Origin: Candidatus Curtissbacteria bacterium
GTDB taxonomy: Bacteria; Patescibacteriota; Microgenomatia; Curtissbacterales; GWA2-41-24
Assembly: GCA_030647775.1 (NCBI GenBank)
Contig: JAUSJC010000010.1
Location: forward strand, 6,208-70,207
Direction: 5' to 3'
DNA: 64,000 nucleotides
Made by a program: the position numbers and the translations under genes. Position 1 is the first letter of the stretch, and the number at the start of each line of letters is the position of its first letter. This document shows positions 1 through 64,000 of this stretch, piece by piece. Below the pieces are notes generated by a model, which saw only the letters and a list, made by a program, of their open reading frames with translations, was not told the DNA's origin and made no database searches.

Positions 1-409
1 TTAAAAGCAAACGGAGAAAATCCGCCTCCCTCTTTTTTTGTCTCGGCACATCATACATAACCACCCGCCATTTCCCATCCCAACTCTCCTTAAGCTTCAT
101 CTCTCCAAGTCGAAAATTTAAGACTTTTTTCTTACCTTTTTCGGTAATTTTAACCACTGGACCTTCCGATGTTGATGCAATCTCTACCAACTTCTGTAGT
201 TTCATTCTTGCCAGAAGCGCTCTTAACCTCCATAAATTAAACTTCTTCCACTCCAAATCATCTTCTTCCCTTGACTTTAAGAAAGGTTTGGCAACAAGCG
301 GCAGGACTGGGAATACCAATGAGACGGCAAGAAACGTTCCTGCACCGAGTAAAATCAAAACCTCTTTCACTCTAGGATCTGCTCTTTTGGTCAAATCTGT
401 TTTTTTCAC
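1..409 (-). CDS. Hypothetical protein, C-terminal part truncated by the window edge (reading frame open to position 1). Has an N-terminal hydrophobic segment and a C-terminal 'WDGKWRVVMYDVPRQKKREADFLRLL' motif resembling PaaX-family / Cas2-like folds. Not in the supplied ORF track.
   Basis: Manual reverse-complement translation of 1-478 gives an uninterrupted ~158-codon frame bounded upstream by a stop at 476-478. The only ATG is internal, so candidate starts are GTG 409 or GTG 421. Confidence 0.4.
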   Translation of the reverse strand, partial: MKKTDLTKRADPRVKEVLILLGAGTFLAVSLVFPVLPLVAKPFLKSREEDDLEWKKFNLWRLRALLARMKLQKLVEIASTSEGPVVKITEKGKKKVLNFRLGEMKLKESWDGKWRVVMYDVPRQKKREADFLRLLL

Positions 410-752
410 TACATTAACCACCGAATAAACTACACACGGCCTAAAGGCCGTGGTATTTTGATATTCACTCCTCGCTTATAATAAAGAGTATCACAAATTC
501 CGCCATAGCGAAAATTGTGTTAAGGATATTTATTGATTAAGATCAGGATTCAAAATAGGAATAGAGTAAAAACTACAAAAATACGTCGGGCAAGGATTTT
601 TCTCATGGGAGATTAAGCTCTAGATATTATAACCGACGCAAAGCGTCGGGTATATCAGAGGAGCGCCTTTGGCAGGCGCGAAACGCTGGCAAGGCGACCT
701 GCTGATATAACAATTTAACAATTCATCTCCCCAATGCTACACTGAAATTGAG

Positions 753-1892
753 ATGCTCTTGAAAATTTTCCTGTCAGTAATTCTTGGTCTCTTAACTTTC
801 ACAACTGTAATTCCAAAACCGTCTCTTGCTGCAGAAAGCGATCAATGCTCCTTTGAGACAAATCCCCCGGCAGACACATGGAATTCTGAAATGGATTATA
901 AAAATATATCTATTAGAATTGGCGCCGCTTTAGCACCAAAGACTAAATATTACGTGGTATACCGAAAATACAATGACACGTTTAAAAATATACGCATTGG
1001 TGAAGGCATAGCTAACGATCAAGGAATCATTGATTCATCCGATCCATCATTTAAATCTAATTACGACAAGGGAGTTTTAAGAGACTACATGGTAGCTCCG
1101 GGAACGCACAGTATTGTCATATTTGAAGGCCCTGGTACTAATAGCAAAATAATCTGTAGCAAAACTTATAAAATTCCGTATTTTGAAACATTGAAATGCA
1201 CAATCGAGGCAAATAAAACAGATAAAAGTTATGGACCCGGCGAAAAGGTTAGTTTCAAGGGCAAATTTTCCATTGAGAAATGGGATAAAACACAAATATC
1301 TTACGCAAATAAGAACATTTCGGTTCAACTTTTAAATAAAAAAGGTGACAGAACAGGCGACTATTATGACAACAACATCACAACAGATAGTAATGGTAAT
1401 TTCGAAATAAGCGATTCGGATAAAATTAAAACTCCTGCAATCACCAATAATGATATTGGTTGGTGGAAACTTAAGGCTGACGAAAAAGATGATATAGGCA
1501 AAAATAGAAGCAAAGAGGCCTGTTATGCTGATATCTATGTCTCCAAAAACCCTAACGAGCCGGTTTCCGGTTCCCCTCCAACTGGTGACGGCGGCAAAAA
1601 CCCTTGTATTAGTGGAACATGCCAAACTGCTCTTGGCCCAATCAAAACAGACCCGGCCGAATTCATTAAAACAATTCTTGGGATTGCCATCGGCCTAGCC
1701 GGCGGTATTGCCTTAATCTTTATGGTCATTGGCGCAATCAGAGTATTAATCTCTTCCGGCGACCAGCAAAAACTGACCGGCGGTAAAGACATGATCGTCG
1801 CCGCTGTTTCCGGTCTTCTGTTTTTGATTCTTTCCGTCCTTATATTAAGATTTATTGGAACAGGCCTCCTAGGAGGAGTCCCGGGACTTTAA
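753..1892 (+). CDS. Secreted protein with a large N-terminal extracellular domain fused to a C-terminal VirB2/TrbC-like pilin module (two hydrophobic helices around an 'SSGDQQKLTGGKD' loop).
   Basis: N-terminal signal peptide (MLLKIFLSVILGLLTFTTVIPKPSLAAE). The C-terminal ~90 aa share the TM-loop-TM architecture and 'ISSGD' loop of the five downstream pilin paralogs. Confidence 0.6.
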   Translation: MLLKIFLSVILGLLTFTTVIPKPSLAAESDQCSFETNPPADTWNSEMDYKNISIRIGAALAPKTKYYVVYRKYNDTFKNIRIGEGIANDQGIIDSSDPSFKSNYDKGVLRDYMVAPGTHSIVIFEGPGTNSKIICSKTYKIPYFETLKCTIEANKTDKSYGPGEKVSFKGKFSIEKWDKTQISYANKNISVQLLNKKGDRTGDYYDNNITTDSNGNFEISDSDKIKTPAITNNDIGWWKLKADEKDDIGKNRSKEACYADIYVSKNPNEPVSGSPPTGDGGKNPCISGTCQTALGPIKTDPAEFIKTILGIAIGLAGGIALIFMVIGAIRVLISSGDQQKLTGGKDMIVAAVSGLLFLILSVLILRFIGTGLLGGVPGL

Positions 1893-1893
1893 T

Positions 1894-2247
1894 ATGATCA
1901 ATTTTCAGCTTATTCCAAACGTTTATGCCGCCTGCGAAAGCTTTTCGAAGTGTCTCGAAGGAATTACAGTGCCAGGCTTAAAACCAGAGTTCAAGTCCGA
2001 AGGTCTTGTCGGTCAGCTCATCAGCACAATTCTCCCCATTGCCCTTGGCATCGGCGGCATGCTGACGGTTGTTTTTATAATTATCTCCGGCATCCAGTTT
2101 ATAACTTCCGGCGGCGATCCCAAAGGCGCGGCGTCCGCCAAAGACAGGCTCGTTTACGCCGTTATCGGCTTTATCGTCCTAATACTTGCCTACGCCGCTT
2201 TGCAAATTATAAGTGGGGTATTTTTAGGCAAAATCGGTATAGTTTAA
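1894..2247 (+). CDS. VirB2/TrbC-like T4SS pilin (117 aa).
   Basis: Signal-like N-terminus followed by TM1, an 'ITSGGDPKGAASAKDR' loop and TM2. Tightly packed with neighbours (stop and start 1 nt apart). Confidence 0.6.
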   Translation: MINFQLIPNVYAACESFSKCLEGITVPGLKPEFKSEGLVGQLISTILPIALGIGGMLTVVFIIISGIQFITSGGDPKGAASAKDRLVYAVIGFIVLILAYAALQIISGVFLGKIGIV

Positions 2248-2248
2248 A

Positions 2249-2818
2249 ATGAAGAATTTAATATTTATTATTTTTGCCGCTTTTTTGTTATCACTGTTTT
2301 TACCTGCAAGTTCCTTTGCCGATCAATGTCCTGCCGGATACAAACCAGATGCAGTAGATCTAGAAGGCATAAACACTTCTGTCTGCTCAAAAGATATACC
2401 TCCACCTTGCGATCCGGCCAAAGGAGAAGAAGATTTTTCGTTTACCGGAAGGAACATTTGTGTCGTCTCAACTATTAGCGGCCCGCCTGCACCTGCACCA
2501 CCAGGTCAACCCACCCAAGGCTCAACCAACTCCTTTGATATAAAAACAATCTTCCAACCTGCTAATCTCTTTGGCGATTTCGGCAACCTTTTAAGTTCCA
2601 TCGTCTCAATCCTTATTAGTGCTTCCTTCATAATCACCATTTTCTTTATCATCACAGGCGGCATTAAAATCGTTACCGCTTCCGGCGATATGAAAAAAAT
2701 CCAGGCGGCCCAAGGGACAATCACCTATGCTATTATTGGTTTAGTCGTAACTGTACTGGCTTTTGTCATTTTACAAGTCGTCCAGTACTTTTTCGGCGCC
2801 AATGTCGGAATTCTTTAA
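2249..2818 (+). CDS. VirB2/TrbC-like pilin paralog with an extended Pro-rich N-terminal region (189 aa).
   Basis: Signal peptide. The C-terminal 'ITGGIKIVTASGDMKKIQAAQGTITYAIIGLVV' helix-loop-helix matches its neighbours. Confidence 0.55.
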   Translation: MKNLIFIIFAAFLLSLFLPASSFADQCPAGYKPDAVDLEGINTSVCSKDIPPPCDPAKGEEDFSFTGRNICVVSTISGPPAPAPPGQPTQGSTNSFDIKTIFQPANLFGDFGNLLSSIVSILISASFIITIFFIITGGIKIVTASGDMKKIQAAQGTITYAIIGLVVTVLAFVILQVVQYFFGANVGIL

Positions 2819-3226
2819 ATGAAAAAGTCCGCAATCATTTTTGTTTCACTTTTCACTTTGACTTTGACTCTCAAATCTCCCGCCTTTGCTCAACTCGGCA
2901 CAATCAAACCGCCGGCAGACTTTAAAATCCCAACAGCCGACGCCAATCCTTCCGTGTTTGTCGCTACACTTGTTAGAAACGGCATTACTCTTCTCCTTGT
3001 CGCTTCCTTTGTTATCGCCCTAATCTGGATAATTTTAAACGGCCTGCGTTTTATCCTTGCCCAGGGGGACGAAAAAACTGTCGCCTCTGCCTGGACCCAG
3101 ATTTACTGGACGCTAATTGGTATGGTAATTATCATGGGCTCTTTTGCTATAATCAAAATGGTTGAAACATTTTTTGGTGTGTCAGTGCTATCTGCAGACT
3201 TGAAATTGCCGCATTTACCGCAGTAA
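2819..3226 (+). CDS. VirB2/TrbC-like pilin paralog (135 aa).
   Basis: Signal peptide 'AFA'. 'ILNGLRFILAQGDEKTVASAWTQIYWTLIGMVII' TM-loop-TM. Confidence 0.55.
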   Translation: MKKSAIIFVSLFTLTLTLKSPAFAQLGTIKPPADFKIPTADANPSVFVATLVRNGITLLLVASFVIALIWIILNGLRFILAQGDEKTVASAWTQIYWTLIGMVIIMGSFAIIKMVETFFGVSVLSADLKLPHLPQ

Positions 3227-3238
3227 AGGGGGTGAGAT

Positions 3239-3697
3239 TTGATGATAAAAATAATTAAAAATACTATCCGCTATATGTCACCGGTATTATTACTGCTGAC
3301 GATTCCGGCAATCGTTATGGCTCAAGCTCCCGCAACACTTCCCGGCGGCAATACTACAACCATAACTCAAACAAGTGGATCTATTCCTATCCCGACAGCT
3401 TTATCACAAACAGGTGACATTACTGTCGTCATTGGCGGCATCATTAGGTTTATTCTTGTTACCGCCTTCGTCATTGCCTTTATCATGCTTTTGGTCGGTG
3501 GCATCCGCTGGATCCTGGCAGGAGGAGATGAAAAAGCTGTCGAAAAGGCCAGGAACACAATAACGGCCGCCCTAATTGGTTTGGTAGTTGTCCTTGTTGC
3601 TTTTGCTCTTATCAGGTTAGTAGAGCTGTTTTTTGGCGTAAATATCATTTCCGGCCTGACGGTTCCAAGAATCAGTCCATTGCAAACACCACTGTAG
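3239..3697 (+). CDS. VirB2/TrbC-like pilin paralog (152 aa).
   Basis: Strong RBS (AGGGGGTGA) upstream. 'LVGGIRWILAGGDEKAVEKARNTITAALIGLVVV' TM-loop-TM. Confidence 0.55.
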   Translation: MMIKIIKNTIRYMSPVLLLLTIPAIVMAQAPATLPGGNTTTITQTSGSIPIPTALSQTGDITVVIGGIIRFILVTAFVIAFIMLLVGGIRWILAGGDEKAVEKARNTITAALIGLVVVLVAFALIRLVELFFGVNIISGLTVPRISPLQTPL

Positions 3698-3701
3698 GCC
3701 T

Positions 3702-4049
3702 ATGCCGCTTTTTATACTGATAACACTTTTTGCAGTAGTTTTTGTTGCGCCGGTTTATGCCCAAACACCTGCACCGCCGGCCCAGATTTCGAATATTGTT
3801 AACGTCCTGGAAAATATCATCAAACTTTTAGCTCCCGCGGCCGGCATCGCCTTTTTTATCATGCTTCTTGTCGGCGGCTATAAATTTATCACTTCCGGCG
3901 GCGACCCAAAGGCGGTCGGCTCCGCCCGCTCCACTTTAACTTATGCCGTCATCGGCATCATTTTAGTCGTCGCCTCCTGGCTAATCCTCCAGTTAATTGC
4001 CACCTTCACCGGCGCCGACGTCACAACCGTTACAATTCCTACGAAATAA
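3702..4049 (+). CDS. VirB2/TrbC-like pilin paralog (115 aa).
   Basis: 'LVGGYKFITSGGDPKAVGSARSTLTYAVIGIILVV' is nearly identical in its loop to the 1894 paralog. Confidence 0.6.
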   Translation: MPLFILITLFAVVFVAPVYAQTPAPPAQISNIVNVLENIIKLLAPAAGIAFFIMLLVGGYKFITSGGDPKAVGSARSTLTYAVIGIILVVASWLILQLIATFTGADVTTVTIPTK

Positions 4050-4095
4050 TTATCGGATCTTGGTATACTGATACTAATCAGGTTTCAGTCTGCCG

Positions 4096-6969
4096 ATGAA
4101 AAAACTCGCCGCCGTTTTTCTATTAGTCATCTTCTTTGGCGCTTCGATTATTGCGACCCCTCTCCAGGCAGGCCATAATCTCCCGGGAAGCCCCTACAAA
4201 AATCCAGACCCGGTAAGGGCCCCATATGGTGACCCCCTGTTCACGACCCAACTTACCAAAGTAACTATGAAACCGATTGAGAAGAAGCTCGAGGGTTTTG
4301 GATCAAACGGTCGCTATTCGGAAGCACAACAAGTAACTCTTGCACATACTTTTGATATTCCTGTTAATTTCGCTGAAGTTTCCGCAATATTCGCCAAATC
4401 TAACTCTGATTATCTGGAAGGCAAATTCCAAGACCAGGATCACCAAAACCAAAATCTGGTCAATTCAAACTCACAAAAATTTAATGAATTCTTTGGCCCC
4501 AGCCAAAAGCTTATGCCAAAAATTATGACAGATGAACTCAAGGTTGAATATATCAACTATGTCAAAGATCACGAGAACCTTCCGGAATACAAAACTAAAA
4601 TTACCGATATCGAAGGCAAAAATTCCAAAACCGTTAGTGATCTGGTGTCCCAATTTGGGATACCAGATTCATCAAAAATCGGATCCGATACATGGGGAAA
4701 ATATTGGGCTAAAATTCCGACAGCTTTTTCTCAACCATATTCCGGGTTTATGGTATTTAGAGTTGTTGACGGTAATAAGGAAAATGACCAAATATTAAAA
4801 CAAGGCACTTGCCCTGATAACGAAAACAACGACAGTCGAATGATTGATTTTGTTCTTCCGGAATATTTCCGGACTGCGGCAACCGCCAACGAATTAAATA
4901 AAATAATTCTCCCGAAAGCAGCCCAATCCGCGCAAAAAAACTTTTTAAAGGAGGCCGTTTCCGGTGTTATTAATAACCTCTCGCCGTTCAAAGATTCCGC
5001 TATTTCTAAAACTTTAGAAAAATTCTTAAGAAGAAGCTTCAATAATCTGAACCCTGTCAAAATTGTTTATGCGCAGACATCGGAGGAAGAGTTACCCCCC
5101 GAACTCCCACCAGAACTCCTACCTTACCGGGAACAATGCCATGCGCCAACGGAATTTCAACTAAAAGATAACCCGGGTTCTGGCCCTTTTTACTCTCTCC
5201 CGGAATTATCGGTACTTATCCCTACCCACCCCCCGCAACTCAATCCCCTTGTTTTTACTAAGAGAAAAAATCCCCAGCGCACAAAAGACCCGGTAACCGG
5301 GGAGAGCTGCAACAATATAGATACTCCCCGCAAAATAGACAACGGTAAGTTTGTAAATTGTACTTTTAAAAAAATCTACGAAAGACAGCTTACAATCGCC
5401 ACGCCAGAGGACGCCCAAGCTCTCGGATGGGATTACTGCACAGAAGGTAAAGATTTGGACGGTAATCCAAGTGGTGTTTCTACATGCTACTTAACTGTAA
5501 GAGTTTACCCGATCTTTTACGTTCCATGGCTTTCGTCAATTTGGAACGATACGGTTTACTCGGACAAAAATGATCCGGCTATTATCTCCGGTGCCCAAGA
5601 AACCGGCCGGCCGGGAATCTTCGGTCTATTTACATCCCAAGGGACAGAAAACTTTATATTCCCGGATGGCAAAAATTTGCCTAGCTTAGAAGATGGCTCG
5701 CGCGATATTAAACAACGTTTTATCGGCGCGGTCGATTGCAACAAGGAATTTATCAAAAATTTTGCTCTGTTACCAAAAGCCCTGCAAGGAAATGGCACAA
5801 GCGGGTGCAATCTAAAAACAAGTAATCTGCCCGGAACCCCAGGCGCCTCGGGTACGCTTGATTTCTATGTTAAATATGGCGACACAAGCATTATTCCGAA
5901 AGACCCCGAAGCAATTAAAAAACTCGCCAACAGTTCGTGGCCGGACAACAACACCAACAGATGGGATTATGTTGTGGACAAATGCGCTTCAAATGGTATC
6001 AGCCCCGCTTTCTGCATCGCCATATGGTGGAAAGAAGGTGGTTTTGGCGGCCTGCTCCCGGGAGGAGGCCGCGCCAATAGCGAATTCGGCTGTTTCCCCG
6101 GCGGCAACACCAACCTTAAAGTCAACTTTGAAGATAGTCTAAACTGCTTTGTAAAATTTACCGCCCAGGAACACCCATACAATCCTCAAAACCCTTATGG
6201 CTCATTTTACGATTGGGTTAAATACTTTTGCGGGCCTTTTTCAAAAGGCTTGTGTACACATGACGATGACGTAAGTAAAGAACACCCAAATTTTCTGCCA
6301 GTTTTAGAAAGTGTTTATAATTCTGTTGCGCCCGGCCAAATTATTTTTGTTTCCAACCCCAACCCGGGCAATCCGGGAACCACTCCGGTTCCCATCGCCG
6401 ATGAACTCTTCAACTTCAAAACAGGTGATAAAGACTGGACCGCTCCGGAGAAAGCGGCAATGAGCCAGACCGCAGGGGTTGCGAATAAATCAGCTGTCTG
6501 GAAAACTCTTGTCTTTGCCGCGGGCAAAATCAATCTACGCAGAGGTACCACAGACCCCGAATGCCCGGATACCTGCTCTGGTTTAGCGCAAGATCCAAAC
6601 ACGCTTCTGATTCGCGACCCCTTCTTCGACCACCCGTCAAGAACTCTCTCCGGCCAAGTTTTTATTATGACTCACGAACTCGCCCATATAATTCAATACC
6701 GCAACCCGTCAATCCTCAATCAGTACAAAAGTAGTGAGGCTTACAAAGAGTTCGAAGATAAAGGCGTAATCAGAAGTTATTTCCTCTGTCCCAACGTAAA
6801 ACCCGGACACTTCTGTGCCAACGGGGTGACGGCGGAAAATGAGGACTATGGGGAAATGGCTGGAAATTATGTCGCGGATCGCGATAGCTATCTGGTGGAC
6901 TTCCCCACAGAGTACCCGCAACACTATAAATTCGCCCAAGATGTATTGTTTGGAGGAACAACATTTTAG
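4096..6969 (+). CDS. Large secreted multidomain protein (957 aa) with a C-terminal HEXXH zinc-metallopeptidase-like motif and a possible lysozyme/SLT-like motif.
   Basis: Signal peptide. 'VFIMTHELAHIIQY' (HEXXH) near the C-terminus. 'SPAFCIAIWWKEGGFGG' loosely resembles the SLT catalytic Glu region. Cys-rich. Confidence 0.6.
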   Translation: MKKLAAVFLLVIFFGASIIATPLQAGHNLPGSPYKNPDPVRAPYGDPLFTTQLTKVTMKPIEKKLEGFGSNGRYSEAQQVTLAHTFDIPVNFAEVSAIFAKSNSDYLEGKFQDQDHQNQNLVNSNSQKFNEFFGPSQKLMPKIMTDELKVEYINYVKDHENLPEYKTKITDIEGKNSKTVSDLVSQFGIPDSSKIGSDTWGKYWAKIPTAFSQPYSGFMVFRVVDGNKENDQILKQGTCPDNENNDSRMIDFVLPEYFRTAATANELNKIILPKAAQSAQKNFLKEAVSGVINNLSPFKDSAISKTLEKFLRRSFNNLNPVKIVYAQTSEEELPPELPPELLPYREQCHAPTEFQLKDNPGSGPFYSLPELSVLIPTHPPQLNPLVFTKRKNPQRTKDPVTGESCNNIDTPRKIDNGKFVNCTFKKIYERQLTIATPEDAQALGWDYCTEGKDLDGNPSGVSTCYLTVRVYPIFYVPWLSSIWNDTVYSDKNDPAIISGAQETGRPGIFGLFTSQGTENFIFPDGKNLPSLEDGSRDIKQRFIGAVDCNKEFIKNFALLPKALQGNGTSGCNLKTSNLPGTPGASGTLDFYVKYGDTSIIPKDPEAIKKLANSSWPDNNTNRWDYVVDKCASNGISPAFCIAIWWKEGGFGGLLPGGGRANSEFGCFPGGNTNLKVNFEDSLNCFVKFTAQEHPYNPQNPYGSFYDWVKYFCGPFSKGLCTHDDDVSKEHPNFLPVLESVYNSVAPGQIIFVSNPNPGNPGTTPVPIADELFNFKTGDKDWTAPEKAAMSQTAGVANKSAVWKTLVFAAGKINLRRGTTDPECPDTCSGLAQDPNTLLIRDPFFDHPSRTLSGQVFIMTHELAHIIQYRNPSILNQYKSSEAYKEFEDKGVIRSYFLCPNVKPGHFCANGVTAENEDYGEMAGNYVADRDSYLVDFPTEYPQHYKFAQDVLFGGTTF

Positions 6970-6972
6970 TTT

Positions 6973-7320
6973 ATGGACGAAACAAACCGCCTGCAAGAAT
7001 CCAGAAGAATCGCTCTCCCGCTTGCTATTGTCATTGGAATTATTCTTTTAATCTCAATGGTTATAATCTTCGGGGTCCTAAATAAGAAAAGCCCTCCGCC
7101 GGGCTCTCAAACCCGCGAAAAGGTTATTTTAAACCTGCCCCGTCTTACTGCCGACTATTCGATTGTCTACGGAGAAAGAACAGACCATATTTACATCAAC
7201 CTGATTAACGAACCGTACGACCAAAACTATCAAAAGGCCATCAAATGGCTAAAGGACCAGGGCGCGGATATTGAAGAGCTAAATATCCAGGTTACTCCCG
7301 AACAGGCCCTTGACAACTAA
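6973..7320 (+). CDS. Small bitopic membrane protein, hypothetical.
   Basis: Single N-terminal TM (LPLAIVIGIILLISMVIIFGVL). Start lies 4 nt after the preceding stop. Confidence 0.45.
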   Translation: MDETNRLQESRRIALPLAIVIGIILLISMVIIFGVLNKKSPPPGSQTREKVILNLPRLTADYSIVYGERTDHIYINLINEPYDQNYQKAIKWLKDQGADIEELNIQVTPEQALDN

Positions 7321-7360
7321 CGCGCCAATTTCACGGACTTATCCCTCAAAGCAAGTAGAC

Positions 7361-7450
7361 TGTCATCCTCAACTTGATTGAGGATCAGATTCTCGCAGTT
7401 TACCCTGAAATGGATTCCCGCTTTCGCGGGAATGACAATTGAAGGGCGAG
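7361..7450. repeat. Two adjacent hairpins of the 'GTCATYC-stem-loop-stem-GAATC' REP-like family (family C), in opposite orientations.
   Basis: 'gtcaTCCTCAActtgaTTGAGGAtcagattc' and 'gattcccgctttcgcgggaatgac'. The same frame-and-loop design (loop 'cttga') recurs at 28995. Confidence 0.45.
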
Positions 7451-7701
7451 AATGACACTTGTTGTGAAAGGATAAATACCGATTTCACCATCTTGCTCCC
7501 GGTATCTCCCAATGTTAATCTAAATCTACATTCTTAAGCTCCGAAGTCTGTGACTCGCCCTTCCGTAACTTTACGTGAAGGAGGGAATTCAGACACTGTA
7601 CCGCAACCGTCATAGTCGGGTCGAAGGCTTAAGAAGTAAAAATCAGTCCTCGTGTTAAGGACATGCTTTGGCAAACCTTCTCGAGGCGAGGAGGTTTTTT
7701 G

Positions 7702-8838
7702 ATGGCCGAGCGAACCGCAGTTTTAGATAGACATATACCACCATTCGAAGGATCGCCGATCCCCGAAGCACAGCTTGGCTATAACATCCGCTTTGACCGC
7801 CAGGATTATCAAACCCTCGCATCCCAAAGGCCATATCTTTCTCCCCAAGAATTCCAAAGACGCTCCGATCAGCTAGATCTTCGAACCACACACAACCTCC
7901 AAACAATGCTTGGCGAACGTTTCACCGTCGAAATTTCCAAAGTTGAGTATCATCTTATCTCGGGGCAGCTACAAAACCCAGACCACGACGAACCGTTTTT
8001 AGAAATTATCAAACGCGGCCAAAAATTCCGCCAAGAACATGGCTCAAAAGAAATACCCCGTGAAGCGGCGGAAGCCGAAGGTTTTGCTAAGGTTCAAGAA
8101 ATACTAAATACCAGATATACAGAGCCATGCGATCCTAAAGGGCCTAACCAGATACCAGATATTAAAGTCATCGTTGTCTCCCCGCGCGGCCCGAAAGGCT
8201 CAATTTACCAGCACAATTTTTATGACGTTTACTCCCGAAGTTATGATGGCGCAATTACTATGTCCCGCTATACGTCAAAACTTTCTTACGAAGAATTTTA
8301 TCAATCTGCCCGATCAATCGACCCATTATTGAACCTATCCCAAAACCCTACCGACGCCGAATTTTTGGCAAATCCGCTAATCACCTATCAGTCTTTGGAC
8401 CAAATCCAGAAAATCTTTTGCCCACAAGAAAAAGTGATGACGCAAAAAGAATATCAAATGCTGCTCGAAACGTGCGGGTTTTTATTTACAACCTACATAA
8501 ACTGTCTTATAAATGGCTCACCGTTGGCAGAAATCCAAAAAGTCTATAACACCCTATTAAACTTTGCGGATGTTTGGCCAAATACCGTACCAATGCAAAA
8601 CACGGATCAGATTATTTCTCATTACGGAATACTACCGGTTCGCGTTGTCGCCGCCGGCTGCGGTATTCAAAGCGGCTCGGACTCACAAAATTACTCTTCC
8701 TGGTCTGTCGCCGAATTTGGCAAATGGTTTACGTGTCCTAAATGCAACTACGAAGCAACGGGCCCTGTTGGCAATACTTGCCCTGGCTGTGGATTGACAA
8801 AAGAAGAATTTGCCAAAGAATCCCTCGTTTGCGCCTAA
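7702..8838 (+). CDS. Hypothetical protein with a C-terminal zinc ribbon (CPKCN...CPGCG).
   Basis: ATG at 7702 is preceded by GAGGAGG at optimal spacing; the track's upstream start at 7663 lacks an RBS. C-terminal CxxC-x17-CxxC. Confidence 0.55.
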   Translation: MAERTAVLDRHIPPFEGSPIPEAQLGYNIRFDRQDYQTLASQRPYLSPQEFQRRSDQLDLRTTHNLQTMLGERFTVEISKVEYHLISGQLQNPDHDEPFLEIIKRGQKFRQEHGSKEIPREAAEAEGFAKVQEILNTRYTEPCDPKGPNQIPDIKVIVVSPRGPKGSIYQHNFYDVYSRSYDGAITMSRYTSKLSYEEFYQSARSIDPLLNLSQNPTDAEFLANPLITYQSLDQIQKIFCPQEKVMTQKEYQMLLETCGFLFTTYINCLINGSPLAEIQKVYNTLLNFADVWPNTVPMQNTDQIISHYGILPVRVVAAGCGIQSGSDSQNYSSWSVAEFGKWFTCPKCNYEATGPVGNTCPGCGLTKEEFAKESLVCA

Positions 8839-8880
8839 TTTGACGCCAGCCAACTTTCCCCCTAATATGGAATTAGCTGT

Positions 8881-8962
8881 CGGGTTATTGGGCTGTTGGG
8901 ACATTAGGCTATTAGGAAGAGAGCACCTACCTAATCACCCACTAACCTAAAAACCTAATCGG
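8881..8962. repeat. Imperfect palindromic intergenic element, family A (TTGGG/TTAGG half then CCTAA half).
   Basis: 'ttattgggctgttgggacattaggctattagg ... cctaatcacccactaacctaaaaacctaatc'. Related copies at 14841, 15250, 27436 and 29630. Confidence 0.45.
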
Positions 8963-8968
8963 TCTGCA

Positions 8969-10465
8969 ATGAAAACTGTCCTTATAAAAATATCTTCAAT
9001 TCTTTTTATCTTTTTGTTCCTGACAATCGCATTTACTCCTCTCGCTCAAGCTCAAACATCGAAATGCACCCCGTCTGCAGATCTCAAAAATAACACCATT
9101 GACGCTATTAACCAATGCGCCATTGAAAGCGGTGCTTTTGATGATAAAATTTTTAATCTCAACCAAATTGCCGGCACAGTCGATAGCTTAAGTACTCTAT
9201 TAACCGGCCAATCTCAACTCCACCCGGCAACAAACAGCATCACCGCAGACGCCGGAGCGCTCACGGCTTCCGGAAAACTTATTGCCAGCCTTTATTCCAT
9301 TCCTCCCGTCTCCGGAGTCCAATATTTTGCACAACAAATTCAAAAATTTAACCCTGTCCAACCAGCTTATGCCCAAACATCTGCCGGAATCGGTTTTAAC
9401 GCACTATCACCGGTTCAAGATGTCTGGGCCGCTTTCAGGAATTTCTCTTACGTCGGCTTCGTCCTTGTCTTTATCGTCATCGGTTTTATGATTATGTTTC
9501 GCTCTAAAATTTCTCCGCAGGCCGTCGCCACCATCCAAGATTCACTGCCAAGAATTGTTGTCGCCCTCATCCTTGTCACCTTCAGCTACGCTATCGTCGG
9601 GTTGATGATTGATTTAATGTTCGTCCTCTTAAACGTTACAATTAACGCTTTAGGTGCTGCTGGCCTTACAACCGCCAATGCAGAAAAAGTAACCAACTCA
9701 AATGTCTTTAGCGTTGTCATGGGTTCACAAAAAGACATTTTTGGTGCGGTATTTGAAGCCGTTTCCGGCATTATTAAAAATGTATTTGATAATAATTGGT
9801 TAACTAAAATAATCGGGGTTCTCGGAGGATCAATTTTTGGGGTCATAGCAGGAATTGCCATGCTCTTTGTGATGTTCCGAATCTTTATAATGCTTTTGAT
9901 GTCCTACATAAGTATCATCATACTGACTATATTTGCTCCTTTTATATTACTTTTCCATGCCCTGCCCGGCAATAACGGCGCTAAAGAATGGTTCAAACAA
10001 GTAGGAGCCAACGTCGCCGTTTTCCCGACAGTTGCCTTAATGTTTATTTTGGCAGGGATGTTAAGCGGTATAGCATCACTCGGAGGCACAGCTGGCAGCC
10101 AGTTTAGTTCTGGTAACGTGGGGCAATTCCCTCTCCTTTCCGGGGGATTAGGACTTACAAATATCGGCAGTCTCATTGGTTTGGGTATTTTATTCATGAC
10201 ACCCGGAGCAGCAAAGATGGTTAAAGAAAGATTGGGAGTTAAAGAGGGTGCAATCGGAGCAGGCGGAGCCATGGCCGGTGCAGCTCTTGGCGCCGGAGCC
10301 GGCGCACTTGGCAGACCATTTGGTGCCGCTATCAACCCTGTCAGGCAATCACTCTCCTATCAATATGGGGCTGGAATGGCACAAAGAATCGGCAGATTTA
10401 CTGGTAAAACCGATAAAACCTCAACACCAAGCGAAGCAGAAGTAGAAGCAACCCAACGTTCTTAA
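8969..10465 (+). CDS. Polytopic membrane protein, VirB6/TrbL-like candidate (498 aa).
   Basis: Signal peptide, ~150-aa exported domain, at least five TM segments, and a Gly/Ala-rich hydrophilic tail, as in VirB6/TrbL. Lies within the T4SS-like locus. Confidence 0.5.
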   Translation: MKTVLIKISSILFIFLFLTIAFTPLAQAQTSKCTPSADLKNNTIDAINQCAIESGAFDDKIFNLNQIAGTVDSLSTLLTGQSQLHPATNSITADAGALTASGKLIASLYSIPPVSGVQYFAQQIQKFNPVQPAYAQTSAGIGFNALSPVQDVWAAFRNFSYVGFVLVFIVIGFMIMFRSKISPQAVATIQDSLPRIVVALILVTFSYAIVGLMIDLMFVLLNVTINALGAAGLTTANAEKVTNSNVFSVVMGSQKDIFGAVFEAVSGIIKNVFDNNWLTKIIGVLGGSIFGVIAGIAMLFVMFRIFIMLLMSYISIIILTIFAPFILLFHALPGNNGAKEWFKQVGANVAVFPTVALMFILAGMLSGIASLGGTAGSQFSSGNVGQFPLLSGGLGLTNIGSLIGLGILFMTPGAAKMVKERLGVKEGAIGAGGAMAGAALGAGAGALGRPFGAAINPVRQSLSYQYGAGMAQRIGRFTGKTDKTSTPSEAEVEATQRS

Positions 10466-10473
10466 AACCGGGA

Positions 10474-13400
10474 CTATTTCCCTGAAACCTGCGCGCTGGA
10501 TTGGCTAAAGACCCCTTTAAATAGCGCCCATAAGAAAACTAAAAAGAAAGGCATCAAGTTGCTCGGCTTTTTTAGTTCACTCCCCATCACCCGGATCATT
10601 TCCAGATATTCCTTCAAAGTCCTGATCGGTACTATACCGGGAATCCCAGCAAGCTTTAAATATTTCTCTTTCATTCTCTCCGCGTCCTTGTGGTCTAACC
10701 GGTTTGTAGCGGCAGACACATCAAGTATCTGTTCAATTTCCGCCGAAGGCATATTATATTCACGTCCCCACCAGTCTTTCCAATGCTTGCCCATCTCCTG
10801 ATGCATTGGAACCAGTAACTTCATCCACGGATGCATTCTTATCTCACGGGTTGAATAGAACATCTTACGGTTATTAATGCCCATAAAAGTTTTGGTATCG
10901 GGACTGTTTAAATACGTCTGGCAAGCGTCTGCCGCGAAATACTTCTTCGTTTCTTTTCTGTCTGTCCACCAGTCTCCCATATTGTATTTAATAATATTTG
11001 TTTTCTCATTACTAAAAACCTCGCTCCAGCTAATATTTTGAAAAGTTAACTCCCCGTCATCTACTAACTCCTCGAGTGCAACTCCCCTTACCCAACCCCT
11101 ATCATTGGAATCACCACCCTCCCAGTTATTATCTAAGCTTTTACCGCCATTCCACTTTCCAATGTCGAGCTTACGCCCGTTATCGATATTCTTCATCCTG
11201 TCTGCAACTACATTCGCAAAACGTCTACTGGGGATACCAGGCCTTGCAACAACCAGCTTGTTTGCAATACCAGCATCAACATCATCATCCATTCGCAGCT
11301 TGTCATTGATAAGTTTAATAAGTAAGCGGTTATTGCCCAGTATTCCGCGCCTTCTGCCAAGCATATGTTTCGTTAATATGTAGTTGGCGTCCCTTGGCCT
11401 GCCTCTTACCTCATTTTGTAAAAATTCACCATAATGGTCTACCATCCTGCCAAACCAAACATCCGAATAATTGTTAAAAACAAAAGCCCCAAGCTTTTTT
11501 CTGCTCCTGCCATTATCATCCTTAAACCATTCTCCCTTTTTTTTGTCTCTATCCCATATCCTTATGCCGTCATAATCGGAAAACCCTCCCAATGTCCAAG
11601 TTACGTTGTAACCGTTATTAATAACCTGATCCAAAAGCCCCGCCTGAAGAAATTCGTCAATCTTATCACCCGATAAGCCCATTCCACCCAATCTGGTTTT
11701 AAGCGCATCAAGCAGGTCTTTCTTTCTCGTCCTTAAATAATGATAATCAGGGTCTGTTTCCTTATAACCGTGAGCACCCAGTAAAGTAGTCTCTCGATAC
11801 CAATCCAAAACAACTTTTTCCGCATTGCTAGGTTTAGCCCAGTATTCATTTATTGCATCATCGCTGGCGCCAACCCCAATTTTTTTCTTTACATAACCCT
11901 TTATCTCATCCCTTAATCGATTAAGTTCACCACGATCGACTACTGCCGATTTATCAAAAAGGTTCTTAATCTCTTCCGGCACGGTAACAAAATCTGTAGT
12001 TATATCTACTAAAGTCAGGCCTTCGACAAGATTCATCTGTGCCCTTTCCTTTGAAAACCGCTCAAAATAAACCTTCATCGCAACATCCAGTAAGTTAAAC
12101 TTTTCCGTCTCGTAAACCGGATTTCCACTGGCATCAACAATAGGATTACCAGCGGCATCTTTTTTCTGAATTCGGGAAACGAAATCATCCCCGTTATGAT
12201 CTTGAAAAAACCTGTCGAAAAAGATTTTAAAAGTATCATCCTTCCATAAGTTATTGCCAGCAATCGCTTCAAGCACTTTATCCGGATCCATCGCGTGCCC
12301 CTCCATAGTCAGGCGCAGAGAATAAATCGCAATAACCGCGTCTCTTAATTCATCTATTTTCATTTTCAGCTCCATCGCCTCCTTCTTTTCCTTTCCTGTT
12401 AAAGTTTCAACGGGTATCGCGTCAGAAATTTGGGTGATTACTTGTCTCACCCGACTAACTTCTTCCTGCGTCGAATTACCCGATTCCAACCGCCTGAAAT
12501 TGTTTTGCACATTCTTCATTGAGTCTTGCCAGTCTTTTGGGATACCGTATTCTGACTCTCTAACAATATTCAATCTGACACCCTCAAAAGTCGTCGAGGC
12601 TCTCCATTCCAGAAGCCCTTCAGCCCCCGCCACAGCTGGACGGCTTTTTGCGTACTCATAAAGCTGATAGTCAAAATCAGGCAGATGAATATTACCGATA
12701 CTAAGAGACCCCTCCAACTCTTTAATTTTGATGTCAAGAGGGTTAAAAAGACGCGCCCTTACCCCCGGCCCCAAAGCCTGAGCCCTCCCTCGAAGGGCCT
12801 CATCCATCTCTTTGGATAACTTTTTAAGATCATCTCTTCTAGCTTTGGGTACAATGCTGTCCAAAATTGCTTGTCTCGGGGTCCCTTTTGCTAAAATCTC
12901 ATGAGTTTCAATAGCATTCCCCAAGTTCTTTACAAAACGGTACCCGTCACCTCCAACCGTAGCTAGCCTTCTTGCTTCGATAAATTGGAAATCGAGAACC
13001 TCCCTCCGTGCATCAACAGCATCCACCTGAATTATCGTCAGGGGCCCAATAAGTGAAGTCTTAACGAGTAATTCCTGTATTATCTTCTCCGTAGAACCCA
13101 GCTTGACTAAACGAGCCATAATTCTCCCTTTAGCAACTCCAAACTCAGCATCAAATGCAACAGTGTCAGCCATTATCCTTTGTATGGATTTCAATGTCTC
13201 TAGCTGTAAAAGGTTGTAATCAACCAAGGAGTCCCTGTAGCTTTCATAGTCCATACGTCTCATCTCCATCATGTCTCCCAAACGCTTCTCATAATCTGAA
13301 TAAAAATCTTCAAATTTCCGAAATATTTCAGGCCTATCATCGCTCGAGCCTAACGCTCCACGCATCTCCATATCATCTAATATTCCAAGCCTCCTATGAA

Positions 13401-14598
13401 GCTCTTCAACTTGGTCTGGACCCAAAGCAGCTGTTGTTGCACCGAATACTGTACCCCCTCCGGCAATTGCTGGAACAATCCGCATACCATTCTCCTCCGC
13501 CCAAGCTAACCGCTCATTCCTGCCCATCCCACCCCAAATATCCGGTGTCTCCAAACGCTTATCGACCCCTGCCCCCTTAAAAAATCTATTGATGTCACCA
13601 ACAACATCTTCGCTTTTATAAAGTGGATAATTGACAGCAACATATTTTCCACCTTCTGTTTCGTAAACTTCAGCGTTTGTATTAGGATCAATAAATCTCA
13701 ATTTAAAATCAGGATCAACCTCACCTGCAGGAAAAGCGGTCGTGTTGGATATTCCGCGACTGTTTAATAAATCCATCTTTTTGACTGGATCATCCCTGTC
13801 CCACGTATCGGGAAGTTTTACATTGACCCCTTGCGCTGTCAAGGCCGCCTCCGCAAGCTCCCTGGGCATATTCCATAGATGAGGATACGTTCCGACAATC
13901 TTCGGCCTTTCTCCGGTGGTATCTTCCTCCTTCGCTACTTTTCTTCCCCTATGTATCTCTTCCGCCTCGACGGCACCAACCACAACTCTTTTCCCAACTT
14001 TCTCCCTTGTCAAAGTCTCTTCTTCAAGATCTCTGGCTTTCTCGATCTTCAAACGGGCTAAGTCCTCTTCAACTTTTCTTTCTTTTGTTCCGGCACGGGC
14101 TTCGAAATCCTCATTCGCTGGTTCGGCAATATCCACATCCTCTTCACGCATAACCCCCTGGGCTTCAACCACAATATCGGCAGAGGACATCTTATCGACT
14201 TCTTCAAGCATATATCCCCTTTCCAAAAGAATGTCCTTAAGCCGCTTAAATTTCTCGTAAGGAACCGCAACTTGCCCATCGCCATCCCTCAACTCTGCTA
14301 GAATTTCTGCAGCCGCTTTTGCATCTTTAAACGGTAATTTTACTGGTTGTTTGTTTGGGGTTGGCTTTTCGTCCGACTTATAAGTTGCCGGTTTGGATTC
14401 TCCCCCCTGTCGACTTTTTTCTTCTTCGCTTTGCCTAGGAGATTTTTTGGCTCCCTTTTTATCGGCCTCCTTTTTGCCCTCATCTGTTCTCCTTTTCTTC
14501 TCGTTATCCAAACGGCGCTGCTCTCTTTTTTGTTCCTCGTCTCTTCCTGGGGTTTCTTCTGGCATATTCATATTATATCCAAAACTTGCTTCCGACAT
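10474..14598 (-). CDS. Giant orphan protein (~1374 aa) with a Lys/Glu/Arg-rich low-complexity N-terminus and a hydrophobic C-terminal tail. No recognisable catalytic motif.
   Basis: Single uninterrupted frame. ATG at 14598 is preceded by AAGGAAG; the track start at 14631 is a GTG. No Walker A or relaxase HxH motifs seen. Confidence 0.6.
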   Translation of the reverse strand: MSEASFGYNMNMPEETPGRDEEQKREQRRLDNEKKRRTDEGKKEADKKGAKKSPRQSEEEKSRQGGESKPATYKSDEKPTPNKQPVKLPFKDAKAAAEILAELRDGDGQVAVPYEKFKRLKDILLERGYMLEEVDKMSSADIVVEAQGVMREEDVDIAEPANEDFEARAGTKERKVEEDLARLKIEKARDLEEETLTREKVGKRVVVGAVEAEEIHRGRKVAKEEDTTGERPKIVGTYPHLWNMPRELAEAALTAQGVNVKLPDTWDRDDPVKKMDLLNSRGISNTTAFPAGEVDPDFKLRFIDPNTNAEVYETEGGKYVAVNYPLYKSEDVVGDINRFFKGAGVDKRLETPDIWGGMGRNERLAWAEENGMRIVPAIAGGGTVFGATTAALGPDQVEELHRRLGILDDMEMRGALGSSDDRPEIFRKFEDFYSDYEKRLGDMMEMRRMDYESYRDSLVDYNLLQLETLKSIQRIMADTVAFDAEFGVAKGRIMARLVKLGSTEKIIQELLVKTSLIGPLTIIQVDAVDARREVLDFQFIEARRLATVGGDGYRFVKNLGNAIETHEILAKGTPRQAILDSIVPKARRDDLKKLSKEMDEALRGRAQALGPGVRARLFNPLDIKIKELEGSLSIGNIHLPDFDYQLYEYAKSRPAVAGAEGLLEWRASTTFEGVRLNIVRESEYGIPKDWQDSMKNVQNNFRRLESGNSTQEEVSRVRQVITQISDAIPVETLTGKEKKEAMELKMKIDELRDAVIAIYSLRLTMEGHAMDPDKVLEAIAGNNLWKDDTFKIFFDRFFQDHNGDDFVSRIQKKDAAGNPIVDASGNPVYETEKFNLLDVAMKVYFERFSKERAQMNLVEGLTLVDITTDFVTVPEEIKNLFDKSAVVDRGELNRLRDEIKGYVKKKIGVGASDDAINEYWAKPSNAEKVVLDWYRETTLLGAHGYKETDPDYHYLRTRKKDLLDALKTRLGGMGLSGDKIDEFLQAGLLDQVINNGYNVTWTLGGFSDYDGIRIWDRDKKKGEWFKDDNGRSRKKLGAFVFNNYSDVWFGRMVDHYGEFLQNEVRGRPRDANYILTKHMLGRRRGILGNNRLLIKLINDKLRMDDDVDAGIANKLVVARPGIPSRRFANVVADRMKNIDNGRKLDIGKWNGGKSLDNNWEGGDSNDRGWVRGVALEELVDDGELTFQNISWSEVFSNEKTNIIKYNMGDWWTDRKETKKYFAADACQTYLNSPDTKTFMGINNRKMFYSTREIRMHPWMKLLVPMHQEMGKHWKDWWGREYNMPSAEIEQILDVSAATNRLDHKDAERMKEKYLKLAGIPGIVPIRTLKEYLEMIRVMGSELKKPSNLMPFFLVFLWALFKGVFSQSSAQVSGK

Positions 14599-14840
14599 AC
14601 AATCTTCCTTTCTATCGCCAATTATAATCACCTACCCTATAGTTGCTTGACTTTAACCTGACAGCCAATCTGACAATTTTGTCAGACGCTAAAAGCTAAA
14701 CGACAAACGACTAAGACAAGATAAAAATCAGTATTAATTTTCATGGTCAGTGTGAAAATCTGGGCCTATTTTGAGGCTAGATATTTCCACTTCTCTGCTC
14801 TTGTTTCATATGTTATGGTAACTTTGGTGACAAAGTTACC

Positions 14841-14913
14841 AGGCTATTGGGTACTTAGGTAATTAGGTTATTGGGAGACTAACCAAACAACCCAAAGACC
14901 TAAAAGCCTAATC
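14841..14913. repeat. Family A palindromic element immediately upstream of the four-helix-bundle gene.
   Basis: 'ggctattgggtacttaggtaattaggttattggg agact aaccaaacaacccaaagacctaaaagcctaatcgcc'. Confidence 0.45.
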
Positions 14914-14925
14914 GCCATTTCAAAA

Positions 14926-15318
14926 ATGGGTGATTTTACAAAACTTATTATTTGGCAAAAAGCTCACGATCTAACAATTAAGGTCTACGCTTTAACAAAA
15001 AAGCTACCTAAAACCGAAGATTATAGCTTGAAATCGCAATTGAGACGAGCTGCAGTCTCCTGTGAGTCAAACATTGCCGAAGGAGAAACCAGATACACTG
15101 ACGCAGCAAAAATCAACTTCTTTGTAGATTCAAGGTCATCCGGTGCAGAAGTTCAAAGTCAGTTGATGATTATGCGTGACGTTTATCCAGAATTATCAGA
15201 AGAATCCGAAGCATTACGTTTGGAATACGAAGATTTTTGCAAACAAACCAACAGCCTAATTTCGTTTAGAAGAAAATCTAACCTAATATCCCAAAATCCA
15301 AAAAACCTAACAGCCTAA
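14926..15318 (+). CDS. Four-helix-bundle protein (family formerly called 23S rRNA intervening-sequence protein).
   Basis: 'IWQKAHDLTIKVYALTKKLPKTEDYSLKSQLRRAAVSCESNIAEGE' matches the TIGR02436-type signature. Its 3' end is built from a family-A CCTAA half-repeat. Confidence 0.75.
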   Translation: MGDFTKLIIWQKAHDLTIKVYALTKKLPKTEDYSLKSQLRRAAVSCESNIAEGETRYTDAAKINFFVDSRSSGAEVQSQLMIMRDVYPELSEESEALRLEYEDFCKQTNSLISFRRKSNLISQNPKNLTA

Positions 15319-16826
15319 TGAACCAACACCCTGTCCCGCAGCATATCGCCTCTTTCGAATTTAAGCTTTTTGGCAACCTTACCATCCGCCAATTTGTCGC
15401 TCTTTCCATTCCAATGTCTGTTGCCGCCCTTATTTTCTTTTCCCCGGGCCCAACCATCATCCGCTTTCCATTTTCCATCTTCTTCGCCGGCCTCGGCCTG
15501 TTTGCCGCTCTTGTCCCGGTCCAGGGACGCCCTTTTGATAAATGGGTCGTTGCCTTCACGAGGGCCATCCTTTCACCAACCCAAAGGGTTTGGGTTAAAG
15601 AAGCCAAAATCCCGCAGTTTTTAAATATCATCATAAACCAGCCCAAACACCCCAATGAGCCCCCCCAACCCATTACCTTTCAGGACCGCCAAAGGCTTTC
15701 CCAGTACTTGAGATCACTCCCCAAATCCACAGTTTCGCCTCTGGATGTTAGAGAACAGCAGGCCATCGAAAAGCTCGGCCTCGTTCCTCCGGTGCAGGGC
15801 TTGCCCTCCGAAGCTTTAGCGAAGGAGGGCAAACTTCCCCCTTCAATCCTTTGGACAACTGCCGGCCCCAAGACCAAACAGGCGTTCGTCCAAACTACCG
15901 AACCGATCTTGGAAGAACGGTTCCAGGGAATTATGCCCCAAGCCTTACCCCAAATAACTCCGCTTGGAAAACCGGCAACCGCCGTTAGAATCAGCCCCCA
16001 CGCTAAACCGTATGCCCTGCCCGGCCTGGAAAAAAGGCTCGCCGAAAAACAAATTCTCGTTTCCCCCACGCTTCAGCTGGCTTCAAACACCAACTTTTCT
16101 ATTGAAAACATCATTCCTATCCCCGGCAAACATGTCAGGCTTCTGCACGGTCTTACCAAAAGCCGCACGCGAAAACTCCATTTTGCCCCGCCGAAGAATT
16201 TCAATCTTGCCAATCTGCCGGTGCGCGGCGAAGCAAGATTCGAAGTCTCCGAAGAATTGAAAAAACGCTTCCAATTTAATGAACCGGCACTCCAGCCTAT
16301 ACCCCAAGCCCAAGAAACCCCGGTGCAAACACCGAAAATCGAAGTTGAACCGCAACGCGCGTCCGCTCACCAGGCGCCAAGGCCGCCGAAACAAAATCAA
16401 TTTGTTCCCAGACCGCAAACAGCTCACTTCACTGCCCAAAACGCCACGCTAAAACAGGAAGAATCCGAACGTGCAGATTCGCAAATGACCATTCGGGGCC
16501 AAAAGGTTGACGGCACCAAATCTGCTTCTATTTTAGAAAGGGCCCGTATTATCCCTTTAACAAACACCCCCAATGTTCTCTCCGGCTTGGTTTCCGATGC
16601 CGCCGGTATTCCTCTTGAAGGCGCAATCATTACTGTCCGCGACCAAAGCGGCATACCGGTTCGCGCCTTAAAAACCAATAAGCTTGGCCAGTTTCTTTCA
16701 ACAACTCCTCTTATAAGCGGCGTTTATTCTTTGGAAATTGAGCACACAAACGCCCGTTTTGAACCAATCACCATTAATCTTATCGGCAACATTGTGGTAC
16801 CACTGGAGATTAAAGCCAAAGGATGA
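15318..16826 (+). CDS. PrgI-like (VirB3-analogous) T4SS membrane protein with a ~380-aa C-terminal extension.
   Basis: N-terminal 'FEFKLFGNLTIRQFVALSIPMSVAALIFF ... FFAGLGLFAALVPVQGRPFDKWV' gives two TM helices typical of the PrgI family. Lies just upstream of virB4. Confidence 0.5.
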   Translation: MNQHPVPQHIASFEFKLFGNLTIRQFVALSIPMSVAALIFFSPGPTIIRFPFSIFFAGLGLFAALVPVQGRPFDKWVVAFTRAILSPTQRVWVKEAKIPQFLNIIINQPKHPNEPPQPITFQDRQRLSQYLRSLPKSTVSPLDVREQQAIEKLGLVPPVQGLPSEALAKEGKLPPSILWTTAGPKTKQAFVQTTEPILEERFQGIMPQALPQITPLGKPATAVRISPHAKPYALPGLEKRLAEKQILVSPTLQLASNTNFSIENIIPIPGKHVRLLHGLTKSRTRKLHFAPPKNFNLANLPVRGEARFEVSEELKKRFQFNEPALQPIPQAQETPVQTPKIEVEPQRASAHQAPRPPKQNQFVPRPQTAHFTAQNATLKQEESERADSQMTIRGQKVDGTKSASILERARIIPLTNTPNVLSGLVSDAAGIPLEGAIITVRDQSGIPVRALKTNKLGQFLSTTPLISGVYSLEIEHTNARFEPITINLIGNIVVPLEIKAKG

Positions 16827-17803
16827 AAATCATGTCACAAACTCCTAAAACTAAAGCTTCAACCCAACAGCACCTTGATGTCGAAGATATCACCGAAGAC
16901 TTGGTCATTTTAAAAACCGGCTGGGTGGCCATGGTCATGTCGACAACTGCCATCAATTTCGACCTTCTTTCTGAAGCCGAACAAGACGCTACAATCTATG
17001 CTTTCGGCGCCTTTTTGAATTCGCTCACTTTCCCGCTTGAAGTATTAATTAGAAGTAAAAAAGCCGACATTACCTCTTACTTCCAAAGCCTTGAGGAAGC
17101 CCAGCGCATTCAGCCTAACCCTGATCTTAAAAGGCAAATCCAAAAATATCAGGAGTTTATTCAGGCAACCGTCCAGCAAAAAACAGTTTTGGATAAAAGG
17201 TTCTATTTAATCATTAATTATTCCCCGCTTGGGCCCGAGTTTAAAGGCTTCGGCAAAAATAGCCAAAACCCAAAGAGTAAGGCCCAGCTTATCCAAACTG
17301 CCAAAAGCGCTCTTTCCCCGAAGCGCGACCATGTTATCAAACAAACCGCCAGGCTTGGTATTAATACCCGCCAGCTCATGTCGCAGGAATTGATCGAACT
17401 TTTTTATGATATTTATAACCCGGCCCCAACCGGCACTCAAAGGGTTATTTTGGATGCCGCCTCGTACACTACCCCGCTGGTAGAACCGGCAATCGCCAAC
17501 CCCACGCCGGCATCAGGGCCGGCTGTCGAACAGGAACTTACCAATATTAATAGACCGCAAGCAGGTGAAATAGTAACTCAGCAGGAAACAAATCTGCGAC
17601 CCGTACCGCCAGCCTCGACGCCCGCTTCGACGCGAGGCGAGCTAGGCGGGTCAGCCTCGGCTCAAGGCGGGCCGCCTCCGACGCAGGCTCCACCTGTACC
17701 CCAGCCGGCACAATATGTCACCGCTGCACCGACCCAAGCCGAGCCGCAAGCCGTGGCCCCAAACCCTAACCCAATTCAGGAAACTGGAGGTAACAACCAA
17801 TGA
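16823..17803 (+). CDS. Hypothetical T4SS-associated protein with a Pro/Ala-rich C-terminus, translationally coupled to virB4.
   Basis: ATGA overlaps at both ends. No TM segment. Sits between the PrgI-like gene and virB4. Confidence 0.5.
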   Translation: MKIMSQTPKTKASTQQHLDVEDITEDLVILKTGWVAMVMSTTAINFDLLSEAEQDATIYAFGAFLNSLTFPLEVLIRSKKADITSYFQSLEEAQRIQPNPDLKRQIQKYQEFIQATVQQKTVLDKRFYLIINYSPLGPEFKGFGKNSQNPKSKAQLIQTAKSALSPKRDHVIKQTARLGINTRQLMSQELIELFYDIYNPAPTGTQRVILDAASYTTPLVEPAIANPTPASGPAVEQELTNINRPQAGEIVTQQETNLRPVPPASTPASTRGELGGSASAQGGPPPTQAPPVPQPAQYVTAAPTQAEPQAVAPNPNPIQETGGNNQ

Positions 17804-19620
17804 AGTTTTTCCCTGATATCTTTGGTAAAAAACCGCAAGCCGCCGCCAATCTTTCCGATCAGGAAAGCGGCTGGGCCCAAACGCTGGCAACCGGATCGGT
17901 TTCAGTCCAGGATATCATCGCCCCTCCGGCCATAGAAGTTGATTTCGATTTCATTAAAATCGGCGCCTATTATTACCGCACCCTTTTTGTCATCGGCTAC
18001 CCCCGGTTTGTCGAGGCAAACTGGCTCTCCCCCTTAATTAACTTTGAGCACACATTGGAAATTGCTCTCTACTCTTATCCGGTCGAGGCCAAAGGCGTCC
18101 TTGACGACTTAAAGCGCAAAATGACCGAAATGGAGGCAACCATTGCTACCGATATCCAGCACGGGCACCTAATCGACCCGGCTGTCCAGGCTGCGCTAGA
18201 AGATGCCCAGATGCTTCAGGAAGAACTGGTCAAAGGCGCCGAAAGGTTCTTTCAGTTTGGCCTTTATGTCACTGTCCCGGCACAATCCAAAGAAGAACTC
18301 GATGAAGTCACCAAGCAAGTCGAATCAACGCTTGGCTCCCTGCTTCTTGTCCCAAAACACGCCTCACTGCAGCAGGAAGATGCTTTTAAAACCACCCTCC
18401 CGCAAGGTACCGACCACATTTATATCACCAGGAATATGGATACCACTTCCCTGGCCACAACTTTCCCTTTTGTCTCCTCATCGCTAACCTCCAATTCCGG
18501 CATCATGTACGGCATCAATGAGCATAACGGCTCATTGGTAATTTTCGACCGTTTTAGCCAGGAAAACGCCAATTCCGTAATCTTTGCCAAATCCGGCGCC
18601 GGCAAATCTTATCTGGTTAAACTCGAAGCCCTCCGTTCCCTCATGTTTGGCACCGAAGTCATTGTCATCGACCCCGAAGAAGAATATAAAACCCTTTGCC
18701 AGGCAATCGGCGGCGAGTTAATCAGCTTTAACTTCTCATCTGAAGCCAAAATCAACCCTTTCGACCTTTCCGGAATCTATGAAGAAGGCGAAAACGAACT
18801 GGGCTTAAAAATCCTTTCCCTCCACGGGCTTTTTAAAATAATCATGGGCAATCTTACCCCTTCGGAAGATGCCCTCCTTGACCGTGCGCTGGTTGCCACC
18901 TATAAAGCCAAAGGCATCACCCCCGATCCGGCTACCCAGCAAAACGAACCGCCTTTGATGGAAGACCTCTATAAAGTTTTAATTGGTATGGAAGAGTCAA
19001 CCGCCAAGGGCCTTGCCGACAGGATTGAAAGATTCGTTAAGGGCTCACTAGTTGGCATCTTCAACCAGCAAAGCAATATCGATATCAAAAATACCTTCAC
19101 CGTTTTTTCGATTAAAGACCTGGAAAACGAACTTCGCCCCATTGCTATGTACTTAATTTTGGATTTCATCTGGACCAAGGTCAAAAATGATATCAGGAAA
19201 CGGCTTCTAATAGTCGACGAGGCCTGGTACTTAATGCAGTATCCGGACAGCGCTTCATTTATGTACGGCATCGCCAAACGCGCCAGAAAGTATTACCTTG
19301 GCTTAACGACAATCACCCAGGATGTCGAAGATTTTCTAACCACCGACTACGGCCGCGCTATCGTTACCAACTCAAGTATCCAGATTCTTCTTAAACAATC
19401 CCCGGCGGCCATCGACCAGGTCGCCGATACTTTTTACCTTTCCGAGGGCGAAAAGCATCTTCTCCTTTCTGCCGATATTGGGGAAGGCATCTTTTTTGCC
19501 GGCCCCAACCATGTTGCCATCAGGATTGTGGCTTCAGACGATGAGCATGCCCTCGTAACCACTAATCCAAAGGAACTCCAGGAGATGGCCAAAGCCCAAG
19601 AACTCCAAAAGCAATTTTAA
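17800..19620 (+). CDS. virB4: VirB4/TrbE-family T4SS ATPase (606 aa, short Gram-positive/CPR type).
   Basis: Walker A 'IFAKSGAGKSYLV' and Walker B 'RLLIVDEAWYLM'. N-terminal 'IEVDFDFIKIGAYYYRTLFVIGYPRFVEANWL' resembles the VirB4 N-domain. Confidence 0.8.
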   Translation: MKFFPDIFGKKPQAAANLSDQESGWAQTLATGSVSVQDIIAPPAIEVDFDFIKIGAYYYRTLFVIGYPRFVEANWLSPLINFEHTLEIALYSYPVEAKGVLDDLKRKMTEMEATIATDIQHGHLIDPAVQAALEDAQMLQEELVKGAERFFQFGLYVTVPAQSKEELDEVTKQVESTLGSLLLVPKHASLQQEDAFKTTLPQGTDHIYITRNMDTTSLATTFPFVSSSLTSNSGIMYGINEHNGSLVIFDRFSQENANSVIFAKSGAGKSYLVKLEALRSLMFGTEVIVIDPEEEYKTLCQAIGGELISFNFSSEAKINPFDLSGIYEEGENELGLKILSLHGLFKIIMGNLTPSEDALLDRALVATYKAKGITPDPATQQNEPPLMEDLYKVLIGMEESTAKGLADRIERFVKGSLVGIFNQQSNIDIKNTFTVFSIKDLENELRPIAMYLILDFIWTKVKNDIRKRLLIVDEAWYLMQYPDSASFMYGIAKRARKYYLGLTTITQDVEDFLTTDYGRAIVTNSSIQILLKQSPAAIDQVADTFYLSEGEKHLLLSADIGEGIFFAGPNHVAIRIVASDDEHALVTTNPKELQEMAKAQELQKQF

Positions 19621-19624
19621 AATC

Positions 19625-19715
19625 GCTAAACGCTAATCGACTAAAGACTAACGCAAACATTAACCCTTCGTCGTTAGTCGTTCGCCTGCCTTGCCGGCAG
19701 GCAGGTCGTTCGTCA
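19625..19715. repeat. Family B element: GACTAAAGACTAACG arms around a 'gcctgccttgccggcaggcagg' palindrome.
   Basis: A 36-nt core is identical to 40943-40978. Related arms at 53644 and 57843. Confidence 0.5.
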
Positions 19716-19737
19716 AATGTTATATTGGTATTAACCC

Positions 19738-22734
19738 ATGCCTGTATCTGCGCCACCAAAAAACAAACCCGGCGGCCTTGCCGTCTTGGCCGAAATCGAA
19801 GTCATCGAGCCGGAGTTAAAAAGACACCGCCGGGAATTTAGCCGGCAATTTTCATCCAGCCTTAGCCCAAAAATCCCCGCAATCCTTTCCGCCGTCGGTA
19901 TAGAAAATCCGCCTTCACCACAAGTATCATCAAATCTTGTTACCCAAACAGTACACCAATCACTTGAAAATGTCGGCAAAATCCAGTCCACGGCACAATT
20001 GCAGCAAGTAGTTACCGATGCTCTCACTCAAAGCGTCATCAGCCAAGAAGGAATATCCGGAGGAAAAGCGGCAGACCAAGTCTATGAAAAAATGCAGGAA
20101 CCGGCGGCGGAAGTTGTTGCCGAAAATCAAAAAGGATTGGAAGAAGAAGCCGTGCTTGCCAATATTGCCCAGATTGCCAGCCTCCAAAAGCCAAACTCCG
20201 AAACAACCGCAATCATCAGAGACGAAGTCGAATCGGTAGTTGAATCCGAGGATCCTCTCATGCCCCCCCAAGAACTCGACCAGCTAATATCAAGTGTCGA
20301 AACTTATTTGGAAAGAGGCAGAAAAAATTTAAATACGGAGCTTGCCAGTGTCACGGAGGAAAATCTCCCATCACTAGAAAAGTTTCAGGAAATCAAAAAC
20401 AAAGCCCACGACCAAACCATCTCGCAGCTTGGCGATACCCAAATCGGGAACGTCAATCTAAAAGAACTTGCTTCGGACATTGGGGCAGAACTGGGGCTCA
20501 AACCTCTCAACGGGAACCAGGCCGACAAATTCGGTTTGGGTTTTGCCGAACCTACCTCAAATACTTTTAAAACCCGAAGCCTCGAGGGCCAAAGCATGGG
20601 GCTGAGACTTGCCTCAAGCACAAAAAATCAGGAAAAAGCCATTCTAGCGCTGACTGCCCATGACGGCCAAAAGATGGGGGAGGCCCAGAGAAATCCAAGG
20701 CTGCGGGAATTTAGTTTTTTCAAAAAGGCTAAAAGTTTTCCCTCGAAAAAATCAGGTGAGATGGCAAAATACGCTAACCACTTTCAGGGGTTCCCGGGCG
20801 GGCTCAACAGGGCTTCCCAAACCGCCTGGCGTTCGATCTTTGCCTATTTAAACCGCTACCCCGGTATTTTTGTACCCCAAAGTATTTTAAATGACCGCGT
20901 CCTTGTTTCTGGAGGTATCGGCGCGCTTTCTCGAGGATCCGGCAGCTTTTCGTTTGGTAATGTTGTCTCCGGCACCCGGGGCCTGACTTCCGGTTTAAAA
21001 AGCGCTATTGGGTTCGGAAAAGGGGCAAAAGGAGTAGTTATGGCCGGCAAACTTGCCTTTGGGGCTTCCAACCCCGCCGGCTGGGCCATGCTTGCCGCCC
21101 AAGCCCTGCCATTTTTGAAAAAACATGCCGCAAAGATTATTGCCGGCGCAATCGGTCTGGGAATGCTTCTGCTTCTAATGCTCTTAAAATTACTTGCAAA
21201 GCTGGCGGCTATCGCCGCCGGCGCGGCAACCGGTGCGGTAATTGGAGCCGTTCTAGGTTTTGGCCTACCCGGGGCCATCATCGGTGCAATTATTGGCGCC
21301 GGCGTCGGCTGGATAGTTAGTAACTGGGCCGTACCCGTAGCTAATTTCGTCGGCTCGGTTTTCTCCGGCTTGGGAAGCGCCGCTTCTTCGGTAGGGCTGG
21401 CGATCAATTCCCTCGGCTCGGCTATTGTTTCCGGCGCCGGCTCCGTTTTAAGCGGCGCACTAGGAGTTCTCGGTGGTTCCGCTAACTTTGTCATGAGCCT
21501 CGGCAGTCTTTCCATCCCCGCCGGTGCCGTCTTTGCCCCTCTTGCAATCGGAATCGGTGCGGTTGGTATTGGCGGAATTCTCGTTGGCACCATCACCGCC
21601 ACCAGCTTTTTCAATTCAACAAATGAGGGGGCTGTTACTGTCCCGCCTCCCGGCGCGTCAATCGGCAACTGGCCGACTGATGGATTAGTCACCCAAGGAC
21701 CCCAAGGGTCAGCCTCTCATAAGAACATTTTTGACGGGTCAAAAGCAGAGGCAATGGATATAGCTAACGTCGCTTCCCCCCCAGTCTTTTCCACAATTAA
21801 CGGCCTTGTCAAAACCATCTTTTTCTGTTCGAAAAATAACAGTTGCAACAGTGGGTATGGAAATTATGTAGAAGTCGCCGACAGCGCAAAATCTTTCAGC
21901 ATCCTCTACGGTCATCTAAGCTCAATCGACGTGTCTCAAGGAGCCCCGATTACCCCTAATTCAAAATTGGGGATAATGGGTAATAATGGAAACTCAACCG
22001 CTACCCATCTTCATTGGGAATTTCGCGGCATTGGTTTGGCCCCTCCAAATATTCCCCAGACTATCACTCCGCCAAACTGCGATACGCCATCAATTCCCTG
22101 CAACCCCGCCTATGTCACCCGCGACCCCAACTTCAAAGGATCGCCATACTGGTTTCTCTTGGATAGGCTAAACAAAAAAGAATACCTATATCAAGGCGTC
22201 CCCGGCGACAAAGGTAAAAGCCAGCTCGTCAAAACCTTTGCTGTAAATCCGATGAAGGTTAACCCGGGAATTCCTGGCGGGATTGAAGATACAATAATAA
22301 AACCCGGGGAACCCGGATATCTTCAGCGCTGGGGACACCCTACCCCCCTGCCTCAAAAAGTCGGCAGAGAGTATTGGACATTTACCGGTGTAAACCCAAA
22401 TGATCCCGGTATTCCGGGAGGTAAATTTTTAATTCTGGACGTCCCTCCCAGCGGAACAGGCTGCACTAACCCTGACCCAAACAATAAGGAGTGTGGTGGT
22501 CCGGTACCCTATATCGAGTGCGGACCAAATAGAGACGAGCAGTGTAACTGGGGAGGCAAAAGTGGGCAGTTCGGCCTCCACGGAGTAGATGCCACCCATA
22601 CCCTGGAAGACACAGGCAGTCAGGGATGCGTTAGACATAGCACGGAGGATATGGATTTCCTTTGGAATTTACTACATGACGAAATTCCCAAAAACCGGGG
22701 ACAAATCCGTTACTATATTCAAGATGGGGTCTAA
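19738..22734 (+). CDS. Cell-wall hydrolase candidate (998 aa): soluble N-domain, then a Gly/Ala-rich polytopic membrane region, then a C-terminal M23/LytM metallopeptidase domain.
   Basis: 'GYGNYVEVADS...YGHLSSIDVSQGAPI...GIMGNNGNSTATHLHWEF' is the M23 signature. The central ~140 aa are hydrophobic and Gly-rich. Start codon is uncertain. Confidence 0.7.
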   Translation: MPVSAPPKNKPGGLAVLAEIEVIEPELKRHRREFSRQFSSSLSPKIPAILSAVGIENPPSPQVSSNLVTQTVHQSLENVGKIQSTAQLQQVVTDALTQSVISQEGISGGKAADQVYEKMQEPAAEVVAENQKGLEEEAVLANIAQIASLQKPNSETTAIIRDEVESVVESEDPLMPPQELDQLISSVETYLERGRKNLNTELASVTEENLPSLEKFQEIKNKAHDQTISQLGDTQIGNVNLKELASDIGAELGLKPLNGNQADKFGLGFAEPTSNTFKTRSLEGQSMGLRLASSTKNQEKAILALTAHDGQKMGEAQRNPRLREFSFFKKAKSFPSKKSGEMAKYANHFQGFPGGLNRASQTAWRSIFAYLNRYPGIFVPQSILNDRVLVSGGIGALSRGSGSFSFGNVVSGTRGLTSGLKSAIGFGKGAKGVVMAGKLAFGASNPAGWAMLAAQALPFLKKHAAKIIAGAIGLGMLLLLMLLKLLAKLAAIAAGAATGAVIGAVLGFGLPGAIIGAIIGAGVGWIVSNWAVPVANFVGSVFSGLGSAASSVGLAINSLGSAIVSGAGSVLSGALGVLGGSANFVMSLGSLSIPAGAVFAPLAIGIGAVGIGGILVGTITATSFFNSTNEGAVTVPPPGASIGNWPTDGLVTQGPQGSASHKNIFDGSKAEAMDIANVASPPVFSTINGLVKTIFFCSKNNSCNSGYGNYVEVADSAKSFSILYGHLSSIDVSQGAPITPNSKLGIMGNNGNSTATHLHWEFRGIGLAPPNIPQTITPPNCDTPSIPCNPAYVTRDPNFKGSPYWFLLDRLNKKEYLYQGVPGDKGKSQLVKTFAVNPMKVNPGIPGGIEDTIIKPGEPGYLQRWGHPTPLPQKVGREYWTFTGVNPNDPGIPGGKFLILDVPPSGTGCTNPDPNNKECGGPVPYIECGPNRDEQCNWGGKSGQFGLHGVDATHTLEDTGSQGCVRHSTEDMDFLWNLLHDEIPKNRGQIRYYIQDGV

Positions 22735-23790
22735 ATGAAATTATCAGATTTTTCGCCAACACCTAAAAAGATTCTGGCTACCTTGGCCACTATTCTGCTT
22801 CTCATTGGCCTGACCATTCTAATATTTTTAAGATACCAGTCCTCCAATAAAGAGACTCCTCCGGTAGTTATCCCCGGGCCGACTATCGTTCTGCCGCCGG
22901 ATGTTGCCAAACCGAAAATCGCCAACATTTCTTTTCAGTTTAAAGACCCCAGCCTTCCGGATAAGGTTAACGTCTACAAAGTGAACTACACGCTTGATGG
23001 CAAATTTGCAAATCAAGTTGCCGCAACTTTTTCGTTTCAAAATCAGCCAGAAACAACCAATGACGCACAAGGGAATACCACCATGACTTGGGAAAACCCC
23101 GGCGGCAGTGAAAGATTAAGTATTACTCTCGAAAACGGACTCGTACAGTACACTGCTTCTCCCACACATGGCAAGCCAGACATCGGCCAGCCGCCGCTGC
23201 CAACCATTACCTCAAAGGAACAAGCGGCTATTTTAGCCAACAGTTTTTTAAGAAACCATAACTTGCTTGCTCCGGGCCTATCCCCATCGACAGTTCTCCC
23301 GTTCATATCTTCAGAGGGTAAATACATAAATCTGGTAGCTGACCTGTCCAAGGCAAAACTTTTTCAGGTTAATTTTTCTGCCACCCTGGGGAACAATAGG
23401 ATTTACTACCAATTTGCAAACGACGCACCTGTTAGCGTCTGGCTTGATAATTTCCAATCGCCAACCAAAGTTGTCTACCAATACCCAATCCCGCTTACCG
23501 AAAAACCAACACAGAAACCAATTATTACAATCGATCAAGCAAAAAGTAAATTAGAACAAGGGGAAGGAACAATTGTCAATTTCGAACCAGGAATCCCCGA
23601 CCCGAAAAGCACGGAAGCAATGCAGTCGGCAACTTTAACAGACGCCCAGCTAGCCTACTTTGATGATAGTAGATCCGGTTTTCTCCAGCCGATTTTGGTA
23701 TTTAAGGGCGAAGCAATCTATCCAAAAGCAGGTAAACTACCAATTACTATTTATTTGCCAGCGCAGACAACTCAACCAACAAATAACTAA
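22735..23790 (+). CDS. Membrane-anchored exported protein, hypothetical; last gene of the plus-strand block.
   Basis: N-terminal TM (ILATLATILLLIGLTILIFL). Start lies 1 nt after the preceding stop. Confidence 0.5.
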   Translation: MKLSDFSPTPKKILATLATILLLIGLTILIFLRYQSSNKETPPVVIPGPTIVLPPDVAKPKIANISFQFKDPSLPDKVNVYKVNYTLDGKFANQVAATFSFQNQPETTNDAQGNTTMTWENPGGSERLSITLENGLVQYTASPTHGKPDIGQPPLPTITSKEQAAILANSFLRNHNLLAPGLSPSTVLPFISSEGKYINLVADLSKAKLFQVNFSATLGNNRIYYQFANDAPVSVWLDNFQSPTKVVYQYPIPLTEKPTQKPIITIDQAKSKLEQGEGTIVNFEPGIPDPKSTEAMQSATLTDAQLAYFDDSRSGFLQPILVFKGEAIYPKAGKLPITIYLPAQTTQPTNN

Positions 23791-24086
23791 TAATTCCTAA
23801 ACTTTATTTTAAAAACAACTCTCCCCCCGAGGGCTTTATTAATGTCCTTTATCAGCCCGCCAGCGCGCATTAAAAGTTCTGTCCGCGCCAGTCCCTGCAC
23901 CTTTACGGTTAACTCCCCATTTTTGAAACTGGTTGCCTTGGCGCTCTCTATTGCCTCTTTCGGCAAATCGGGAGTCGCCAAAAGCACATCACCAAAAGCT
24001 CTCCTTACAAAAAGTGCGAACATTGCCTCACTCGTTTTTGAATGGCGCGGTAGATTTCTGATTAATTTATCAATAGAGGTGAACAC
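23787..24086 (-). CDS. DUF721/DciA-like small protein next to dnaN.
   Basis: 99 aa. 'FKNGELTVKVQGLARTELLMRAGGLIKDINKALGGRVVFKIKF' fits the DUF721 pattern. Conserved dnaA-dnaN neighbourhood. Confidence 0.45.
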   Translation of the reverse strand: MFTSIDKLIRNLPRHSKTSEAMFALFVRRAFGDVLLATPDLPKEAIESAKATSFKNGELTVKVQGLARTELLMRAGGLIKDINKALGGRVVFKIKFRNY

Positions 24087-24159
24087 ACCCCTAGTATAGG
24101 GGAATAAATACCAATTTCAAATGTCAAATTTCAAATAATTGGATATTGGAAATTAGAAA

Positions 24160-24182
24160 TTGGAAATTCCAGAGCTTTAGCT
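24160..24182 (-). terminator. Hairpin overlapping the dnaN stop, followed on the minus strand by tandem AATTTCC heptamers.
   Basis: 'tccagagctttagctctgga'. No canonical U-tract, so weak. Confidence 0.3.
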
Positions 24183-25364
24183 CTGGAGTCTAACCGGCAT
24201 GATGATGTGGAAAAACTTTTCTTCTGGCAAAACTCCGGTTAATTTCCCGGGGTTTAAACTTTCAACCATCTCAAAATTAACTTCCTCGTCTTCAATAACC
24301 CCCAAGGCTTCCAGCAAATAACGGTAATTAAAAGCTATTTCTCCGCCGGCACCGGAAAGTTCAATCCCTATTTGCCCATTTCCGGAACCAACCTGGGCCG
24401 CCCCCGCTGAAACATTAAGTGATTGGGCTTTGGCGCCTCCGCCGGCTGGCGGATTCCCCGCCTGCCTGCCGGCAGGCATGGCTTCAAATTTTAAGCGCAA
24501 AATGCTTCCGGAATCTCTTGCAAAAATTGAGGCAATACGAACCACCTTAATAAACTCTTCTTTATTCACCCTTGCATGGCTCACAAAACTGGCCGGTATT
24601 ACTTTTTGCCAGTTGGGGAATTCTCCCTCAATAAGCCTCGATGTAAACTCAACTTCCCCCATCTTAAAACTTATTTGATTCAACCCTTCCGCCACCACAA
24701 TATCGATTACTCCTTCTTTGGCTCCTTCACCCCCAAGTTCACCACCAATTTTGGCAGCTTCCAAAATTGCCCTTGCCGGTACCACAATCTTGATACCCAA
24801 AGGGGGCGCCTCCAAAACCTTAACTTCATCAAAGCTCAACCTGTACCCGTCCGTTGCCACCATTGCCACTTTCCCTCCGCTAAATTCACACAAAACTCCG
24901 GTCAAAATTGGCCTTCCTTCGTCCTGTGCGGCCGCAAAAGCGACACGTGCTGCGGCTTTCGAAAAAACATCGGCCCCTATTTTTATTTTGTGCCCCCCCT
25001 CAATTTTGGGTATCGCCGGGAATTCCTCTGCCGCGATGGTTGCAAACCTTGCCTCGTATCCTTTTGTTAAAATCTGCACCTCTTCCCCTAATTTTTCAAA
25101 AACCACATCCCCCTCTTGCGGCAATTGGGAAATAAATTCCTGAAGCATCTTCCCCGAAAGGGTTACTTTCCCCTCGGCTTCCACCTCTCCCGCTATCGTG
25201 ACCTTCGTCGCTGTTTCCAAATTCGTCGAAAGGACCTCTATTTTACTTTTTGTTGCACTTATCAGGAGATTGGAAAGAATTGGTAAATTTGCCTTCACTA
25301 GGAGAGATTTGCCCGCAAGGAGCAGGGCGAGAGACATGTCTTTTTGTGAAACCGTGAACTTCAT
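24177..25364 (-). CDS. dnaN: DNA polymerase III beta sliding clamp.
   Basis: 'MKFTVSQKDMSLALLLAGKSL', 'ATDGYRLS'. Contains a ~25-aa Gly-rich insertion (PAGRQAGNPPAGGGAKAQ...). Confidence 0.85.
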   Translation of the reverse strand: MKFTVSQKDMSLALLLAGKSLLVKANLPILSNLLISATKSKIEVLSTNLETATKVTIAGEVEAEGKVTLSGKMLQEFISQLPQEGDVVFEKLGEEVQILTKGYEARFATIAAEEFPAIPKIEGGHKIKIGADVFSKAAARVAFAAAQDEGRPILTGVLCEFSGGKVAMVATDGYRLSFDEVKVLEAPPLGIKIVVPARAILEAAKIGGELGGEGAKEGVIDIVVAEGLNQISFKMGEVEFTSRLIEGEFPNWQKVIPASFVSHARVNKEEFIKVVRIASIFARDSGSILRLKFEAMPAGRQAGNPPAGGGAKAQSLNVSAGAAQVGSGNGQIGIELSGAGGEIAFNYRYLLEALGVIEDEEVNFEMVESLNPGKLTGVLPEEKFFHIIMPVRLQS

Positions 25365-25399
25365 TTATGTGGGGACAGATTAAAAAGAAGATCGCAAGC

Positions 25400-25659
25400 T
25401 CTACCAGTTAATTGTGATTATAATCTCAATCCTCACTTATGTCTACCAGTTATCCCCAATTCTAAAAGAAAAATTAAATACTTTAATTACTATTCAAATA
25501 AGTAGTAGTAATTATAAAAGGGTTGTTATGTTGAAAGACAGCCATTTGCCAAAGGCAAATTGTTGTGTATTTCATATGTTTAAAACCGGCCCAAAATAGT
25601 TAATAAAAAAATTAAATTGTGGACAAGCCATTAAAATTAGTGGATAAATTATTAGTAAA
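25400..25659. promoter_or_regulatory. AT-rich dnaN-dnaA intergenic region with DnaA-box-like 9-mers (oriC half / DUE candidate).
   Basis: 'ttatcccca' (25450-25458), 'tgtggacaa' (25617-25625), 'agtggataa' (25640-25648). Strongly AT-rich. Confidence 0.45.
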
Positions 25660-27012
25660 TTAGTTGGAAGAAATCGCAGTTGTTAGTCTTAAAATTTCAT
25701 CGTTTTTAATTTGGTTGAGGCAAAGATTTTCAACCCTTTCGATCCCATGGATAATAGTGGAATGATCCCTGCCGCCCAAAATGTCACCAATTGTCGACAA
25801 AGGCAAACCCAGTTGCTTTCTAAGGAGATACATTAAAGTTTGTCTTGCCTCAACAAGCCGGGATTTTCGGGAGGGACCGCACAAATCATCGCTTGAAACC
25901 TTAAAATGCCGGGAAACGATATCCATAATTTTCCCGGGAGTTACGATGGGGGAATTAAGGTTGGTATCTCGGCCGATAGCCGCCCTTACTTCTTCAAGGT
26001 CAACCCTGCCGCCCGAAAGTTTGGAAAGTGCTAAAACGGAAACAAGAGAACCCTCAAGCTCTCTTGCACCTCCCCGGCAGCGTTCGGCCAGATAATGGAT
26101 GATTGAAGAGTCCAAAGAAATTCCCTTCTCCTTAGATTTGGAGGTAAGTATTGCCGTTTTCATCTCTAAATCAGGAAAAGTTATCCCGCACGCCATACCG
26201 CCCAAAAACCTAGAAACTAATCTGTCCTTAAGCCTGGCAATTTCTTTGGGATGGCGGTCGGATGCCAGAACTATTTGTTTGCCCGAAAGATGAAGTTCAT
26301 CAAAGGTATAGAAAAATTCATCCTGAGTACTTTCTTTACCGGCGAAAAATTGAATATCGTCGACCAAAAGCACATCGGCGCTTCTGTATTTGGATCTAAA
26401 AGCCTGTTGGGTTTTGTTATTCAAAGATTCAATATAGTCGTTGGTAAACCTTTCGGCCGAAACATAAAGGATCTTTGCATTGACGGTTTTTACTAGCACT
26501 TCGTTGCCGATTGCCTGTAGGAGATGCGTCTTCCCCACACCGGTTGGGCCGTGGATTAAAAGAGGGTTGTAAAGTGAACCAAGGCTGGTAGTCGCCTGGG
26601 TTGCCGCCAAATATGCCAAATTGTTAGAACCGCCGACAACAAAATTTTCAAACGTGTGGGATATTGAAAGCGTGTCCGGGCTTTTTGATTTAGTAATGAA
26701 ATCAAGCGGCCTGCCGGAGAATAAAGGACCATTCTTGGTCGGTGGAGTCTTTTCTTTCTGGCTGACGACAAAAATAACCGAGAGTTTTTTGTAGTTTAAG
26801 GTTTTGGCGCTTTTCAAAATAACTTCCCTGTACCGGTTTTCTATCTGTTCCCTGACAAAGCTATTCCTCACCCCGACAACCAACAGGTCGCGTCCCTCCT
26901 CGCTTTTTAAATCCAGAACAAAAGTTCCCGAAAACCACGTTTTAAAAGTAGACGTTGAGACTTGAGTTTTAAAGTTGGAAAGAATGTTGTTCCAGATTTT
27001 TTGGCCTGACAC
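25660..27012 (-). CDS. dnaA: Chromosomal replication initiator DnaA.
   Basis: Walker A 'GPTGVGKTHLL', 'LLVDDIQFFAGKESTQDEFF', C-terminal 'DHSTIIHGIERV' DNA-binding signature. Confidence 0.9.
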   Translation of the reverse strand: MSGQKIWNNILSNFKTQVSTSTFKTWFSGTFVLDLKSEEGRDLLVVGVRNSFVREQIENRYREVILKSAKTLNYKKLSVIFVVSQKEKTPPTKNGPLFSGRPLDFITKSKSPDTLSISHTFENFVVGGSNNLAYLAATQATTSLGSLYNPLLIHGPTGVGKTHLLQAIGNEVLVKTVNAKILYVSAERFTNDYIESLNNKTQQAFRSKYRSADVLLVDDIQFFAGKESTQDEFFYTFDELHLSGKQIVLASDRHPKEIARLKDRLVSRFLGGMACGITFPDLEMKTAILTSKSKEKGISLDSSIIHYLAERCRGGARELEGSLVSVLALSKLSGGRVDLEEVRAAIGRDTNLNSPIVTPGKIMDIVSRHFKVSSDDLCGPSRKSRLVEARQTLMYLLRKQLGLPLSTIGDILGGRDHSTIIHGIERVENLCLNQIKNDEILRLTTAISSN

Positions 27013-27552
27013 GATAATAGTACCTTTCTAAAAAGTATTGTGCAGGCTGTAAGTCCTAGTCTGTCGGCAGGCAGAGTAGGATTGAAAATCCTGGTCCGTG
27101 GCAGACGGAGAAGGGCGAAAGTCCTAAGTGCAGTCAAAGGGCTTGCCGGGGGCTGAATCCGGGTAGAGCGAAGATCTAATTCACCCCGCTTAGCGGGGCG
27201 AGGGATCAATTTTTCGAGAACTTGAAAATAAGCTCTCTTCTTTTTGGCTCGCAAACTATATTTGCAAAACTTTTCCACAATTGTCAAGCAGTCAAAAATT
27301 TTGTTGAAAACTAAATATTTTACTGCGCAGACCCCGTCAATTCGCTCCTTGAGCCGTGTATGAATAATACTGAAAAGGCGAAAGGTAAGAATGAGTGGGG
27401 TCAAGGACGCAAAATTATTGTGGATAACCCTCTTTGGGCTATTAGGAATTTAGGCAGTTGGGTTATTAAGGATGAAACTAAATCTTGCTAAAATCCCCGG
27501 TTTCCTGATATCCTAATGGCCTAATAACCCAAAAACCTAATAACCTAATCAT
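27013..27552. promoter_or_regulatory. dnaA upstream / rpmH upstream region with DnaA boxes (oriC candidate) and a GC-rich structured segment.
   Basis: Perfect box TGTGGATAA (27419-27427, reverse complement of TTATCCACA). One-mismatch 'ttttccaca' (27271-27279). Followed by a family-A element (27436-27550). Confidence 0.5.
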
Positions 27553-27690
27553 ATGCCGAAACGAACTTATCAACCGAAAAAAAGAAAAAGGGCAAAAACT
27601 CACGGTTTTCGAGTCAGGATGCGCACGACTGACGGCAGGTCAGTGTTAAAACGCCGAAGAGCCAAAAAACGTGTAAAACTTACAGTTTAA
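27553..27690 (+). CDS. rpmH: 50S ribosomal protein L34.
   Basis: Manual translation gives [45 protein letters not shown]. Below the ORF-track size cutoff. Confidence 0.85.
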
Positions 27691-27694
27691 ACCA

Positions 27695-27958
27695 TTGGAA
27701 CAAAAAGCTTTAAAAATTCCGGGTGAAGATTTCACCTTGATAATCAAAAAAGGGGTACCAAAAACAGTAATCGTCATAAGCAAAAAAGTTGCCAAATTAG
27801 CAGTAGATAGAAATAGGATCAGACGGCTTTTCAAAGAGGCTCTAAGGAGTTTGAATTTTAAGGGTCAGACAACGGTTATAGTCAAAAAAAATATCGCCCA
27901 GTACAAAAAAGAACAAGTACAAAAAGCTTTAGAAAAATTGCTCACCAAATATGTCTAA
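27695..27958 (+). CDS. rnpA: Ribonuclease P protein component (short form).
   Basis: Position directly after rpmH. 'RNRIRRLFKEA' motif. 87 aa, basic. Confidence 0.65.
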   Translation: MEQKALKIPGEDFTLIIKKGVPKTVIVISKKVAKLAVDRNRIRRLFKEALRSLNFKGQTTVIVKKNIAQYKKEQVQKALEKLLTKYV

Positions 27959-28160
27959 AAAAATCGCCAGAATCATCTTCTTCATCTACCAAGGTGTAAC
28001 TAGATCAAACACCAGATCTTGCCGCTTTACACCGACCTGCTCGAAGTACGCTCTTGACGCCATCGAGAAGTATGGAGGAGTCCATGGATCATACCTTGCC
28101 ATAAGAAGGGTTCTCGCCTGTCATCCATTTTCCAGGCGTCCCTTTTATGACCCAGCCTAA
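27951..28160 (+). CDS. yidD: Membrane protein insertion efficiency factor YidD.
   Basis: 'CRFTPTCSKYALDAIEKYG...LAIRRVLACHPFS'. Confidence 0.85.
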   Translation: MSKKIARIIFFIYQGVTRSNTRSCRFTPTCSKYALDAIEKYGGVHGSYLAIRRVLACHPFSRRPFYDPA

Positions 28161-28165
28161 AACCC

Positions 28166-28987
28166 ATGAACCCATACGATACTTTCTTATTCAACCCGAT
28201 CCTTAATCTCTTAATAGCAATCTATACTTTTTTGCACGCGCTTTCGATTCCAGGAGCACTTGGGCTATCAATAATTATTCTCTCCGCTGGAATCAGGCTT
28301 GTCCTTTGGCCGTTAACATCAGTGCAGCTTAGAAGCACCCAAAAAATGGCAGCTCTCAAACCGCATCTGGACAGGATTAAAATCGATCATGGCCACGATA
28401 AAGTGCGTCACCAGCAGGAGGTTAGCAAGCTTTACAAAGAACACGGCGTTAATCCTTTGGCTGGTTGTTTGCCTCTTCTTGTACAAATGCCGTTTTTTAT
28501 TGGGCTCTACAATGTTTTGGATAAGGCCTTGCAGTTTAATAATGCCAACTTTATAGGTTCGATAAACAGCCATCTTTATTCAACCTCCCTTTACCTTACC
28601 ACCAAACCAGACACTTCCTTTTTGGGTATCTCCCTCTCTACCCGCCCCAACGAATGGGCGCATGTAGGTTTTATCATTTTAGCTATCCCCCTTATCACGG
28701 GACTGCTCCAATTTGTCCAGTCAAAGATGCTTACACCGCAGGTGTCGCCCACCGCTATCAAAAAGAGCGGCGATAAAAAAGCCAGCACGGAAGACACCAT
28801 GTCCCAAGTCCAGTCCCAAATGACTTATCTTATGCCGGTTATGATTGCTTTCTTTTCATATGGTTTTGCCGTTGGCCTCTCCCTCTACTGGAATACATTC
28901 ACCATTATTGGTATCATCCAGCAATATATAATCTCCGGTCCCGGAGCCTTGAATAAATATCTGCCGAAGAGATTACAGAAAATTTAA
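28166..28987 (+). CDS. yidC: Membrane protein insertase YidC (short Gram-positive type).
   Basis: 'LWPLT...MAALKP...LYKEHGVNPLAGCLPLLVQMPFFIGLY'. Confidence 0.85.
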   Translation: MNPYDTFLFNPILNLLIAIYTFLHALSIPGALGLSIIILSAGIRLVLWPLTSVQLRSTQKMAALKPHLDRIKIDHGHDKVRHQQEVSKLYKEHGVNPLAGCLPLLVQMPFFIGLYNVLDKALQFNNANFIGSINSHLYSTSLYLTTKPDTSFLGISLSTRPNEWAHVGFIILAIPLITGLLQFVQSKMLTPQVSPTAIKKSGDKKASTEDTMSQVQSQMTYLMPVMIAFFSYGFAVGLSLYWNTFTIIGIIQQYIISGPGALNKYLPKRLQKI

Positions 28988-28994
28988 GATGCTA

Positions 28995-29062
28995 CCTCTG
29001 TCATTCCGGACTTGATCCGGAATCTATACGTTTGGCAAGATCCTGAACCAAGCCTTCGAGGC
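28995..29062. repeat. Family C hairpin element downstream of yidC.
   Basis: 'tgtcaTTCCGGActtgaTCCGGAAtc' plus a second GC-rich stem 'ggccgtgagccctcaggcc'. Confidence 0.4.
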
Positions 29063-29063
29063 C

Positions 29064-29627
29064 GTGAGCCCTCAGGCCGAATCGGTTCAGGATGACGGTG
29101 AGAAGAAGTGTCAAAATAAAGTTATGACAAAACTAAAGTTGGACGAAAATTTCGTAGCGGAAAACGTCAGGCAAATCATCGAAATGCTCGGCGTTTCGGC
29201 AACCGCCGAAGTTTCTAAAGAAGAAGACACTTTAGGCCCGCAGTCCGAAGGACGAGGACCGCATGGCCCTGTATACGTCGTGGATATTAGCTCCGAAGAC
29301 TCATCTCTTCTAATAGGCAAACACGGTGCCAACCTCGAAAGCCTGCAGTTTATTCTTGCCGTCCGCCTCAAAACTTTAACCGGTCAGGACGATTTTGAAA
29401 TTTTTGTTGACGTGGACAATTTTCGCAGGCAAAAAGAAGACCGTTTAGAAAAAATGGCCCGCCAGATCGCCGAAAAAGTCGGCCAAACCGGCAATCCGGA
29501 GCCCCTCTATGATTTATCTCCGTCAGAACGCCGCCTCATCCACACAATTCTTACCGATAATCCGCAAGTCACCACGATTTCTGAAGGCGAAGGCATTGAC
29601 CGTCACCTAATCATAAAACCTAAGTAA
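29064..29627 (+). CDS. jag: Jag/KhpB-like RNA-binding protein (KH + R3H domains).
   Basis: 'IGKHGANLESLQFILAV' (KH). C-terminal 'LSPSERRLIHTILTDNPQVTTISEGEG' (R3H). Start is either GTG 29064 or ATG 29124. Confidence 0.7.
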   Translation: MSPQAESVQDDGEKKCQNKVMTKLKLDENFVAENVRQIIEMLGVSATAEVSKEEDTLGPQSEGRGPHGPVYVVDISSEDSSLLIGKHGANLESLQFILAVRLKTLTGQDDFEIFVDVDNFRRQKEDRLEKMARQIAEKVGQTGNPEPLYDLSPSERRLIHTILTDNPQVTTISEGEGIDRHLIIKPK

Positions 29628-29629
29628 TT

Positions 29630-29700
29630 AGGTATTAGCACTTAGAGCTTAGTAATCCGCAAACTAACCTCTAACCTCTAATAGCTAATGGCTTAAAAAC
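29630..29700. repeat. Degenerate family-A-like element (TTAGG/CTAACCTCTAAC).
   Basis: 'cctaagtaattaggtattagcacttag ... ctaacctctaacctctaatagctaatgg'. The 'ctaacctctaacc' part is also found inside tsaD at ~44230. Confidence 0.3.
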
Positions 29701-29702
29701 TT

Positions 29703-30938
29703 ATGGCCAAATCAGATTTTCTCTTTTTGCTAGTTTTAGCAAGTATTCCTATCCAGCTCGGCCGCCACTTTTTCTTCCCCTACTCGTACGTTCTTGGCTT
29801 GCCTATCGATTACCGCGCCCTCACAATTTATGTTTCCGATATTTTTGTAATTTTGTATCTGGCTGCGTTCTTTTGGGAGAACCGAACCAAGATAAAATCA
29901 ATCTACAAGAGTTACAAAACCATTATCAATATAATTGCCGCCTTTAACGCTTATCTTTTTATAAGTTCACTATTATTTTCCCTTTCGGGACAAGCTTCGC
30001 TGGTTTTTGTTGCGAAGATAATCATTTTCAGTTTGCTGGGAATTGCGTCGGCCGTAAGCTTCTCGCGAAAAACCACGCTTAAGCCGGGCATTTTAATCCT
30101 CAAAATCGCCATGGTTCTGGAATCGCTAGTCCTCTTGGCGCAGTTCATCCTCCAGCGGTCAATCGGTTTAGGAATTTTAGGTGAACGGACTTTCGATACA
30201 ACAACACCATCAATAGCTCATGTTGAACTTTTTGGTAACCAGCTCCTTCGTCCCTACGGCACTTTTCCGCACCCTAATGTTGCCGCCGCCTTTTTGGTTT
30301 TCGGATTAATATTGCTTTTGGGGTCAAATCGAATCAAAAAACCAAAATTAGACCAAATGGCGCTTCTCTTTGCCGCCGCCGGACTCATCGCAACTTTTTC
30401 CAAATCAGCCTTCGCGGCAATCGCCGTTGCTCTTGGGATAATCTTTGCCAAGAAAAAAGTATTTTTGATTTTAGTCCTCGCCCTTTTGGCCATAGGAATT
30501 TTAATTCTCAAAAATACTTCCGATTCTTCTCTCCCGACCATTTCCGAACGCATGGTTCTCATCCAAAAAAGCCTGGATATCTCTCTCCTCAACCCGGCCT
30601 TCGGTGTCGGGGCCAATAATTTTATTTTGGAGCTTTCGAAGGCGAACCTATTTTCCGTTAGCCAAATCCGCCTGCTCCAGCCGGTCCACAATATATTTTT
30701 CTTAATCCTGGCCGAAAACGGCATCATCGGCCTCCTGCTTTTTACGGCGCTTTTGTTTGTTGTCTTAAAATCCGTCAATACCAAAACCAAACTTGCCCTT
30801 TTCGTATCGATCCTAATCTTCGGCAGTGTCGACCATTTTCTCTGGACGCTCCAGCAGGGCCAGCTCCTCCTCTGGCTCTCAATCGGCTATATCCTCAGTT
30901 CTTCTCCTTTCATCGCGAGGAGCGAAGCGACGAAGTGA
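29703..30938 (+). CDS. O-antigen ligase (Wzy_C)-like polytopic membrane protein.
   Basis: ~10 TM segments with a central large loop. Neighbours are a Wzx flippase and a Wzz-like protein. Confidence 0.5.
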   Translation: MAKSDFLFLLVLASIPIQLGRHFFFPYSYVLGLPIDYRALTIYVSDIFVILYLAAFFWENRTKIKSIYKSYKTIINIIAAFNAYLFISSLLFSLSGQASLVFVAKIIIFSLLGIASAVSFSRKTTLKPGILILKIAMVLESLVLLAQFILQRSIGLGILGERTFDTTTPSIAHVELFGNQLLRPYGTFPHPNVAAAFLVFGLILLLGSNRIKKPKLDQMALLFAAAGLIATFSKSAFAAIAVALGIIFAKKKVFLILVLALLAIGILILKNTSDSSLPTISERMVLIQKSLDISLLNPAFGVGANNFILELSKANLFSVSQIRLLQPVHNIFFLILAENGIIGLLLFTALLFVVLKSVNTKTKLALFVSILIFGSVDHFLWTLQQGQLLLWLSIGYILSSSPFIARSEATK

Positions 30939-30939
30939 T

Positions 30940-31015
30940 CTAAAACACGTCATTCTGGGGAGTGGAACGACTCCAGAATCCCTCACAGCAGATTCTGGAC
31001 CCGACATCACTAAAG
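30940..31015. repeat. Family C hairpin element, copy 1 of the 'gtcattctggggagtgRaacgactccagaatc...cagattctggac' element.
   Basis: Near-identical copy at 33103-33170. Confidence 0.5.
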
Positions 31016-31159
31016 TTAAGACGGGCAGGCAAGCTCGAACAATAAAATCCTCTATTCTTCGAACGAAGTGAGAAGTTCTCCTGTAACAATGTAGCAATTT
31101 AACAGATGAAGCGAATTTTGAGCGAAGATCAAAGAACCACGGTCTTTAGGGGCGGATAT

Positions 31160-31399
31160 CTATTGCCAGTTAAAAACCGGTACTCTAATAATAGTTTGGG
31201 CTTTGACTTTTTCCGCCGCTTGTTTTTTTACAAGAGTGTCAAGCTTTTTGGAAATTTCGGCACTATAGTATCTTTCACCACATTGACTGCAGACTTCGAT
31301 CGGGACATTCTTGACCACAAAAAGTTTATCCCCCCACCTGAAGTCCACATCAACGATTTTAATTTCAGTTTTTCCTTTACAAAAATAACAACTAGACAC
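31160..31399 (-). CDS. YgiT-type (MqsA-like) zinc-finger antitoxin candidate.
   Basis: 'CYFCKGK...CSQCGERYY' double CxxC. Overlaps the upstream DUF4258 gene by 8 nt. Confidence 0.6.
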   Translation of the reverse strand: MSSCYFCKGKTEIKIVDVDFRWGDKLFVVKNVPIEVCSQCGERYYSAEISKKLDTLVKKQAAEKVKAQTIIRVPVFNWQ

Positions 31400-31712
31400 G
31401 GTTTTTCAACTCCTTTGCTCTTTTCTTAAAATTTATCCAAGTAGGCGGTTTCGGTCTATAGACAGTAACAAGCAGCAATCTGCTGTTTCTTTTACCGCAA
31501 ACTACGTGGAGCGGTTTATCGCCAAGCTTGCCTGCTACAAGACAACTTTCGCCTCTGGGGTCGCTTGGATACTCTTCTATTATACTACCTTCGAGAAGAC
31601 ACTGTTCTATTTCAGCTACAGTGATTTGCTCTTCCTGCCTTTCTCTATGGGCATGACTTGAAAGATCATATTCCTGATTCAAAACCTTCTTCCTTATGAA
31701 GGAAATTTTCAT
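31392..31712 (-). CDS. DUF4258-family toxin candidate.
   Basis: 'SIIEEYPSDPRGESCLVAGKLGDKPLHVVCGKRNSRLLLVTVYRPKPPTW' matches the DUF4258 consensus. Confidence 0.65.
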   Translation of the reverse strand: MKISFIRKKVLNQEYDLSSHAHRERQEEQITVAEIEQCLLEGSIIEEYPSDPRGESCLVAGKLGDKPLHVVCGKRNSRLLLVTVYRPKPPTWINFKKRAKELKNRV

Positions 31713-31757
31713 ATTGGCATTTTAGCAGAAAATTCATCTTCCAGGTTTTTGGTAGCA

Positions 31758-31831
31758 TCGACCATTTTCTCTGGACGCTCCAGCAGGGCCAGCTCCTCCT
31801 CTGGTTCTCGCTAGGTTATATTTTAAGTTCG
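31758..31831. repeat. Duplicated 3' fragment of the O-antigen-ligase-like gene; direct repeat of 30828-30901.
   Basis: 52 nt identical ('cgaccattttctctggacgctccagcagggccagctcctcctctgg'), then diverged. Confidence 0.65.
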
Positions 31832-31864
31832 CAAAAATCCCATCCAAGCTGATATATTAACCTC

Positions 31865-33208
31865 GTGGTCAAAAAGGTTTTTTATAACGTAGCCTCACAG
31901 GTTTTTGGCAAAGGCTTAACAGCTTCAGCGACTTTCATCGTTACCATCTTAATTTCCCGTGCTCTTGGTGAAACCGGCTACGGTGATTTTACAAAAATTG
32001 CTGTTTTCGTCGGCTATTTTTATACTCTCGCCGATTTCGGCCTCAACTCAATCTATATAAAAATTGCCGACGACAAGAACCAAATCAGCCTTTTAAAAAC
32101 CCTGCTTGGCACACGTCTTTTGATGGCGGTAAGTCTGGCAACCATTGCAAGTGCCATCGGCTTTTTAGTTCCCTATAATCCGGCAACCGCCACCGGTTTC
32201 TCTCCGCTGGTCAAAATCGGCATTGCCATAGCGTCTCTTACTATCATCACTCAAGCCGCTTACACCACTTCAAATGCCCTTTTCCAGAAAAAGCTGCGCT
32301 ATGATCTTTCGACAATTGCCGTTGCCACGGGAGCGATCGCTGTTCTTATCGGCACACTTTTGGTAACGGTTATGGGCGGCGGCGTTCTTGCCTACACTGC
32401 AATTTATGTAATCCAGGGCATCGTCAATGTGATAGTTGCCTACTTTTTTATCCGCAAACTAACCGGGCTGAAAGTTGTGCCAAAGTTTTTAAAAGAGGAC
32501 GCTAAAAAAATAATTTCAGGCGCCTGGCCGGTTGGTATTGCCTTAATCTTAAACCTCATTTATTTTAGAATCGACGTTTTTATTCTTTCCAATTTCAGAT
32601 CAAGCGCCGAAGTCGGGGTCTACGGCCTTGCCTACCAGTTTTTCGAAGCGGCGCTGACAGTTCCCATCTTTTTTGCCAACAGCATCTATCCGCCGCTGTC
32701 CCAGCTTGCCTCAAAAAACTACGGGGAATTTAAGTCGAAAGTTAATTTCTGGCTTTTGACGTTAACAGGGATATCTATCCTGCTCGTGATATTTTTGGAG
32801 GTCATCGCCAATTTTATCCCGTTCATTTATCAAGGCCGTTTTATGGGCTCGGTCCTCTCTCTTAAGATTCTTGCCCTCGGCATGCCCTTTTTCTTTGCCT
32901 CCGCCCTTCTTTGGCACACGCTCATAATTTTTGGCAGGCAAAAATTTCTAATTTTAATTTATGGCATTGGTGCCGCCTTTAATTTAATTGCCAACTTAAT
33001 TTTTATACCTCAATATGGCTACATGGCTGCAACCGTCATCACGGTTATATCCGAAGCCCTCGTTCTTGCTCTTCTTGCCGTTGCGTACAGGTATTTCTCT
33101 AATAAGAAACCTGTCATTCTGGGGAGTGAAACGACTCCAGAATCCACAAGAAAACAGATTCTGGACAAGTCTTTCGACCCCGAGCTCAAGACCGAGGGGC
33201 CAGAATGA
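31865..33208 (+). CDS. Polysaccharide biosynthesis protein / Wzx-type oligosaccharide flippase.
   Basis: 'MVKKVFYNVASQVFGKGLTASATFIVTILISRALG'. ~12 TM segments. The C-terminal 30 aa are encoded by a family-C repeat copy. Confidence 0.6.
   Translation: MVKKVFYNVASQVFGKGLTASATFIVTILISRALGETGYGDFTKIAVFVGYFYTLADFGLNSIYIKIADDKNQISLLKTLLGTRLLMAVSLATIASAIGFLVPYNPATATGFSPLVKIGIAIASLTIITQAAYTTSNALFQKKLRYDLSTIAVATGAIAVLIGTLLVTVMGGGVLAYTAIYVIQGIVNVIVAYFFIRKLTGLKVVPKFLKEDAKKIISGAWPVGIALILNLIYFRIDVFILSNFRSSAEVGVYGLAYQFFEAALTVPIFFANSIYPPLSQLASKNYGEFKSKVNFWLLTLTGISILLVIFLEVIANFIPFIYQGRFMGSVLSLKILALGMPFFFASALLWHTLIIFGRQKFLILIYGIGAAFNLIANLIFIPQYGYMAATVITVISEALVLALLAVAYRYFSNKKPVILGSETTPESTRKQILDKSFDPELKTEGPE
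33103..33170. repeat. Family C hairpin element, copy 2, embedded in frame at the 3' end of the flippase CDS.
   Basis: 'cctgtcattctggggagtgaaacgactccagaatcc...cagattctggac'. Confidence 0.5.
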
Positions 33209-33642
33209 CAAGTGGTAAACGATCAACAATGAACGATGAACCAATAACTATTTTTACCGACGGCGGTTCCCGCGGTAATCCCGGCCAAGCTGCTTATGGC
33301 TTTGTCGTCAAGACAGGTGGTAAAAACGTCAAAGAGGCCGGCGGCATACTCGGCGTTGCAACCAACAACTTTGCCGAGTATACTGCCGTCATTCGCGCCC
33401 TTGAATACGCTAAAGAGAAATTTGCGGGTCGCGACATCAAGTTTTATATGGATTCGAACCTTGTCGCTTCCCAGCTTTCCGGCCTTTTCAAAATCAAAAA
33501 TGCCGTCATTCGCGAACTCGTCTTTAAAGTCCGCCAGCTCGAATCAAGCTTCGGTCAGATCACCTACACCCATGTGCCCAGAGAAAAAAATAAAGAGGCC
33601 GATGCCCAGGTGAACCTTGCCCTTGATCAGGACTTAAGATAA
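33205..33642 (+). CDS. rnhA: Ribonuclease HI.
   Basis: 'ITIFTDGGSRGNPGQAAYGFVV', 'FAEYTAVIRALEYA', 'YMDSNLV', 'HVPREKNKEADAQVNLAL'. Confidence 0.8.
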   Translation: MTSGKRSTMNDEPITIFTDGGSRGNPGQAAYGFVVKTGGKNVKEAGGILGVATNNFAEYTAVIRALEYAKEKFAGRDIKFYMDSNLVASQLSGLFKIKNAVIRELVFKVRQLESSFGQITYTHVPREKNKEADAQVNLALDQDLR

Positions 33643-33647
33643 AACCA

Positions 33648-34232
33648 ATGGAACTACGCCAGTACATCGCAGTAATCAAAAAAAATATTCTGATTAGCGT
33701 CGTCGCTACGGTTTTGGGTGCTGTTGTTGCTTTCTATTTCTCTCTAAATTTCCAAGCAGGCTATAAATTTGAGCAAACATTTTTTCTTTCGAGTTTACGA
33801 GAAACAAGCACTCTTATATCGCCGCAAGAAACATCGGCAGATACCCCTCAAAACAGCTATTATAGCCTCGAAAAGGCCCGCGACTTTACAGATTCCGCCG
33901 TGGCTATTTTGCAAAGCCCCGATTTCACAGGCAGCCTGGACACCAAAGGGTCAGTGGCCGCGAGAAAACTTGCCCCCCAAGTTATTAAAATCACGACCAT
34001 AGAGGGAGATCGCCAGTCGGCAAAAAGCGCAATGGGGAAAGTCGCAAGTTCTTTCAACGCGAAAATTAAAGAGCTTCAGCCAAGCTCAACTCTCCAGATA
34101 AATACGATCGGCAAAGTTCCCGATCCCGAGCCGGCAGGACCATCTTCCAAAATCGTCTTGGCTTTCGGCGCGGCTTTCGGTTTTGTCGTTTCACTGATAG
34201 CGATCGGTCTCAAAACATACTTCAGGCTTTAA
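33648..34232 (+). CDS. Wzz/polysaccharide co-polymerase-like protein (N- and C-terminal TM segments).
   Basis: TM at residues ~15-35 and ~165-185, with a soluble middle. Confidence 0.4.
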   Translation: MELRQYIAVIKKNILISVVATVLGAVVAFYFSLNFQAGYKFEQTFFLSSLRETSTLISPQETSADTPQNSYYSLEKARDFTDSAVAILQSPDFTGSLDTKGSVAARKLAPQVIKITTIEGDRQSAKSAMGKVASSFNAKIKELQPSSTLQINTIGKVPDPEPAGPSSKIVLAFGAAFGFVVSLIAIGLKTYFRL

Positions 34233-34236
34233 ACCC

Positions 34237-34335
34237 CAAGCCAATCCTGTCATTCCGAGGGAGCGAAAGAATCTCATCGATAGATTGCGGAGCTTGTCCT
34301 GAGCGGAGCGAAGGATCTCTTCTCGCAATGACATA
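34237..34335. repeat. Family C-related hairpins ('gtcattccgagggagcgaaagaatctc ... gagcggagcgaaggatctc ... gcaatgacat').
   Basis: Shares the GTCATTC/GAATC frame and the recurrent 'gagcgaag' core. Confidence 0.35.
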
Positions 34336-34394
34336 GAGACGACCGATTGCCCTTAAAGTGACATCATTGTAAGATTTATGCAGCCGTTTCTAAC

Positions 34395-37304
34395 ATGGAA
34401 AATTCTGCCACCCAAAAAGTTCAAGTATTAATTACCGATGTCGGTAACTATCTTGGCCACCAACTGGCGAAATCCTTGCTTTCTTCCGGCGCGCAGGTGT
34501 TTGGCCTTGCAAAGAGCCACACCCAAGAAGAACTTTTGGGTCAAAAAGATTTTACCCTCTTGGAGCTTGATCTCGCCCAGCCTCTCCCGGCCCACCTTCC
34601 AAAATTTGACCTTGCCTTTTTTATTTCTCACGACCAGAGTCCATTTACGCCCGGCCTTTCGGCTATGCCGCATTTTTCAACTGCCCTTTCCAACATTCTT
34701 ACACTCTCCCATCTAAACCAAATCAAGGTCATACTTACCCTCCCGATCACAACAGACCCGGAAATTTATGATTATTTGGCCAAAACAGAGGAGGAAAGGC
34801 AAAAGCTTACGGTTTTCTTGCTCGGCGATGTTTACGGTCCGGGTTTGGATTTAAAATCTTCCGAAAAGCTGGCCAACCTGATTTCCCAGGCCGTTTATTC
34901 CAACAAGGTAATTTTAGAAAATGAAGGCCTCGATACGATTTACCCCGCTTACATTTCCGATATTATTTCGGCTCTCGCCAAATTTGCCACAAGCGAAAGT
35001 TATGATTCCCGAAAAGTCCATATCGTCTCCGGCGGTCCAATGACAACGCTTTCTGTGGGCTACGAAATCCAAAAAGCGGCAAGACTTATTCTAGGTAAAG
35101 AAGTGGATCTCTTTTTCGCGGGCCTTGGCCCATCTTCTCCAACACCCCAGCAAATTATTAAATCTTATGACCAGAGCTTCCTTCCGATAGTCGGTCTGGC
35201 TGAAGGGTTAGCGCAAACTTTTGACTATTTTGCCAAAGAGAAAAGACCGGCGCTCCATCACTTCGTGCATCACCCGCCAAGCCAACCGGTTCAAGTGGCG
35301 CCAGAAAAACCTCGAGGCATCCTAAAAGATATTACTGCAAAAATCCCCCACCACGGCATAAAAAGAACCTCAAAACCAAATCGCAAAAAAATCGGCATGG
35401 TTTTGGGGGCGATTATTCTCCTTTTCATAGCCAAAACCGGCCTCGATGTTTTCTTGGGAATTTCCCGTCTCGAATCTGCCGGAAGTGCGATAGCGTCCGG
35501 TGATTTTAAAAAAGCCCAAAACAGCTCTGCCGCTGCCGCCGGTTCTTTCAAAAACGCCCGCGGAGAAATCGGCTTAATTTTGTCACCTTTTTCCCTTATC
35601 TTCCCCCAAAAAACTCAAAGTATTGATCTCACCTTCGACGCAATAGAAAATTCCTCCACTGCCCTGTCTCATTTGGCCGAAGGGGCTTCCCAGCTTGGCA
35701 TGAACCTTTCGATCGTTTCCCAAAAAGACGCCCGCCCGCCAACGACTGATGCCCCGCCTGACTTCGAGTTGACGAAGTCAAGTCGGGCAGGCGTAGGCAA
35801 TGTCGGGCAGGTTAAAGCCGACGGGTTGGATCTTGAGTCTCCGCAGGTAGATTTTAGGTCTGCATTTTTTGCATCCTCCCGCGCCCAGGAGCTGGCAAAA
35901 AAAGCCAAAGCCGCGAGCCCTTTTCCCTCAAAAATTGAAGCGATCAGGCAAGCGGCGGCAGATTTGAACAGCGTAAGCCAATCGGCCTTTGACCTTTCTA
36001 ATTTGATTGTTGATTTAGTAGGCCAAGCAGGGCCTAAATCTTATTTACTTCTTCTGGAAAATAATACCGAACTGCGCCCGGGCGGCGGTTTTATTGGCAA
36101 TATCGGCACGATCGACTTCGAGGCTGGCCGCCTGAAAAATATTTCGGTGGACGATGTCTATAACGTCGATGGCCAATTGAAAGAAAAAATTACTCCACCC
36201 GTGCAAATCAAAGAAAAACTGGGGGCAGACCGATTTTATCTTCGCGATTCCGGCTGGAGTCCGGATTTTCAGCTGAATTCCCAAATTGCCCGTGATTTTT
36301 TCAAAAAAGAAACCGGTAAAAACGTTGACGGAGTAATTAGTTTAGACTTGACCTTTATGCAAAAAATTTTGGGGAAAACCGGCCCCGTCAAACTTTCCGA
36401 TTTCAACGAAGAAATTTCAGCCGCAAATCTCTTTGAGCGGGGCGAGTACTACAGCGAAGTTGGTTTTTTCCCGGGTTCGACCCAAAAACGTGATTTTTTT
36501 GGTGCCCTTGCGCGGACTCTTATAAATCGCACCCTGTCGAGTTTAAATGCCAAAGACCAGACCAAAGATAAAATTTCGATGCTCTCATTAATTGAAGTTT
36601 TCAAAGAAGGTCTTGCTCAAAAGCACGTTATGTTTACTTTCGATAGCCCCGGTCTTGCCGCTTATGTTCGCACCCACGGCTGGAATCGGCCAATTCCTCC
36701 CGCAACTTTTAACCCCGGTGACGATACCGGGCAAACGCGCGATTTTCTGGCGCTTTCCGAAGCCAACCTTGGTGCCAACAAAGCTAATCGCTTCATCGAC
36801 CGCAAAATTTCCTACGAGATGACAATCGGCCGCGACGCCGATTTGGTTGCCAACCTTAAAATCATCTATACCAATAATTCCCAGGCCGATACCTGGCCTG
36901 CCGGCAAATACGTTAACTTTCTTAGGGTCTATACTCCGGGCCTAATTACCCTGCTTTCTGTCAACGGATCCGACAAAATTGATCCGAAAGCTGTCCAGGT
37001 GAGTACGCTTGGCAACCTCTCATCAATTTCAACTTATGTCGAAGTTCCCATTAAATCGACGAAAGAGATAACTTTCTCTTACCGCCTCCCCAAAAGCATA
37101 AAATTAGAAACTGCGCCCGTTTATAATCTCTACGTCCAAAAGCAGCCCGGTACGTTAGAGGATCCGTTTGAATTTAAATTCAACCTCCCCGGCTATCTTG
37201 TTACCAAATCGGTAAATGGTCAGGATCAAAACACTCAAAACCTAAACATCAAAACCAATCTGCTGGTAGACCGTGAGTTCAAAGTAGAAGTCGCGAAGAA
37301 ATAA
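34395..37304 (+). CDS. Fusion protein: degenerate NAD-dependent epimerase/dehydratase-like N-domain, TM segment, then a DUF4012-like exported domain.
   Basis: Rossmann-like 'VLITDVGNYLGHQLAKSLLSSGAQVFGL'. TM 'IGMVLGAIILLFIA'. 'LLLLENNTELRPGGGFIGNIG' is the DUF4012 hallmark. Confidence 0.5.
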   Translation: MENSATQKVQVLITDVGNYLGHQLAKSLLSSGAQVFGLAKSHTQEELLGQKDFTLLELDLAQPLPAHLPKFDLAFFISHDQSPFTPGLSAMPHFSTALSNILTLSHLNQIKVILTLPITTDPEIYDYLAKTEEERQKLTVFLLGDVYGPGLDLKSSEKLANLISQAVYSNKVILENEGLDTIYPAYISDIISALAKFATSESYDSRKVHIVSGGPMTTLSVGYEIQKAARLILGKEVDLFFAGLGPSSPTPQQIIKSYDQSFLPIVGLAEGLAQTFDYFAKEKRPALHHFVHHPPSQPVQVAPEKPRGILKDITAKIPHHGIKRTSKPNRKKIGMVLGAIILLFIAKTGLDVFLGISRLESAGSAIASGDFKKAQNSSAAAAGSFKNARGEIGLILSPFSLIFPQKTQSIDLTFDAIENSSTALSHLAEGASQLGMNLSIVSQKDARPPTTDAPPDFELTKSSRAGVGNVGQVKADGLDLESPQVDFRSAFFASSRAQELAKKAKAASPFPSKIEAIRQAAADLNSVSQSAFDLSNLIVDLVGQAGPKSYLLLLENNTELRPGGGFIGNIGTIDFEAGRLKNISVDDVYNVDGQLKEKITPPVQIKEKLGADRFYLRDSGWSPDFQLNSQIARDFFKKETGKNVDGVISLDLTFMQKILGKTGPVKLSDFNEEISAANLFERGEYYSEVGFFPGSTQKRDFFGALARTLINRTLSSLNAKDQTKDKISMLSLIEVFKEGLAQKHVMFTFDSPGLAAYVRTHGWNRPIPPATFNPGDDTGQTRDFLALSEANLGANKANRFIDRKISYEMTIGRDADLVANLKIIYTNNSQADTWPAGKYVNFLRVYTPGLITLLSVNGSDKIDPKAVQVSTLGNLSSISTYVEVPIKSTKEITFSYRLPKSIKLETAPVYNLYVQKQPGTLEDPFEFKFNLPGYLVTKSVNGQDQNTQNLNIKTNLLVDREFKVEVAKK

Positions 37305-39158
37305 TTAACGGTTTTCTGTGGTTATCGATTTGATGGATTGGGACGCTATCGACCCGAAAAGCATCAAAAGAAGCAATAAGATACCTTTACCGCCTAATTT
37401 ACTCAAAAGCTCTTTGGTATCTTTGGCACCCATTTCTTCCTTCCGTTCATTAATTTCTGCTTTAATATCCGGCTTCTTTTCAGCCTCTGCCAATATGGCA
37501 TTTGCTCCCCACTCACTCCCCGCAATAATTTCTGCCTCATCCTCGGTAATTCCCTCGGTGTTAGTTTTTGCCCGTATCAATTCCCCGACAACTTTCGGCC
37601 CTAGCTGGGCGACCGATTCGGGATTGGCAACTACTCCTTCGATTTCTTCGTCGGTTAAAATTCTCTCACCTGTTGCCGGGTCAGTGGCTTTATTTAGCGC
37701 ACTTTTAACAAGCGGACCCATTTTTTCTGATTGCGCCAGACCAACAAAATCCTTATGGATTCCTTCGCTGTCATATTTTCCCGGCACCAACTTTTCCCCG
37801 CCAAAGTAGCCTGCAAATAAACCTTCTGGTACCCCTGCCGCATTGTCACCACCCCTAAAAATACCATGAACTTTTCTCGCCGGCCCTCGTTCATATTTTT
37901 TCTTAATTCCGGCAAGTAGAGCCTTCTGTATTTTATCCTGGCTGTTTGCAATCCCTTCCTCAAGCATCTTGCTCCAAGTCTGTTCTGCCAAATTAATTTT
38001 TCCCGAAAGATAATTGTAAGTAGCGTCTGTGATTATATTTTGCAAACCATCTACGAACTGTTCTTCCGCTTGTTTTCTGCCGACTAAAGTAATTTCCAAC
38101 TCGCTTGCAGCCAAAGAAAAATCCCTTATCGCATCATCGAGGCCCCCTTGTAAATCAATCCGCTTAGCTTCTATTTGGCCTTTTCTCTCATAAAGATGCG
38201 CCTTTTCTCTTTCTAAAACCTCTTTTTTTGCTAGCTTACTCCTTGTGGAAGCGAGTTCTCTACGATAGCGATCCGCCTCTTGTCTTTTTTGGGCAAGCTG
38301 CTCCGTTATCTGCGTTGCGTCCTTACCCTTTATAAGCATTCCTAGTTGTAAATTTTCCAGATTTTTTACGTCAGTCCTTGCTTCCTCATACATTACTTGC
38401 GTTTCGTCAAGACTTGCCTGCAAGGCTGGGGCTTCTGCTTCGAGATTTCTAAGCTCCGTTAGCTTCGCACCCACTTTTCCGTTGCGGTCTTCAAACTGCT
38501 CTATTTGAATGTCAACACTTTCTCTTTCTCCGCTAGCCCTCGCCACCTCTGCTTCAGCACTCTCCCTCTTCGTCTTCGCATTTTTCGATTTTTCGCGGGC
38601 ATCCCCGGCGTTAACATTGATCAATCGATCCTTACTGGTCGCCTCTGCGTGACTATCGCGGACTTGGGACAAAAAGTCCGGATCTTTCATTAGCAGCGAA
38701 ACCTCGCTGTTTATTTCTTGATCGTTCAGGCTTTCCCATCTCGATTTCAATTCCGGCACAGCTTCCACCAACCCCCGGACAGATTGGACTGCAACTCTCC
38801 TCTGGTCAGTAGTCAAACCATCAACACCTTTTTCTATTAGTGCCTCTGCTAGATCGTTAAATTTTTTCGCCTCGTCAAACTTTCTTTGTTGCTCGGTACT
38901 TCTCTGAACCGAGCCATCCTCATTTAGCTCTCCCGAAATATTTTTATCTATTATTTTTTGGGAATCGGCTTTATTGACCGGGCGAGTCTGCTCGAGGGAC
39001 TGTAAAATTGTATGAGGATCTTCGTTAGCCATTCGCTCTCGTAGGGCTTTAGCTTGCTTTACTTCGGCAGATTCTTGCCCTTGAGCATTTTCCGTTTTGC
39101 GGATAACCGCTTCCGCAATCACCGGTTTTGCTTCAGCTAGGCTTGGAGGGGTAGGCAT
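37305..39158 (-). CDS. Long coiled-coil protein with a C-terminal tail anchor.
   Basis: Glu/Lys/Gln-rich heptad-like sequence throughout. C-terminal 'GILLLLLMLFGSIAS'. Confidence 0.5.
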   Translation of the reverse strand: MPTPPSLAEAKPVIAEAVIRKTENAQGQESAEVKQAKALRERMANEDPHTILQSLEQTRPVNKADSQKIIDKNISGELNEDGSVQRSTEQQRKFDEAKKFNDLAEALIEKGVDGLTTDQRRVAVQSVRGLVEAVPELKSRWESLNDQEINSEVSLLMKDPDFLSQVRDSHAEATSKDRLINVNAGDAREKSKNAKTKRESAEAEVARASGERESVDIQIEQFEDRNGKVGAKLTELRNLEAEAPALQASLDETQVMYEEARTDVKNLENLQLGMLIKGKDATQITEQLAQKRQEADRYRRELASTRSKLAKKEVLEREKAHLYERKGQIEAKRIDLQGGLDDAIRDFSLAASELEITLVGRKQAEEQFVDGLQNIITDATYNYLSGKINLAEQTWSKMLEEGIANSQDKIQKALLAGIKKKYERGPARKVHGIFRGGDNAAGVPEGLFAGYFGGEKLVPGKYDSEGIHKDFVGLAQSEKMGPLVKSALNKATDPATGERILTDEEIEGVVANPESVAQLGPKVVGELIRAKTNTEGITEDEAEIIAGSEWGANAILAEAEKKPDIKAEINERKEEMGAKDTKELLSKLGGKGILLLLLMLFGSIASQSIKSITTENR

Positions 39159-39159
39159 T

Positions 39160-39498
39160 TTAGGATTTAGTAACTGTTTTCGCTAGGCTGATTGCTTCTT
39201 CCACATTGCCGCTTTTGGCAAGATTCAAAACTTGTTCTTCTATTTTATCTTCATGCGCTTCTTGTACCTCTCCCTTTTCAAGGAGCGCCAAATTCTGGAA
39301 AATTGGCCATTTGGAAGAAAGATCAGTCAAAAATTTCATCACTTGTTCGTGGGTCATAACGTTCTCGAGTCCCGAGAGCACAAAACCGGCTATCGTCGGC
39401 AACTCGTCGCTCGTAAGTTTGTTGTCTTCAAGGCCGTCGATTATTTGCTCAAGAATTTTTCTCTCTAACTCTTTCTTGTGCTGGTCGTTTATATCCAT
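39160..39498 (-). CDS. Small acidic hypothetical protein.
   Basis: ORF only. Start lies 2 nt after the upstream stop. Confidence 0.4.
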   Translation of the reverse strand: MDINDQHKKELERKILEQIIDGLEDNKLTSDELPTIAGFVLSGLENVMTHEQVMKFLTDLSSKWPIFQNLALLEKGEVQEAHEDKIEEQVLNLAKSGNVEEAISLAKTVTKS

Positions 39499-39580
39499 AT
39501 ATCCATTTTTAACGTTTAAAGGTTTAAAGTCAATTTAAACTGTTTGACCGAGGGTAATAAAATTTGTTACCATTCCCTTC

Positions 39581-40354
39581 ATGGAACAAGTTCCGCTTAC
39601 AGCTCAAAAAAGGACAGTCCTCGGCCGCAAGGTTAAAACCCTTCGTAAAGAAGGCATAATTCCTGCTCACGTCTTCGGCCACAAAATTCCCACCGAGCAT
39701 ATCCAAATTAAAGCTGTCGATTTTTCCAAAGTTTTTGAAAAAGTCGGGGAAACCGGTATTATCGATCTAGCCGTCGATGGCGCCAAAAAACCGGTTATGG
39801 TCAAAGGCGTCCAGATCCACCCGGTAACAGACCAGATCCTCCACGTTGATTTTTACCAAGTTAATCTTGCGGAAAAAGTTAAAGTTAACGTTCCGCTGGA
39901 AATAGTAAGCGAAGCCCCGGCCATCGAAAAGAAACTCGGGCTTCTTCTTACACCAATTACCGAAATTGAGGTCGAAGCCCTTCCGGCAGATATCCCGGAA
40001 AGCATTGAAGTTGATATTTCTAATTTGGCGGCAGTCGGCGACGAAATTAAAGTCAAAGACCTTAAAGTCGACCGTGCCAAAGTCGAAATTATTACGGACG
40101 AGGAACTTATTGTCGTCCAGATCGGTGAACTGGTCACCAAAGAGATGGAAGCAGTCGAAGCCGAAATGGAAGCGGAAGCCGCCGCAACCGTAGAGACGGC
40201 AGAAGGTGCTGAAGTACCAGCCGAAGGCACCCAAGCCCCTGAAGGGGGAACCGCCGAAGGTGAATCCAAAGAAAAGCCGGAAGCTGTGGGCCCGCAGGAA
40301 ACTCCAAAGGTCGAAGACCCTGAGCGAAGTCGAAGGGAAGAAAAGAAAGACTAG
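39581..40354 (+). CDS. rplY: 50S ribosomal protein L25 / general stress protein Ctc form, with an acidic C-terminal extension.
   Basis: 'LTAQKRTVLGRKVKTLRKEGIIPAHVFG...IHPVTDQILHVDFYQV'. Confidence 0.85.
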   Translation: MEQVPLTAQKRTVLGRKVKTLRKEGIIPAHVFGHKIPTEHIQIKAVDFSKVFEKVGETGIIDLAVDGAKKPVMVKGVQIHPVTDQILHVDFYQVNLAEKVKVNVPLEIVSEAPAIEKKLGLLLTPITEIEVEALPADIPESIEVDISNLAAVGDEIKVKDLKVDRAKVEIITDEELIVVQIGELVTKEMEAVEAEMEAEAAATVETAEGAEVPAEGTQAPEGGTAEGESKEKPEAVGPQETPKVEDPERSRREEKKD

Positions 40355-40356
40355 AC

Positions 40357-40887
40357 TTAGAGCTTTTTGGCAAGTTCACTTGCCTTTTGTCTGGCGTCAT
40401 TCGCCAAATTAGTTTCCCCTTGATATTCATAAAGAGTCGCAAGCTCTGCCCACGCTTTTTGGTAGTCGGGTCTTACCGCCAAAATCTCCCGTAGTTTCGC
40501 TATTTCCTCTCCAAGATTACTTGATTTTGCCCCAAGCGCGCCGTAAAAGCTCAAAGCATAGGCATTTGTCGGGTCGAAATTTAGTACTGTTAAAAGCTGC
40601 TTCCTCGCCTCCTCTATTTGATTTTTATTTTCCAGCTCCCCCACGTATTGAAGTCTTAAATTAACATCCTGTGGTACTTTCTCGACCATCTTCGAAAGCG
40701 ATAAAGCCCTAGGGGCAGGTTTCGGTCCGTTCACTGCAAAGGCAATAGACGCTCCAAGAATCAAAAGTATTAAAACTATGCGGGCCAGCCCGCTAATAAT
40801 TGCACCTTGAGGCGTCTTTGGATAGAAGAGAAAGCCGAAAGGCAAAATATTGCGGGGAATGTTGCGGTAAATTTGCGTGAATTGCAT
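40357..40887 (-). CDS. TPR-repeat protein with an N-terminal TM segment.
   Basis: TM 'IVLILLILGASIAFAV'. TPR-like 'AYALSFYGALGAKSSNLGEEIAKL...AWAELATLYEYQGE'. Confidence 0.5.
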   Translation of the reverse strand: MQFTQIYRNIPRNILPFGFLFYPKTPQGAIISGLARIVLILLILGASIAFAVNGPKPAPRALSLSKMVEKVPQDVNLRLQYVGELENKNQIEEARKQLLTVLNFDPTNAYALSFYGALGAKSSNLGEEIAKLREILAVRPDYQKAWAELATLYEYQGETNLANDARQKASELAKKL

Positions 40888-40892
40888 GCCAA

Positions 40893-40988
40893 AAGACTAA
40901 AGTCTAACGACTAACGTCGAAAATTATTATAACAACAACATTAGTCTTTAGTCGTTCGCCTGCCTTGCCGGCAGGCAGGTCGTTAGTC
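40893..40988. repeat. Family B element (GACTAAAGTCTAACGACTAACG ... palindrome 'gcctgccttgccggcaggcagg').
   Basis: Core identical to 19684-19705. Sits between a convergent/divergent gene pair. Confidence 0.5.
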
Positions 40989-40991
40989 ATC

Positions 40992-43139
40992 TTACGCGGG
41001 CCACTCCTCCAACATAATCGACTCTTTCTTCACATCAAACTTTTGATATATTTCCTCCGTCACAAACGGCATGAATGGGTGCAACATAATGAGAAGCTGC
41101 TTTAAGATATGCTCCAAAATCGGCTGGGCCTCTTCTCTTCTTGCTTTACTTTTTTCAATATAAATATCGGCAAATTTATGCCAGGTAAATTCGTACAGCG
41201 CCTCGACTGCCAAATGCAGTTCGAGATTGTCTAAGTGTTTGGTAACCGCTTTTATTAGGTCTTGAAGCTCCTTTTCAATAAGCGCATCTTCCTCGTGTGA
41301 TAAATTTTTAGTTTGCTTTGAATTTGCGGGCTTTAACTCCAATATAAATTTAGTTACATTCCGAAGCTTCGTCCCAAAATTACGGTAATTCTTGCCGCGC
41401 TCGTCTAAAATCGCCTTAGAAACACGGCCGTCTCTCCCGGGCACGCTGTATGTGTAAAGCGCCATTCTTGTTGCGTCCACTCCCCATTTCTCAATCAGAT
41501 ACATCGGTTCAATCCCATTGCCAAGAGATTTGGAAAATTTTCTTCCCTCTAGATCTCTTAGCATTCCATGGAAAAACATGGTTTTAAAAGGAATCTGGTC
41601 GGTGAAGTGCACGGAAAGCATGATCATTCTGGCAATCCACAAAAATTTAATTTCCGGCGCGCTGATTTCAAAATCCCACGGATAATATTTGACCAGCTCT
41701 GGATCAAATCCAGCTTTTTGATCGTGGGGTTTACCATCCGAAGCCTTGGCGAAGGATGGCCACCCCAAAGTTGACATCGGCCAAAGCCCCGAAGAAAACC
41801 ACGTGTCCAAAACTTGCTCGTCCTGCACCCAATCTTCCCCGGGCGAATCTAAACTCACTTTTATCTCATCCCCGCGGTACCAAACCGGAATTCTGTGCCC
41901 CCACCAGAGGCTTCTGGAAATACACCAATCGTGGATATTTTCCAGCCACCCGCTTAAAATCTTTGCATAATTTTTTGGCAAGAACCTGATTTCGTTTGCC
42001 TTGATAGTTTTAATGGCTTCTTTGGCAAGATTCCCCACTTTCACAAACCATTCTTCCGAAATCAAAGGTTCCACAACACTTCTGCACCTTTCACAAACAG
42101 CAACAGAATGCTTGTAGTCCTCTTCCTTAACCAGGCTCCCATTTTTCCTTAACTCTAAAAGCACTTGTTGTCGGGCCTCGTCAACTTTTAAGTCAAACAA
42201 GGGCGCCGCAAGCATAGTGGTTTTACCATCCTTCCCAATAACTTGAAGAACCTCCAGGTCATGATCTTTACCAATTGCGTAATCTAATAAATCATGTCCC
42301 GGGGTAATCTTTAATGCGCCGGTCCCAAGCTCTTTTTCTACTCGACTATCCTCAATAATTGGAATTGATCTGGGCCCCGACAGAGATAAAATAGAAATAG
42401 GGGTTAAAGCTTTTTTCCCGACATACTTTTTGTATTTTGGATGGCCTGGATAGATTGCAATTGCAGTGTCCGCAAAAATAGTTTCTGGTCTTGTCGTAGC
42501 GATTTCTATATACTCATTTTTTGTTCCTTCTACTAAGTACTTAACAAAATAGAGCTTTTCTTTTCTTTCCTCATACTCTACCTCCGCATTTTCTATCGCA
42601 GTCCTATCTTTAGGACACCACTGGACGATATACGGCCCTTTATAAATGAGGCCTTTGTCGTAGAAAGTTTTGAACTCTTCAAAAACAGCTTGCCTTGGAC
42701 CGTCGTCTAGTGTAAATACTTCCCTCTTCCAGTCGGCCGAAAGCCCCATCATCCGCCAACTGCGCCAGACCGATTTATAAATTTCTTCTTTAAATTCCCA
42801 AGCTTTTTCCAACCACTTTTCCCGTCCCAACTTTTGTTTGGAAAGGTCATCTTTTTGCAGCTTTTTTTCAAACGTCGCTTCAAACTGGATGCCGGCATGA
42901 TCCACTCCGGGCAAAAGTAAAACATCAAATCCCTGAAACCTTTTAAACCTGGCAATTGCATCTAAAATCGAATGCTGCATCACGTGGCCCAGGTGAAGTT
43001 CGCCGGTTAAATTTGGCGGCGGTATTAAAAGAGAGAAACTTTTTTTTGAAGAAGTTGGATCTGCAGAAAAATATTTTTTCTTTTCCCAAAAGTCGTAGAT
43101 TTCTTTTTCGTTTTTAAAATTATTTTTTATAGTTTTCAT
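40992..43139 (-). CDS. valS: Valyl-tRNA synthetase (reduced size).
   Basis: 'PPPNLTGELHLGHVMQH' (HIGH). 'GVDHAGI'. 'KFSKSLGN' (KMSKS). ATG start at 43139 chosen. Confidence 0.8.
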   Translation of the reverse strand: MKTIKNNFKNEKEIYDFWEKKKYFSADPTSSKKSFSLLIPPPNLTGELHLGHVMQHSILDAIARFKRFQGFDVLLLPGVDHAGIQFEATFEKKLQKDDLSKQKLGREKWLEKAWEFKEEIYKSVWRSWRMMGLSADWKREVFTLDDGPRQAVFEEFKTFYDKGLIYKGPYIVQWCPKDRTAIENAEVEYEERKEKLYFVKYLVEGTKNEYIEIATTRPETIFADTAIAIYPGHPKYKKYVGKKALTPISILSLSGPRSIPIIEDSRVEKELGTGALKITPGHDLLDYAIGKDHDLEVLQVIGKDGKTTMLAAPLFDLKVDEARQQVLLELRKNGSLVKEEDYKHSVAVCERCRSVVEPLISEEWFVKVGNLAKEAIKTIKANEIRFLPKNYAKILSGWLENIHDWCISRSLWWGHRIPVWYRGDEIKVSLDSPGEDWVQDEQVLDTWFSSGLWPMSTLGWPSFAKASDGKPHDQKAGFDPELVKYYPWDFEISAPEIKFLWIARMIMLSVHFTDQIPFKTMFFHGMLRDLEGRKFSKSLGNGIEPMYLIEKWGVDATRMALYTYSVPGRDGRVSKAILDERGKNYRNFGTKLRNVTKFILELKPANSKQTKNLSHEEDALIEKELQDLIKAVTKHLDNLELHLAVEALYEFTWHKFADIYIEKSKARREEAQPILEHILKQLLIMLHPFMPFVTEEIYQKFDVKKESIMLEEWPA

Positions 43140-43414
43140 AGTTGCACACACTACTGTCTACTTTTCCTTTCACGTGTTGGCAATTCATTACTCGTGCCCC
43201 CACGTGCAAAGATTTTGTCAAAATCAGAGTCGGGCTTGCCCCGTTAAAAGTTTGGTGTTTTTAGCTCACTATTCTTCGAGTTTTTTTAAAACCCGATCTT
43301 TCAGAGTAGCCATTTTCCCCAATTCTTTTGACGGGGTGGATAACTTAATTATCACCAAGACTTAGTTTCAATTATGTCAGAAAAATTAGTAGATGTTAAA
43401 TGTCGCGGTGGTTT

Positions 43415-43759
43415 CTAAATGATTCCAGATGATTCTAGAAATCTTTTTGAAGAATCAAAAGAGATACGTCCCGTTTCGTCCATCTCCCTGACCACGCCCA
43501 AAGCTTCATTGATACCAGGCCTTGTGTCAACTATCACCGAAGAATCAATGATAAATTCGGCAGCTTGCAGAACCATCAGATCAAATCTTTCTCTGATAGT
43601 TTTCGCGCAACCTTCAACAAGACCTGGGGGAATTATTCTTCCTAAAACTAACGTCCCGATCCTTTCCGTTTCGCAGCTGAGCCCGAATAACCGTTGACGG
43701 AATTCAGTAACAAAAGGGTCAGTATTAACGTTTCTTTCTACGCTTGCCATGTCCAACAA
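43415..43759 (-). CDS. Hypothetical protein.
   Basis: ORF only. Sits between valS and tsaD. Confidence 0.35.
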   Translation of the reverse strand: MLDMASVERNVNTDPFVTEFRQRLFGLSCETERIGTLVLGRIIPPGLVEGCAKTIRERFDLMVLQAAEFIIDSSVIVDTRPGINEALGVVREMDETGRISFDSSKRFLESSGII

Positions 43760-43822
43760 AAAACGGGAGCTGATCCCGATGCAGGTAAATTAAATCCCAA
43801 AACAATATCCTTGTCAAATTTT

Positions 43823-44905
43823 TTAGAAATGAAGCCCCGGATTTGCACGAAGTGTTAACGGATCAACCAAATTTTTTTCATAGAAACCAGCCGCGGCAAT
43901 CATGGCTCCGTTATCAATAGACAATGATTTAGGTGGAAAGAAAATCTTGATACGATTTTTCTTTCCCGCTTCCTCCATTTTTTCGCGAAGGACACTATTT
44001 GCCGCGACGCCGCCGCCAACGACTATTGACTGCGCAGAAAATTGCTTGGCCGCAGCCAAAGTTTTCTTTACTAGAATATCCGTCACTGCCTCCTGAAACT
44101 CGTACGCAATCGCTCCAACCTTTACCCTTTCCCCTTCATCCTTTACCCTATTTACGACCGCCGTCTTTATCCCGGAAAATGAAAAATCAAAATCACCTGA
44201 TCCTGCCATCGGCCTCGGTAATTTAAACTTACTAACCTCTAACCCCTGATGGCTAGTGGCTAATAGTTCTATCTCCGGTCCTCCGGGATATCCTAGCCCA
44301 AGCATTCTTGCCACTTTATCAAACGCTTCTCCGGCCGAATCATCTCTTGTCCCGCCGAGCCATTTGAAGTCGCCACGTTTTTCCATCAAGATCAAGTCAG
44401 TGTGGCCGCCGGAAACAACAAGAGCAATCAATGGGAACTTAGGTAAATTTGGAATTTGCCTGCCCGCCAGTGCCAAGCTTTGGCAGGCGGGGAATTTGGA
44501 ATTGAGACGTTTTTGTTCCAAAAAAGGAGTTTCAACTGGCATCAGCCAATTGGCATAGATGTGTCCGACTAAGTGGTTAACCCCAATCAAAGGTTTATTC
44601 CATGCAAGCGCCAACGCTCTTGCCGTTTCTGTTCCAATCAAAAGTGAACCGATCAGCCCCGGGCCGTAAGCAATGGCGATTGCGTCAAGCTCTTGACACC
44701 TGACACCTGACACCTGACACGCTTCACCGATCATTGGAATGATTACTTTAATCTGTTCCCTCGCGGCTACTTCGGGCACAATACCGCCATATTTTTCGTG
44801 CATTGCGGCAGACGAAGCAACAATATTAGAAAGGATCTTTCTTCCATCCTCCACTATTGCTGCGCTTGTTTCATCACAAGTCGATTCAATGCCTAAAATT
44901 AACAT
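43823..44905 (-). CDS. tsaD: tRNA N6-threonylcarbamoyladenosine synthase TsaD (Kae1/Gcp).
   Basis: 'LGIESTCDETSAAIV', 'HLVGHIYANWL', 'VSGGHT'. Carries an in-frame 7-mer tandem repeat and an A-like repeat insertion. Confidence 0.85.
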   Translation of the reverse strand: MLILGIESTCDETSAAIVEDGRKILSNIVASSAAMHEKYGGIVPEVAAREQIKVIIPMIGEACQVSGVRCQELDAIAIAYGPGLIGSLLIGTETARALALAWNKPLIGVNHLVGHIYANWLMPVETPFLEQKRLNSKFPACQSLALAGRQIPNLPKFPLIALVVSGGHTDLILMEKRGDFKWLGGTRDDSAGEAFDKVARMLGLGYPGGPEIELLATSHQGLEVSKFKLPRPMAGSGDFDFSFSGIKTAVVNRVKDEGERVKVGAIAYEFQEAVTDILVKKTLAAAKQFSAQSIVVGGGVAANSVLREKMEEAGKKNRIKIFFPPKSLSIDNGAMIAAAGFYEKNLVDPLTLRANPGLHF

Positions 44906-45414
44906 CAGAGCTCAAAGTTTACACTATCACCGATTTGGAGATTATTGGCGTTGGTAATTCCGGCATTGAGTTCTAGAACGTATTTAGAATTACCACTGGG
45001 CCGATATACCGTTAGCTGGCTGTCCTTTTTACCTGGTTCCGGCAGGGCGCTTTGGACTATATAAACTACCTTCTTATTCTCATCTATCCAAATAATATCG
45101 ATTGGGAATTTCATATCCTTCATCCATATTGCCCAACTGCCGCTGTCGTCAAACACAAAAAGCGTACCCCTGCTTATTTCCAGTCCGTCCCTTCCCGCTA
45201 AACCCTTTTTCCTTTGGTCGGCATTTTTGGCAATATCAGCTTCTATGTTTAAGCCTTTAATACTTACTGTAGTTGTTTTCTTCTGGGTTTGGGAACTTGC
45301 ACTTGAAGTGGCTTGGCCGCGGAAAAGGCTAGAAGTTGAAAATGAACCTCCAAAGACCAAAAGGCCGACGACAAGCAAGAAAAGTCCCAGGATTATGGCT
45401 AGATCTTTCTTCAT
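44905..45414 (-). CDS. DUF192 domain protein.
   Basis: 'RGTLFVFDDSGSWAIWMKDMKFPIDIIWIDENKKVVYI'. ATG at 45414 is preceded by AGGAA. Confidence 0.65.
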   Translation of the reverse strand: MKKDLAIILGLFLLVVGLLVFGGSFSTSSLFRGQATSSASSQTQKKTTTVSIKGLNIEADIAKNADQRKKGLAGRDGLEISRGTLFVFDDSGSWAIWMKDMKFPIDIIWIDENKKVVYIVQSALPEPGKKDSQLTVYRPSGNSKYVLELNAGITNANNLQIGDSVNFEL

Positions 45415-47252
45415 GTTCCTACTAAGTATACCGCCTGCCAAGGGCGGTAATACGACTTAAATACATCGTCCGAGATTAGCTTATCATCTTTGTAAACCTT
45501 CCGGGTAAAAAGCGAATCTGCTCCCTGTGCGGAAAAATCTACTTGTTTTATAACGCCTTTTGGCAAAGTTGGATCATCCTGATACTTATCTTCCGGTGCA
45601 GGTTTTATATTCGTTATGACAGGATCTGAAACGTCAACTTTCCTCCCGTCGAGAGTTCCGTAAATATCAATTTCCAGCTTTGAGTTGGCCGGATCCATCA
45701 CCGCCTGCACTAAAATATAATGGCTGGTGTCATTTTTAAAAGCAAAATCCACACCGGGAGACCAAACCGTTGCGTCCAGCCCCGGCTTAAATCCTCCCTG
45801 TTCATAATACCCAACCCGATAAGCATGGGCAGTTCTTGAAACAATCGGCAAACCCGAATTTAAAGCCGCCCTAAAAAGAGTCGTCGAAACCTGGCAAATT
45901 CCACCGCCGTCATCAAGCACCGTTCTACCGCCGGAGATTATATACGCTTGCCGGAAGCCGGTTGCGGCCGAAACCTCACCGACAGTCTTATTGAATGAAA
46001 AAATATCTCCCGGCGCCACGATTGTTCCTGACACACGGGATGCACCCAGCCCGATATTGTTAACACGGTTGGCAATTGAACCGGCAAAATACGATATTCC
46101 CCTGCCGATCAGTTCACGGATGCCGTAGGAGTTTATCTCGCTGCTATCGGTTCGCGCGCGAGTTACAGCCACCGGAAGCGGAATTTGAATATCGCCTTCA
46201 CTATTCAAATCATCGACAGAAACCTTAGAAAGAATCAGCTTACGTGTCGCTTCAACATTAACTTTTTGGCCGTCAATAGCCGGTGAGAACTCACTCACCT
46301 TTCCATTGGCAAACTTAAGGGTCGCGTCTACCGTCGGCCTATCAACATCAGCCGTGATTTTCCCCAAAAATCCGTCAAGCATTTTTTCGTCGACAACCAC
46401 GTTAAGAATCGGTGCATCTGAATCTACCAGGCTTATATCGGAAAACGTAATTTTATTGCCCCCAAACTTCACTTCCTCGACATAGCCTTTTTCGTGGCCC
46501 AAAGGATAAAACCTTAAAATTTTAAGAAGGTCGCTGTCCCCCAGTCTCCACGCGCCGTACCCATAAGTTAGGGTAATTTTTGAATTGACAAGCACTTGGA
46601 CTTTGGAAAAAGCCTTCGAAGCCGCTTGAGCATCGATTTTAGGCGAAGCATCAATAAGCATTACTTCAATGGGTGAGCTTTGCAAACTCTCAACCCTTTG
46701 CACGATATCGGCAGTTAGTTTCCCCCGGTCGACGACGGTTCCCGTCTGCTGGGGTAAAATTGCCAAATGACCGTCTTGATATGCAATTGTTGCGTCTCGG
46801 GGCTGTTTTTCAATCTCGGAAAACTTAGAGTCTAGGAAATTAGCAAATTGGTTGAAATCTAGCCTATAATATGGAGTGAGTTGTGTTTTTAAGAATATTG
46901 CCCCGATTTTTTGTTTTAAGTTTTCGTAAAAATCCGCGGTTCTTCCTCCGTTATAAACCGAATTTAAAGTTTTTTCGGAATCTAGACTAATCCCGACTTC
47001 GGCAGGTTTTACTTCCAGCGTCTTGCCGTTTATTTCAAAGATAATAGGGGAGTTATCAAAATCATCCAAGCTCTTTGAAATTAAACCGAAGGCAGATACC
47101 CTATCTTTTCCGCCTAGGTTTTGTGTACCGATGTATGTATTGGGAAGAATTTTGTCTAAATAAGTGAAGTTATAAATAAAAAAGACCGCAAGCCCAAGTA
47201 AAGCAAAAAACGTACTTTTTCGTTGTTTTAATCCAAGCTTTGCCACATCCAA
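45411..47252 (-). CDS. VanW-family protein with an N-terminal TM segment.
   Basis: 'GGGICQVSTTLFRAALNSGLPIVSRTAHAY'. Confidence 0.7.
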   Translation of the reverse strand: MDVAKLGLKQRKSTFFALLGLAVFFIYNFTYLDKILPNTYIGTQNLGGKDRVSAFGLISKSLDDFDNSPIIFEINGKTLEVKPAEVGISLDSEKTLNSVYNGGRTADFYENLKQKIGAIFLKTQLTPYYRLDFNQFANFLDSKFSEIEKQPRDATIAYQDGHLAILPQQTGTVVDRGKLTADIVQRVESLQSSPIEVMLIDASPKIDAQAASKAFSKVQVLVNSKITLTYGYGAWRLGDSDLLKILRFYPLGHEKGYVEEVKFGGNKITFSDISLVDSDAPILNVVVDEKMLDGFLGKITADVDRPTVDATLKFANGKVSEFSPAIDGQKVNVEATRKLILSKVSVDDLNSEGDIQIPLPVAVTRARTDSSEINSYGIRELIGRGISYFAGSIANRVNNIGLGASRVSGTIVAPGDIFSFNKTVGEVSAATGFRQAYIISGGRTVLDDGGGICQVSTTLFRAALNSGLPIVSRTAHAYRVGYYEQGGFKPGLDATVWSPGVDFAFKNDTSHYILVQAVMDPANSKLEIDIYGTLDGRKVDVSDPVITNIKPAPEDKYQDDPTLPKGVIKQVDFSAQGADSLFTRKVYKDDKLISDDVFKSYYRPWQAVYLVGT

Positions 47253-47316
47253 GATATGATATCATAGAGCTTGAGATAGGGCGCTATAAAACGCCTCTTG
47301 TTCGCGTACAAAAAGC

Positions 47317-48636
47317 TTGGTACAACTAAACATGCCCATGTTAAAACGAATCTTCGCTTCTGCACTAATTATCGCAGTCCCTTTGGTGCTTTCTGCCTGC
47401 TCGCTTTTACCGGGCGGAGGCGCAACCAAAGCAGTAACCATCAAAGTCTGGGGTCTCTGGGAATCTTCAACGACCATGAGCAGAATAATCAGCGATTACA
47501 AGAAAGTTAAACCCGATGTCACTATTATCTACGAGAAAAAAGCGCCCCAGCAATATCGCGAAAGTTTACAAAACCAGATTCAATCCGCTAAAGGCCCCGA
47601 CGTCTTCATTTTCCATAATACTTGGACCCCAATGCTCTCTGGGGAATTGGCGCCTGTGCCGTCAAGTGTTATCACGGGTTCTGATTTTTCCAAAAATTAC
47701 TACCCCACAGCCAGTACTGATCTTAAGAGTCCGGCCAAAAAACTTGTTGGCATTCCCATGGAAATCGATGGTCTTGCCCTTTACTATAATGCGGACATTT
47801 TTAATGCCGCCGGCATAACCTCGGCACCCACAACCTGGCCCGAGTTAGCCCAGGATGCAGCCAAAGTTACGGTTAAAGATACCGCAGGCAATATTAAAAC
47901 CGCGGGTGTTGCTATTGGTACCGCCTCAAATATCGATCATTTCTCCGATATTTTGGGGATGATGGTTTTGCAAAATAGGGGAGACCTCAAAAACCCAACC
48001 GAAAAAGCATCGGCCGACGCGCTTGATTACTATGTCAATTTTGCCAAGGGTCCAAACCGCGTTTGGGATGAAATGATGCCTGCTTCAACTGTTGCTTTTG
48101 CCGGCGGCAATCTGGCTATGTATTTTGCCCCCAGCTGGCGCGCCATCGAAATCAAAAACGCCAACCCGCTTTTAAACTTTAAAGTTGCACCGGTGCCGCA
48201 GCTCAAACTGGATGAGAAAAAAGTAGGCTGGGCCAGCTACTGGGCTGTTGGCGTCTCCGCTAAAAGCCCAAACCAATCTGAAGCCTGGAATTTTGTGAAA
48301 TACCTAACCCAGGAGCAGACGCTTATTACACTTTACAACCAGGCAGCCCAAACCCCCGGCCGAATTTTCGGTGAGCCCTACCCACGGGTTTCAATGGGGC
48401 CAAAACTCGCCTCCGACCCTATACTCGGAGCCTATATTGAGAGCGCCCCTTCGATGCGCTCATTCCCGATGGCCTCATTTACTTGGGATAATGGGCTGAA
48501 TGATCAAATAATCAAGGCGTATGAAGATGCTATTAATGCCACGATAGGCGGAACACCGGCATCAACTGCCTTGCAGACTACCGCCAAAAACGTCCAAAAC
48601 ATTTTAAGTCGGTACTCGACCCCTGCCCCAAAATAA
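47317..48636 (+). CDS. ABC transporter extracellular solute-binding lipoprotein (sugar-type).
   Basis: Lipobox 'VLSACSL'. Family-1 SBP-like sequence. Confidence 0.65.
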   Translation: MVQLNMPMLKRIFASALIIAVPLVLSACSLLPGGGATKAVTIKVWGLWESSTTMSRIISDYKKVKPDVTIIYEKKAPQQYRESLQNQIQSAKGPDVFIFHNTWTPMLSGELAPVPSSVITGSDFSKNYYPTASTDLKSPAKKLVGIPMEIDGLALYYNADIFNAAGITSAPTTWPELAQDAAKVTVKDTAGNIKTAGVAIGTASNIDHFSDILGMMVLQNRGDLKNPTEKASADALDYYVNFAKGPNRVWDEMMPASTVAFAGGNLAMYFAPSWRAIEIKNANPLLNFKVAPVPQLKLDEKKVGWASYWAVGVSAKSPNQSEAWNFVKYLTQEQTLITLYNQAAQTPGRIFGEPYPRVSMGPKLASDPILGAYIESAPSMRSFPMASFTWDNGLNDQIIKAYEDAINATIGGTPASTALQTTAKNVQNILSRYSTPAPK

Positions 48637-48643
48637 CTACCAG

Positions 48644-49429
48644 TCAGTTAGGGAGAGGTCGCAAAGCGCCGGAAAACCCGAATCTAGAAAAATGCTCATC
48701 TCTAAGATTTTCCAGTTTGTCAAACGGCGAAGTCAGTTTATAGAAATCACCCGCAAAATATAAAGCTACCAAGTTTTTCCCCATGTTGTGATAGTACCCT
48801 TCAGCATTAAGGGCTTCAAGCGCACTTCTGTGAAGAAATGTTTCGCCTCCGCTTAACCTGCGGCGGATATTATCTAAGAAAGAAATGGAAGGAACTATTC
48901 TAGGAATAGTAGGGTGAAGCAAGGCAAAAGACGAGTCTGGCTGCCAAAGCGTTGCTGAGTATCCAATCGCAGGCTCTTTCATACTGACCGCAAGTACCAT
49001 ACCATTGAGCCTATTTGGAATCTCTTTCCCCCAAAACTCGTAATTGCCGCCAGTTATAAGAGGATTAGGGAAATGGTCAGAAGAGCCGTCACTATTTAAT
49101 TGGGTCGGGAAAGATTGCCAGTTAGGGTGAGTATGAAAGGATATAAAGGGGTAATGATAACCATTCAGAGCACTTCTGATTGGGTTTTCAAAATCCGCAT
49201 CAATGGAGTCAGAATCACCTCTGCTTACTTTAGTTAAAGCATAAGAATCGTGGCCAATGGTTTTAAAAACCACAAAACCTGCCTCGCGACCTGTGAGCTT
49301 AGTAATCTTTATCGCTGTCGCCACTCTCCGCCTATATTCATAAGACTCCAGTAAAGAACGAAAAGTTGCGCCGTCAACGACCTCTCTTATCTCTTGGGAT
49401 TCTAAAATAGAGCTCGACTCTTTGCCCAT
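48644..49429 (-). CDS. Hypothetical protein.
   Basis: ORF only. 'SFHTHPNW' is a near-JAMM motif but incomplete. Confidence 0.4.
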   Translation of the reverse strand: MGKESSSILESQEIREVVDGATFRSLLESYEYRRRVATAIKITKLTGREAGFVVFKTIGHDSYALTKVSRGDSDSIDADFENPIRSALNGYHYPFISFHTHPNWQSFPTQLNSDGSSDHFPNPLITGGNYEFWGKEIPNRLNGMVLAVSMKEPAIGYSATLWQPDSSFALLHPTIPRIVPSISFLDNIRRRLSGGETFLHRSALEALNAEGYYHNMGKNLVALYFAGDFYKLTSPFDKLENLRDEHFSRFGFSGALRPLPN

Positions 49430-49487
49430 TATTTAGCTTTTATTTTAAACGGTGTATAGTCTATCATAATCGCGTTGCAATCTAGCC

Positions 49488-50396
49488 ATGAGCTTAGAGA
49501 AAGCTGTTTTATCGACCCTAACATACCACGGTATCTTTGATTATCCCCTGACAAAAGAAGAAATCTACAAGTATCAAATAGGAGAGACTGCAAGCCGTAA
49601 AAAAATTGAAAAAGCTATCCACAGTTTAGTAGAAAATAAAAAAATCGCTACTAAAAACAATCTTTACTATTTAAAAGGTAGGGGAAAGATAGTTAACCTA
49701 CGCACCAGAAGAAAAAAGTATTCTTTCTTAAAACTTAAAAAAGCCCGCTTCTTTGCCAATATCTTAAAACTTATCCCGACTGTTAAACTGGTCGCCGTCT
49801 CCGGCGCCCTTGCCATGGAAAACGCCCAGAAAAACGATGATATTGATCTGGTCATTATTACAGCCAGAAACACTCTATGGAGTACACGGCTTTTGGCAAA
49901 TATTCTCCTCCAGCCTTTCCGACGCAAAGCGGGCTGGCCCCATATAAAAAATAAAGCTTGCCTAAATTTATTTATCGAGCAGTCTAGCCTCAAAATCCGG
50001 ACTCAGAATTTATATACTGCCCACGAAGTTGCCCAAATGCGGCCTTTGTGGCAAAGGCAAAATGCTTACACCAGCTTCCTAAAAGCCAACTCTTGGGTAA
50101 AAACTTTCCTTCCTAATTGGGAACCACCCTCCGCCGACTCAACTTTTACTTTTCCACATTTCCTGCCGCCTGTCTTGCCCCTCGAAGCTTTAGCGAAGTG
50201 GGGCCAGCTTGCATATATGAAGAAAAAAGTCACCACCGAAAAAATAGGGAAGTATCAGTTATTTTTTCATCCCCGAAACACGGAGGAATTGGTATTAAAG
50301 GAATATATCAAGAGGCTCAATATGCTAGACAATCGGTATTCACGAAAGGGAACTTCCCTGCAATCCTCGTCGAGTAAAACTCGACTGCGGGTCTAA
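49488..50396 (+). CDS. Nucleotidyltransferase-fold protein candidate.
   Basis: 'VAVSGALAMENAQKNDDIDLVII' resembles the Pol-beta NTase GS...D.D motif. Confidence 0.4.
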   Translation: MSLEKAVLSTLTYHGIFDYPLTKEEIYKYQIGETASRKKIEKAIHSLVENKKIATKNNLYYLKGRGKIVNLRTRRKKYSFLKLKKARFFANILKLIPTVKLVAVSGALAMENAQKNDDIDLVIITARNTLWSTRLLANILLQPFRRKAGWPHIKNKACLNLFIEQSSLKIRTQNLYTAHEVAQMRPLWQRQNAYTSFLKANSWVKTFLPNWEPPSADSTFTFPHFLPPVLPLEALAKWGQLAYMKKKVTTEKIGKYQLFFHPRNTEELVLKEYIKRLNMLDNRYSRKGTSLQSSSSKTRLRV

Positions 50397-50602
50397 TGGG
50401 GAACATCAGCTCTTCTTCCACCCCAAAGACACCCAAGAATGGGTTTTGAAAACTTATGTAAAAAATTGTCAAAAATTACTTAATTGACATCTGTATCAAG
50501 TTTTTGAGATAATTCTGGCGGGCACCCCATGTGGGTGCATGTCCTCCGAAGCTTTTAGCGAAGGAGGATTTTTTAGATCAACCCCATAAACTGTCCAAAT
50601 TT

Positions 50603-52228
50603 ATGGCGCGAACAAAAGTTATATTTGTGTCTGGCGGCGTAATTTCCGGAATCGGGAAGGGGATTGCCGCCTCTTCTATCGCCCTCCTTCTAAAATCCCG
50701 CGGCTTCTCGGTTACCATCATCAAGGCTGATCCCTACCTGAACCACGACGCCGGCACCCTAAACCCCATCGAGCACGGTGAAGTTTTTGTTTTGGATGAC
50801 GGCATGGAATGCGACCAGGACCTGGGCAATTACGAGCGCTTTTTAGACCAAAGCCTCAATGCCACCAACTACATGACCACCGGCCAAATCTTCAAGACCA
50901 TAATCGACCGGGAACGCGCTCTGGGCTATGGCGGCAAAACCGTCGAATTTTTCCAGCACCCGCCGGAGGAGATCATCGACCGCATTTTTGCCTGTGCCAA
51001 GAAAAACCGCGCCGAAATTGTCGTTTTCGAAGTCGGCGGCACAGTCGGGGAATATCAAAACATGCTTTACTTGGAGGCCAACAGGCTTCTCAAACTCAAA
51101 CACCCGCGTGACATTTTGCACGTTCACTTAACTTACTTGCCGATTCCGTCGTCTTTGGGCGAAATGAAGTCGAAACCCGCCCAGATGTCTATTCAGCAGC
51201 TGGCTTCTTCCGGTATCATTGCCGATTTTGTCCTGGCCCGCGCGCAAGTAGCTGTGGACGAGCGCCGCAAGGAAAAAATTGCTATCGCCTGCGGCCTTTC
51301 CCCCGAAGATATCATTTCGGCTCCGGACGTTGAAAATATTTATCAAGTGCCTTTAAATTTTGAAAACCAGGGCCTTTCCGACAAAATTCTCAAGAAGCTG
51401 AACACTAAACCCAGGAGAAGCGACCTTTCCGAATGGAAAGTAATGGTCAACCGCGCGCTGACTGCGCCCAAAACAGCCAAAATTGCCATGGTCGGCAAAT
51501 ATTTCTCGACCGGCGATTTTACCCTTTCCGATGCCTATCTTTCCGTCATCGAATCCATAAAGCACGCCGCGGCCATGCACGATATCAAACCCAGAATGGT
51601 TTGGATCGACAGCGCCCAAATCGAAGAAGAAGGCGCTAAAATGCTGGCGGGCTACGACGGCATTGTTGTCCCCGGCGGCTACGGGTCGCGCGCCGTTGAA
51701 GGCATTGTCCAGGCGATTAAATTCGCCCGCGAAAATAATATCCCGTATTTTGGCCTCTGCTACGGCATGCAGCAGGCCGCCGTTGAATTTGCCAGAAACG
51801 TTTTAGGCTTCAAAGATGCCAATACCACGGAAATTGACCCTAAAACCAAACATCCGATAATCCACGTCATGGAATCGCAAAAGGATAAAGTTGAAAACAA
51901 ACACTTCGGCGGCACCCAGCGTCTGGGTGCCTGGGAATGGAAAGGGAAGGCCGGCACCAAATATGCCAAAGCCTATGGGAAGTTGACCGGTTCCGAACGC
52001 CACCGCCACCGCTATGAATTCAACAACAGCTACCGCGACATTTTTGAAAAAAACGGCATGCAAATCGCCGCAACGACCAAAGACAACAAACTTGTCGAAG
52101 CATTGGAGCTCAAAAACCACCCCTTCTTCATCGGTACCCAGTTCCATCCCGAACTTAAATCCCGCCCGCTCCACCCTCATCCTCTCTACATGGCTTTCAT
52201 GAAAGCGGTAAGTAAGGCTAAGAATTGA
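50603..52228 (+). CDS. pyrG: CTP synthase.
   Basis: 'KVIFVSGGVISGIGKGIAASSIALLL', 'DPYLNHDAGTLNP', GATase 'GLCYGMQ'. ATG at 50603 chosen; the track's 5' extension includes a repeat element. Confidence 0.9.
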   Translation: MARTKVIFVSGGVISGIGKGIAASSIALLLKSRGFSVTIIKADPYLNHDAGTLNPIEHGEVFVLDDGMECDQDLGNYERFLDQSLNATNYMTTGQIFKTIIDRERALGYGGKTVEFFQHPPEEIIDRIFACAKKNRAEIVVFEVGGTVGEYQNMLYLEANRLLKLKHPRDILHVHLTYLPIPSSLGEMKSKPAQMSIQQLASSGIIADFVLARAQVAVDERRKEKIAIACGLSPEDIISAPDVENIYQVPLNFENQGLSDKILKKLNTKPRRSDLSEWKVMVNRALTAPKTAKIAMVGKYFSTGDFTLSDAYLSVIESIKHAAAMHDIKPRMVWIDSAQIEEEGAKMLAGYDGIVVPGGYGSRAVEGIVQAIKFARENNIPYFGLCYGMQQAAVEFARNVLGFKDANTTEIDPKTKHPIIHVMESQKDKVENKHFGGTQRLGAWEWKGKAGTKYAKAYGKLTGSERHRHRYEFNNSYRDIFEKNGMQIAATTKDNKLVEALELKNHPFFIGTQFHPELKSRPLHPHPLYMAFMKAVSKAKN

Positions 52229-52251
52229 CTTTTTAGTTCTAAGAGAGTTTA

Positions 52252-52560
52252 ATGCCAACAATGGAAAGATTTAGGCTTGTTGGAGAGGATGGTTGGCCGG
52301 GTGAGATTAAACGTACATCTGACGAAATTAAAAGAAGCCTTTTTAATGGCACCATCCGTACAGGCTCATTGGCAGCAGGAGCAGTATCGCTAAGTGTTCT
52401 TGAAGCCCCGCCACTTATTTCGTGGGGAATGGTCGCAGCTGGTGTTGTTACCGCTCTATATATGGAGGTCAAACTTAAGTATCTTGAGGATCTTCGCGAA
52501 GACCTGATAGAAATAAATAGAGAAACGAGATTGCCAATGGGCGTTCGAGCTCATCGCTAA
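52252..52560 (+). CDS. Hypothetical protein.
   Basis: ORF only. Confidence 0.3.
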   Translation: MPTMERFRLVGEDGWPGEIKRTSDEIKRSLFNGTIRTGSLAAGAVSLSVLEAPPLISWGMVAAGVVTALYMEVKLKYLEDLREDLIEINRETRLPMGVRAHR

Positions 52561-52651
52561 ACCCTTGACAACAGTTAAATTTTTGCAAACTTCATTAACA
52601 AAATAGCCTCATACCGTTGACAACTGTATATTTTTAGAATATACTTCAAAA

Positions 52652-52960
52652 GTGAAGATATTATCGGAGCCAATCACATTTGACTGGGATAAAAGTAATA
52701 TCGACAAAAACTTAATAAAACATGGTGTAACTTATCAGGAGACTGAAGAAGTATTTGGCAATCAACCATTATTACTAAATGTTGACAGCAAACATTCAGA
52801 CTTGGAAATTAGATATCAAGTACTCGGAAAAACAAGCAAAAATAGGCTATTATTTGTATCTTTTACAATAAGAAATCAAAAAGTCAGACCAATATCCTTT
52901 AGAGATATGAGTAAAAAAGAAAGGAGGGTATATGAAAAAAAGACTAAAAACAGTTCCTAA
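52652..52960 (+). CDS. brnT: BrnT-family (DUF497) toxin.
   Basis: 'ITFDWDKSNIDKNLIKHGVTYQETEEVF...HSDLEIRYQVLGKT...RPISFRDMSKKERRVY'. Confidence 0.65.
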   Translation: MKILSEPITFDWDKSNIDKNLIKHGVTYQETEEVFGNQPLLLNVDSKHSDLEIRYQVLGKTSKNRLLFVSFTIRNQKVRPISFRDMSKKERRVYEKKTKNSS

Positions 52961-53207
52961 ATTTAAAAATGAAGATGAAGAAAGGGAGTTTTGGGCGAAT
53001 GCTGATTCTACGGAATACTTTGACTGGTCTAAAGCACAGGAAGTAATCTTTCCCAATCTCAAGCCTTCAACTGAGTCGATCTCTCTAAGATTACCAGAGT
53101 ATCTTTTAGCGAGAATTAAAGAATTAGCCAACAAAAAAGATGTACCGTACCAATCCTTAATGAAAATCTTTTTGGCCGAAAGGGTAGGGCAGGAACTAAA
53201 AAAATAA
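52932..53207 (+). CDS. brnA: BrnA-family antitoxin.
   Basis: Overlaps brnT. 'ISLRLPEYLLARIKELANKKDVPYQSLMKIFLAERV'. Confidence 0.6.
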   Translation: MKKRLKTVPKFKNEDEEREFWANADSTEYFDWSKAQEVIFPNLKPSTESISLRLPEYLLARIKELANKKDVPYQSLMKIFLAERVGQELKK

Positions 53208-53358
53208 ACCTGCACCCTTCGGGCTTGACAAAGCCTAAATTTTTGTTATTATACTAGCAGTCGTAAGCAACAAGTGCTTGCGTTTTTTAAAAGAATTGCT
53301 TATAATCCTGCTCTAACCAATCTAACAATTTAACAATATAGCAATATAACAATTTACG

Positions 53359-53643
53359 ATGTTAAAACCACTCGCCGGATACGTCCTTATAGAACCTGCT
53401 CCCAAAGAAACTAAAACCGCCTCCGGCATTTATTTACCGGAATCTGCCGACGAAAAACCTCAAGAAGGCAAAGTCATTGCCACGGGCGATGCAATCTACG
53501 ATCACGGCAAAGAAGTCACCTCACCTGTCAAAGTAGGGGACAAAGTCGTCTACAAAAAATGGGGCGGCAATGAAGTTAAAGTCGAAGGCCGCGAAATGCT
53601 GCTTATCAAATTCGAAGACTTAATGGCCGTCGTAACGAAATGA
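53359..53643 (+). CDS. groES: Co-chaperonin GroES.
   Basis: 'LKPLAGYVLIEPAPKETKTASGIYLPESA...GKVIATG'. Confidence 0.9.
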   Translation: MLKPLAGYVLIEPAPKETKTASGIYLPESADEKPQEGKVIATGDAIYDHGKEVTSPVKVGDKVVYKKWGGNEVKVEGREMLLIKFEDLMAVVTK

Positions 53644-53700
53644 CTAAAGACGAAAGACTAACGTCTAAAGCTTTAGTCGATAGTCATTAGACAAAACAAA
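53644..53700. repeat. Family B arm copy between groES and groEL.
   Basis: 'tgactaaagacgaaagactaacgtctaaagctttagtcgatagtca'. Confidence 0.4.
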
Positions 53701-53704
53701 GAAA

Positions 53705-55336
53705 ATGGCAAAGCAGATTATATACGCAGAAGAAGCAAGAACCAAACTAAAGGCCGGCGTCGATAAACTCGCCGCCGCCGTAGCAACTACTCTGGGCCCC
53801 AAAGGTAGAAATGTCGCCTTAGACAAGAAATGGGGGGCTCCAAGCGTTATCCATGACGGCGTCACCGTTGCCAAAGAAATCGAACTCGAAGACCCGTTTG
53901 AAAACATGGGCGCTTCCTTAGTTAAAGAAGCAGCCTCCAAAACCAGCGATGTTGCCGGCGACGGTACAACTACGGCCACTGTTCTCGCCCAGGCCATTGT
54001 CGAAGAAGGCCTCAAGAATATTACAGCCGGTGCCAACCCTATGATTCTCCGCTACGGCGTTGAAAAAGCAACAGATGCAGTTGTGCAAGAGCTCAAAAAG
54101 ATGGCCAAAAAAGTTGCCGACCAGGGTGAAATTGAAAAAATCGCCACCATTTCGGCAGCCTCTTCGGAAATTGGCAAATTAATTGCCGATGCTCTCCATA
54201 AAGTTGGCTCCGATGGTGTAATCACCGTCGAAGAAGGCAAGGGTCTTGATCTTTCAGTCGAATACAAAGAAGGCATGGAATTTGACCGTGGTTTTGCTTC
54301 TGCTTACTTTGTTACCGATCCGGACAAAATGCAGTCTGTCATAGAAGACGCCCACATTCTAATCACCGACCAAAAAGTCGCTTCAATGAGTGATTTGGTT
54401 GAGTTCTTAAATAATTTCGTCAAAGTTTCCAAAAACCTAGTCATTATTGCCGACGAAGTTGAAGGTGAAGCTTTGGCAACACTGGTTGTTAACAAACTGC
54501 GCGGAGCCATCAACATTCTGGCCGTCAAAGCTCCCGGTTTTGGCGACAGACGCAAGGAAATGCTCGAGGATATCGCCATTTTGACAGGTGGTACGGTTAT
54601 TTCCGAAGACATGGGCCGCAAACTCGAATCAGTTACCGTTGACGACCTTGGGAAAGCAGACAGAATCGTTGCCGACAAAGACAATACCATTATAGTTGGC
54701 GGTAAAGGTTCAAGAGCGGCTCTTGATGCCCGCATCAAACAAATTAGAAACGAAATTTCATCTACCGACAGCGATTTTGACCGCGAAAAGGCAGAGGAAC
54801 GTTTAGCCAAACTTTCCGGCGGAGTAGCCGTTATTAATGTCGGTGCCGCCACCGAAGTCGAGATGAAAGACAAAAAAGAAAGGGTCGATGATGCTGTCCA
54901 CGCCACCAAAGCTGCTGTCGAAGAGGGCTATGTTGTTGGAGGGGGAGTTGCCCTAATTCGTGCCGCAAAAGCCCTGGAAAAGATGATCCAGGCCGCAGCT
55001 CAAACAGACGAAAAAATCGGTATGGAAATAGTCCGCCAGGCCTTGGGAAAACCTTTGGCCATGATTGCTAAAAATGCCGGAGTCGATGCCGGCTGGGCCG
55101 TTAAAGAAGTTGAAAAGGCCACAGGCAATATCGGCCTCAATGCTCTAACAGGTAAATTTGAAGATTTAGTCGTTGCCGGAGTAATCGATCCGGTCAAAGT
55201 AACCCGCTCTGCAATCCAAAACGCCGCCTCCGTCGCCATGATGATCTTAACTACAGAAGCCTTAGTTACCGATCTCCCGGAAAAGACCCCTCCGTCAGCT
55301 GGTGGAATGCCCTCCGGCGGCATGGGTGAATATTAA
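53705..55336 (+). CDS. groEL: Chaperonin GroEL.
   Basis: '[36 protein letters not shown]', C-terminal '[11 protein letters not shown]'. Confidence 0.95.
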
Positions 55337-55584
55337 TCCTCGTCTGCGATAATCCTCGAAAGTTGATAAGTGATAAATACAGCCAAAAGTGTAATCAGAA
55401 GTGCGTAGAGTAGCTTGGACACAACACCTGCGCCTGAAGGCAAATATCTATCCACATATTCGCGAACTATTGCCTGTATCGCCTCGTTCCATGCCAAAGC
55501 TGCCACCAGCCCAAACCCGGAAGTCGAAAGGGTAATCATCTGTCTTAATAATTCGCGAGTTAGCTTTTTGTTCTTTTTAGCCAT
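55333..55584 (-). CDS. Small membrane protein, hypothetical.
   Basis: 83 aa, two hydrophobic helices. Convergent with groEL. Confidence 0.45.
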
Positions 55585-55590
55585 TTTTGG

Positions 55591-56217
55591 TTATTTCAAA
55601 ACGATTTTGATCCTGCCGGTACTGACATTGGCAGACCAGTCGGTTATATCCGTTTTAGCTTGAATAATGTATGTATTTTGTCCCGGATCTAAACTGACGC
55701 CTGGAGAAACCAAAAGTATGCCGGTTCCGGAAGTGGTCGCCAGTTCGCTATTCCAGACCGGATGGCCGCCTGTCTTGTTATAAAGCTGTACATAAGCCTT
55801 ACCATTACCTCCTGTCACTGAAACATTAGCCTCAAAATTAACACTTTGGATCCCCGCGTACTTCGAAGAATCAATAGTAACTTCCGCTCCGGGTATATTG
55901 GCATAAGTGCGGCTATTGGTTGACCCACTGCCGACCGGTATAAAAATTTCCTTCTGGGCAGTCTGCACAATTGTTTGCTGGCCAGCGTTATTAGCCGGAG
56001 GAGTAGATGAAACTTGGGAACCGGTAGTTTGAGGGCTTGGTAGCGGAGAAGGCGTAGGCGCTGGTGTCGGTTTGAGGTCAACCGTCCTTGCCTCTTGCTT
56101 TGCACCCTCATTTTTAAACGTTAAATAATTTAGGTAGACAAGGTCAAAAAGCGCTACCGCCAAAATAGCAATGCCGATTTTTGCCAAAATTTTTGAAAGC
56201 AGTGAAGAATTATCCAT
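55591..56217 (-). CDS. Exported protein with an N-terminal TM segment and a Pro/Thr-rich linker, hypothetical.
   Basis: 'IAILAVALFDLVYL' TM, then 'PTPAPTPSPLPSP'. Confidence 0.5.
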   Translation of the reverse strand: MDNSSLLSKILAKIGIAILAVALFDLVYLNYLTFKNEGAKQEARTVDLKPTPAPTPSPLPSPQTTGSQVSSTPPANNAGQQTIVQTAQKEIFIPVGSGSTNSRTYANIPGAEVTIDSSKYAGIQSVNFEANVSVTGGNGKAYVQLYNKTGGHPVWNSELATTSGTGILLVSPGVSLDPGQNTYIIQAKTDITDWSANVSTGRIKIVLK

Positions 56218-56353
56218 ACTTTCTCATATTATCAAAGTTTACATCATATTCTTCGAGCGAAGCGAGAAGTAAGTTCTCACATACGTTCGAACAATACTTG
56301 GGTTAAGTCCTATGTTAAACTAGGGCTAACAATCAACAATCATCAATTACTCC

Positions 56354-56851
56354 ATGAATATCAAACCACCCTCCGCTAGCCAAAGGAAAAGGCTGGCCAA
56401 ACTTTTAGGCAGTGGGGAAGAAGTAATCTATGTTACTTCGATTGGTACCCGCTACTTCTGGATAAAAGTTCTCACAACCTTACCGTTGGCTTTTCTTATC
56501 ATCGGCCTCCCAAAGCTTGGCAATATTATAAGGATGCGCCAATCATATACTTATGCCATCACCAACAGGCGTTTTTTGATAATCAGGGGTATACTTACCA
56601 GGAAAATCGTCACCGCTCCACTAGGCGCCATCACCCACATTACGGTCGAACAATCTTTTATTCAGCGTCTTTTTTACAATACCGGCCATTTGGTAATAAT
56701 CACCGCCGGCTTTGACCAAAGGGAAATTGTAATCGAACATATTGCCGACCCCGTCAGATTCAAAATTCTAATAGAGGATTTAACCGCAAAATTGGATAAC
56801 CAAAAAGATGAAGAGGAACCCCAAACAAAGCTTCGCGCTCTTTCGCTCTAG
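56354..56851 (+). CDS. Bacterial PH-domain (bPH_2, YdbS/YdbT-like) membrane protein.
   Basis: 'YFWIKVLTTLPLAFLIIGL...YAITNRRFLIIRGILTRKIVTAPLGAITHITVEQSF'. Confidence 0.55.
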   Translation: MNIKPPSASQRKRLAKLLGSGEEVIYVTSIGTRYFWIKVLTTLPLAFLIIGLPKLGNIIRMRQSYTYAITNRRFLIIRGILTRKIVTAPLGAITHITVEQSFIQRLFYNTGHLVIITAGFDQREIVIEHIADPVRFKILIEDLTAKLDNQKDEEEPQTKLRALSL

Positions 56852-56868
56852 TTTAAATCTTAGTCCGT

Positions 56869-57558
56869 TTACTTAGGTAATATCCCCGAAGGGTCAACAT
56901 AAATATCGTTATCAATAATTTCCATGTGGACGTGGGCACCGGTTGTTCTGCCTGTTAAGCCGACTGTACCGATTTGGGTTTTGCCGTCAACCTTATTGCC
57001 GACGCCGACATCAATTCTACCCATGTGGGAATAAGTACTCTTTAAGCCGTCACCGTGGTCAATAATAACCATATTCCCGTGGCCGTCGTAAACCATGCCT
57101 GCAAAGACAACCGTTCCCTCACCAATTGAGTGGATTGGAGTTCCAAGCGGCGCGGCAATGTCATTGGCCCTGTGGTAAAAGCTAAATCCTTGAGAGATAT
57201 ACCCGTCAGCCGGTTTATAGAATTCAAATGGGGATTTATGGGCCGAAATTTCCTGGTCAATATCAATTTGGGGTACAGGACTGTCGAGAGCCTGGGCGAC
57301 TAAAATCTTCTGGCCGCCGATGACAACATCCGCTCGCCTCGCATTAAGATAGTCGGCAGCCGGCGAAGCAACCGCAAACAAAAGAGCCAAAACGACAATT
57401 AATTTGGCGAATAGTCTGGCCCTTGGCCTGATCTTAATCTGTGTATGGGTAAATAAAAGGCCAAGTCGAACCGTCTCGCGGGCCTCCATGCGTTGGACCT
57501 TTTTGAAATTCCTTTTAAGTTTTCTCAGTTGTCTGATCATGTATTTGTATCTCCCCAC
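56869..57558 (-). CDS. M23-family peptidase.
   Basis: 'YHRANDIAAPLGTPIHSIGEGTVVFAGM...GNMVIIDHGDGLKSTYSHMG...GLTGRTTGAHVHMEI'. Confidence 0.8.
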   Translation of the reverse strand: MGRYKYMIRQLRKLKRNFKKVQRMEARETVRLGLLFTHTQIKIRPRARLFAKLIVVLALLFAVASPAADYLNARRADVVIGGQKILVAQALDSPVPQIDIDQEISAHKSPFEFYKPADGYISQGFSFYHRANDIAAPLGTPIHSIGEGTVVFAGMVYDGHGNMVIIDHGDGLKSTYSHMGRIDVGVGNKVDGKTQIGTVGLTGRTTGAHVHMEIIDNDIYVDPSGILPK

Positions 57559-57827
57559 TAAAAGTCCCTATAAATTTTTCTGGGGGACTAGGGTCAAAAG
57601 ACCCATAGTGGAGAATTACAAGTGGGAAGTATAGCAAAAATATAAGTGAAAGTCAAGTTATAACGCCAACTAGAATAAGACCCATAGTTTATGAGCGGTC
57701 TATCAATTTTGATCTGTTCTTGCGCCAAACGAAGTCGAAATGTTACCTTTAGATAACGAAACGCTATTTAAACATCGATTTAAATAGTGTGTAGTTATCG
57801 CAAGGAAGCGTTACTTCCTTAAAGCCA

Positions 57828-58700
57828 ATGCCTCTTAAAGCGCTTAACGCTGAACGACTAAAGACTAAAGCCAAAGCTAGCCTAAAAACTCTTGCGTTTG
57901 TCGTTAGTCTTTCGTCCTTAGTCATACTTTTATCCGGCTGTAGTGCTGTCGGCTTCAATAAACCGGCCGCCTTGCAAATAACTTCAAAGCCGGAAGCCTC
58001 GGTTTTTCTGGACGGCAAGCATGTCGGTAAAACCCCGTTTTTCTCCGATCAGCTCAAAAGCGGTAAACACAGCCTTAAAATTACCGTATCCGAAGCCAGC
58101 TTTGTAGATGAGGTCAATCTCACTTCAGGCACGCTGACCGTGGTTAACCGTGATCTTGCACCAAGTTTCTTGGCTCAAGCCGGCGAAACCCTCTATCTCT
58201 TGCCTGGCAAGCACGGCCTTTTCATAACCTCAATGCCCCCGGAAGCAGATGCTACAGTCGACGGTAAGCTTGTTGGCCGTACACCGGTTCTTATGAGCAA
58301 TATCGGAGAGGGTGACCATAAAGTACTTATAACCAAAGATGGCTACATCAGCCGTGAATTTGCCATAAAAACCACCTCCCAATATCAACTCTCGGCTCAA
58401 GTAACCCTAGCTTCGCAGGAAGCTAAGAATATTGCCGAAGGTAATGTTCCGTCACCCCAGCCTCAAATAGCCAGAGTCGAGATTACCGATACGCCTCAGG
58501 GGTTTCTGAGGGTCAGGCAGGATGCATCGATAGATTCGGCGGAGATAGGCCGGGTCAAAACAGGCGATCAGCTTGATATTGTCCGGGAAACAGCGGATTG
58601 GATCAAGGTCAAGTTCCCTGCCCGCAATGCTTCGCAAAGCGATGCAGGCGGGCAAGGGAAACAAGGCTGGATTTCCGCCCAGTACACAAAGAAGATTTAA
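57828..58700 (+). CDS. Lipoprotein with two PEGA domains and a C-terminal SH3b-like domain.
   Basis: Lipobox 'LLSGCSA'. 'VFLDGKHVGKTPF' and 'ATVDGKLVGRTPV'. The 5' end overlaps a family-B repeat copy. Confidence 0.55.
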   Translation: MPLKALNAERLKTKAKASLKTLAFVVSLSSLVILLSGCSAVGFNKPAALQITSKPEASVFLDGKHVGKTPFFSDQLKSGKHSLKITVSEASFVDEVNLTSGTLTVVNRDLAPSFLAQAGETLYLLPGKHGLFITSMPPEADATVDGKLVGRTPVLMSNIGEGDHKVLITKDGYISREFAIKTTSQYQLSAQVTLASQEAKNIAEGNVPSPQPQIARVEITDTPQGFLRVRQDASIDSAEIGRVKTGDQLDIVRETADWIKVKFPARNASQSDAGGQGKQGWISAQYTKKI

Positions 58701-58864
58701 ATTGAAAATTGTAAATTTAAAATTGAAAATTTATATCAGCCTTGCTGAAAACTTCGACATTCATGTCGAAGATGAAAGCAAAGGATGATACATACTTCTC
58801 AATAGGCGGTTTTCAGCAATCTGATGTAAACTGGTTTTAAGCATGAGAAGTTTATAGTTAACCT

Positions 58865-59404
58865 ATGGTTACTAAATCTATATCTAAGCTAATTGACCAA
58901 GCCATTTTACCGACGGCCATACTAATTATCGGTAAAATGGGCGGCCTTTTCTTAACCGTCTATTTCCTGCGTCTTGATTTCATCGTCCGGCCGGCAAGCT
59001 TCCTAAAAATCCTTCCAACAGTCCACTTTCCGGATCCCCAGTCATACATCTTGGCGGAAAACTATTCGAATTTAGCCATGTTCACCCTAGCCTCTCTAGG
59101 CACGATTTTTGTTATCACCCGTGCCCATTTCCTGCACGAAAGCCACATCTCGCCCACGCTTCAGGCGAAACTGGCCAGGCTTAATTTGGAAGTCTTGATC
59201 GCTTCCAGTTACAAGCTTTATCACCAGGCGGCTATTTGGTTAACGTTTCTTTGGCTTTCAACGGCCTTTTTAGTGCTCTCGACCATACTAAATATTACTT
59301 ATCCCCAAATTTCGATTATTGCCTTCATAGTCGCGGCTAATTTTTCCTGGGTTTTTGCCCTTGATGTTGAAAAGGAACTGGAGATCCAAAGAGGCCAAAT
59401 ATGA
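58865..59404 (+). CDS. Polytopic membrane protein, hypothetical.
   Basis: Four hydrophobic segments. Confidence 0.45.
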   Translation: MVTKSISKLIDQAILPTAILIIGKMGGLFLTVYFLRLDFIVRPASFLKILPTVHFPDPQSYILAENYSNLAMFTLASLGTIFVITRAHFLHESHISPTLQAKLARLNLEVLIASSYKLYHQAAIWLTFLWLSTAFLVLSTILNITYPQISIIAFIVAANFSWVFALDVEKELEIQRGQI

Positions 59405-59931
59405 AAGCGCGTCACCTGCTTTTTGCCCCCGCTAATTTTTTCGCCGTACTGGTTTTGGCAGCGCTTATCATAAGCCCCTTTTACTTCGCCAAAAATTTCG
59501 CCAAGGTCGAAGATCCTGAGCAAGCTACAGCCCTGAGCTCGTCGAAGGGTCGAAGGGCCGAAGGTATTGAGCGCAGTCGAAATATCGCCGGAGTCCAAAC
59601 TGTTGCCCCGCTCAAGCTGGAGTTTAGGACGGAAAATTTCCCCAATCTCGCCTTCTCTCAAAACAAGGACAAATACCAAGTGTCCTTTACAAAAGTTGGT
59701 CCAACCCAGGCGTATTTAGGCATAGGGGTTTTGACAAATCAGACCGACACTAAACGCATTTATGAGATAGAAACCCAAAGCCGGACAAAAGTTTTCTTCG
59801 GCCAAAATATTGAAGAGCAAAAAGATCAAATATCACTTGGTGCCGGTGCGTCAACAGCCGTAAGCATCTTTTCGCCGCAAGAAGCTTCAGCCTCGAGCCA
59901 AACGGTAGAATTTAAGATCCAAACACCATAA
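59401..59931 (+). CDS. Exported protein with an N-terminal TM segment, hypothetical.
   Basis: ATGA overlap with the upstream gene. Confidence 0.45.
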   Translation: MKARHLLFAPANFFAVLVLAALIISPFYFAKNFAKVEDPEQATALSSSKGRRAEGIERSRNIAGVQTVAPLKLEFRTENFPNLAFSQNKDKYQVSFTKVGPTQAYLGIGVLTNQTDTKRIYEIETQSRTKVFFGQNIEEQKDQISLGAGASTAVSIFSPQEASASSQTVEFKIQTP

Positions 59932-59988
59932 ACAAAAAATCAGGCTTGACATTATTTAATGTTGTAACGCATTGTGTTACAATAAAGT

Positions 59989-60276
59989 GTGATCAGTATC
60001 CACAAACTTGTCTGGGACTGGTGGAATATAGCCCATATTGCCAGACACAGTGTTACTGCGGAAGAAGTAGAACAAGTTTGTCATATTGATCCAGTTGTAC
60101 AAAAAGGCAAAAAAGGCAGGCTGCTTGTTTTTGGCCCAACGGAAACCGGCAGAATTCTAGCAGTGATTCTTGACCAGGAAGAAGAAAAAGGAGTGTACTA
60201 TCCAATAACAGCGTATAAAGCGAGTAAAAAACTAGAAAAAGTATATTTAAATCAAAAAGGAGGTGATGACAAATGA
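59989..60276 (+). CDS. BrnT-like (DUF497) toxin, second copy, diverged.
   Basis: 'LVWDWWNIAHIARHSVTAEEVEQV...KGRLLVFGPTETGRILAVIL'. Paired with a downstream RHH antitoxin. Confidence 0.5.
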   Translation: MISIHKLVWDWWNIAHIARHSVTAEEVEQVCHIDPVVQKGKKGRLLVFGPTETGRILAVILDQEEEKGVYYPITAYKASKKLEKVYLNQKGGDDK

Positions 60277-60539
60277 CCCAAAAGAAAAAAACAATACCTA
60301 ATTTTAAAAGCCGTGAAGAAGAAGCAAAATTCTTTGACACCCATGACATGGCCGATTATCAACACGAATTTAAAACTGTGAAGGTAAAATTTGCCAAAAA
60401 TCTCTCGGAAGGTATTACAATTCGATTCGATAAACCTACCTTAGAAAAACTTCGGGAACTCGCCCATGAGAAAGGCTTAGGGCCAACAACGCTAGCTAGG
60501 ATGTGGTTACTGGAGAAACTCCAAGCGCATAGAGCTTAA
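60273..60539 (+). CDS. BrnA-like antitoxin, second copy.
   Basis: 'ITIRFDKPTLEKLRELAHEKGLGPTTLARMWLLEKL'. ATGA overlap with the toxin gene. Confidence 0.55.
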   Translation: MTQKKKTIPNFKSREEEAKFFDTHDMADYQHEFKTVKVKFAKNLSEGITIRFDKPTLEKLRELAHEKGLGPTTLARMWLLEKLQAHRA

Positions 60540-60663
60540 AATCCAACCACAATAGAAAAAAAGGTTTCCTGCTCGCAGCTGCTCCCAGGATCTTCGGCAA
60601 CGTTTCGCCTCGACCTCGACTTTTCGCGCAATTCAAATTGAAAGTGCTAGAATTAGCCCGCTT

Positions 60664-61365
60664 ATGAATCTCATCCGCGACGATATTTTAAGCTACCGCG
60701 AAATGTGTGACGCGGAAAACGTCCAAACTTTGCAAAGGGGAATGAACTTTAGGCTAAACCCAAAATATTCCGTTATTTTAATGTCTCAAAGAACAAACGC
60801 GCCTTATAAAGACAAAATTTATTCTGACGGAATAACTATCGAATACGAAGGTCACGATGTTTCAAAAAGGAGCTACGATCATTTTCCAAAACTAGAAGAC
60901 CAACCGGAAAAACTTCCGTCCGGCAAATTAACCCAAAATGGCCTATTCATCAAATCAGTCATAGACTTTAAAAACAATGACAAGGGCCCTGAGATTATAA
61001 AAGTTTACGAAAAAATAATGCCAGGCGTTTGGTCTTTAAAAGGTTTTTTCGACTTAATTGATTACAAAATTTTGCACGACGGGGAAAGAAATGTATACAG
61101 ATTCATTCTAAGATTAAAAAATAATGTCGATTTTGAGACTAACTATCAAATCATAGAACTGCAACATAACAGAATTATTCCTTCGGAAGTTAAAAAGGAA
61201 GTTTGGAAAAGAGACGGGGGAAAGTGTGTAATTTGTAAGGAAACAAAAAACCTTCACTTTGACCACGAACTACCATTTTCCAAAGGCGGAACAAGTCTAA
61301 CGGCAAAAAACGTCCGGCTGCTTTGCATGAAACACAACCTCCAAAAATCCGCAAAAATTGAATAA
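60664..61365 (+). CDS. HNH endonuclease with an unassigned ~170-aa N-terminal domain (architecture resembling modification-dependent type IV restriction or defence nucleases).
   Basis: C-terminal 'EVWKRDGGKCVICKETKNLHFDHELPFSKGGTSLTAKNVRLLCMKHNLQKS' (HNH). AT-rich island. Confidence 0.7.
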   Translation: MNLIRDDILSYREMCDAENVQTLQRGMNFRLNPKYSVILMSQRTNAPYKDKIYSDGITIEYEGHDVSKRSYDHFPKLEDQPEKLPSGKLTQNGLFIKSVIDFKNNDKGPEIIKVYEKIMPGVWSLKGFFDLIDYKILHDGERNVYRFILRLKNNVDFETNYQIIELQHNRIIPSEVKKEVWKRDGGKCVICKETKNLHFDHELPFSKGGTSLTAKNVRLLCMKHNLQKSAKIE

Positions 61366-61492
61366 ATAATTGACGTCCGAGTTTTCTTTGGGTATATTAA
61401 ATTTATTGCCCTACCTTTTGGTCTGGGCTTTTTTTTGAAATTTGTTATGAATAAACGAATAAAAAAGAAAATAAACTGTAAATGAAATACTC

Positions 61493-62869
61493 ATGATAAA
61501 ACTTGTTGACGATCTCGAATCCTTCAAGGATACATTTCCAAAAAATTTCTGGCTCAAAATAAGCAATCAATATCTTAAAATTCCCGAAAAACGAAATTAT
61601 AAAAAGATTATTGAGGAGGTGTATAAATCATTGAACAATCAAAATTATTATCCATCAAAGCCGTGTTATTACATTGATAAAAATAAGGGAAACGGGGTAC
61701 TCAGAAGAATACCTGTCTTGGAACTTAAAGACTATCTAGTTTATTTTTATTGTTTGAAAAAATTAGAAAGCAAACTAGCCATGAACCGCGTACCAAATAC
61801 ATATGGTGGTTGGTCGCTGGGCGGTTTAATTAGACAATCCGAAAAAGAAGAACTTAAACCTCTAACTGGAAATTTAACTTTAGATTGGTCCAATAATTCA
61901 TCTATTCCTACATTTAGTTACAACGAACGTGCATGGGTTCAGTATTATGGCGATTTCCAAAAAAATTTATATGCCCATCTAAATGAGATGCTAAGAAAAA
62001 ATGGCACCAAGTTTTTGATGGTAGTTAAGTTTGATATAGAAAAATTTTATGACTCTATCAGGTTGAATTTACTAGAAAAAAATATAAGGGCTATTTGTGA
62101 CACAAACCACACACCTATAGTTGATTTACTAATACATTTCTTAAAATACTGGAATAGAGACATCAACGGATATGATTCACAACAGACAGGCTTACCGCAA
62201 GATGCACTCGCTGACTGCTCAAGAATCCTTGCTAATTTCTACTTGCAAACGTATGACCAACAAATTTACGATTATACAAATAAAAATAAATCGCACTTCT
62301 TTAGGTATTCAGATGACCAAATTATCATAACTCAAAACTACCAGGAAGCGGAAAATTCACTACATAAAGCATCTATCGAACTCTCTAAGGTGGGTCTAAA
62401 TATTAATAAGGCAAAAGTATCGTACTTTACTCTGCAAGAATTAATTGATCACTTCTCTTTTAAAGAATTTAAGGCCCTTTCTGAGAATAAAAATAACTCT
62501 AAAACCTTACAAGAGGTAGCTGAAAGCTATCTAAATGCTGGGGAACTCACAAAAAAGGAACCGTTGCTTTACAAAATCTTGGATCAAGATTTATCAATTT
62601 TAAGACATGATTTACGAACTCGTTTACTCTCCGATTCTTATGAAAAAAAATTCATTACTATTTATTCGAACTCACATACTTTTTTTAGAATTTACAAGAA
62701 TCTAAAGGGTGAAGAAAAAGTAAGTTTTATTAAATACTTAGATGGTCTTTGTCAAGAAAATGAATTTACAGGTTTTCATTTTGAATTGTTAAACTTCTAT
62801 AGAGAAATCAAAAAGAATACACAGAAAGTCGAGAAAAGAATTAAGGGGTTGCAAGAAAAATGGAGTTAA
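61493..62869 (+). CDS. Reverse transcriptase (458 aa) with a ~150-aa helical C-terminal extension; candidate defence-associated or retron-like RT.
   Basis: RT motifs 1-2 'VLRRIPVLELKDYLVYFYCLKKL', A 'LMVVKFDIEKFYDSI', B' 'GLPQDALADCSRILANFYL', C 'FFRYSDDQII', D 'SKVGLNINKAK'. Confidence 0.8.
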   Translation: MIKLVDDLESFKDTFPKNFWLKISNQYLKIPEKRNYKKIIEEVYKSLNNQNYYPSKPCYYIDKNKGNGVLRRIPVLELKDYLVYFYCLKKLESKLAMNRVPNTYGGWSLGGLIRQSEKEELKPLTGNLTLDWSNNSSIPTFSYNERAWVQYYGDFQKNLYAHLNEMLRKNGTKFLMVVKFDIEKFYDSIRLNLLEKNIRAICDTNHTPIVDLLIHFLKYWNRDINGYDSQQTGLPQDALADCSRILANFYLQTYDQQIYDYTNKNKSHFFRYSDDQIIITQNYQEAENSLHKASIELSKVGLNINKAKVSYFTLQELIDHFSFKEFKALSENKNNSKTLQEVAESYLNAGELTKKEPLLYKILDQDLSILRHDLRTRLLSDSYEKKFITIYSNSHTFFRIYKNLKGEEKVSFIKYLDGLCQENEFTGFHFELLNFYREIKKNTQKVEKRIKGLQEKWS

Positions 62870-63039
62870 CTTGTTAACCAAATATACAAAACACCGCAAA
62901 CAATTCCAGCCGAGCAAAGAAAATGAATTCAGAATTTTGTATTATGGTTTGGCTGCAGTAGTAGATTCCGGAATTACTGTCGGGTTAAACACTTGCACTT
63001 CGGCAATATCTGTCACCTTAATAACATTGGCGGACCGGA

Positions 63040-64000
63040 TTACTGCAATAAACGCAGAAGTTTAGCCGGCAGAAATTGGCTGCCATAAATTATTACAAAA
63101 AGTAAAACTATCCAGCAAATTACCGTTATCAGAAGCGGCTTATCCGAAAGCAATACCCTTTCCGGCGATTCGCCCTCTTTTTTCTCATGAATCACATATA
63201 GATATCTCATTACCCCGTAAATTACAAAAGGCACCGTAGCCATCAGCCACTTGGAAGCTAAAAAGGTTCTTGGCAAATCGCCAAATAAAACCAAAACTTG
63301 CGGCCCCGCGGAGGGTGTTGGTTGGAAAAAGGTAAACATAGTGTAGGAAAACCAGGCGGTTGTCGCAAACATCACAGTCAGTGAATCCAAAAGCGACTCC
63401 GGATAATGCATCAAAATCGATCTGGTCCCCAGTGTTTTTCCTGACGCCAAAAGCAGGGTCCGTTCCGACCTTCTTTTACCAACCGCCAAAAATAAGGCCA
63501 GGGAAGCTACCGTCAGAATGAACCAGATGGTGACATGAGCGTCGATGAGAACCGCTCCCGCAAAAACCCTAAGTAAAAATCCGGACGCAATCGCCATCAC
63601 ATCCAGAAGGATTACCGATCTTAAAAATAGGGAATAGAATATTTGCAAAGTTGCGTAGGCAACCATTGCGACCGTAAAAAACACCGAAATTTTGCTGGCA
63701 ATTAAAACGGCAGCTCCTAAAAGTACAAAAGCGGCAAAAATCGCCACAGCGGGCTTGATTTTCCCGGCCGCGATCGGCCTTTTGCTTTTAAAGGGATGGG
63801 CTCTGTCTTTTTCAATATCGATGACGTCGTTAATTAAGTAGATCGCTGAAGTGACCACGCAAAAAATGCCAAAACCAAAAACAACAAGCCAAAATTTACC
63901 CGGGTTAAAAAATTCCCCTTCAAAAACCAGAGGGGCAAAAAGCGCTATATTTTTAAGCCATTGTCTTGGCCTTGCGGAGATAAAAAGCCATAGAGGGACG
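63040..64000 (-). CDS. UbiA-family prenyltransferase (decaprenyl-phosphate phosphoribosyltransferase-like); N-terminal part runs off the window (continues beyond 64000).
   Basis: 'YLINDVIDIEKDRAHPFKSKRPIAAG' (NDxxDxxxD). Manual upstream translation continues 'RPRQWLKNIALFAPLVFEG...' with no stop before the window end. Confidence 0.7.
   Translation of the reverse strand, partial: VPLWLFISARPRQWLKNIALFAPLVFEGEFFNPGKFWLVVFGFGIFCVVTSAIYLINDVIDIEKDRAHPFKSKRPIAAGKIKPAVAIFAAFVLLGAAVLIASKISVFFTVAMVAYATLQIFYSLFLRSVILLDVMAIASGFLLRVFAGAVLIDAHVTIWFILTVASLALFLAVGKRRSERTLLLASGKTLGTRSILMHYPESLLDSLTVMFATTAWFSYTMFTFFQPTPSAGPQVLVLFGDLPRTFLASKWLMATVPFVIYGVMRYLYVIHEKKEGESPERVLLSDKPLLITVICWIVLLFVIIYGSQFLPAKLLRLLQ

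Follow-up and report, generated by a model that had tools for sequence, protein, structure and literature searches.

A composite insert with an MqsR/MqsA-like toxin-antitoxin gene pair between two ligase tails in Candidatus Curtissbacteria

The closest described counterpart of the gene pair analysed here is MqsR/MqsA of E. coli (YgiU/YgiT), in which the toxin gene comes first and overlaps the antitoxin gene, and in which the CxxC...CxxC zinc ribbon of the antitoxin is the toxin-binding domain. The present pair has the same gene order, overlapping genes and a YgiT-type ribbon, and its toxin model reaches its best TM-score with MqsR from the MqsR:MqsA-N complex (PDB code: 3HI2). It differs in that the toxin belongs to DUF4258 (PF14076) rather than to the MqsR family (PF15723), in that the antitoxin has only 79 amino acids and no C-terminal HTH-XRE domain, and in that the pair is known from its sequence alone. 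DUF4258 itself has been catalogued among the BECR-fold toxins of the RelE/ParE superfamily; the survey lists 17 DUF4258-MqsA fusion proteins, and gives the gene order as antitoxin/toxin, the target as unknown and no experimental reference (PMC11980606). The toxin described below is a member of this family by HMM (80 bits), and its pairing with an MqsA-type partner has a precedent in the fusions (PMC11980606). Here, however, the toxin gene precedes that of the antitoxin, and the partner consists of the zinc ribbon only.

The setting of the pair also recalls described systems. In integrative islands and CIMEs, as here, repeats of a gene 3' end flank the inserted DNA, an identical core lies between diverged arms, the target ORF remains intact and relatives have empty sites. 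The present unit, in contrast, is shorter than 1 kb, has no integrase or excisionase, lies at a protein-coding polysaccharide gene rather than at a tRNA or tmRNA gene, and has no parent element among approximately 175 loci. Hotspots for defence and TA genes in core genomes are similar in that one junction holds modules that differ by species, in this case DUF4258/YgiT, DUF6922/AbiEii and HicAB, whereas the site described here is very small and holds a single module, with no associated mobile-element genes. Homology-facilitated illegitimate recombination and Campbell-type single crossover are known from natural transformation studies. As in their products, the insert has one junction within a homologous, conserved segment and a second that is abrupt and without homology (31735-31740), and the result would be a chimera of two alleles, in our case read off from nucleotide comparisons only. 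The insert is real but represents no novel type of system: known TA families are found at a recurrent landing site, and current ideas are not overturned by the locus.

Architecture of the insert and its two ligase tails

The window, i.e. the whole stretch of 64,000 nucleotides that was analysed, is part of a Candidatus Curtissbacteria (CPR) chromosome, with the locus located approximately 4 kb from dnaA. The insert occupies the junction between two surface-polysaccharide genes, a ligase and a flippase, where about 0.84 kb of added DNA, carrying the MqsR/MqsA-like TA gene pair, separates two copies of the ligase tail, each covering 83-110 nt of the gene end (repeat period 929 bp; Table 1). Between the upstream copy (c1) and the downstream copy (c2), the ORF list and Pfam identify just the two TA ORFs plus spurious antisense ORFs. 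The GC fraction is 0.38-0.41 in the insert versus 0.44-0.50 in the flanks, a slight drop that amounts to weak evidence. No Rfam match at E ≤ 1 was returned for 30600-32100, and a tblastx comparison of the window with itself for further gene-end fragments gave the ligase tail alone, the rest being noise. An apparent gene-end match at 27778-27888 is likewise noise, within rnpA. Where one simple insertion cassette had been proposed in an earlier, sequence-only reading, the insert proves to be composite, with nested repeats joined to a 577-bp TA module.

Table 1. Coordinates of features at the ligase-flippase junction (window positions)
Feature	Position	Strand	Remarks
O-antigen-ligase-like gene (Wzy_C)	29703..30938	+	411 aa, intact; Pfam PF04932, E=3.7e-15
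Repeat copy 1 (c1), working ligase 3' end	30819..30901	+	Repeat search; tail HMM match 30810-30902
47-nt core	30829..30875 = 31758..31804	+	Exact identity; candidate crossover or gene-conversion tract
Half palindromic repeat 'GTCATCGCGAGG...'	30902..30939	+	Encodes the new C-terminus of the ligase; homology with the L003 and L018 ligase-flippase junctions
'Family-C' hairpin repeat, nested in junction	30940..31082	+	Second copy from 33107, at flippase 3' end
22-mer GTAACAATGTAGCAATTTAACA	31083..31104	+	Exact in L003; 19 nt common to L018, 18 nt to L017
Short intergenic element	31104..31150	+	94% identical to L005:10625-10671
Antitoxin-like gene	31160..31399	-	79 aa; TIGR03831 YgiT_finger, E=3.1e-16
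DUF4258 toxin-like gene	31392..31712	-	106 aa; PF14076, E=1.5e-22
Extended -10 promoter element TGcTAAAAT (putative)	31719..31727	-	6 nt before toxin ATG
Copy 2 (c2), native ligase 3' end	31740..31852	+	Start-less, in frame, native stop; 87% identical to L001 over 31740-31888
Flippase (Polysacc_synt)	31865..33208	+	Pfam PF01943, E=1.1e-26

The repeat of the ligase tail stands as originally noticed, except that its second copy had been placed one nucleotide off: 30828-30901 pairs with 31757-31830, not with 31758-31831. The 52 nt reported as identical reduce to an uninterrupted run of 47 nt. Over its full extent (30819-30901 against 31748-31830, at an offset of 929) the repeat matches at 71 of 83 nt (86%), and no direct repeat in the window is longer; a 48-nt core pattern occurs exactly twice, versus 0.00 times expected (100 shuffles). 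The 12 differences between c1 and c2 all fall within the 36 arm nt and none within the 47 core nt. In a mosaic test, an identical core of this kind was absent from all 1096 ortholog pairs with at least 10 arm differences. Only three of the 12 differences change an amino acid, each conservatively (V/I, L/F and I/L).

With the upstream copy the ligase ORF remains whole, in agreement with the proposal that an intact gene end had been regenerated, and the encoded protein is a 100% match to a protein from an NCBI Candidatus Curtissbacteria MAG. Comparison of orthologue C-termini indicates that its last 12 codons (SPFIARSEATK*) come from the palindromic repeat and replace the native QKSHPS*. The native last codons have thus been lost from the working upstream copy and not from the downstream one. 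The latter, previously taken for a decayed fragment, is the native end of the gene. It is start-less and has no listed ORF. It reads FGSIDHFLWTLQQGQLLLWFSLGYILSSQKSHPS* in frame, with only two residue differences from the corresponding part of the intact orthologue P0007 (both ...SSQKSHPS) and neither indels nor premature stop codons. Homology to native ligase genes extends from approximately 31740 at the leftmost through the native stop codon (31850-31852), from which c2 runs straight on to the flippase across the native 12-nt spacer, as in relatives with an empty site.

Because the differences are confined to the arms and mostly synonymous and the core is identical, c1 and c2 are best read as two functional alleles that recombined into a mosaic, not as a product of decay. 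The opposite view, put forward in the sequence-only reading, is that a single insertion copied a target of about 80 nt in situ and that the non-functional copy then decayed. Direct repeats do flank the insert, and one copy alone belongs to an ORF with a start codon, as that view would have it. It is nevertheless very unlikely, given the distribution and conservative nature of the differences, the undamaged reading frame of c2, and the fit of c2 to native orthologue tails and of the c1 right arm with its adjoining repeat to the L003/L018 class of alleles. Neither a transposase nor terminal inverted repeats are present, and known target-site duplications are far shorter than the at least 83 nt seen here. 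Transposition with target-site duplication was rejected on similar grounds: there is no transposase ORF, no inverted repeats pair the ends of the insert, and the duplication is both long and mosaic.

The nested repeats occupy the left part of the insert. The junction alleles of L003 and L018 have three features in common with the window, namely the right arm of c1, the hairpin and the 22-mer, the last of which marks the right edge of the L003-type junction allele. The family-C repeat had been recognised from the outset, and the window has it twice (30943-30981 and 33107-33145, 92% identity), on both occasions at a gene 3' end. The counterpart of the short intergenic element in L005 forms a hairpin 3' of a Wzz-like gene.

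The toxin-antitoxin module

The two overlapping minus-strand genes are as first described, and HMM searches place both family assignments above the curated cut-offs. The toxin scores 80.1 bits against PF14076 (cut-off 25), with profile positions 1-71 of 71 covered. The antitoxin scores 59.4 bits against TIGR03831 (cut-off 20.2), with the zinc ribbon cysteines at C4, C7, C37 and C40. Against the MqsA models the antitoxin remains below the cut-offs (PF15731, 23.8 versus 30, profile positions 3-74 of 131; TIGR03830, 25.1 versus 61.8), covering their N-terminal half alone, and the HTH-XRE DNA-binding domain is absent. On account of these scores and its length it is classed as a partner with the YgiT finger only and not as MqsA.

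An AlphaFold model of the toxin (pLDDT 84.7) was used to search for structural homologues with Foldseek. The top matches were all HigB2, MqsR or RelE, with weak E-values of 5e-3 to 3e-2; for MqsR (3hi2_D) the TM-scores were 0.63/0.72 with 2.4 Å rmsd. The modelled toxin resembles the BECR fold of the RelE/ParE superfamily, in its RelE/MqsR-like form, and the protein is presumably an mRNA endonuclease. Its residues H20, H22, E24 and R25 are invariant and are candidates for a catalytic role. A sequence search of solved structures returned no relatives of the toxin and noise alone for the antitoxin, and PADLOC gave zero models matching either protein.

The genes are co-oriented, with the toxin first and an overlap of 8 nt. 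The antitoxin has a GTG start codon, preceded at a distance of 10 nt by AAGGAG within the toxin gene, and its translation appears to be coupled to that of the toxin. The pair recurs at the unrelated loci L088, L092, L093, L175 and L177, with partner ORFs of 79-82 aa. In comparisons with L088, L092, L093 and L175 most differences in either gene are at third codon positions (15/12/51 by codon position for the toxin gene). The pair thereby has the properties of a generic type II TA system, namely two small genes that overlap, share an orientation and are conserved as a pair. A total of 137 toxin homologues were found, the nearest of which (P0122-P0124, P0130 and P0153) all sit away from a ligase or flippase gene, and no gene-end duplication flanks the cassettes at L088, L092 and L093. 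The DNA homology between cassettes stops at approximately 31734, and the module can be delimited to 31158 and 31734 (577 bp, minus strand).

An extended -10 element of the form TGnTAnAAT precedes the toxin ATG by the same distance in L088, L092, L093, L175/L176 and L177. As this distance is only 6 nt, a leaderless mRNA is implied, and the toxin would be expressed in this way from the putative extended -10 promoter. A scan for sigma-70 promoters and terminators yielded no convincing candidate at the TA operon or at the flippase; the generic scan demands a -35 element and for this reason missed the proposed toxin promoter.

In MqsA the zinc ribbon is the toxin-binding domain, and the antitoxin here has no HTH, so neutralisation may proceed by direct binding to the toxin, without operator binding of the MqsA type. 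At this variable surface-polysaccharide locus the pair could provide stabilisation of the addiction type or defence against phages. Compact and apparently self-sufficient, the DUF4258/zinc-ribbon module would be a convenient representative of an uncharacterised toxin family, and it would bear on whether an MqsA-type zinc ribbon by itself suffices for neutralisation.

The ligase-flippase junction in related genomes

Approximately 175 related ligase loci, drawn from GTDB representatives and JGI metagenomes, were screened with the tail HMM and blastn. Orthologous empty sites, with 13-19 nt from the ligase stop to the flippase start, are present in L178, L001, L084-86/L095, L096 and L087, and bear out the suggestion of an insertion into the polysaccharide gene cluster. 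The site is empty in L178, which is the closest relative (~88% nucleotide identity), also by its flippase; no relative closer than ~88% was found. The duplication was not encountered without an insertion in any of the ~175 loci.

Besides the window, a second ligase tail was found only in L002. At the same junction this locus holds DUF6922/AbiEii and then a decayed second ligase tail, and its ligase and that of the window are reciprocal closest relatives (81-82% amino acid identity). PADLOC matched the L002 AbiEii and left unknown hotspot ORFs unmatched. In L005, HicB/HicA (HicAB) occupies the same junction, and further insertions are seen there in L004, L010, L019, L022, L103 and L108, the junction inserts measuring 0.4-3.3 kb. 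Since the cargo at the one junction differs between L002, L005 and the window, the junction is a genus hotspot for differing TA/Abi modules. Insertion here does not generally entail tail duplication, because the other hotspot insertions are without it (two of ~175 loci have it).

The source of the window is a MAG contig and the two tails resemble two alleles, as would be expected if the assembly had joined two strain variants at a shared tail. We consider such a chimera extremely improbable. The join between the TA module and c2 (31735-31740) is unlike any single-tail allele and so must exist in real reads; the same architecture is seen in L002, which comes from an independent assembly of another run; and mis-joins usually stem from repeats longer than the 47-nt identity.

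The locus offers a clean, datable case of TA/Abi entry into the very small, transposon-poor genomes of the CPR. The entry point is a conserved junction within an operon for surface polysaccharide, where the recombination scar, with its allelic ends and identical core, is still readable.

Possible routes of insertion

The composite insert and its TA module probably arose by homologous recombination between diverged ligase-tail alleles at the hotspot. It is the 47-nt identical core, with mostly synonymous differences on both sides, from which we infer homologous recombination within the core. In this mechanism c2 would be the original native ligase end, now start-less, whereas c1, which keeps the ligase intact, would belong to the other allele type, in which the tail enters the palindromic repeat as in L003 and L018. 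The incoming DNA would have comprised a diverged ligase tail, the repeats and the TA module, and would have recombined with the resident gene inside the conserved core. Conceivable routes include Campbell-type or homology-facilitated integration, or a juxtaposition of alleles followed by a gene-conversion tract, and all of these fit the mosaic.

The pairing of the window with L002 could alternatively reflect an old duplication common to the two lineages, with later turnover of the cargo. The 47-nt identity would then be due to recent gene conversion and would be uninformative on the entry of the TA module. Several shared states are in keeping with this: c2 of the window and of L002 have GGTTATATTTTAAGT and an I-type codon (AGCATCGAC) in common, the two c1 copies share GGCTATATCCTCAG, a rare CAT state is found in both c1 and c2 of the window, and the two ligases are mutually closest. 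The shared arm states, however, are found in single-copy orthologues as well (L087 and L178, for example), and L178, the closest relative by flippase, has an empty site. Furthermore, the left boundaries of c2 are ~12-15 nt apart in the window and L002, and the two have no inter-tail sequence in common. An old duplication is in our judgement unlikely. Gene-by-gene identities to the relatives are inconsistent, so that there is no reliable species tree by which the events could be ordered.

The insert might also be the relic of a site-specific integrative element, for which the ligase 3' end served as attB, c1 and c2 are attL and attR, and the gene-end copy of the element was attP. A tyrosine or serine recombinase would have been lost or would act in trans, making the insert a CIME-like cis-mobilisable cassette. 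In its favour, a gene 3' end is targeted with regeneration of the ORF, and an identical core between diverged arms is the classic attL/attR pattern. In L002, moreover, the same gene-end duplication lies on either side of unrelated cargo, and the left boundary of c2 is within ~15 nt of that in the window. Against this, no recombinase gene is present in the 0.93-kb unit or in the 1.0-kb unit of L002, none of the ~175 related loci has a larger island with tail repeats at its borders, and other insertions at the junction are without duplication. Integration of this kind seems improbable.

Homologous recombination between ligase-tail alleles, the reading that we prefer, could have a more general form, which we regard as doubtful though worth stating: minimal, integrase-less TA cassettes that carry a copy of a conserved chromosomal gene end may pass from strain to strain among CPR bacteria and home into that gene by a RecA-type single crossover within the ~47-nt core. 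Such homing would keep the target gene intact and leave a start-less native end behind, with direct repeats that permit loop-out. It would thereby constitute a homologous-recombination analogue of attP/attB integration at a genus-wide hotspot beside the replication origin. Recombination between the 47-nt repeats could remove the insert and restore the native ligase gene.

Insertion at the ligase-flippase junction

The coordinates of the features discussed here are collected in the table. The ligase-like protein has a 100% identical NCBI counterpart in a Candidatus Curtissbacteria MAG, and the order yidC-jag-ligase-flippase-RNase H-Wzz-like-DUF4012 is kept in related Curtissbacteria contigs. 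The flippase of relatives is tightly coupled to the ligase, with 13-19 nt from ligase stop to flippase start at the empty sites of L178, the locus closest by flippase (91% aa, about 88% nt), and of L001, L084-86, L087, L095 and L096. In most other Curtissbacteria loci the conserved tail end lies 34-125 nt from the flippase start. These orthologous empty sites bear out the insertion proposed in the sequence-only reading, which had suggested such a comparison. The ligase gene and the toxin-antitoxin (TA) module converge, the module standing between the ligase and flippase genes. Read-through from the ligase would run antisense to the TA operon; a flippase promoter was looked for and none identified.

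Features of the window and insertions at the same junction in related loci
Feature	Coordinates	Strand	Remarks
dnaA	25660-27012	minus	
rpmH, rnpA, yidD			between dnaA and yidC
yidC	28166-28987		
jag	29064-29627		
Wzy_C ligase-like gene	29703-30938		next after jag
Palindromic repeat fragment	30902-30939		between copies
Family-C hairpin repeat			between copies; second copy 33107-33145
22-mer	31083-31104		between copies
Short element	31104-31150		recurs at L005:10625-10671
Antitoxin-like gene, 79 aa	31160-31399	minus	between copies; NCBIfam TIGR03831 YgiT_finger
Toxin-like gene, 106 aa	31392-31712	minus	between copies; Pfam DUF4258 end to end
Polysacc_synt flippase	31865-33208		after ligase-like gene; RNase H gene next
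Junction insertion	L004:7260-8396		
Junction insertion	L010:7241-8878		
Junction insertion	L019:5586-8746		
Junction insertion	L022:7243-7479		
Junction insertion	L103:1643-2038		
Junction insertion	L108:3301-3579		

Two gene ends and a mosaic repeat

No direct repeat in the window is longer than the duplicated ligase gene end that had been described around the insert: 30819-30901 and 31748-31830, spaced 929 nt apart, match at 86% over 83 nt. Its 48-nt core pattern has exactly two occurrences, where shuffled sequences give an expectation of 0.00. The second copy had been placed one base off, and the identical stretch given as 52 nt is an unbroken run of 47 nt (30829-30875 = 31758-31804).

The downstream tail is the native one. 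Its in-frame translation, FGSIDHFLWTLQQGQLLLWFSLGYILSSQKSHPS up to a stop codon, has the same ...SSQKSHPS terminus as the intact orthologue P0007, with just two residue differences from that protein's C-terminus, and is also close to P0010. The segment comprising this copy, the spacer and the flippase start (31740-31888) is 87% identical to L001, with the same spacer and flippase start. The copy is without a start codon and absent from the ORF listing. The upstream copy is the working gene end, which after ...GYILSS departs from the native sequence and reads SPFIARSEATK and a stop codon from the palindromic repeat. The ligase-flippase junctions in L003 and L018 share this repeat and the 22-mer GTAACAATGTAGCAATTTAACA and have neither TA genes nor a second tail. 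Since these elements are common to L003 and L018 and the downstream tail is native, the window combines an L003-type left junction with an L001/L178-type right junction. The TA module sits between the two, joined abruptly to the downstream tail at 31735-31740, and the insert is composite.

The repeat is itself a mosaic. In the arms flanking the core, 12 of 36 positions differ between the copies, 4 of them within the left arm (10 nt) and 8 within the right (26 nt); all 47 core positions agree. No pair among 48 distinct orthologous tails has identical cores; the number of core differences never falls to 0 in the 1096 pairs with at least 10 arm differences, and it is one or fewer in just 2 of them. 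An uncommon CAT codon state inside the core is common to both copies. In their arms the copies resemble two alleles that had each been evolving as a functional gene end; the core has a more recent common origin, either as the point of crossover in a homologous integration or as a later gene-conversion tract. The downstream copy had been taken for a decayed fragment; the arm-only, conservative differences point instead to a native end that recombination with another allele has displaced. A dead fragment decaying at random would not be expected to show this pattern: just three residues are altered by the 12 arm differences, each of them conservatively (V/I, L/F, I/L), without any indel or stop codon, and the core is identical. 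In contrast, the second tail of L002 is truly decayed, with an L-to-P change and a 1-nt deletion.

Incoming DNA probably brought in a diverged ligase tail together with palindromic repeats and the TA module, recombining with the resident ligase gene via the conserved core. Candidate routes are a Campbell-type single crossover of a circular molecule, homology-facilitated illegitimate recombination, or conversion after an older juxtaposition. The left arm of L178 matches the upstream copy at 9 of 10 positions versus 7 of 10 for the downstream copy, which the native end of L178 resembles; this comparison weakly favours the Campbell reading, on small numbers and with no relative found closer than about 88% nt. 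Integrative elements have a similar insertion architecture, and site-specific integration by a trans-acting recombinase would fit the parallel in L002 as well as the attL/attR-like pattern. The window insert contains no recombinase to support this route, which we consider improbable. An IS-type event is excluded, with no transposase, no terminal inverted repeats and a duplication of at least 83 nt. It is very improbable that the arrangement is an assembly chimera, because the junction of TA module and downstream tail is unique sequence and L002, an independent assembly, has the same design.

The toxin-like and antitoxin-like genes

The family assignments made from sequence held in HMM searches, with 80.1 bits for DUF4258 (cut-off 25, E=1.5e-22) and 59.4 bits for the YgiT finger (cut-off 20.2). 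The antitoxin-like protein has four cysteines as two CxxC pairs. Full-length MqsA models scored under cut-off and aligned only over their N-terminal halves; the antitoxin therefore corresponds to MqsA's zinc-ribbon half and lacks the HTH domain. PDB sequence searches with the TA proteins found nothing. For the AlphaFold model of the toxin (30 input homologues, pLDDT 84.7), the best PDB structural matches of the predicted fold are all RelE-superfamily toxins: HigB2 has the top E-value (5e-3), MqsR from the MqsR:MqsA-N complex (PDB code: 3HI2) gives the best superposition (TMq 0.63, TMt 0.72, rmsd 2.4 Å), and RelE, ParE and PrpT follow. A 2025 survey places DUF4258 among 13 BECR-fold toxin families of the RelE/ParE superfamily, states that the literature offers no description of it, and counts 17 DUF4258-MqsA fusion proteins (PMC11980606). 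The pair is a member of a database-known, experimentally untouched family. If MqsRA and RelE-type systems are a guide, the toxin most likely acts as a ribonuclease that the zinc ribbon most likely binds and blocks; MqsA-type operator binding would not be expected, because the HTH domain is absent.

Detectable toxin homologues number 137, mostly of 106 aa and 65-80% identical. In L088, L092, L093, L175 and L177 a zinc-finger ORF of 79-82 aa follows the toxin gene and overlaps its end. Differences between cassettes fall mainly at third codon positions (window versus L088, positions 1/2/3: toxin 15/12/51, antitoxin 13/13/33), so both ORFs are under purifying selection. DNA homology between cassettes extends only from 31158 to about 31734, which defines a portable unit of 577 bp. 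TGnTAnAAT stands exactly 6 nt before the toxin ATG in the same five loci, and in the window at 31719-31727 (minus strand), within the unit's ~20-nt upstream part; no Shine-Dalgarno sequence is seen at the toxin start in the cassettes. This suggests an extended -10 promoter giving a leaderless toxin mRNA. The antitoxin GTG start has AAGGAG 10 nt upstream, within the toxin gene.

The cassettes L088:4001-4562 and L092:4001-4555 also border a polysaccharide cluster (glycosyltransferase, ManC, Bac_transf, DUF4012), and a third, that of L093/L094, is part of a small island that includes HicA/HicB and DUF2283 genes. Close toxin homologues are mostly on very short contigs (0.5-2 kb), which would fit cassettes in strain-variable regions that break metagenome assemblies.

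Other cargo and small repeats at the junction

Related species have other cargo at this junction, which is therefore a recurrent landing site. In L002, closest by ligase (81-82% aa), the stretch 2621-3575 has a plus-strand DUF6922/AbiEii pair followed by the decayed second tail (3500-3575), after which comes another hairpin-type repeat; the contig stops short of the flippase. L005 (7212-8205) carries HicB, HicA and a 152-aa unassigned ORF without tail duplication. Three different TA or Abi families have thus used this junction. Insertions in L004, L010 (with L100-102), L019, L022, L103 and L108/109 hold ORFs of 78 to 545 aa with no significant Pfam match and no PADLOC match at all, the only Pfam match being a sub-threshold Radical_SAM on the 545-aa ORF of L010 (18.6 bits, cut-off 29.5); these are possibly unrecognised TA or defence genes.

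The dnaA-to-jag block (25660-29627) directly upstream puts the hotspot ~4 kb from dnaA, and presumably likewise from the replication origin; L084 and L087 have the same synteny in this region. A 107-aa ORF on the plus strand (31106-31429), opposite the antitoxin gene, gave no Pfam match and is in all likelihood spurious. The 47-nt element at 31104-31150, which has no Rfam match, is 94% identical to an intergenic region after the Wzz-like gene of L005, where the copy ends in a clean hairpin, CCACGGCC TTTA GGCCGTGG. The flippase has 447 aa versus 414-430 aa in orthologues, and in the stretch 33107-33208 its last ~30 codons (...PVILGSETTPESTRKQILDKSFDPELKTEGPE and stop) are read from the second family-C copy. 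Small palindromic repeats occur repeatedly at gene 3' ends in this genome, where they rewrite C-termini, as seen for the ligase, the flippase and the L003, L018 and P0006 ligases.

Follow-up and report, generated by a model that had tools for sequence, protein, structure and literature searches.

A small region near the end of a 64,000-nt stretch of Candidatus Curtissbacteria DNA (the whole stretch that we analyzed, hereafter "the window") is, in our judgment, likely to be a defence island made up of three self-contained neighbouring modules in a Patescibacteria-type genome, with its nuclease gene and its reverse transcriptase gene acting independently of each other. The modules are a BrnT/BrnA toxin-antitoxin (TA) pair, a protein that joins an SRA domain to an HNH nuclease, and a reverse transcriptase (RT) of group UG13b. 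The preliminary description of this DNA had taken the nuclease and the RT to be one defence module and had offered a retron-like or a UG/DRT-type system as possible readings. Our comparisons bear out most of what it said about the individual genes and speak against joining them.

Both genes lie where they had been placed. The HNH fusion is encoded at 60664-61365 on the plus strand (233 aa) and the RT at 61493-62869 on the same strand (458 aa). The gap between them had been given as 128 nt; it is real, but its length is 127 nt (61366-61492). The region had been called an AT-rich island, and the base composition agrees, with a GC content of 0.365 in the HNH gene, 0.276 in the gap and 0.315 in the RT gene; the window as a whole has 0.446 and the UbiA-family gene downstream 0.449. 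The TA pair described as preceding the island is likewise found upstream of the two genes, on the plus strand. Its first ORF (59989-60276, 95 aa) encodes a BrnT-like toxin with a weak match to Pfam BrnT_toxin (E 1.5e-4; 22 bits, the cut-off being 34.5), and the 3' end of this ORF overlaps by 4 nt the start of a gene for a BrnA/CopG-type antitoxin (60273-60539, 88 aa), which matches Pfam CopG_antitoxin above the cut-off (E 6.8e-14) and NCBIfam BrnA weakly. Downstream of the RT, a convergent intergenic gap (62870-63039), to which we assign neither a feature nor a strand, leads to the UbiA-family gene. We searched for repeats, direct or inverted, at the edges of the island and found none. In the phage genomes searched, the RT had no homologue and the sole match was to the HNH nuclease domain, so we see no sign of a phage origin.

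From its predicted fold, the HNH protein is probably a type IV modification-dependent restriction enzyme. Its C-terminal part (about residues 170-233; nt 61171-61362, plus strand) is an HNH beta-beta-alpha-Me nuclease domain with the catalytic and zinc-binding residues present. Residues 188-232 match HNH_5 and HNH at scores below the Pfam cut-offs (E 2e-4 and 2e-3), and the catalytic and zinc-binding residues, CxxC...DH...N...CxxHN, are invariant across 34 homologues. For the N-terminal domain (about residues 1-155; nt 60664-61128, plus strand), a fold search returned the SRA (PUA-like) fold, in agreement with the earlier proposal that the protein has the architecture of modification-dependent restriction enzymes. 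In Pfam, SAD_SRA is not matched by the window protein itself and is matched by diverged homologues. The fold search was required because searches of PDB sequences with the protein and with its family profile returned HNH domains only. TagI, ScoMcrA and other SRA chains went unmatched by phmmer and by the family profile across all PDB sequences at E values up to 10, which marks the protein as a distinct subfamily, related to these enzymes at the level of the fold. In SRA-HNH enzymes the flipped-base pocket is formed by two Tyr and an Asp or Glu. Y48, D50 and Y61 of the window protein are invariant, and the corresponding part of the SRA domain holds the flipped-base pocket in TagI, the correspondence being one of domain regions and not of structurally aligned residues. 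While the fold and the catalytic residues come from the present analysis, the modification specificity of the protein is something we infer.

The family to which this protein belongs is very large and highly conserved (> 7900 clusters; identity is 73-90% for the best 120). Such few records as name a source are from Patescibacteria, and the labels at source read only "HNH endonuclease" or "hypothetical". Most commonly the HNH gene is partnered by a type II restriction-modification (R-M) pair or by genes for a MazG-like protein and a DUF2075 helicase; a trio of MazG-like, DUF2075 helicase and SRA-HNH genes recurs.

On profile evidence, the RT belongs over its full length to the UG/Abi group UG13b. 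It matches Pfam RVT_1 (E 2e-13), and the PADLOC RT_UG13b profile covers residues 8-454 with positions 3-428 of 430 (E 4.2e-117, 390 bits). The next-best PADLOC group is UG21 (3.9e-33), UG13a reaches 1.4e-23 and AbiA about 1e-15, and the runner-up profiles belong mostly to Class 1 groups (UG21, UG19, UG9, UG23, UG22 and AbiA). The UG/DRT-type reading of the earlier account was therefore the right one, as was its description of the motif and of the C-terminal extension. The YSDD motif is at residues 272-275 (nt 62306-62317, plus strand) of an RT core spanning about residues 50-313, and 29 homologues all have the catalytic residues D181, D274 and D275. The C-terminal 145 residues (314-458; nt 62432-62866, plus strand) are predicted to form an all-helical, alpha-Rep-like domain, with helix spanning 314-457 in the predicted structure. 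The RT model aligns over 304-331 residues with AbiA, DRT4, Abi-P2 and AbiK, compared with about 250-280 residues for structures consisting of an RT only. The subclade around this RT is small: it is 54-64% identical to eight proteins, and the other homologues listed are at about 40% or less.

The text of Mestre et al. 2022 (NAR; PMC9226505) divides UG13 into UG13a and UG13b and predicts a defensive role for UG13b from inspection of its loci. UG13b is absent from the Class 2, Class 3 and unclassified groups named in that text, and by this exclusion, together with the predicted structure, we deduce that the RT probably falls into Class 1. Enzymes of this class carry out untemplated, protein-primed DNA synthesis (PMC9508834, PMC12783706, PMC13174585), and by analogy with AbiK, Abi-P2 and DRT4 the window RT probably does the same. 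The role in defence that we infer for it is extrapolated from other Class 1 groups, UG13b being a group for which defence is predicted.

The preliminary description had suggested that either gap beside the RT could host a non-coding RNA (ncRNA) template. Scans of sequence and of folding do not support a flanking ncRNA. An Rfam search of the 127-nt and 170-nt gaps at E values up to 1 gave no match, and all-against-all blastn of the 300-nt flanks of UG13b loci gave no block common to the window. Folding of the 3' gap is no more stable than that of shuffles (z -0.12 for the plus strand and +1.42 for the minus strand). The 5' gap has a z of -1.97, which is accounted for by a terminator-like hairpin 3' of the HNH stop codon (61408-61436, plus strand; GCCCUACC-UUUU-GGUCUGGGC followed by U8) that is seen in the MFE fold and again in the centroid fold. 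The stem is interrupted and a consensus terminator scan does not call the hairpin; we regard it as a putative terminator. With the two genes on the same strand, 127 nt apart and separated by a hairpin uncalled by the consensus scan, read-through co-transcription of HNH and RT may occur. A sigma-70-like promoter match in the same gap (TTGACG-17-TATATT, 61370-61398, plus strand) is weak evidence, because such matches are no more frequent in the region than in shuffles (8 versus 9.9). The palindrome attccggaat to which attention had been drawn is indeed present in the RT-UbiA gap, at 62965-62974, but it is at chance level, since the window contains 68 perfect 10-nt palindromes (1.06 per kb). Among the closest RT relatives, three carry a TGTATAAT box about 35 nt 5' of the start codon and a ribosome-binding-like GGGTGG upstream of the RT; in the upstream alignment the window has neither. 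Several other UG13b genes lie no more than 13 nt from the gene on either side (L015, L016, L021, L025, L047 and L082). On the results from Rfam, folding, flank blastn and upstream alignment, we reject a templating ncRNA in the gap of 127 nt and in that of 170 nt.

The independence of the modules has to be weighed against several readings in which the RT and the nuclease, or the RT and restriction in general, form a unit. If the RT were part of a mobile or diversity-generating retroelement (a group II intron, a retron or a DGR), the HNH protein could be its endonuclease or a homing endonuclease. This we consider barely credible, and the evidence already contradicts it. The UG13b profile fits the RT from end to end, whereas the group II maturase equivalog TIGR04416 reaches 72 bits versus a cut-off of 300 and the retron St85 RT profile 40 bits versus a cut-off of 235. 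The lone Rfam match to a group II intron RNA lies inside the RT ORF at 27 bits, far below the gathering score of 140. Within 8 kb there are no TR/VR repeats of the DGR kind and no a1/a2-type inverted repeats of the retron kind, no pair of which brackets either gap. We looked for msr/msd-like repeats flanking the RT and found none. The retron-like alternative of the preliminary description is thus set aside, and its view that the RT is not that of a group II intron stands. The profiles for Drt2 and Drt3a were also tried, and the RT scores far under their cut-offs. As for homing, the N-terminal domain of the HNH protein is an SRA reader of modified bases, other than the DNA-binding domain of a homing endonuclease.

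A tempting reading is that the RT and the SRA-HNH protein are one system, in which the HNH nuclease is an effector that is switched on or directed by cDNA or ssDNA made by the RT, as in retron-effector and DRT-effector pairs. The preliminary description had itself named a failure of the two genes to co-occur elsewhere as what would count against their being one module. By tblastn against GTDB species representatives, with an identical contig (L169) left out, the HNH gene is in 0/80 UG13b loci, and none of the 84 other HNH loci has a UG13b RT beside it; the pair is found solely in the window genome and in L169. For neither gene is the partner found beside the nearest homologues: those of the RT (P0121, P0123, P0124, P0127 and P0128, at 54-64% identity) have no HNH neighbour, and those of the HNH protein (P0001 and P0002, at 90% identity) have no RT alongside. 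At the closest RT homologue, P0121, the upstream gene is truncated and on the opposite strand. Nucleotide similarity between the window and locus L168 is limited to the HNH ORF, and the HNH gene transfers as a unit the size of its ORF. An RT of any kind lies beside 2/84 other HNH loci, one an Abi-P2 RT and the other a retron type XI RT-protease (L003 and L097), both of which PADLOC treats as self-sufficient single-gene systems; counting the window, the HNH family adjoins RTs of three lineages in 3/85 loci. The two genes further differ in GC content (0.365 versus 0.315), and a modification reader at the N-terminus of the HNH protein explains its choice of target without an RT. Conserved co-occurrence of the two families as a two-gene system was not found, and these comparisons do not support a conserved pair or a new two-gene system. 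We regard the single-system reading as very improbable.

A broader proposal is that UG13b RTs are coupled to restriction enzymes generally, as a guard in the second line, set off when the resident R-M system is inhibited or overwhelmed, with the window as a type IV variant. The anticodon nuclease PrrC, held by EcoprrI, is a model for a guard that fires on inhibition of restriction. In support of the proposal, an R-M component lies within 3.5 kb of the RT in 16/83 UG13b loci, and the RT can be embedded in type I operons in the order hsdM-hsdS-RT-hsdR, with junctions ranging from overlaps to about 20 nt (L016, L021, L022 and L030). In L014 and L085 the RT comes directly 3' of hsdR, in L025 it comes directly 3' of a type IIG enzyme, and in L047 it is flanked by hsdS and a type IV gene of the EVE-McrB kind; in the window it comes after the type IV SRA-HNH gene. 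On the other hand, about 80% of UG13b loci are without an R-M neighbour, among them the loci of the five RTs closest to that of the window, and where restriction partners occur they are of unrelated kinds (types I, IIG and IV), which fits clustering in islands better than a specific protein contact. The junction in the window is not operon-like, with its 127-nt gap and a hairpin followed by U8. Independent defence genes in type I R-M operons have, moreover, already been documented: TgvAB, inside a type I R-M operon of V. cholerae, acts alone (PMC11411939). We therefore hold general coupling to be unlikely. Its most specific form seems to us slightly less likely again: UG13b RTs would be wired to restriction so that the guard senses failure of the enzyme and then synthesises DNA to bring about abortive infection; the partner would be mostly type I when the RT is embedded, otherwise type IIG or EVE-McrB, and here an SRA-HNH type IV enzyme, which would make the window the first pairing of an RT with a type IV enzyme. 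A loose synergy between RTs and restriction may nonetheless exist, given the 3/85 HNH loci beside RTs and the 16/83 UG13b loci with R-M neighbours.

Under the preferred reading of three independent neighbours, the BrnT/BrnA pair would form the first module. In the second, we predict that the SRA domain flips a modified cytosine (5mC- or 5hmC-like) out and binds it and that the HNH domain nicks or cuts close by, as in TagI, with the result that phage or plasmid DNA bearing the modification would be restricted. The third would be a single-gene RT, made up of a core and a helical C-terminus and without a dedicated flanking ncRNA, which by analogy with AbiK, Abi-P2 and DRT4 likely oligomerises; upon a phage trigger, protein-primed, template-independent ssDNA would accumulate and lead to abortive infection. 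The RT would neither require nor use the HNH protein, and the cell would gain layered, independent protection.

The region is, on this account, one more case of two kinds of defence gene that are already catalogued, and a tempting new system is removed. It places a UG13b RT in a genome of the candidate phyla radiation (Patescibacteria), a group whose immune systems have received little study. It also indicates that an abundant HNH family has an SRA fold, so that its members are probably type IV restriction enzymes. Two leads follow: the UG13b RTs in restriction operons, and the trio of MazG-like protein, DUF2075 helicase and SRA-HNH protein.

Among known systems, the nearest kind for the HNH protein is that of the SRA-HNH modification-dependent endonucleases TagI, ScoA3IV/Sco5333 and TbiR51I. 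The window protein has no detectable sequence similarity to TagI and is shorter (233 aa versus a chain of 285 residues), and a further difference is that genes of its family often come after those for a MazG-like protein and a DUF2075 helicase. For the arrangement of the genes, TgvAB within its R-M operon parallels the UG13b RTs found as hsdM-hsdS-RT-hsdR, both being immune genes set tightly beside restriction genes; the window differs in having a solitary type IV neighbour and a junction with a terminator-like hairpin, a case of adjacency and not of embedding. As in Class 1 enzymes, the RT continues at its C-terminus into an alpha-helical repeat domain, at 12-14% identity to AbiK, Abi-P2, AbiA and DRT4 in structural alignments. 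Its closest likeness is to UG13b as defined by PADLOC RT_UG13b, in size (458 aa versus a 430-position model), in the RT motifs including YSDD, in the helical C-terminal domain and in being a single gene. It differs from other UG13b members in its Patescibacteria-type host and in its type IV SRA-HNH neighbour, where other members may have a type I R-M system, and it resembles them in lying among defence genes.

The HNH gene and the reverse transcriptase (RT) gene of the window are a one-off juxtaposition of two genes that both belong to already known kinds. Both open reading frames (ORFs) are found on the forward strand where the preliminary description had placed them: the HNH protein (233 aa) at 60664-61365 and the RT (458 aa) at 61493-62869, with a gap of 127 nt between them. 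The AT-richness noted for this region is borne out, with a GC content of 0.365 in the HNH gene, 0.276 in the gap and 0.315 in the RT gene, against 0.446 for the whole window and 0.449 for the UbiA-family gene (63040-63858) that converges on the RT. The toxin-antitoxin pair described before the island is also present as two small overlapping ORFs directly 5' of the HNH gene, a BrnT-like ORF (59989-60276; weak match) and a CopG/BrnA antitoxin ORF (60273-60539; E 7e-14). The genes farther 5' code for ordinary proteins of the envelope or of unknown kind (M23 peptidase, PEGA/SH3 and bPH domains). A public contig (L169) is identical to window 60275-64000.

The RT aligns over its full length with the PADLOC profile RT_UG13b (residues 8-454 against 3-428 of 430; E 4.2e-117), with UG21 as the second-best PADLOC profile (E 4e-33), and is thus a member of UG13b. 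It is not of the group II intron type, as had been argued, scoring 72 bits with the group II RT/maturase profile against a curated cut-off of 300; the Drt2, Drt3a and retron St85 profiles likewise fall far below their curated cut-offs (54 bits vs 390, 50 vs 200 and 40 vs 235). The YSDD motif occupies residues 272-275, and D181, D274 and D275 are invariant in 29 homologues. According to Mestre et al. (2022; PMC9226505), UG13b was made by dividing UG13, and its defence role is a prediction from the inspection of individual loci; their text names it in none of Class 2, Class 3 or the unclassified groups. Because UG13b is absent from those other named classes and the next-best profiles of the RT are mostly those of Class 1 groups, we file it under the Class 1 architecture (an RT with an alpha-Rep-like domain), a placement made by exclusion and from predicted structure.

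For the HNH protein, sequence profiles detect the C-terminal HNH domain alone, and weakly. When residues 1-165 are searched against the whole library with phmmer, 730 representative relatives emerge. Pfam SAD_SRA is matched over most of the model in five of the nine diverged relatives inspected (E 6e-6 to 1.4e-4), and an HNH domain is also present in most of these nine. Fold comparison gives lower-Z matches to MspJI, AspBHI, AbaSI and SauUSI. Eight residues of the HNH region (C188, C191, D200, H201, N216, C221, H224, N225) are invariant in 34 homologues, as are Y48, D50 and Y61, which lie in the region where the SRA pocket would be expected. In the SRA-HNH family, whose members TagI, ScoA3IV and TbiR51I are dimeric enzymes, 5mC or 5hmC is flipped into an SRA pocket of two tyrosines and an aspartate, and the DNA is nicked or cut close to the modified base (PMC6212794). 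The original guess about this gene, the architecture of a modification-dependent restriction enzyme, is thus right at the level of fold, with specificity for modified bases probable by analogy. Catalytic motifs are intact in both the RT and the HNH protein, and the folds of both are assigned from predicted structures. The SRA-like domain recurs in other fusions (P0248, P0315, P0342), namely HIT-SRA-HNH (350 aa), PemK/MazF-toxin-SRA-HNH (397 aa) and D12 N6-adenine methyltransferase-SRA (429 aa).

The proposal that these two genes form one RT-based defence module finds no support among their relatives, as the genes are not found together elsewhere, an outcome that the preliminary description had itself listed as refuting. 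By tblastn, the HNH protein is present in none of 80 RT-relative loci, each from a different species-representative genome. It is not seen around the closest RT relatives (P0121, P0123, P0124, P0127 and P0128; 54-64% identity; the upstream gene of P0121 is truncated), whose contexts are unrelated and whose other neighbours are not homologous among themselves. Conversely, an RT of any kind adjoins the HNH gene in only 2 of 84 other HNH-family loci, and these RTs are of other lineages: an Abi-P2 RT (L003; E 8e-178) and a retron type XI RT-protease (L097; E 9e-167), both single-gene systems in PADLOC. The nearest two homologues of the HNH protein, at 90% identity, likewise have no adjoining RT. 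Nucleotide similarity between the window and another HNH locus (L168) starts and stops exactly at the ends of the HNH ORF, so the HNH gene appears to move by itself; together with the conservation of the family, this suggests either that a cassette the size of the ORF is often transferred horizontally or that constraint is very strong. In the window itself, the HNH stop codon is followed by a hairpin with a U8 tract (61408-61436); the consensus terminator scan made no call there. It is the RT-locus, HNH-locus and hairpin evidence taken together that makes the pair a one-off juxtaposition.

The HNH protein has matches in more than 7900 clusters (formed at 90% identity), and the best 120 of them (P0001-P0120) are 73-90% identical over the full length, a family unusually conserved considering its breadth. 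Patescibacteria are the only source names among the matches, few of which carry one. The commonest neighbours are a DUF2075/Schlafen-group-3 helicase, the end of whose gene overlaps the HNH start codon in 20 of the 55 loci that extend 1.5 kb or more upstream, and an N4/N6 methyltransferase with an MvaI/BcnI endonuclease (9 loci). In 16 of the 55, a MazG-like gene precedes the helicase. The resulting array of MazG-like pyrophosphatase (~116 aa), helicase (~618 aa) and SRA-HNH gene (L004 3802-6699; L140 987-2843; L003 4536-6699; others in L088-L167) is a candidate for a type IV restriction module of three genes, so far undescribed, in Patescibacteria; the copy in the window has neither partner. 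In L003 (4892-8282) the Abi-P2 RT lies 84 nt downstream, after a MazG-like gene and a 369-aa protein, and in L097 (307-3423) the RT-protease gene runs right up to the first base of the HNH gene, with an MvaI/BcnI endonuclease on the opposite side.

A template non-coding RNA (ncRNA), suggested earlier for either gap, finds no support in Rfam, folding, repeat scans or flank comparison. The sole Rfam hit (E up to 1) scores 27 bits against a gathering score of 140 and lies within the RT ORF. Folding of the 3' gap is no better than that of shuffles on either strand, and the z of -1.97 for the 5' gap is due to the hairpin. Scans found neither TR/VR-type direct repeats nor msr/msd-type inverted repeats, and the palindrome attccggaat, one of 68 perfect 10-nt palindromes in the window, is expected by chance. 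The flanks of UG13b loci have no conserved block in common with the window; in several of them (L015, L016, L021, L025, L047, L082) both neighbours lie within 13 nt of the UG13b gene, leaving no space for a conserved flanking RNA, and in three of the closest RT relatives a TGTATAAT box ~35 nt 5' of the start codon implies a short leader. This fits the published distinction, as drawn in PMC13174585, between Class 1 enzymes, which make DNA without a template, and Class 2 enzymes, which use an ncRNA. Five flavobacterial loci (L032, L034, L053, L058, L068) share an identical stretch of 18-23 nt, within the first 18-27 nt after the RT stop codon; absent from the window, it is a possible terminator or short conserved element.

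The idea of a functional tie could be partly rescued if UG13b RTs were guards of restriction enzymes. A restriction-modification component lies within 3.5 kb in 16 of 83 UG13b RT loci. In tight arrangements the RT sits in hsdM-hsdS-RT-hsdR order with junctions overlapping to ~20 nt (L016 2277-10335; L021 2744-10303; L022; L030 2212-10427), immediately 3' of hsdR (L014; L085) or of a type IIG enzyme (L025 782-5301), between hsdS and an EVE-McrB type IV gene (L047 4283-10831), or 0 nt before a DUF2075 helicase (L082 6001-9171). Independent defence genes inside type I operons have been described before (PMC11411939), so that clustering is the default reading; a guard role seems improbable. In two of the closest RT relatives, a small convergent PIN-like gene 3' of the RT overlaps a larger gene of 265-369 aa (L172 3278-4874, DUF4411; L007 7407-8706, faint PIN match); the two pairs, which by BLAST are not homologous to each other, are possible additional toxin-antitoxin or defence pairs.

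As an unlinked pair, the locus is noteworthy mainly for its UG13b RT (role predicted), its Patescibacteria host and two side leads. The island would provide layered defence, in which modified invading DNA is restricted directly, abortive infection serves as a back-up and the toxin-antitoxin pair adds a further layer, each acting independently. By analogy, the SRA-HNH protein would restrict modified-cytosine DNA in the manner of TagI, and the RT would act as do AbiK, Abi-P2 and DRT4, oligomeric enzymes with tyrosine-primed, untemplated synthesis of single-stranded DNA, which in DRT4 turns toxic once shielded by a DNA-binding protein of the phage (PMC9508834, PMC12783706).
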